Translations under genes and position numbers: made by a program | Assembly: GCA_046597055.1 (NCBI GenBank) | Contig: JBKJLC010000152.1 | Location: 1-16,279 of the forward strand | Direction: 5' to 3' | DNA from: Kofleriaceae bacterium | GTDB taxonomy: Bacteria > Myxococcota_A > Polyangia > Haliangiales > Haliangiaceae | Length of the DNA stretch: 16,279 nt | Shown: positions 1 through 16,279 of the stretch, piece by piece | How positions within the stretch are numbered: the first letter of the stretch is position 1 | Layout: each line of letters opens with the position of its first letter | The notes under the pieces: generated by a model | What the model saw: only the letters and a program-made list of their open reading frames with translations | Told to the model about the DNA's origin: nothing | The model's database searches: none

Positions 1-219
1 GATGCGCCCGTTGCCGTGCAGGAAGGTGGAGACCAGGCCCACGGCCGCGAGGCGGACGGCGGTCTTGGTCGCGTTGGTCAGGCCCTTCTTGCGCAGGTAG
101 TCGATCGCCTTCTCGGCGTCGGCCGAGCACTCGACGAGGGCCTTCTTGCAGTCGCTCATCCCCGCGCCGGTGCGCTCGCGGAGGTCCTTGATCATGGCGG
201 GAGTTACTTCGGCGGTCAT
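1..219 (-). CDS. tsf: Translation elongation factor EF-Ts, N-terminal part (runs off the window's left edge)
   Basis: Manual translation from ATG at 219: [46 protein letters not shown]..., the EF-Ts N-terminal signature. It lies directly downstream of rpsB, with SD-like AGAGGA upstream. Absent from the ORF track because there is no stop in the window. Confidence 0.97.
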
Positions 220-253
220 GGTCGTCTATTCCTCTTGGCCTTCGTGCTCTTGC

Positions 254-1123
<870 letters not shown>

Positions 1124-1222
1124 GGTGTCTCGTTCTCCGTTGGGCCTCCGGCACCGTCACAGGCCGCCGAGAACCCACACCTGTGGGCCACGGTCGACGG
1201 CCTCGGGAGCCGTGGGAAGTTG
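1124..1222 (-). ncRNA. rpsB 5' leader, t44-like cis-regulatory RNA
   Basis: Minus strand reads CCCAC, then a long hairpin (CGGCUCC/GGUGCCG; AGGCCGUCGA 1203-1194 pairing with UCGGCGGCCU 1170-1161; GGCCCACA/UGUGGGUU), then GAGGCCCAAC. This matches the stem-then-GAGGC..AAC layout of the E. coli rpsB/t44 leader. Boundaries are approximate. Confidence 0.6.
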
Positions 1223-1229
1223 GAGGCGC

Positions 1230-1259
1230 GATCTAGCACGCATCGCGGGCACGACGCAA
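1230..1259 (-). promoter_or_regulatory. sigma70-type promoter of rpsB-tsf
   Basis: TTGCGT (1259-1254), 18-nt spacer, extended -10 TG-C-TAGATC (1238-1230), then GC-rich discriminator GCGCCTCC. The E. coli rpsB promoter has the same extended -10 plus GC-rich discriminator architecture. Confidence 0.6.
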
Positions 1260-1285
1260 CGCTTCTGGGAACCGGCCCTCGGTTC

Positions 1286-1383
1286 CAACCCTTCAGTATC
1301 GTTCGCCTTTGAACCGCACCGGTCCCGAACCCCTGACCGGCGCCCAGGTCGCAACTCATGAGTATCGTTCGGCTTTGACCGCA
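1286..1383. repeat. Two-copy imperfect direct repeat (33/32 bp, period 66 bp)
   Basis: CAACCCTTCAGTATCGTTCGCCTTTGAACCGCA (1286-1318) versus CAACTCATGAGTATCGTTCGGCTTTGA-CCGCA (1352-1383); 28 of 33 positions identical. Confidence 0.85.
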
Positions 1384-1420
1384 GCTGGCGCCGGCGGACG
1401 ACCGCGCCCCGCGCCAGGCC

Positions 1421-1429
1421 TGCTACGGT
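1421..1429 (+). promoter_or_regulatory. Extended -10 element, putative leaderless promoter of the DCC gene
   Basis: TG-C-TACGGT ending 6 nt before ATG 1436; no SD. Confidence 0.5.
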
Positions 1430-1435
1430 TCGCGC

Positions 1436-1879
1436 ATGTCGCTGTCCGTTCCCGCTCCCGTCGCGGCCGCCGGGCTCGCGCCCTTGCCGCCGCGGATCGT
1501 GCTCTACGACGGCGTCTGCGGGCTGTGCAACCACGCGGTATCGTGGCTGATTGTCCGTGACGGCGGGCAGTTCCACTACGCCCAGCTCCAGGGCGAGACC
1601 ACCGCCCGGCTCCGCGCGCGGTTTCCGGAGATTCCGCAGGAGATCGACTCGGTGGTCTTCATCGACGGCGACCGCATGTACCTGCGGTCCCGCGCGTTCA
1701 TGCACCTGGCTCGCTACCTGCCACGACCGTGGCGGTGGCTCCGGTACCTGCGCTGGGTCCCGGCGGTCGTCGCCGACCTGCCCTACCGGCTGATCGCGTC
1801 GAACCGCTACCGCATCTGGGGCAAGACCGAGCGCTGTCGGCTGCCCCAGGTCGGGGAGCGCGAGCGCCTGCTGCCCTGA
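1436..1879 (+). CDS. DCC1-like/DUF393 thiol-disulfide oxidoreductase
   Basis: IVLYDGVCGLCN (DxxCxxC), DSVVFI, YLRSRA, and D..YR.IA.NRYRIWGK...C..P, all typical of the DCC family. Confidence 0.93.
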   Translation: MSLSVPAPVAAAGLAPLPPRIVLYDGVCGLCNHAVSWLIVRDGGQFHYAQLQGETTARLRARFPEIPQEIDSVVFIDGDRMYLRSRAFMHLARYLPRPWRWLRYLRWVPAVVADLPYRLIASNRYRIWGKTERCRLPQVGERERLLP

Positions 1880-1932
1880 CCCAGGCGCTGCGCGCCCGGG
1901 CGCCCGCAGGTGAAGAAGTGTTGCGGCGGTCG

Positions 1933-2193
1933 TCAGCGCGGCGCGGGCCGCCCGGCGGTGCCGGCGTCGACGTCGTCGCGGGTCACCTCGCGCACGCCGG
2001 CCTCCACGCCGCGCTTGAGCTTCTTGGCGGCCGGCCCCGCCTTGTCCTTGATGTCCTGGGTCATGTCCTTGGCCTCGGGCGTCGACCACACCGCGCTGAT
2101 GTGGCCGAAGAACGTGCGCTTGCCGAGGTTCACGGTCGCCCCGAACCACACGAACATGCCGAGCAGCACCAGGATGACGAGGAAGCGGATCAC
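1933..2193 (-). CDS. Small hypothetical membrane-anchored protein (86 aa, GTG start)
   Basis: Hydrophobic N-terminal helix (IRFLVILVLLGMFVWFGATV) followed by a charged amphipathic tail. High-GC3 codon usage; fits the gap between flanking genes. Confidence 0.8.
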   Translation of the reverse strand: MIRFLVILVLLGMFVWFGATVNLGKRTFFGHISAVWSTPEAKDMTQDIKDKAGPAAKKLKRGVEAGVREVTRDDVDAGTAGRPAPR

Positions 2194-2199
2194 GCAAGG

Positions 2200-2205
2200 A
2201 ACATA
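2200..2205 (-). promoter_or_regulatory. -10 hexamer, putative leaderless promoter
   Basis: TATGTT 6 nt upstream of GTG 2193; no SD. Confidence 0.45.
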
Positions 2206-2254
2206 GCGCGCCGCCCGTCCCGACGCAGGCCCGGGTTCGCCGACGGTCGGGCGG

Positions 2255-3598
2255 CTAGTTCGGCGGCGGCACCGAGGCGGCCCGGGCCGCCTCGGTGGCC
2301 GGGATCGACTCGTTGCGGCGCATGAGCACCGGCAGGAGGTACCTGGCGACCTCGCCGAACACGTTGATCTCGGGCTCGAGCATCTTGCCGATGCCCTGGG
2401 CGGTGATCAGCGCGACCAGCACCAGCGTCATGTCGGTCACCGGCCGCACGTGGTAGCGCCGGCCGATCGCGTACATGTCGTTGATCAGGCTGCCGTAGTC
2501 GAGCTCGCCGATGTCCTGCTTGCGGATGCGAATCGCGAACAGCTCGACCTCCTTGCGCAGCGCGGCCCAGTCGACCTCGCCGAGGTAGAGATGGAAGCGG
2601 CGCAGGTGGCTGACCAGGTCGTCGGGGGTGCCCATCGCCAGGCACTTCGACATGTCGATGAACTGGATCAGCACGTCCTCCTGGAGGTGCTTGCACAGGC
2701 CGAGGTCGAGCACGACCACCTGGTCGTTGTCGCGCACGAACATGTTGCCGGGGTGGAGGTCGGCGTGGAGGAAGCCGTCGTCGAAGCACATCTTGAACAT
2801 CGTCATGCGCACGGTCTCGGCGACCTTCGAGTGCCGCCCCGGCGGCAGCGCGTCGACCTTGGTGCCGCGCACGAACTCCATGGTCAGGACCCGCTCGCTG
2901 CACAGCGTGGGCACCAGCTCGGGGAACGTGACCCGGTCCTTCCAGGTGACGAACTTGTCCTGGAACATGCGGTTGTTGTCGGCCTCGATCCGCAGGTCGG
3001 TCTGGTCGTGGATCGCCTCGACGAAGTGGCGGAGGTGCCCGACCGGATCCGACAGCCGGATCCGCGGGTGCAGCGCGCCGAGCTTCGCGAAGCCGAGCAA
3101 GATCGTCGCGTCGCGCTCGACCTGGCGGCGGACGTCGGGCCGCAGCACCTTGACCGCGACCTCGCGGCCGTCGCTCAGCCGGGCCCGGTGGACCTGGGCC
3201 ACCGACGCCGCCGCGACCGGGGTCTCGTCGAGCTCGGCGAACAGCGCGGCGACCGGGCGGCCGAAGTCGGCCTCGATCGTCTGCTTCACGCGCGCGAAGC
3301 GGAACGGCGGCAGCCGGTCCTGCAGCGTGCGCAGCTGGGTGATGACCTCGGGCGAGAACAGATCGGGGCGGGTGCTCATCACCTGCCCCATCTTGATGAA
3401 GGTCGCCCCCAGCGAGGTCATCACCTGGCGCAGCCACCAGCCGCGCAGGCGACCGACCGTCTGCACCCGGCGCGCGCGCGGGAACACGCACAGCGTCCCC
3501 AGCCGGGCGACGCCATAGACGAGCCCCGCCAGCAGCACCACCAGGAACAGGTGGAGGAAGTGGAGGACGTTGCCAGGCCAGCGCAGGAGACGTCGCAC
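2255..3598 (-). CDS. AarF/ABC1/UbiB family atypical protein kinase-like protein
   Basis: [18 protein letters not shown] (KxGQ motif), [12 protein letters not shown] (Ala-rich loop), [13 protein letters not shown] and LDLG. Confidence 0.95.
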
Positions 3599-3604
3599 CG
3601 ACCC

Positions 3605-3610
3605 ATCCTA
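3605..3610 (-). promoter_or_regulatory. -10 hexamer, putative leaderless promoter of the AarF gene
   Basis: TAGGAT 6 nt upstream of GTG 3598; no SD. Confidence 0.5.
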
Positions 3611-3693
3611 CCCGTCCGACCGACCGGTCGGGGGTCCTGGGTGGCCGGCGGCGGGCCCGACCCGGGGGCCGCGCCGCCCCCGCCAGCGCCGGC

Positions 3694-5613
3694 TTATTCG
3701 GTGGCGCGCTTGAGGATCAAGAACTCGACGCGGCGATTCTTCGCGTACGCCTGCTCGGTCGACTTGCGCTCGATCGGCTGGGTCTCGCCGTAGCCCTGGC
3801 CCTCGAGGCGATCGGCGGCGATGCCCTTGTCGGCCAGGTACTTCACGACCGACTTGGCGCGCTTGTCGGACAGGCTGAGGTTGTAGGCGTCGTTGCCGCG
3901 CTCGTCGGTGTGGCCCTGGATCTCGATCAGCTGGATGTCGGGGTTGCCCTCGAGGGTCGCCGCCACCGCGTCGAGGATCGGGAACGACTCCGACTTGATG
4001 ACGGCCTTGTTGTACTCGAAGTACACCTTGTCGAGGATCTCGATCTTGGTGTCGGTCACGACCACGCGTCCGCGATCCGGACAGCCGTCCTCGTCCTCGA
4101 AGCCGTTCTTGGTCTCCGGCTCGTTGGGGCACTTGTCGTCGACGTCGAGGATCTTGTCCTTGTCGTTGTCGGGATCCGGGCAGCCGTCCTCGTCCTCGAA
4201 GTCGTCCTTGTCCTCGGGGTCGTTCGGGCACAGGTCGTCGACATCGAGGATTCCGTCGTCGTCGTTGTCGGGATCCGGGCAGCCGTCCTCGTCCTTGAAC
4301 TTGTCGAAGTCCTCGGGGTCGTCCGGGCACTGGTCGACGTCGTCGAGCAGCCCGTCGCCATCACGGTCATTCTTGTTGCCCTCCGGACAGCCGTCCTCGT
4401 CCTCGAAGTCGTCCTTGTCCTCGGGGTTGAGCGGGCACTTGTCGTCCTCGTCGAGGATGCCGTCCTTGTCGTTGTCGGGCTCGGGGCAACCGTCCTCGTC
4501 CTCGAACTGATCGAAGTCCTCGGGGCTGTCGGGGCAGTCGTCGACGTCATCCTTGAGGCCGTCGCCGTCGCGGTCGCCGATGTTCGGCTCGAACACGATG
4601 CCGATGAACGCGCGCGCCTTGGGGCTGCCGACCTGGCCCGGCATGATGCCGGTGCCACCGCCGAGGGTGAGGAACGAGTTGCGGGCCAGGTAGACCTTGA
4701 TGCCGCCGATCGCCTCGAGCGGGAAGTAGTTGCTGCCGCCGAGCGGGACCGCGCCATAGACCTCGCCGACGATGTCGAACTTCTGCGGGGTCAGCGCGTA
4801 GGCGAGGCCGACGCCGACCGGCAGCTCGGTGCCGGTGTTGAACGACTCCATCGTCTGCGGGGTCGGATCCTGGCCGTCCTGTACGTCGGCGCCGGTGTCC
4901 TGGTAGGTCGTGCTGCCGGTGCGGTAGCGGATGCCGGCGTTGAGCGCCATGCGGAAGCGGCGCTCGTCGCCGAACTCCTTGTCGAGGACGACCATGCCCT
5001 GTGGCGTGATCTTGTCCTCCCCGAGGAACTTGTCGGGCTCGCTCGCGGTCGGCAGGTAGAGTGAGCCGACCACGCCCAGGCCGATCTTGGGCCCGCGTGA
5101 GGTCTTGAGGAAGCGCGTCTTCAGGTGGACGCCGACGTTGCCGAGGCCCTGGCCGTCGATCTTGAAGCGGCGCGAGTCGTTGTTGTTGGCCGGGTCGCCC
5201 TCGTCGTCGGGACCGCGGTCACCGGACACGATCAGGAACGGCACCGACACGCCGAGCTCGAGCTCGGCCGGGCCGAGCTTGAGGCCGGCCGCGGCGATCA
5301 AGGTCGGCGTGATCACGTTGTCGATCGACATCGTGGTGCCGTTGGGGCCCTCGAACTCGAGCAGCTTGTAGCCCCAGTCGGTGACGAGACCGAACGAGAA
5401 CTCCTTGTGGCCGAGCATCTGCGACGCGTTGACCGTCAGGTACCCGCGCGAGTCCATCGCGTGGTGGAACGCGTTGATGTTGATGTTGCCGGCCGGCTTG
5501 TCGGCCGACTGGGCCGCGGCGACGGTGGGCAGCGCTGCCAGACCGACCACGGCAACCGGGAGGATGAAGCGGCGACCGATCGGTGCCGAACGAATCAACG
5601 ACCGCAAGGGCAT
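3694..5613 (-). CDS. OmpA-family outer-membrane protein: signal peptide, predicted beta-barrel, thrombospondin type-3 repeats, OmpA C-terminal peptidoglycan-binding domain (TraB-like architecture)
   Basis: Signal peptide ending AAA-Q; amphipathic beta-strand region; five Asp/Cys-rich repeats; VYFEYNKA..., [31 protein letters not shown] and NRRVEF. GGGAGG SD. Confidence 0.93.
4075..4575 (-). repeat. Five intragenic ~99-bp (33-aa) thrombospondin type-3-like Ca2+-binding repeats
   Basis: Consensus [31 protein letters not shown] occurs five times in the translation. Confidence 0.92.
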
Positions 5614-5687
5614 GGAGCCTCCCAGAAAACCGGATGAGGGAGAGGTCAGTAGGGGTGTGCCCGACCGCCCAACCCAAGGGTGGCCAT

Positions 5688-5717
5688 GAGTTACAACAGG
5701 TCAGGCCGGAGGGTCAA
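5688..5717 (-). promoter_or_regulatory. Candidate sigma70-type promoter for the OmpA/TSP3 gene
   Basis: TTGACC (5717-5712), 18 nt, TAACTC (5693-5688); the -10 is imperfect. Confidence 0.35.
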
Positions 5718-5771
5718 CGAAACCGACCCCCGCATGCACGTGAGCGGGTCCGGTCTGCGGCCCAAGAGGCG

Positions 5772-5792
5772 CCGCCACCACGAGAGTGGCGG
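5772..5792. other. GC-rich hairpin downstream of the FHA gene (possible weak terminator or stability hairpin)
   Basis: CCGCCAC-N7-GTGGCGG; no proper U-tract. Confidence 0.3.
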
Positions 5793-5823
5793 GGCCGGCC
5801 TGCTCGGTTACACGGGCGCGCGA

Positions 5824-7752
5824 TTAATCGAGCGAGACGCCGTTGGCGAGGCAGCGCTGGCGGATCAGCGACTGCCGGCTGACCGGCAACAGCGGGTAGT
5901 ACTGCTTGGCCTTCGCCGTGTTCTTGAGGTTGCAGGCCGCCAGCGCGGCGGTCGTCATCGCCAGCAGCTTGGTCGAGCTGTCGGGCTTGGCCCGCAGCGC
6001 CTGCTCGGCCACGTTGAGCGCGCGGCCCCACTGCGAGGCCTTGGCCGCGGTCTGAGCCTCGGCGCTGAGCTCGGTCGCGCTGCGACCGGTCGGGGCGGTG
6101 CCGCCATCGCCGCTCGGCTTGTCGACGCTGGGGCTGGTGCCACCGCCGGTCCCGGGGCCGGTGCTGGCGACCGCATCTTCGCAGGGCACCGCCGACACCA
6201 CGTCGCGGGCGTCGGGGAACACCCGGGCCGCGTCGACGGCGAGCCGGCGCAGGTCCCTGCACTTCCGGGCCTTGGCCAGGGCCTGGGCGTCGCGCTTCTT
6301 CTCGACCAGAAACTGGTCGTGGAGCTGGTCGTACTGGTCGCGCGCCTTGTTCTTGTAGACCGAGTCGCTGGCGAGCTTCTCGAACAGCACGACCGCGCGG
6401 TCGTACTGCTTGCGCTGCGCGGCCTCGACGAAGCGGCCGTACTCGATCTCGTGCTGCAGCTCGCGCTTGGCCTGATCCGCGATCGCCCGCGCGTCCGTGT
6501 TGTCGGGCTCGAGCTTGAGCAGCTGCTGGGCGACGTTGGACGCCTCGGCCCACTTGCTGCCCTCCATCGCGGCCCGCGCATCGGTCATGAGCGCGGCGAC
6601 CCGGGCCGGGTCGACGGACGGGGTCACGGTGCCGGTGGCGGCGGCCGCGTCGATCGTCTCGGGCGCCACGACCGCCGCGGTGCCCGGGGTCGCGCCGGTG
6701 CCAGGCCCCGTGTCCACCGCCGTGCCGGTCCCGTTCTCCACCGCCGTGCCGGGACCGGCATGAGCGATCGCGACGTCGGGCGCCGTGCCGGGGCCGGTCT
6801 GGCCGGCGCCCCCCGGCTCGCTGGCCAGGTTGCCCGACGGCTTCTTGCTGCCGCCGCTCATGACCACCGCGACCACGCCGCCGACGACGACCAGGCCCAG
6901 CAGCGCGTAGATCCAGCCTCGCTTGCTGCCGGTCGGCACGTCGACGATCTGGGCGTCGCGGCCGAACACGAAGTCTTCGCCCGACTCGACGAAGCGCAGC
7001 CGCACGTGGCCGAGGTCGACGGTGTCACCGCGGCGCAGCTCGACCTTGCCGTAGTCCTCGCCGTTGACCCGCACGCCGTTGGACGACTGCAGGTCCATGA
7101 TCGTGTAGCGACCGGTGTCCGGCTCGCGGACGATCTTGGCGTGGTTGCGGCTGATCGATCGGTGGTTGATGACGATGTCGTTCTCGTCGGTCCGCCCGAT
7201 CACCATCTGCGGCTTGGTGAGCTGGAACTCACGGCCGGCGAAGTTCGAGGACAGCACGACCACCCGGGCCGGGCTGCCGTTCGTGCTGCTCAGCGGCACC
7301 GCGGTCGCGACCGCGCGCGCGCCGGGGTCGGTGTCGGCCAGGGCGATCCCGGCCGACACCGCCGGCGTCATCGGCTGGGTCGAGCGGGCCAGCATCGCGG
7401 CGTCGAGCCGCTCGATCGGCTGGGTCCGCGCGTCCTCGTACGGGACCGGCGGCTGCTCGGTGCCCTCGGCCTTGAGCTCGATGAGGTAGTCGCCGATCTG
7501 GACTCGATCGCTGACCGTGAGCACCGTGCGCTGGGAGATGCGGGTGCCGTTGACGCGGACACCGTTGTAGCTGCCGAGGTCCTCGATCGCGACCGAACCG
7601 TTCGCGCGCGAGATCTTCGCGTGCTTGCGCGACACGTTCCGCTCGGTGAGCCGGATCGTGTTGCCCTCCTTGCGGCCGATCGTGATCTCGTCGCGAATCA
7701 GGGGGACGACCGTCGTCTTACCCTCGTCATCCTGGATGACTAGCTTGAACAT
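5824..7752 (-). CDS. Bitopic membrane protein with two cytoplasmic FHA domains and a C-terminal TPR-like helical region
   Basis: FHA1: ITIGR...NVSRKHA...DLGSYNG. FHA2: VIGR...SISRNHA...DLQSSNG. TM helix WIYALLGLVVVGGVVAVVM, then a G/T/P/A-rich linker, TPR-like helices (WAEASNVAQQLLKLEPDNTDA) and paired Cys. Confidence 0.92.
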   Translation of the reverse strand: MFKLVIQDDEGKTTVVPLIRDEITIGRKEGNTIRLTERNVSRKHAKISRANGSVAIEDLGSYNGVRVNGTRISQRTVLTVSDRVQIGDYLIELKAEGTEQPPVPYEDARTQPIERLDAAMLARSTQPMTPAVSAGIALADTDPGARAVATAVPLSSTNGSPARVVVLSSNFAGREFQLTKPQMVIGRTDENDIVINHRSISRNHAKIVREPDTGRYTIMDLQSSNGVRVNGEDYGKVELRRGDTVDLGHVRLRFVESGEDFVFGRDAQIVDVPTGSKRGWIYALLGLVVVGGVVAVVMSGGSKKPSGNLASEPGGAGQTGPGTAPDVAIAHAGPGTAVENGTGTAVDTGPGTGATPGTAAVVAPETIDAAAATGTVTPSVDPARVAALMTDARAAMEGSKWAEASNVAQQLLKLEPDNTDARAIADQAKRELQHEIEYGRFVEAAQRKQYDRAVVLFEKLASDSVYKNKARDQYDQLHDQFLVEKKRDAQALAKARKCRDLRRLAVDAARVFPDARDVVSAVPCEDAVASTGPGTGGGTSPSVDKPSGDGGTAPTGRSATELSAEAQTAAKASQWGRALNVAEQALRAKPDSSTKLLAMTTAALAACNLKNTAKAKQYYPLLPVSRQSLIRQRCLANGVSLD

Positions 7753-7765
7753 CGGCTGGTTCCCC

Positions 7766-7790
7766 CGCTAACCATCGAGAAAGGTTAGCG
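7766..7790. promoter_or_regulatory. Perfect 8-bp inverted repeat directly upstream of the FHA gene's ribosome-binding region
   Basis: CGCTAACC-N9-GGTTAGCG. Confidence 0.4.
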
Positions 7791-7838
7791 ATACGCCCTG
7801 GGTTGATACGGTTCGGAGACGTACGCGTCGCAACTGCT

Positions 7839-9128
7839 TCACTTCGACCCCAGCAGGCGCTGTGCGGTTTGGTATGCGATCCGGAGCTGATAGTCGTCGG
7901 CGAGGCGTGCCGCGAGTATGTCACGGCTTCCGGAAGCTTGGCCAGCCGGGGCGGCCGCGTTGGTCGCCGGTGTCCTACCTGCCACCACCACCTCGGCCTC
8001 GAACTCGGTGACCTCGAGATCGGGCTCGATGCCCTTGCCCTCGACCTCGCGACCGGACGGCGTGACGTAGCGGTGGGTCGTGACCTTGAGGCCGCTGCCG
8101 TCGAGGAGATCGAAATAGGTCTGGATCGCGCCCTTGCCGTAGGTGCGCATGCCGACCACGGTCGCGCGTTTGTGGTCCTGCAGCGCGCCCGCGAGGATCT
8201 CGGCGGCCGAGGCGGTCTCGGCGTTGACCAGGACGACGACCTTGCTGGAGATTGCCGCTCCGCCGGCGCGGGCATCGTGGGTCTCGACCTCGGTGGTGCG
8301 GCCGCGGATCGTGACGATGCGGCCCTTGTCGAGGAAGTGATCGGCGACCGCGATCGCCTGCTCGAGCAGGCCCCCCGAGTCGGTGCGTAGGTCGATGATG
8401 ATCACGTCGCTGGCGCGAGCGCTGTTCAGGCCGCCCAGCGCAGTGGCGACGTCGCTCGCGGTCGCCTCCTGGAACCGGCGGATCGACAGGTAGCCGATGC
8501 GCGGGCTCAGCGACTCCCAGGTCACCGACGGCACCTTGATCTGCGCGCGCACCAGGTCGACGGTCTGCGGTCGCTGGCCGGCGCGCAGGTACTCGACGGT
8601 GACCCGGGTGCCGGTCGCGCCGCGCAGCCGCGCGTCCCAGTAACGCTCGTCGTGGAGCCCGCTGCCGTCGGGCTCCACGGTGGCGACGCCATCGATGGTC
8701 AACAGGCGGTCGGCGGCGGCGAGGCCGGCGCTGGCCGCCGGCGAGCCCGCGATGACCTCGTCGACGATCGGCCAGGCCTTGGCCTGGGGCATCGCGTCGT
8801 CGGCCATGCCGGGGCCGAGCACCAGGCCGACCCCGGGAAACTCGCCGTCGGTGTCCTCGCGCAGGCGCTTGTACTCGGTGGGCGTGAAGAAGGCCGAGTA
8901 GGCGTCGAGCGACGTCAGCATGCCGCGGGCGGCGGCATAGAGCAGCTTGCGCTCCTCGACCGGCTCGACGAACTGACGCGACGCGTACGACAGCGCCTGG
9001 GCGAAGGTGTCGAGGGTGCGATACCGGGCCGCCTCGGGCCGCTTGGGCCGGGGCGCGGCCACCGCACCGACCGCGACCGCGACCGCGGCACCGGCCACGA
9101 AGACAGCCGCGTGCGAGGCCCTCGACAT
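7839..9128 (-). CDS. ctpA: S41 family carboxy-terminal processing protease (CtpA-like) with PDZ domain
   Basis: ARGMLTSLDAYSAFF, GEFPGVG, SPAASAGL..DRLLTIDG (PDZ), IGYLSIRRF, IIDLR..GG, TASAAEI (catalytic Ser), GMRTYGKG (catalytic Lys), YVTPSG and GIEPD. Confidence 0.95.
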   Translation of the reverse strand: MSRASHAAVFVAGAAVAVAVGAVAAPRPKRPEAARYRTLDTFAQALSYASRQFVEPVEERKLLYAAARGMLTSLDAYSAFFTPTEYKRLREDTDGEFPGVGLVLGPGMADDAMPQAKAWPIVDEVIAGSPAASAGLAAADRLLTIDGVATVEPDGSGLHDERYWDARLRGATGTRVTVEYLRAGQRPQTVDLVRAQIKVPSVTWESLSPRIGYLSIRRFQEATASDVATALGGLNSARASDVIIIDLRTDSGGLLEQAIAVADHFLDKGRIVTIRGRTTEVETHDARAGGAAISSKVVVLVNAETASAAEILAGALQDHKRATVVGMRTYGKGAIQTYFDLLDGSGLKVTTHRYVTPSGREVEGKGIEPDLEVTEFEAEVVVAGRTPATNAAAPAGQASGSRDILAARLADDYQLRIAYQTAQRLLGSK

Positions 9129-9135
9129 CCGCGCG

Positions 9136-9141
9136 ATGGTA
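9136..9141 (-). promoter_or_regulatory. -10 hexamer, putative internal leaderless promoter of ctpA
   Basis: TACCAT 7 nt upstream of ATG 9128; no SD. Confidence 0.5.
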
Positions 9142-9178
9142 TCGCGGCGGCCGACCGGGCGCCAACCGGCGGGCCCGG

Positions 9179-10045
9179 TCAGGTCCCGGGCGCGAGCAGC
9201 GGCTCGGGATCGACCGGCGTACCGCCGGGGCCGACCCCGAGGCGCACCTCGAGGTACACGCGACGCTTGAGCGGATGGCCGATGCGACCGCCGCGGGCGA
9301 CCGGCACGTCGGGCGCGAACGCGACCGGCGCCAGCTTCGCGATCACCGTCCAGTAGCCGCCGTGGTCGATGATCACGCCGTGGTCGAGGCCGCGGATCGG
9401 ACCGGCGTAGCGGATCACGCCGGCGGCCGGCGCGACCACGTCGGCGTCGGCCAGCACGTCGAAGTCGACCCCGCGCCGCGCGAGGATGGCCCCCGAGCGC
9501 TCGTGGACGACGGTGCCGAAGCGCCGCGCCACCGCGCCGGCGACCGGGCGCGCCAGCGGCACCGGCACCGCCATCAGCGGCACCGCGCGGTCGCGCTCGA
9601 TCCGCGCGATCGCCGCGGCGAGCAGCCTCGCCTCGTCGGCGAGCTGGGTGACCTCGGCCTGATCGCGGGCCAGCAGCAGGCGCGCGGTGGCGCGGCTGCG
9701 CGCGACCGCCATGCGGCGCTCGGGCGCGACCGTGAGCGGCGAGCCCGCGCCGCGCAGGAGCTTATATGCGATCCGCAGCCGCTGTTGACGGGCCGCGGCG
9801 CGCTCGGCGCGCTTGGCCTCCACCTGGCCGTGGGCCCGGCTGGCCGAGGCAAGCTGGGCGGCGAGCAGGTCGGCCACCGACGACGGCACCGGCGGGTCAG
9901 TCGCCACGGCGGCGGGGGGCGCCGCGGGATCCGCGACGTCGGCGACCGCAGCGAGCGCGGTGGTCGCGAGGAGCGCCGCGACGGTCGCGGCCAGGACCGC
10001 GGCCCGGCTACCCGCGGGCATCCCGCCCCGAGGCGAGGACGCCAC
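9179..10045 (-). CDS. envC: EnvC-like protein: signal peptide, short coiled coil, degenerate LytM/M23 domain (start may be ATG 10021)
   Basis: PVAGAVARRFG...GVDF...VVAPAAGVIRYAGPIRGLDHGVIIDHG.YWTVIAKL...V..G..IG...VYLEVR...PVDP fits the M23 fold. The zinc-binding His residues of HxxxD and HxH are absent. It sits between ftsX and ctpA. Confidence 0.8.
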   Translation of the reverse strand: MASSPRGGMPAGSRAAVLAATVAALLATTALAAVADVADPAAPPAAVATDPPVPSSVADLLAAQLASASRAHGQVEAKRAERAAARQQRLRIAYKLLRGAGSPLTVAPERRMAVARSRATARLLLARDQAEVTQLADEARLLAAAIARIERDRAVPLMAVPVPLARPVAGAVARRFGTVVHERSGAILARRGVDFDVLADADVVAPAAGVIRYAGPIRGLDHGVIIDHGGYWTVIAKLAPVAFAPDVPVARGGRIGHPLKRRVYLEVRLGVGPGGTPVDPEPLLAPGT

Positions 10046-10895
10046 CGATCAGGCCGAGCAGCGCGCCGGCGCCGACCAGCGCCGCCGCGCGGGTGACCGG
10101 CCACGCGGTGACCTCGCTGGCCCCGCCGAGCGCGGGCGCGACGTCGATGCGGAACAGCTGGACCAGGGCCGCCGCCGCGACCAGCGCGAGCCCGGCGCCG
10201 GCCGCGCCCAGCACGGTGCCCGCGACGATCGCGGGCCCGCGCACGAACGCCGGGCTGGCGCCCAGCCAGGCCAGCGCCGCGCTCTCGTCGGTGCCGTCGG
10301 CGAGCCGCAGCCGCACCGCCGCCGCGACCAGGACCGCGGCGCCGCCGCCGATCACGAGCAGCAGCACCCAGGCCAGCCGCTGCAGGCGCGCCAGCGCGTC
10401 GCCGAGCGGCGCGGTGTAGTCGCGGGTGATCTCGACGTCGTCGACGCCGCCGGCGGCCCGCAGCTCGGCGACCAGCGCGCTCTGACCGATCACGTCGGCC
10501 ATGCCGGGGGCCAGGGTGACCTCGATCGAGATCGGCAGGCTGCCGGGCTCGACCCCGGCGAGCAGCTCGTCGTGCGAGCCGAGCGCGGCGCGCAGGCGGT
10601 CGTCGGCCTCGGCGGCGCCGACCACGCGCGCGGCATCGACGCCGTCGACCCGCCCGAGGTGGGCCGCGATCACGGCGGCGCGCTCGGGGGTCGCGCCCTC
10701 GTCGAGGTAGATGACCATGCTCGCCTGGGCTTGCAGGTCGCGCGACCAGGCGCCGACCCGACGCGCGGCGAGATCGGTGACGGCGACGCCGACCAGCGCG
10801 GCCGCCACCGCCAGCACCGCCCAGATCGAGGCGATCGGCCGGCGCGCCAGCGCGCGCACGCTGCGGGTGACGGTGGAGGTCAGCGCGGTGAGCAT
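10008..10895 (-). CDS. ftsX: FtsX-like permease (divergent; 295 aa from ATG 10895)
   Basis: Four hydrophobic segments with a large loop after TM1 (MVIYLDEG...GVDAARVV..AEA...SLPISIEVTL...GVDDV) and LGASPAFVRGP, resembling FtsX LVGAT..FI..P. The ATG overlaps the upstream TGA (TGATG). Confidence 0.85.
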   Translation of the reverse strand: MLTALTSTVTRSVRALARRPIASIWAVLAVAAALVGVAVTDLAARRVGAWSRDLQAQASMVIYLDEGATPERAAVIAAHLGRVDGVDAARVVGAAEADDRLRAALGSHDELLAGVEPGSLPISIEVTLAPGMADVIGQSALVAELRAAGGVDDVEITRDYTAPLGDALARLQRLAWVLLLVIGGGAAVLVAAAVRLRLADGTDESAALAWLGASPAFVRGPAIVAGTVLGAAGAGLALVAAAALVQLFRIDVAPALGGASEVTAWPVTRAAALVGAGALLGLIGGVLASGRDARG

Positions 10896-11746
10896 CACAG
10901 CCGATGCCCGGCCGAGCGCGCCACCGGGAACGGCAGGACCCGGAGGTCCGGGTCGACGGTCGGGATCGCGTCGCCGCTGGTGCCCGGCTCGACCTCGCTG
11001 CCCGCGTCGGCGACCGGCGGCGCCGGCACCGGCCGCGAGATCTCGGCCACCACGTGGTCGGCGGCGTCGAGCTCGTCGGCGACCACCGCCGCGACATCGA
11101 CGATCCGGTGGTGATGCAGGGTGAGCGCGCGCCAGCCGCGGCGGGCGGCGGCCGCGACCAGGTGCGGCTCGCGCGCGAGCACCACGCAGGCGGCGCCGGC
11201 GTCGGCCAGCTCGGCGGTCAGCACCGCGAACCGCTCGGCGCCGTCGGCATCCTGGTGGCTGGTCGGCTGGTCGGCGATCAGGACGTCCGGGTTCCGGACG
11301 AACGCGCGGGCCCACGCGACCCGCTGGCGCGCCGCCATCGGCAGCGCGGCGACCAGGACGTCGGCCGGGACGTCGACCGCGACCAGGACCTGGGCGGCTC
11401 GGACCAGGCGGAGCGCGCGCGGGACGCCGGTCACCTCCAGCGCGAGCGCGACGTTGGCCAGCGCGGTGCGATCGTCGATCAGCGCGAGGTCCTGTGGGAT
11501 GACGCCGACCCGGCGCCGCAGCGCCGCCTTCGACGACGCCCGCAGCCGGCCCAGATCGCGGCCGGCGACGGCGATCGTGCCGACCGCGTCGAGTCGACCG
11601 GCCAGCAGCGCGGTGATCGTGGTGGCGCCGGCCCCGGCGGGCGCGCCGAGGAGCACGACCTCGCGGGCGGCGACCGCGAGGTCAGCGCCATCGAGCACGG
11701 TGGGTCCGTGCACGTGGGCGAACGTCACCCCGACCAGCTCGATCAT
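10895..11746 (-). CDS. ftsE: FtsE-like ABC ATP-binding-fold protein with degenerate catalytic motifs (283 aa from ATG 11746)
   Basis: MIELVGVTF...[64 protein letters not shown] all follow FtsE. Walker A reads [10 protein letters not shown], signature LPMAA, Walker B IADQ, switch LARE. Confidence 0.85.
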
Positions 11747-11753
11747 CGCCACG

Positions 11754-11782
11754 TTGGTACTGCGCCCCGGCGGCGTGGGCAA
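11754..11782 (-). promoter_or_regulatory. Candidate sigma70-type promoter of the ftsE-like operon
   Basis: TTGCCC (11782-11777), 17 nt, TACCAA (11759-11754), 7 nt, ATG 11746. Confidence 0.45.
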
Positions 11783-11820
11783 AAAAACGGTGCTGGCGCG
11801 CGCCGGTGCGCGCTTCTCGG

Positions 11821-11826
11821 TACGAT
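11821..11826 (+). promoter_or_regulatory. -10 hexamer, putative leaderless promoter of the collagen-like gene
   Basis: TACGAT 6 nt upstream of ATG 11833; A7 tract at 11781-11787 in an UP-element position. Confidence 0.5.
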
Positions 11827-11832
11827 GCGCGC

Positions 11833-12540
11833 ATGCGGATCTGGGGCGTGGCCCTCGCGATCGTGGCGGGCTGCCGCGGCACCAGCCCCGACCCCCGGGT
11901 CGACGACCTGAAGCGCCAGCTGGTCGAGGCGCAGGGCCGACTCGAGGCGATCGAGCAGAACGGCACCCGCATCGACGTCCGCCGGGTCGCGCTCGAGCTG
12001 GCCGCGCTCGGCCCCGACGCCGGCATCTCCGGCCCGCCCGGGCCCGAGGGCCCGCCGGGACCGCTCGGTCCGATCGGCGCAGCGGGACCGCCCGGGCCCG
12101 CGGGCGTCGGTCCCGAAGGCCCACCCGGCCCGACCGGGCCGCCGGGTCCCCAGGGCGCCGAGGGGACCCAGGGCATCCAGGGCCTGCAGGGACCGCAGGG
12201 CCTGCAGGGGACCCAGGGCGTGCAAGGCCCCAAGGGGCCGGCCGGCCCGCCGGGCGCGTACGCGGGCAAGACCGACCTGTCGCGGCGCGAGGCGCGGGTC
12301 TCGGTCGGCCCCGGCCTCACCGCCTCGGTGGTCGCCACCTGCGAGCGGGCCCGCGACCTCGTCATCACCGGCGGCTGCTACGCCGATCCGATGTGGATGG
12401 CCGACCTGGTATCGGCCCGGCCGCTCGGCCTCGGCGACGCGCAGGCCGCGTCGAGCTGGCGCTGCGACTACCGCAACCACAGCACGCAGCAGGCGATCGA
12501 GGTGGTGGCCGAGGTCTACTGCGTCGCGCCGCGGCAGTGA
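11833..12540 (+). CDS. Collagen-like lipoprotein (lipobox, coiled coil, Gly-X-Y domain, 4-Cys C-terminal beta domain)
   Basis: [14 protein letters not shown] lipobox; heptad segment [20 protein letters not shown]; about 26 Gly-X-Y triplets; C-terminus VVATC...VITGGC...SWRC...EVYC. Confidence 0.88.
12022..12261 (+). repeat. Collagen Gly-X-Y repeat region
   Basis: 9 triplets (GIS..GPA), one Gly-Val interruption, then 17 triplets (GPE..GAY). Confidence 0.95.
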
Positions 12541-12562
12541 CCGCGGCGCCCGAAACGCGGCA

Positions 12563-12588
12563 CGCCGCGCCCTGGAGGGAGCGCGGCG
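12563..12588. terminator. GC-rich hairpin between convergent genes (possible terminator)
   Basis: CGCCGCGC (12563-12570) pairs with GCGCGGCG (12581-12588), between the stops at 12540 and 12631. No adjacent U-tract. Confidence 0.45.
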
Positions 12589-12630
12589 CGGAGGTCCGAG
12601 ATCAGGCGCCGGTGGCGCGACGGGTGCGGC

Positions 12631-13767
12631 TCAGTTGGGCGCCCGATAGGTCGCGGTGATGGCGTAGGTCGCCGAAGAGAAGCCGCGCACCATCACGTAG
12701 GCGGTGGTCTGCCCGGCGGGCACGCTCAACGTGCACTTCTCGGTCGCCGAGTCGAGGTACGGCCGGCAGGCATAGCTGGACGTGGTCGGCGCCGAGCCGA
12801 ACCGCACGTACAGGTCGGGATCACCGGAGCCGGTCATCGACACCGTGAGGGTCGAGCCCGCGATCACGGCCAGGGCCGGCGGGAGCTGCTTCGAGACGCG
12901 CAGGCCGACCGAGCCGCTCCAGTTCTGGGTCTTGTCGACGCCGTCGGGCGGCGGCGGCGGCGGCGGGTTGCCACCGGGCGCGCCGTACAGCGCGGCGATG
13001 CCGTCGGCGTCGCGCTGGGTGAACGCCAGGTTCTGCGACGAGCCGTTGCACTGCGGGTAGTGCATCACCGAGCCGGAGTCGTACGGCGTCAGCGCGCGCC
13101 AGCTGGTGTCCTCGAAGCAGGTGCCGGCCTCGGGCCGGGTGTGCTCGTGACGGAAGCCGAGCGCGTGACCGAGCTCGTGCGCGATGATGTTCTTGAGCGG
13201 CCAGCCGACGTTGCCGAACGAGCTGCTGTCGATGATCACGTTGCGGCCGCTGCGGCCCTGGTCCGGGAAGAACGCGCGCGCCAGGTAGCTCTGCCCGGAG
13301 ATCGGGCGGACGTCGAAGACGACGTTGTTGTTGGTCGCGGTGCAGTTCGCGTCCTCGGCCGGCACATAGATGAAGTTCACGTTGCCGCGGACTTCCCAGC
13401 CGAGGTCGGTCGCCTGACGGAACGCCTCGACGACCGTGGCCTTGTTGCTCCCGAAGTTGTTGCTCACGCAGTACGTGAGGTTGAGCTTCTGGGTGTCGGT
13501 CCACTTGGCGTCGGCGCCACCGGACCGGTGCACGATGAGCTCGCCCTCACCGAAGACCGAGTCGTAGAACTCGCGGAGCGCCTTCTCGCCGTGGATCGGC
13601 GTGTCGCCGTTCACGATGTACGCGCCGCCTTCCCACGGCTCGAGATAGGTCTGATCGCGGAACTCTTCGAACGAAGGTGTCGGGGTCGACAGGTCTGGAT
13701 CGCCCACCATGCACCCCGCCGCCATCGCCGCGAGCCACGCGCCTACAAAGAACTTCGAGCGCTTCAT
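12631..13767 (-). CDS. Secreted zinc metalloprotease lipoprotein (metzincin, M57-like) with C-terminal PPC domain
   Basis: GAGGAGG SD before ATG 13767; lipobox-like [16 protein letters not shown] pro-region; [11 protein letters not shown] (HExxHxxGxxH); Met-turn SVMHY; poly-Pro linker; PPC motif [22 protein letters not shown]...EKC. Confidence 0.92.
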
Positions 13768-13798
13768 GATATCGGTCCTCCTCATGCGAGGCGGACTC

Positions 13799-13814
13799 TT
13801 CACGCGGAGTGCCA
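13799..13814 (-). promoter_or_regulatory. Candidate sigma54 (-24/-12) promoter of the metalloprotease gene
   Basis: TGGCAC-TCCGC-GTGAA against consensus TGGCAC-N5-TTGCW: perfect -24, imperfect -12. Sits just upstream of the SD. Confidence 0.5.
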
Positions 13815-14377
13815 GCTTCTCCGACGCGGCGCACCGCGCGCCGACCCTCCCGTCCCGAAACGCCACGGCGACGCGCGCGTCACGCCGGTGCGACGCGTCG
13901 TCGAGTTCGCGTTGACCCGGAGTTAGTAAGCCGCAAGACGCAACTCGCGCGTCGATGGGCTGACAAGCCCATGAGCGCGGTCAGGGCGCACCCGAACGGT
14001 GTCATGCAGTGTCAGCCAGCCCGCGGCCCCGCGCGCCTCGACGCAACCGGCCATCGACTGAATCGCAGACAGATCGCGCCAGCCCGGCGCACCTCGAGGC
14101 CCCACCCAGAGGTATTTCGCCCCTGTCTGAACGTGCGGTCGGCGTACTCGCGTGTAGGCGAGTCAGCCTCTCGGTAGCAGGTTCAGCCGCGCCCGTCGCG
14201 GCCACGGGCGGCAGAACCGCACCGAGGTTCGGGTTCGGTGACAGCGCGCTCTCGCCCAACCGGGTGGGGTGCCGCTTGGCCGTGCTCCGGGCACTGGGGG
14301 GTCCGGGCGAACGCACCACTTTGTAGGCAACTCCGACCTGGGGCGACCGATGTGCGCCGTGTGAAGGCGAAAAAAAG

Positions 14378-15403
14378 ATGCCGTTGATTCGACCGCACCG
14401 CACCCGGGCCGGGTGGCTGGCCCTTCTTCTGCTCGCGACCATGGCGCGCCTGGCAACCGCGCAGGGCCACGCCGCCGAGGCGGAGCAGCGCTTTCGCGAT
14501 GGCAAGAAGCTGATGTCGGAGCAGCGGTACCGCGAGGCGTGCGAGGCCTTCGAGACCAGCAACCGTCTCGACCCGGCGCTCGCGACGCTGATGAACCTCG
14601 CCGACTGTCGCGAGAAGAACGCGCAACTCCAGTCGGCATGGACCGCGTTCCTCGAGGCCGAGCGCCAGACCCGCGACGACGCCCGGCGCGCCACGCTCAA
14701 CAAGACCGCGAAGGCCCGCGCGACCAAGCTCGAGAGTCGCCTCTCGTATCTGACCGTCTCGGTCGCTCGCGACAGCGACATCGCAGGCCTGACGCTCACG
14801 CGTAACGGCGTGCCCTTCGACGAGGGGCTGTGGAACACCGCCATCCCCGTCAACGGTGGCACCTACGTGATCGGCGGCCGTGCCCCGGGCCACCAGGAGT
14901 GGTCCACGACCGTCACCGTGCCCGACGAGCGCGGCCAGATCAGCGTCGATGTTCCGCGGTTCAAGCAGGTCGACCGGCTGGTCGCACCGGCCCCCCGCGA
15001 GGACGCGTCCGGCGACCCTGCGATCCGCGGCGCGGCAGCGCGCCCTGGCTCCGCGTTCACCCGCCGGCGCAAGCTCGGGCTCGCCACCGGCGTCGCCGGT
15101 CTGCTCGCGGTCGGGGGCGGCGTGCTGCTCGGCACCCAGGCCAACGGCTTCGCGCAGGACGCCGCCGACCTCTGCCCCACCGTCACCGGCTGCGCGCGCG
15201 CCGACGAGGCCGACGCGCTGGTCGAGCGGGCCCGGACACGCGCCCTCCACGCCAACATCGCCTACGGCGTCGGCGGCGCCGCTGTGGTCGCGGCCGCGAT
15301 TCTGTGGCTCGCTGGCGCGCCCGAGCAGGCCGCCACCCGCACCGCCGTCGCCCCCGTGCTCACCCCGGCCTCGGTCGGCCTCGACATCGCCGTGAGGTTC
15401 TGA
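14378..15403 (+). CDS. Exported TPR + PEGA-like domain protein with C-terminal hydrophobic/beta segment (myxobacterial type)
   Basis: Signal peptide; TPR-like AEQRFRDGKKLMSEQRYREACEAFETSNRLDP..TLMNLADC.E; PEGA-like LTVSV...IPVNGGTYVIGGRAPGHQEW; two Gly-rich hydrophobic stretches; ends in GLDIAVRF with terminal Phe. Confidence 0.85.
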   Translation: MPLIRPHRTRAGWLALLLLATMARLATAQGHAAEAEQRFRDGKKLMSEQRYREACEAFETSNRLDPALATLMNLADCREKNAQLQSAWTAFLEAERQTRDDARRATLNKTAKARATKLESRLSYLTVSVARDSDIAGLTLTRNGVPFDEGLWNTAIPVNGGTYVIGGRAPGHQEWSTTVTVPDERGQISVDVPRFKQVDRLVAPAPREDASGDPAIRGAAARPGSAFTRRRKLGLATGVAGLLAVGGGVLLGTQANGFAQDAADLCPTVTGCARADEADALVERARTRALHANIAYGVGGAAVVAAAILWLAGAPEQAATRTAVAPVLTPASVGLDIAVRF

Positions 15404-15405
15404 CC

Positions 15406-16279
15406 ATGCGCACGCGCCTTCTGCTCCTGTCGCTTGCGCTGGTCGCCTGCCGCATCGACGCGCCCGACTATTCCGACGACGACGGCACGGGCGACGCCGC
15501 TCCGACCAGCGTCACGCTGACCATCACCCGGGGCGGCGACAGCACCGGCACGGTGACGGCGCCCGACGGGATCGACTGCGGCCCCGAGTGCGTGCAGACC
15601 GTGCCCAGCGGTACCACCATCACGCTGACCGCCACGCCCGCGGCCAACACCACCTTCACCGGCTGGAACGGGGGCGGTTGCGCGGGGACCGGGCCGTGTG
15701 TGCTCGTCCTGACCGCCGACACGACCGTCGACGCCGGGTTCGACCTGTCGAGGTTCACCGTCACGGTGCTCCCCGGCGGCAACGGCTCCGGCACGGTCAC
15801 CTCGGACACCCAGGGCATCGCGTGCGGTGACGACTGTGAAGAGGAGTACCGGTACGGAACCTCGGTCACACTGACCGCGACGGCGGCAACCGGCAGCGTC
15901 TTCGTCGGCTGGACCGTCGATGGCTGCACCGGCCTGGGCCCATGCACCGTCGAGGTCGAGGACGCCATCGAGGTTCAGGCCTCGTTCGCGCTCGCCAACT
16001 CGATCATCGTGACCCTCGATGGCAACGGCACCGGCGGCGTCACCTCCACCCCGGCCGGCATCGACTGCGGCACCGACTGCGACGAGGCCTACGGCCCCGG
16101 CACCCGGGTCACGCTCCGCGCGCTCGCCACCGGCGACTCGGTGTTCGCGGGCTGGGGCGATGACGTCGACTGCCCCGGCACCGGCACCTGCGTGGTGACC
16201 GCCGGCGCGGCCCGGCTGGTCACCGCGAAGTTCATCCTCAACCAGCACACGCTCGAGGTGATTCGCACCGGCAGCGGTA
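15406..16279 (+). CDS. Lipoprotein with tandem divergent InlB B-repeat (Flg_new-like) domains; 3' end beyond the window
   Basis: Manual translation from ATG 15406, 2 nt after the upstream stop: MRTRLLLLSLALVA-C lipobox, then repeats of type G.GTVTS...GI.CG..C...Y..GT.VTLTA.....F.GW...C.G.G.C.V.......V.A.F. The frame is open to the window end. Confidence 0.9.
   Translation, partial: MRTRLLLLSLALVACRIDAPDYSDDDGTGDAAPTSVTLTITRGGDSTGTVTAPDGIDCGPECVQTVPSGTTITLTATPAANTTFTGWNGGGCAGTGPCVLVLTADTTVDAGFDLSRFTVTVLPGGNGSGTVTSDTQGIACGDDCEEEYRYGTSVTLTATAATGSVFVGWTVDGCTGLGPCTVEVEDAIEVQASFALANSIIVTLDGNGTGGVTSTPAGIDCGTDCDEAYGPGTRVTLRALATGDSVFAGWGDDVDCPGTGTCVVTAGAARLVTAKFILNQHTLEVIRTGSG
15511..16279 (+). repeat. 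Three complete ~81-82-aa repeats plus the start of a fourth
   Basis: Units start near 15511, 15754, 16000 and 16246; each complete unit has four Cys and F.GW. Confidence 0.88.

Follow-up and report, generated by a model that had tools for sequence, protein, structure and literature searches.

An FtsE orthologue without the ABC catalytic motifs, maintained under purifying selection

The 16,279-nt stretch of DNA analysed here (the window) carries an ftsE gene whose product has kept the ABC nucleotide-binding fold and has lost the Walker A lysine, the ABC signature, the catalytic glutamate of Walker B and the histidine of the H-loop. This degenerate ftsE is under purifying selection and is neither an error nor a dying gene. 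The host lineage is Deltaproteobacteria/Myxococcota-like, comprising uncultured soil and sediment bacteria, and an FtsE-based division machine probably works without ATP in this group. With moderate confidence, we regard the protein as a pseudo-ATPase that would serve as a nucleotide-independent structural subunit of FtsEX, the control of hydrolysis having moved elsewhere. The features of the gene are the following:

10895..11746, minus strand: ftsE orthologue, 283 aa, ABC nucleotide-binding fold, catalytic motifs lost (PF00005, 55.5 bits; TIGR02673; fold)
11618..11647, minus strand: Walker A remnant, residues 34-43, G34-A-P-A-G-A-G-A41-T-T (codons, alignment)
11489..11506, minus strand: Q-loop GVIPQD, residues 81-86, kept (Gln in 28 of 30 alignment rows)
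11321..11344, minus strand: ABC signature remnant LPMAARQR, residues 135-142, in place of LSGGEQQR or LSAGEQQR (codons, alignment)
11249..11284, minus strand: Walker B and D-loop, the 12 residues 155-166 (codons, alignment, conservation)
11165..11185, minus strand: switch/H-loop region VVLAREP, residues 188-194, with His replaced by Arg192 (alignment)
10898..11095, minus strand: C-terminal extension, residues 218-283 (66 residues), acidic, Pro-rich and predicted to be disordered (AF2 pLDDT 76-38 from residue 221)
10898..10939, minus strand: conserved terminal peptide of 14 residues, with a 15-letter genus consensus (alignments)

Loss of the catalytic motifs in an intact reading frame

The gene is a single open frame on translation, and the initial annotation of an ORF that remains intact despite the loss of four catalytic motifs was borne out at every coordinate, both by translation and by direct reading of the codons. 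A longer frame of 409 aa, starting at the GTG at 12124, was rejected as the gene because the alignment of each of the 13 full genus orthologues starts in the MI(E/A/Q)L region.

The catalytic columns were fixed by alignments to solved FtsE chains and to 29 orthologues. The Walker A Lys had been reported as replaced by Ala, and Ala41 does occupy the catalytic column; its codon, GCC at 11626-11624, differs from AAA and AAG at all three bases and is thus, as proposed, no single-base error. The first Gly of the motif is also replaced (Ala35), and the Lys is missing in all 14 genus rows and in 16 of the 30 aligned orthologues. The degenerate signature, LPMAARQR, was found where it had been placed (11344-11321), with the Ser and the second Gly of LSGGQ missing from residues 135-139 (LPMAA). 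In Walker B, VLIADQ, Asp159 is kept and the catalytic Glu is indeed Gln160 (codon CAG, 11269-11267), and the D-loop reads PTSHQD, as claimed. The loss of the switch His was likewise correctly called, the residue being Arg192 in LARE and Arg in all 14 genus rows. The A-loop aromatic residue is replaced, with His, Cys, Phe or Tyr varying within the genus. The Q-loop, annotated as retained, was read directly, with Gln85 in 28 of the 30 rows; Asp159 is present in 30 of 30 rows, Gly38 and Gly40 are invariant in alignment A1, and Thr or Ser is kept at position 42.

In ABC ATPases, a Lys-to-Ala change in Walker A and a Glu-to-Gln change in Walker B are each known to be crippling. From such established enzymology we infer that the protein cannot hydrolyse ATP and that there would be no ATP turnover; both composite sites would be dead because Lys, the signature Ser and Gly, Glu and His are all gone from a homodimeric subunit. 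A complete inability to bind nucleotide is less certain, given the retained glycine-rich loop, Thr42, Asp159 and Gln85, together with a conserved Gln160 at the catalytic position and a conserved Arg192 at the H-loop position; jointly, these residues might still accommodate a nucleotide or some other phosphate ligand.

Sequencing error was excluded as the source of the motif loss by the agreement of other genomes and further contigs. The substitutions are identical in 13 other genus genomes in the orthologue alignment. In two further sequencing runs from the study of the possible source sample, contigs X2 (11150-11800) and X3 (11159-11386 and 11401-11800) span the motif codons and show no difference there. 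A second study contributed a 536-nt contig that spans 11008-11533 and covers the signature and Walker B codons without a listed change; the Walker A codon is spanned in that study (X4, X5) only by 151-nt pieces with 3 other letters, and the study is therefore not counted as confirming it.

Identity as FtsE

By HMM comparison, structure matches, fold and operon position, the evidence supports the protein as a true FtsE. Its assignment as FtsE-like held when it was compared with 142 NCBIfam families, among which TIGR02673 FtsE ranked first with 126.4 bits (next, 91.8 bits), although the equivalog cut-off of 264.85 bits was not reached. Canonical positional orthologues scored 264.7, 250.1 and 248.4 bits on the same model, and intermediates scored 176.3 and 160.4 bits. 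The top matches among sequences of solved structures were FtsE chains (8i6r_B, 6.3e-23). The structural core was retained, as first noted, in an AF2 prediction with a pLDDT of 89.9 overall and about 97 for residues 1-220 (at least 94 in every block), and the best Foldseek matches to the model were Escherichia coli FtsE chains 8ymc_A and 8hd0_A, with target TM of 0.91-0.93 and rmsd of 1.5 and 1.4 Å, respectively, over 218-219 columns. Descent from a canonical FtsE is indicated by class-wide synteny, by a graded series from canonical through intermediate to degenerate, and by a consistent tree of the neighbouring genes. Homologues are publicly annotated as "cell division transport system ATP-binding protein," so the degenerate state escapes automatic pipelines.

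A canonical FtsE was not found elsewhere in the genome, where 82 matches to the FtsE model were obtained, none at the cut-off; since the genome is a MAG (94% complete, 7.6% contamination), a canonical copy is to be taken as not found rather than proven absent. The eight best of these matches each score higher on the MacB, LolD, DarD, DevA or CysA model, and in four other genus genomes the next-best FtsE-model matches are of the MacB type. The ftsX gene next to ftsE is the only strong FtsX match in the genome (1.8e-34), the other four being 1.3e-5 or weaker.

Operon context

Downstream of ftsE lie three genes:

10008..10895, minus strand: ftsX, 295 aa (PF18075 FtsX_ECD, 33.7 bits, cut-off 23.5; TIGR00439)
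9179..10045, minus strand: EnvC-like LytM factor, short coiled coil plus M23 domain (PF01551, 35.6 bits, cut-off 28.7)
7839..9128, minus strand: S41 C-terminal processing peptidase (Ctp/Prc type) with a PDZ domain (PF03572, 173.9 bits; TIGR00225)

The ftsE TGA and the ftsX ATG overlap as TGATG (10897-10893), sharing one A. FtsX scored 119.5 bits on TIGR00439, under the cut-off of 255, and the S41 peptidase scored 261.9 bits on TIGR00225, above the cut-off of 218.6. In the EnvC-like factor, the positions that we take to be the M23 zinc-ligand His residues are occupied by Arg, Lys and Tyr. The locus thus combines an FtsX extracellular domain with a coiled-coil partner bearing a degenerate LytM domain, as in an FtsEX-EnvC module.

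Among the loci of 20 relatives, canonical and degenerate alike, the same ftsE-ftsX-M23 order is seen again, in most cases with S41, FHA and OmpA genes after it; FtsX adjoins FtsE in 19 of the 20, and M23 is present in 18. When the EnvC-like partners of the canonical, intermediate and degenerate groups were compared, no difference that could account for ATP independence, such as absence of the coiled coil or of a restraining segment, was found: architecture and length (275-298 aa) are equal, the sole difference seen being a 4-residue insertion near the C terminus in the intermediate and degenerate groups. The FtsX loop motif of canonical relatives, R(K/R)(D/E)EIEIL(K/R)LVGAT, is altered in the degenerate clade. 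The same genome carries one Amidase_3 gene, ftsA, and an ftsZ with a normal C-terminal peptide.

Distribution of the degenerate state

The alignment of homologues showed that the degenerate motifs are clade-wide, 16 of 30 orthologues lacking Lys, the signature Ser and Gly, Glu and His. These fully degenerate rows comprise all 14 genus sequences and those of two sister genera (G023 and G019). In six relatives further removed, the H-loop His alone is missing, Lys and Glu being kept, and eight yet more distant ones have canonical FtsE motifs. In a tree of FtsX, M23, FHA and S41 that left FtsE out and was built by a quick method, the 8 sampled fully degenerate rows form one clade (SH-aLRT, 96), the place of G019 in it being unsure because of its long branch. 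Three of the 16 genus genomes, all fragmented assemblies, are without a full orthologue (none in G001 and G009, a 71-residue fragment in G007), and no locus was returned for 11 further relatives searched.

Among the best 150 library matches, clustered at 50% identity, full loss was seen in 21 of 95 scorable cluster representatives. In these 21, the Glu position is Gln in 17 and His in 3, Arg occupies the H-loop position in 17, and 20 have the Walker B Asp. Of 27 related loci retrieved by a contig search, only two are orthologues, at 64% and 53% identity; the remaining 25, generic ABC ATPases from Clostridium and Nocardia among others, were set aside.

Selection and conservation

Nei-Gojobori dN/dS values for ftsE were 0.30-0.67, compared with 0.15-0.60 for FtsX, 0.45-0.63 for M23 and 0.24-0.64 for FHA, all of these genus values being rough because the extreme GC3 bias compresses dS. 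With the near-identical strain represented by the 536-nt contig of the other study, 14 synonymous and 2 nonsynonymous differences are listed.

Residues 133-167, the former signature, Walker B and D-loop, are the best conserved part of the protein within the genus (pairwise identity, 0.76-0.94), although their identity to canonical FtsE is only 0.33-0.56; for block 155-167, the pairwise identity among genus members is 0.79. The P-loop is conserved at 0.68 in the genus versus 0.83 in canonical relatives. The conservation of the former ATP site would fit a retained role in ligand or dimer contact at least as well as a passive scaffold.

The C-terminal tail

The initial annotation was right about an extra acidic and Pro-rich extension and wrong about its end, which it gave as LRVLPFP; the true end is a different 16-letter sequence. 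The terminal peptide, NVVPFPxxR, is order-wide and includes relatives with a canonical ATPase; of the cluster representatives, 15 of the 21 degenerate and 20 of the 30 intermediate ones carry it. The tail motif was matched twice among the tails of the genome's 41,546 open frames with a length of 100 aa or more; the second match resembles the C terminus of an aminoacyl-tRNA synthetase, leaving FtsE as the only division-related ORF with the motif. It is speculative that the tail mimics the C-terminal peptide of FtsZ (LDVPTFIRR), to which it bears a loose likeness (VPxF versus VPFP). A complex prediction of FtsE residues 215-283 against FtsA and the FtsZ core (score, 0.00; mark, 0.32) carries no weight either way.

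Possible roles of an FtsE without catalytic motifs

A structural or regulatory subunit, as the initial annotation had it, is the most economical reading, from which it may be inferred how the complex would operate. FtsE keeps the ABC fold and the Q-loop/helical region, to which the FtsX coupling helix is docked in solved structures of FtsEX. It is still produced jointly with FtsX, would stabilise it in the membrane and would keep the FtsX/EnvC-like module fixed in a single conformation at the divisome. Septal cell-wall hydrolysis would have come under other control, exercised for instance by the S41 protease encoded alongside or by proteins that bind the conserved C-terminal peptide.

It is possible, though unlikely, that FtsE is instead a nonhydrolytic switch with a remaining capacity to bind ATP or some other nucleotide, either weakly or in an altered geometry. 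Arg192 or Arg139/141 would replace the charge of the Walker A Lys and Gln160 would block hydrolysis, as in engineered E-to-Q proteins, so that FtsEX would either act as a sensor of nucleotide level or be held closed, as if ATP were bound. The retention of Gly38, Gly40, Thr/Ser42, Asp159 and Gln85, the nonrandom replacements among the 21 representatives and the strong conservation of the former ATP-site block all point in this direction, and the titles of entries 8i6r, 8w6j and 8jia describe solved FtsE(E163Q) complexes captured with ATP. However, four motifs are gone together; among the missing residues are the first Gly of Walker A and the two of the signature that clamp the gamma-phosphate of the opposite subunit; moreover, the P-loop is less conserved than in canonical relatives and the A-loop aromatic residue is replaced.

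We also entertain, only tentatively, a stepwise loss of ATP use that ended in a nucleotide-free closed dimer. The H-loop His and the A-loop aromatic residue would have gone first, leaving an FtsE that was slow or could only bind nucleotide; loss of the Walker A Lys, the signature and the catalytic Glu would have followed. The dimer, built by the fixed Gln160, Arg192, PMAAR block and SHQD, would lock FtsX and the EnvC-like factor "on," and the timing of septal hydrolysis would pass to the S41 protease and a binder of the C-terminal peptide.

A rather improbable alternative is that the surface of the former ATP sandwich has been repurposed as a permanent nucleotide-free dimer or a new protein or ligand site that sets the conformation of FtsX, with the C-terminal peptide recruiting a divisome or regulatory partner. 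Residues 133-167 are highly conserved in the genus yet carry new residues, the terminal peptide extends order-wide beyond the degenerate clade, and the FtsX loop motif has changed within that clade, all of which would agree with such a site. Nevertheless, the tail is older than the motif loss and cannot alone explain it, and in the monomer model it shows no confident docking (pLDDT, 38-78).

That FtsEX is being lost, the ORF being kept only through translational coupling to ftsX, is very improbable. FtsE is far less conserved than FtsA (87-92% identity) and FtsZ (79-86% identity, full-length matches) in the same genus genomes, and its HMM score is far under the family cut-off, as decay would predict; but no frame is broken in the 14 genus sequences or in the two sister genera, dN/dS stays under 1 and resembles that of the neighbours, synonymous differences prevail in the close strain, and the altered motifs are near-invariant in a state that spans at least 21 clusters at 50% identity. 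Scarcely credible, finally, is the hydrolysis of ATP for FtsX by another ABC ATPase (MacB- or LolD-like), alone or as a heterodimer with the dead FtsE: the genome is rich in type VII-like ATPases scoring 180-210 bits on the FtsE model, but four of the top-scoring ones have a weak FtsX-model match, presumably their own permease, no more than a few kb away, and the eight highest scorers are better matched by other families. In addition, each site of a heterodimer would, from ABC architecture, lack the Walker A Lys or the signature, and the ftsE/ftsX overlap argues for 1:1 coproduction.

Comparison with known systems and significance

The nearest known counterpart of this operon is the FtsEX-EnvC complex that activates septal amidases in E. 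coli, Pseudomonas aeruginosa and Vibrio cholerae (8hd0, 8ymc, 8w6j, 8i6o/8i6r and 8tzj). The two share the gene order (ftsE-ftsX followed by a LytM factor that combines a coiled coil with a dead M23 domain), as well as the FtsX extracellular domain (PF18075) and the FtsE fold (target TM, 0.87-0.93). In contrast, the window FtsE lacks the Walker A Lys, the signature, the catalytic Glu and the H-loop His, and has a 66-residue tail with a conserved terminal peptide, and its EnvC-like partner is short (about 288 aa).

E. coli FtsE K41M and D162N are engineered ATPase-dead mutants, and such laboratory mutants are loss-of-function for division. The window FtsE shares with engineered forms the replacement of the Walker A Lys and, with the E163Q/E165Q proteins of the 8i6r, 8w6j and 8jia entry titles, the same Glu-to-Gln change. 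Unlike in the engineered mutants, its changes are fixed, are accompanied by loss of the signature and H-loop, are under purifying selection and occur in the only FtsE found. Natural loss of the Glu, signature or H-loop in an ABC domain kept for a structural or regulatory role is also seen in CFTR, TM287/288 and Pdr5, which are heterodimeric, with one degenerate and one consensus site and the Walker A Lys kept, whereas the window FtsE is homodimeric, with both sites dead and the Lys gone.

Within the same pathway, LytM factors of the EnvC/NlpD/DipM type, which are dead M23 peptidases that regulate amidases (PMC11627006, sections retrieved), are a precedent for a pseudoenzyme kept as a regulator, and the neighbour at 9179-10045 is one; those factors, however, have another fold and act on the periplasmic side, whereas FtsE is the cytoplasmic motor subunit. 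No naturally degenerate FtsE was described in the literature listings and abstracts searched or in the retrieved sections of PMC11627006. According to the same sections, known FtsEX complexes change conformation through the binding and hydrolysis of ATP by FtsE, and current models take these events as the signal that releases EnvC-type activators (PMC11627006).

A lineage with a selected FtsE, FtsX and LytM factor but dead ATP sites separates the structural or recruiting role of FtsEX from its motor role. It is also a rare case of a homodimeric ABC domain without any consensus site, and the canonical, H-loop-less and fully dead stages found within one bacterial class provide material for biochemical comparison.

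Organization of the ftsE locus

P0001, the FtsE orthologue, heads a minus-strand gene run extending from 11746 down to 3694, in a window whose G+C content ranged from 66 to 79%:

11746..10895, minus strand: ABC-type ATPase P0001 (ftsE), 283 aa
10895..10008, minus strand: ftsX, 295 aa (FtsX_ECD, 33.7 bits; TIGR00439, 119.5 bits)
10045..9179, minus strand: M23/LytM protein
9128..7839, minus strand: S41 C-terminal processing peptidase (TIGR00225, 261.9 bits; strong second match, the MXAN_5808 family model)
7752..5824, minus strand: protein with two FHA domains
5613..3694, minus strand: OmpA-family protein

The stop codon of ftsE overlaps the ftsX start as TGATG. A 409-aa frame from the GTG at 12124 was rejected as ftsE because alignments with the genus orthologues begin in the MI(E/A/Q)L start region; the other strand of its upstream part encodes a collagen-repeat lipoprotein. 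The order ftsE-ftsX-M23, usually followed by the S41, FHA and OmpA genes, recurred in the 20 related genomes whose ftsE neighbourhoods were fetched (L075-L094), up to class level, with FtsX adjoining FtsE in 19 of them and M23 present in 18. This class-wide order (3694-11746) suggests a larger envelope/division module including the FHA and OmpA-like proteins. The window also holds an ABC1/UbiB-type atypical kinase gene (2255-3598, minus strand; PF03109, 199.9 bits) with no apparent connection to the FtsE finding. The runs holding the stretch carry soil and sediment metagenome labels. The lineage is deltaproteobacterial in the former usage of that name and probably belongs to Myxococcota, as the S41 match to the MXAN_5808 model also indicates.

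Loss of catalytic motifs in an intact FtsE fold

The initial annotation had described an FtsE-like pseudo-ATPase with four catalytic motifs lost, and translation and codon reading located all of its listed motifs where it had placed them. The Walker A Lys is replaced by Ala41 (codon GCC, 11626-11624), the signature has become LPMAARQR (11344-11321), Walker B is VLIAD followed by Gln160 (codon CAG, 11269-11267), the D-loop is SHQD, and Arg192 holds the H-loop His position, while the Q-loop, GVIPQD, is intact. In addition, the first Walker A Gly is replaced by Ala35. HMMER alignments to solved FtsE chains placed the altered residues in catalytic columns, the top match being Pseudomonas aeruginosa FtsE(E163Q) (8i6r_B, 6.3e-23). 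The C-terminal end had been misread as LRVLPFP; P0001 runs past LPFP (16-residue end segment).

Comparison with 142 NCBIfam families ranked FtsE (TIGR02673) first, with 126.4 bits versus 91.8 for the next family, a score far under the 264.85-bit equivalog cut-off. With 29 orthologues as input, AlphaFold2 gave a model whose mean pLDDT was 89.9, with at least 94 in each 10-residue block to residue 220 and low values in the tail. In Foldseek, the first two ranks were Escherichia coli FtsE chains 8ymc_A (target TM 0.91, rmsd 1.5 Å) and 8hd0_A (0.93, 1.4 Å). Given the top family, the predicted fold, the Foldseek ranks and the conserved gene order, P0001 is a positional orthologue of FtsE and not a stray paralogue.

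Distribution and origin of the motif loss

Orthologues were searched for in 40 relatives and the window's genome, yielding at least 30 loci. Full orthologues were present in 13 of 16 genus genomes (52-67% identity, blastp). Genome G007 contained only a 71-residue fragment (58% identity), and no orthologue was obtained from G001 or G009, both fragmented assemblies, among the loci listed. The homologue alignment established the degenerate motifs as clade-wide, with all 14 genus rows affected among the 30 listed sequences.

FtsE states among the loci listed
Canonical, 8 rows (four of one order-level family, four class-level): none lost; GPSGAGK(T/S)T, LS(G/A)GEQQR, ADEPTGNLD, ATHD
Intermediate, 6 rows (relatives G017, G018, G020, G021, G024, G025): H-loop His lost; A-loop aromatic lost in 5 of 6; Lys and Glu kept
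Fully degenerate, 16 rows (14 of 14 genus rows, G023, G019): Lys, Ser..Gly, Glu and His lost

Across the 30 rows, the Walker B Asp was retained in 30, the D-loop Asp in 29 and the Q-loop Gln in 28. FtsE-model scores dropped with state, from 264.7, 250.1 and 248.4 bits (canonical) through 176.3 and 160.4 (intermediate) to 126.4 for the window. In a maximum-likelihood tree of FtsX, M23, FHA and S41, with FtsE excluded, the eight sampled fully degenerate genomes formed one clade (SH-aLRT 96), a placement that fits a single loss of the motifs, with the caution that the branch to G019 is long and the tree method was a quick one.

A search of 1.84 billion library cluster representatives gave 37 proteins that matched P0001 at an E value of 1e-30 or better. 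Among the best 150 hits, 99 were single-domain in size and 95 spanned the three key sites; these 95 comprised 21 fully degenerate, 30 intermediate, 34 canonical and 10 mixed sequences. Of the 21 fully degenerate ones, 17 had Gln for the Glu, 17 had Arg for the His, and 20 retained the Walker B Asp.

Selection on the degenerate FtsE

The dN/dS values of FtsE among genus members (0.30-0.67, Nei-Gojobori) were similar to those of FtsX (0.15-0.60), M23 (0.45-0.63) and FHA (0.24-0.64), all being rough, with dS of 0.4-0.8 compressed by GC3 bias. A second study's 536-nt contig, spanning 11008-11533 with 18 differences, gave a cleaner signal; 14 of the 16 listed were synonymous and 2 were not (A229T, L112I), and none listed fell at signature or Walker B codons.

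Residues 133-167, covering the former signature, the following helix and Walker B/D-loop, were the most conserved part of FtsE within the genus. Pairwise identities over these three segments were 0.76, 0.94 and 0.79, versus 0.78, 0.70 and 0.88 within canonical FtsE, whereas identity between the genus block and canonical FtsE was only 0.33-0.56. Erosion therefore does not account for the motifs, which were replaced and have since become fixed.

Search for a second FtsE

No canonical FtsE was found elsewhere in the window's genome among matches to the FtsE and FtsX models (a MAG of 8.4 Mb in 303 contigs, 94% complete with 7.6% contamination). None of the 82 matches to the FtsE model reached its cut-off, the window gene ranking 21st, and each of the eight best scored higher with the MacB, LolD, DarD, DevA or CysA models. 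There was a single strong FtsX match (1.8e-34); the four others had E values of 1.3e-5 or weaker, each within a few kb of a high-scoring ATPase. MacB-type proteins were the next-best matches to P0001 in four other genomes of the genus. The window's genome has normal ftsA and ftsZ genes, the FtsZ C-terminal peptide being LDVPTFIRR, and one Amidase_3 gene.

FtsX, the LytM factor and flanking features

Next to ftsX, the M23 gene encodes an EnvC-like LytM factor of short architecture (275-298 aa), alike across the three FtsE states, so a partner change does not explain the motif loss. At the positions that we take to be the M23 zinc ligands, His is changed to Arg, Lys and Tyr in all three states. 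Near the C terminus, the LytM domain (gene 9179-10045, minus strand) has a four-residue VGPGG-like insertion in the intermediate and degenerate lineages; of the five canonical rows in the alignment, four lack it and G037 has a different short insert at that place.

FtsX is altered. The cytoplasmic-loop motif R(K/R)(D/E)EIEIL(K/R)LVGAT of canonical relatives, taken to be the coupling-helix region, is changed in the degenerate clade, and in the window the loop reads ..DGTDESAALAWLGAS... At FtsX residues ~195-250 (gene 10008-10895, minus strand), relatives G005, G015 and G002 have a 6-residue deletion after the loop motif and a shorter next loop.

FtsE residues 218-283 are predicted to be disordered, with a linker of variable length among orthologues, and end in a conserved peptide, NVVPFPxxR(S/A)xG (10898-10939, minus strand), essentially unique to FtsE within the window's genome. 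The peptide reaches beyond the degenerate clade to order-level relatives with canonical ATPase motifs but none of the four class-level relatives examined had it; among the library representatives it occurred in 15 of the 21 degenerate sequences, 20 of the 30 intermediate and 3 of the 34 canonical ones.

Upstream of ftsE lie two further genes:

11833-12540, plus strand: lipoprotein-like collagen gene, divergent from ftsE (signal peptide ending in Cys; Pfam Collagen, 45.7 bits)
12631-13866, minus strand: secreted zincin metalloprotease (Matrixin/M10, 39.3 bits; PPC pre-peptidase domain)

The former encodes collagen triple-helix repeats followed by a C-terminal domain that contains Cys. N- or C-terminal parts of this lipoprotein-like gene adjoin ftsE in 11 of 20 loci, all intermediate or degenerate, and in none of 7 canonical ones, a match that may reflect phylogeny, the kin not being independent. 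The protease gene, just past it, has counterparts upstream of ftsE in 5 of the 7 fully degenerate relatives that were fetched, against none of 13 others; a matrixin-like protease beside a collagen-like protein is an odd pairing.

Probable role of the degenerate FtsE

The orthology, the loss of four motifs, the intact fold and purifying selection, with no canonical copy found, support the earlier pseudo-ATPase interpretation. As the subunit pairs with itself, both ATP sites carry the motif loss. Going by ABC enzymology, no ATP-sandwich dimer would form and no ATP would be turned over. The window FtsE is probably a non-hydrolysing structural subunit of FtsEX. Judging from its context, it would still dock FtsX and hold the FtsX/LytM-factor module together; timing would be set elsewhere, the obvious candidate being the co-encoded S41 protease.

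The main rival, a nucleotide-binding but non-hydrolysing switch, is a weaker prospect, in whose favor are the kept glycine-rich loop, Thr42, Asp159 and Gln85 and the non-random replacements Gln160 and Arg192. A dimer or partner interface put to new use, an option that overlaps with both the switch and the structural subunit, seems rather doubtful. Gene decay is highly improbable with motifs that were replaced and fixed, as is an alternative ATPase given the genome search.

The system descends from FtsEX-EnvC and works in a similar way; its FtsE differs from an ABC ATPase in lacking the defining enzymatic motifs and falls short of the TIGR02673 equivalog score of the FtsE family. In a review of FtsEX, FtsE is described as the ATPase energising the complex, highly conserved in sequence and structure (PMC11627006), and the titles and abstracts searched held no description of a natural ATPase-dead FtsE. 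In public pipelines, homologues carry the name "cell division transport system ATP-binding protein."
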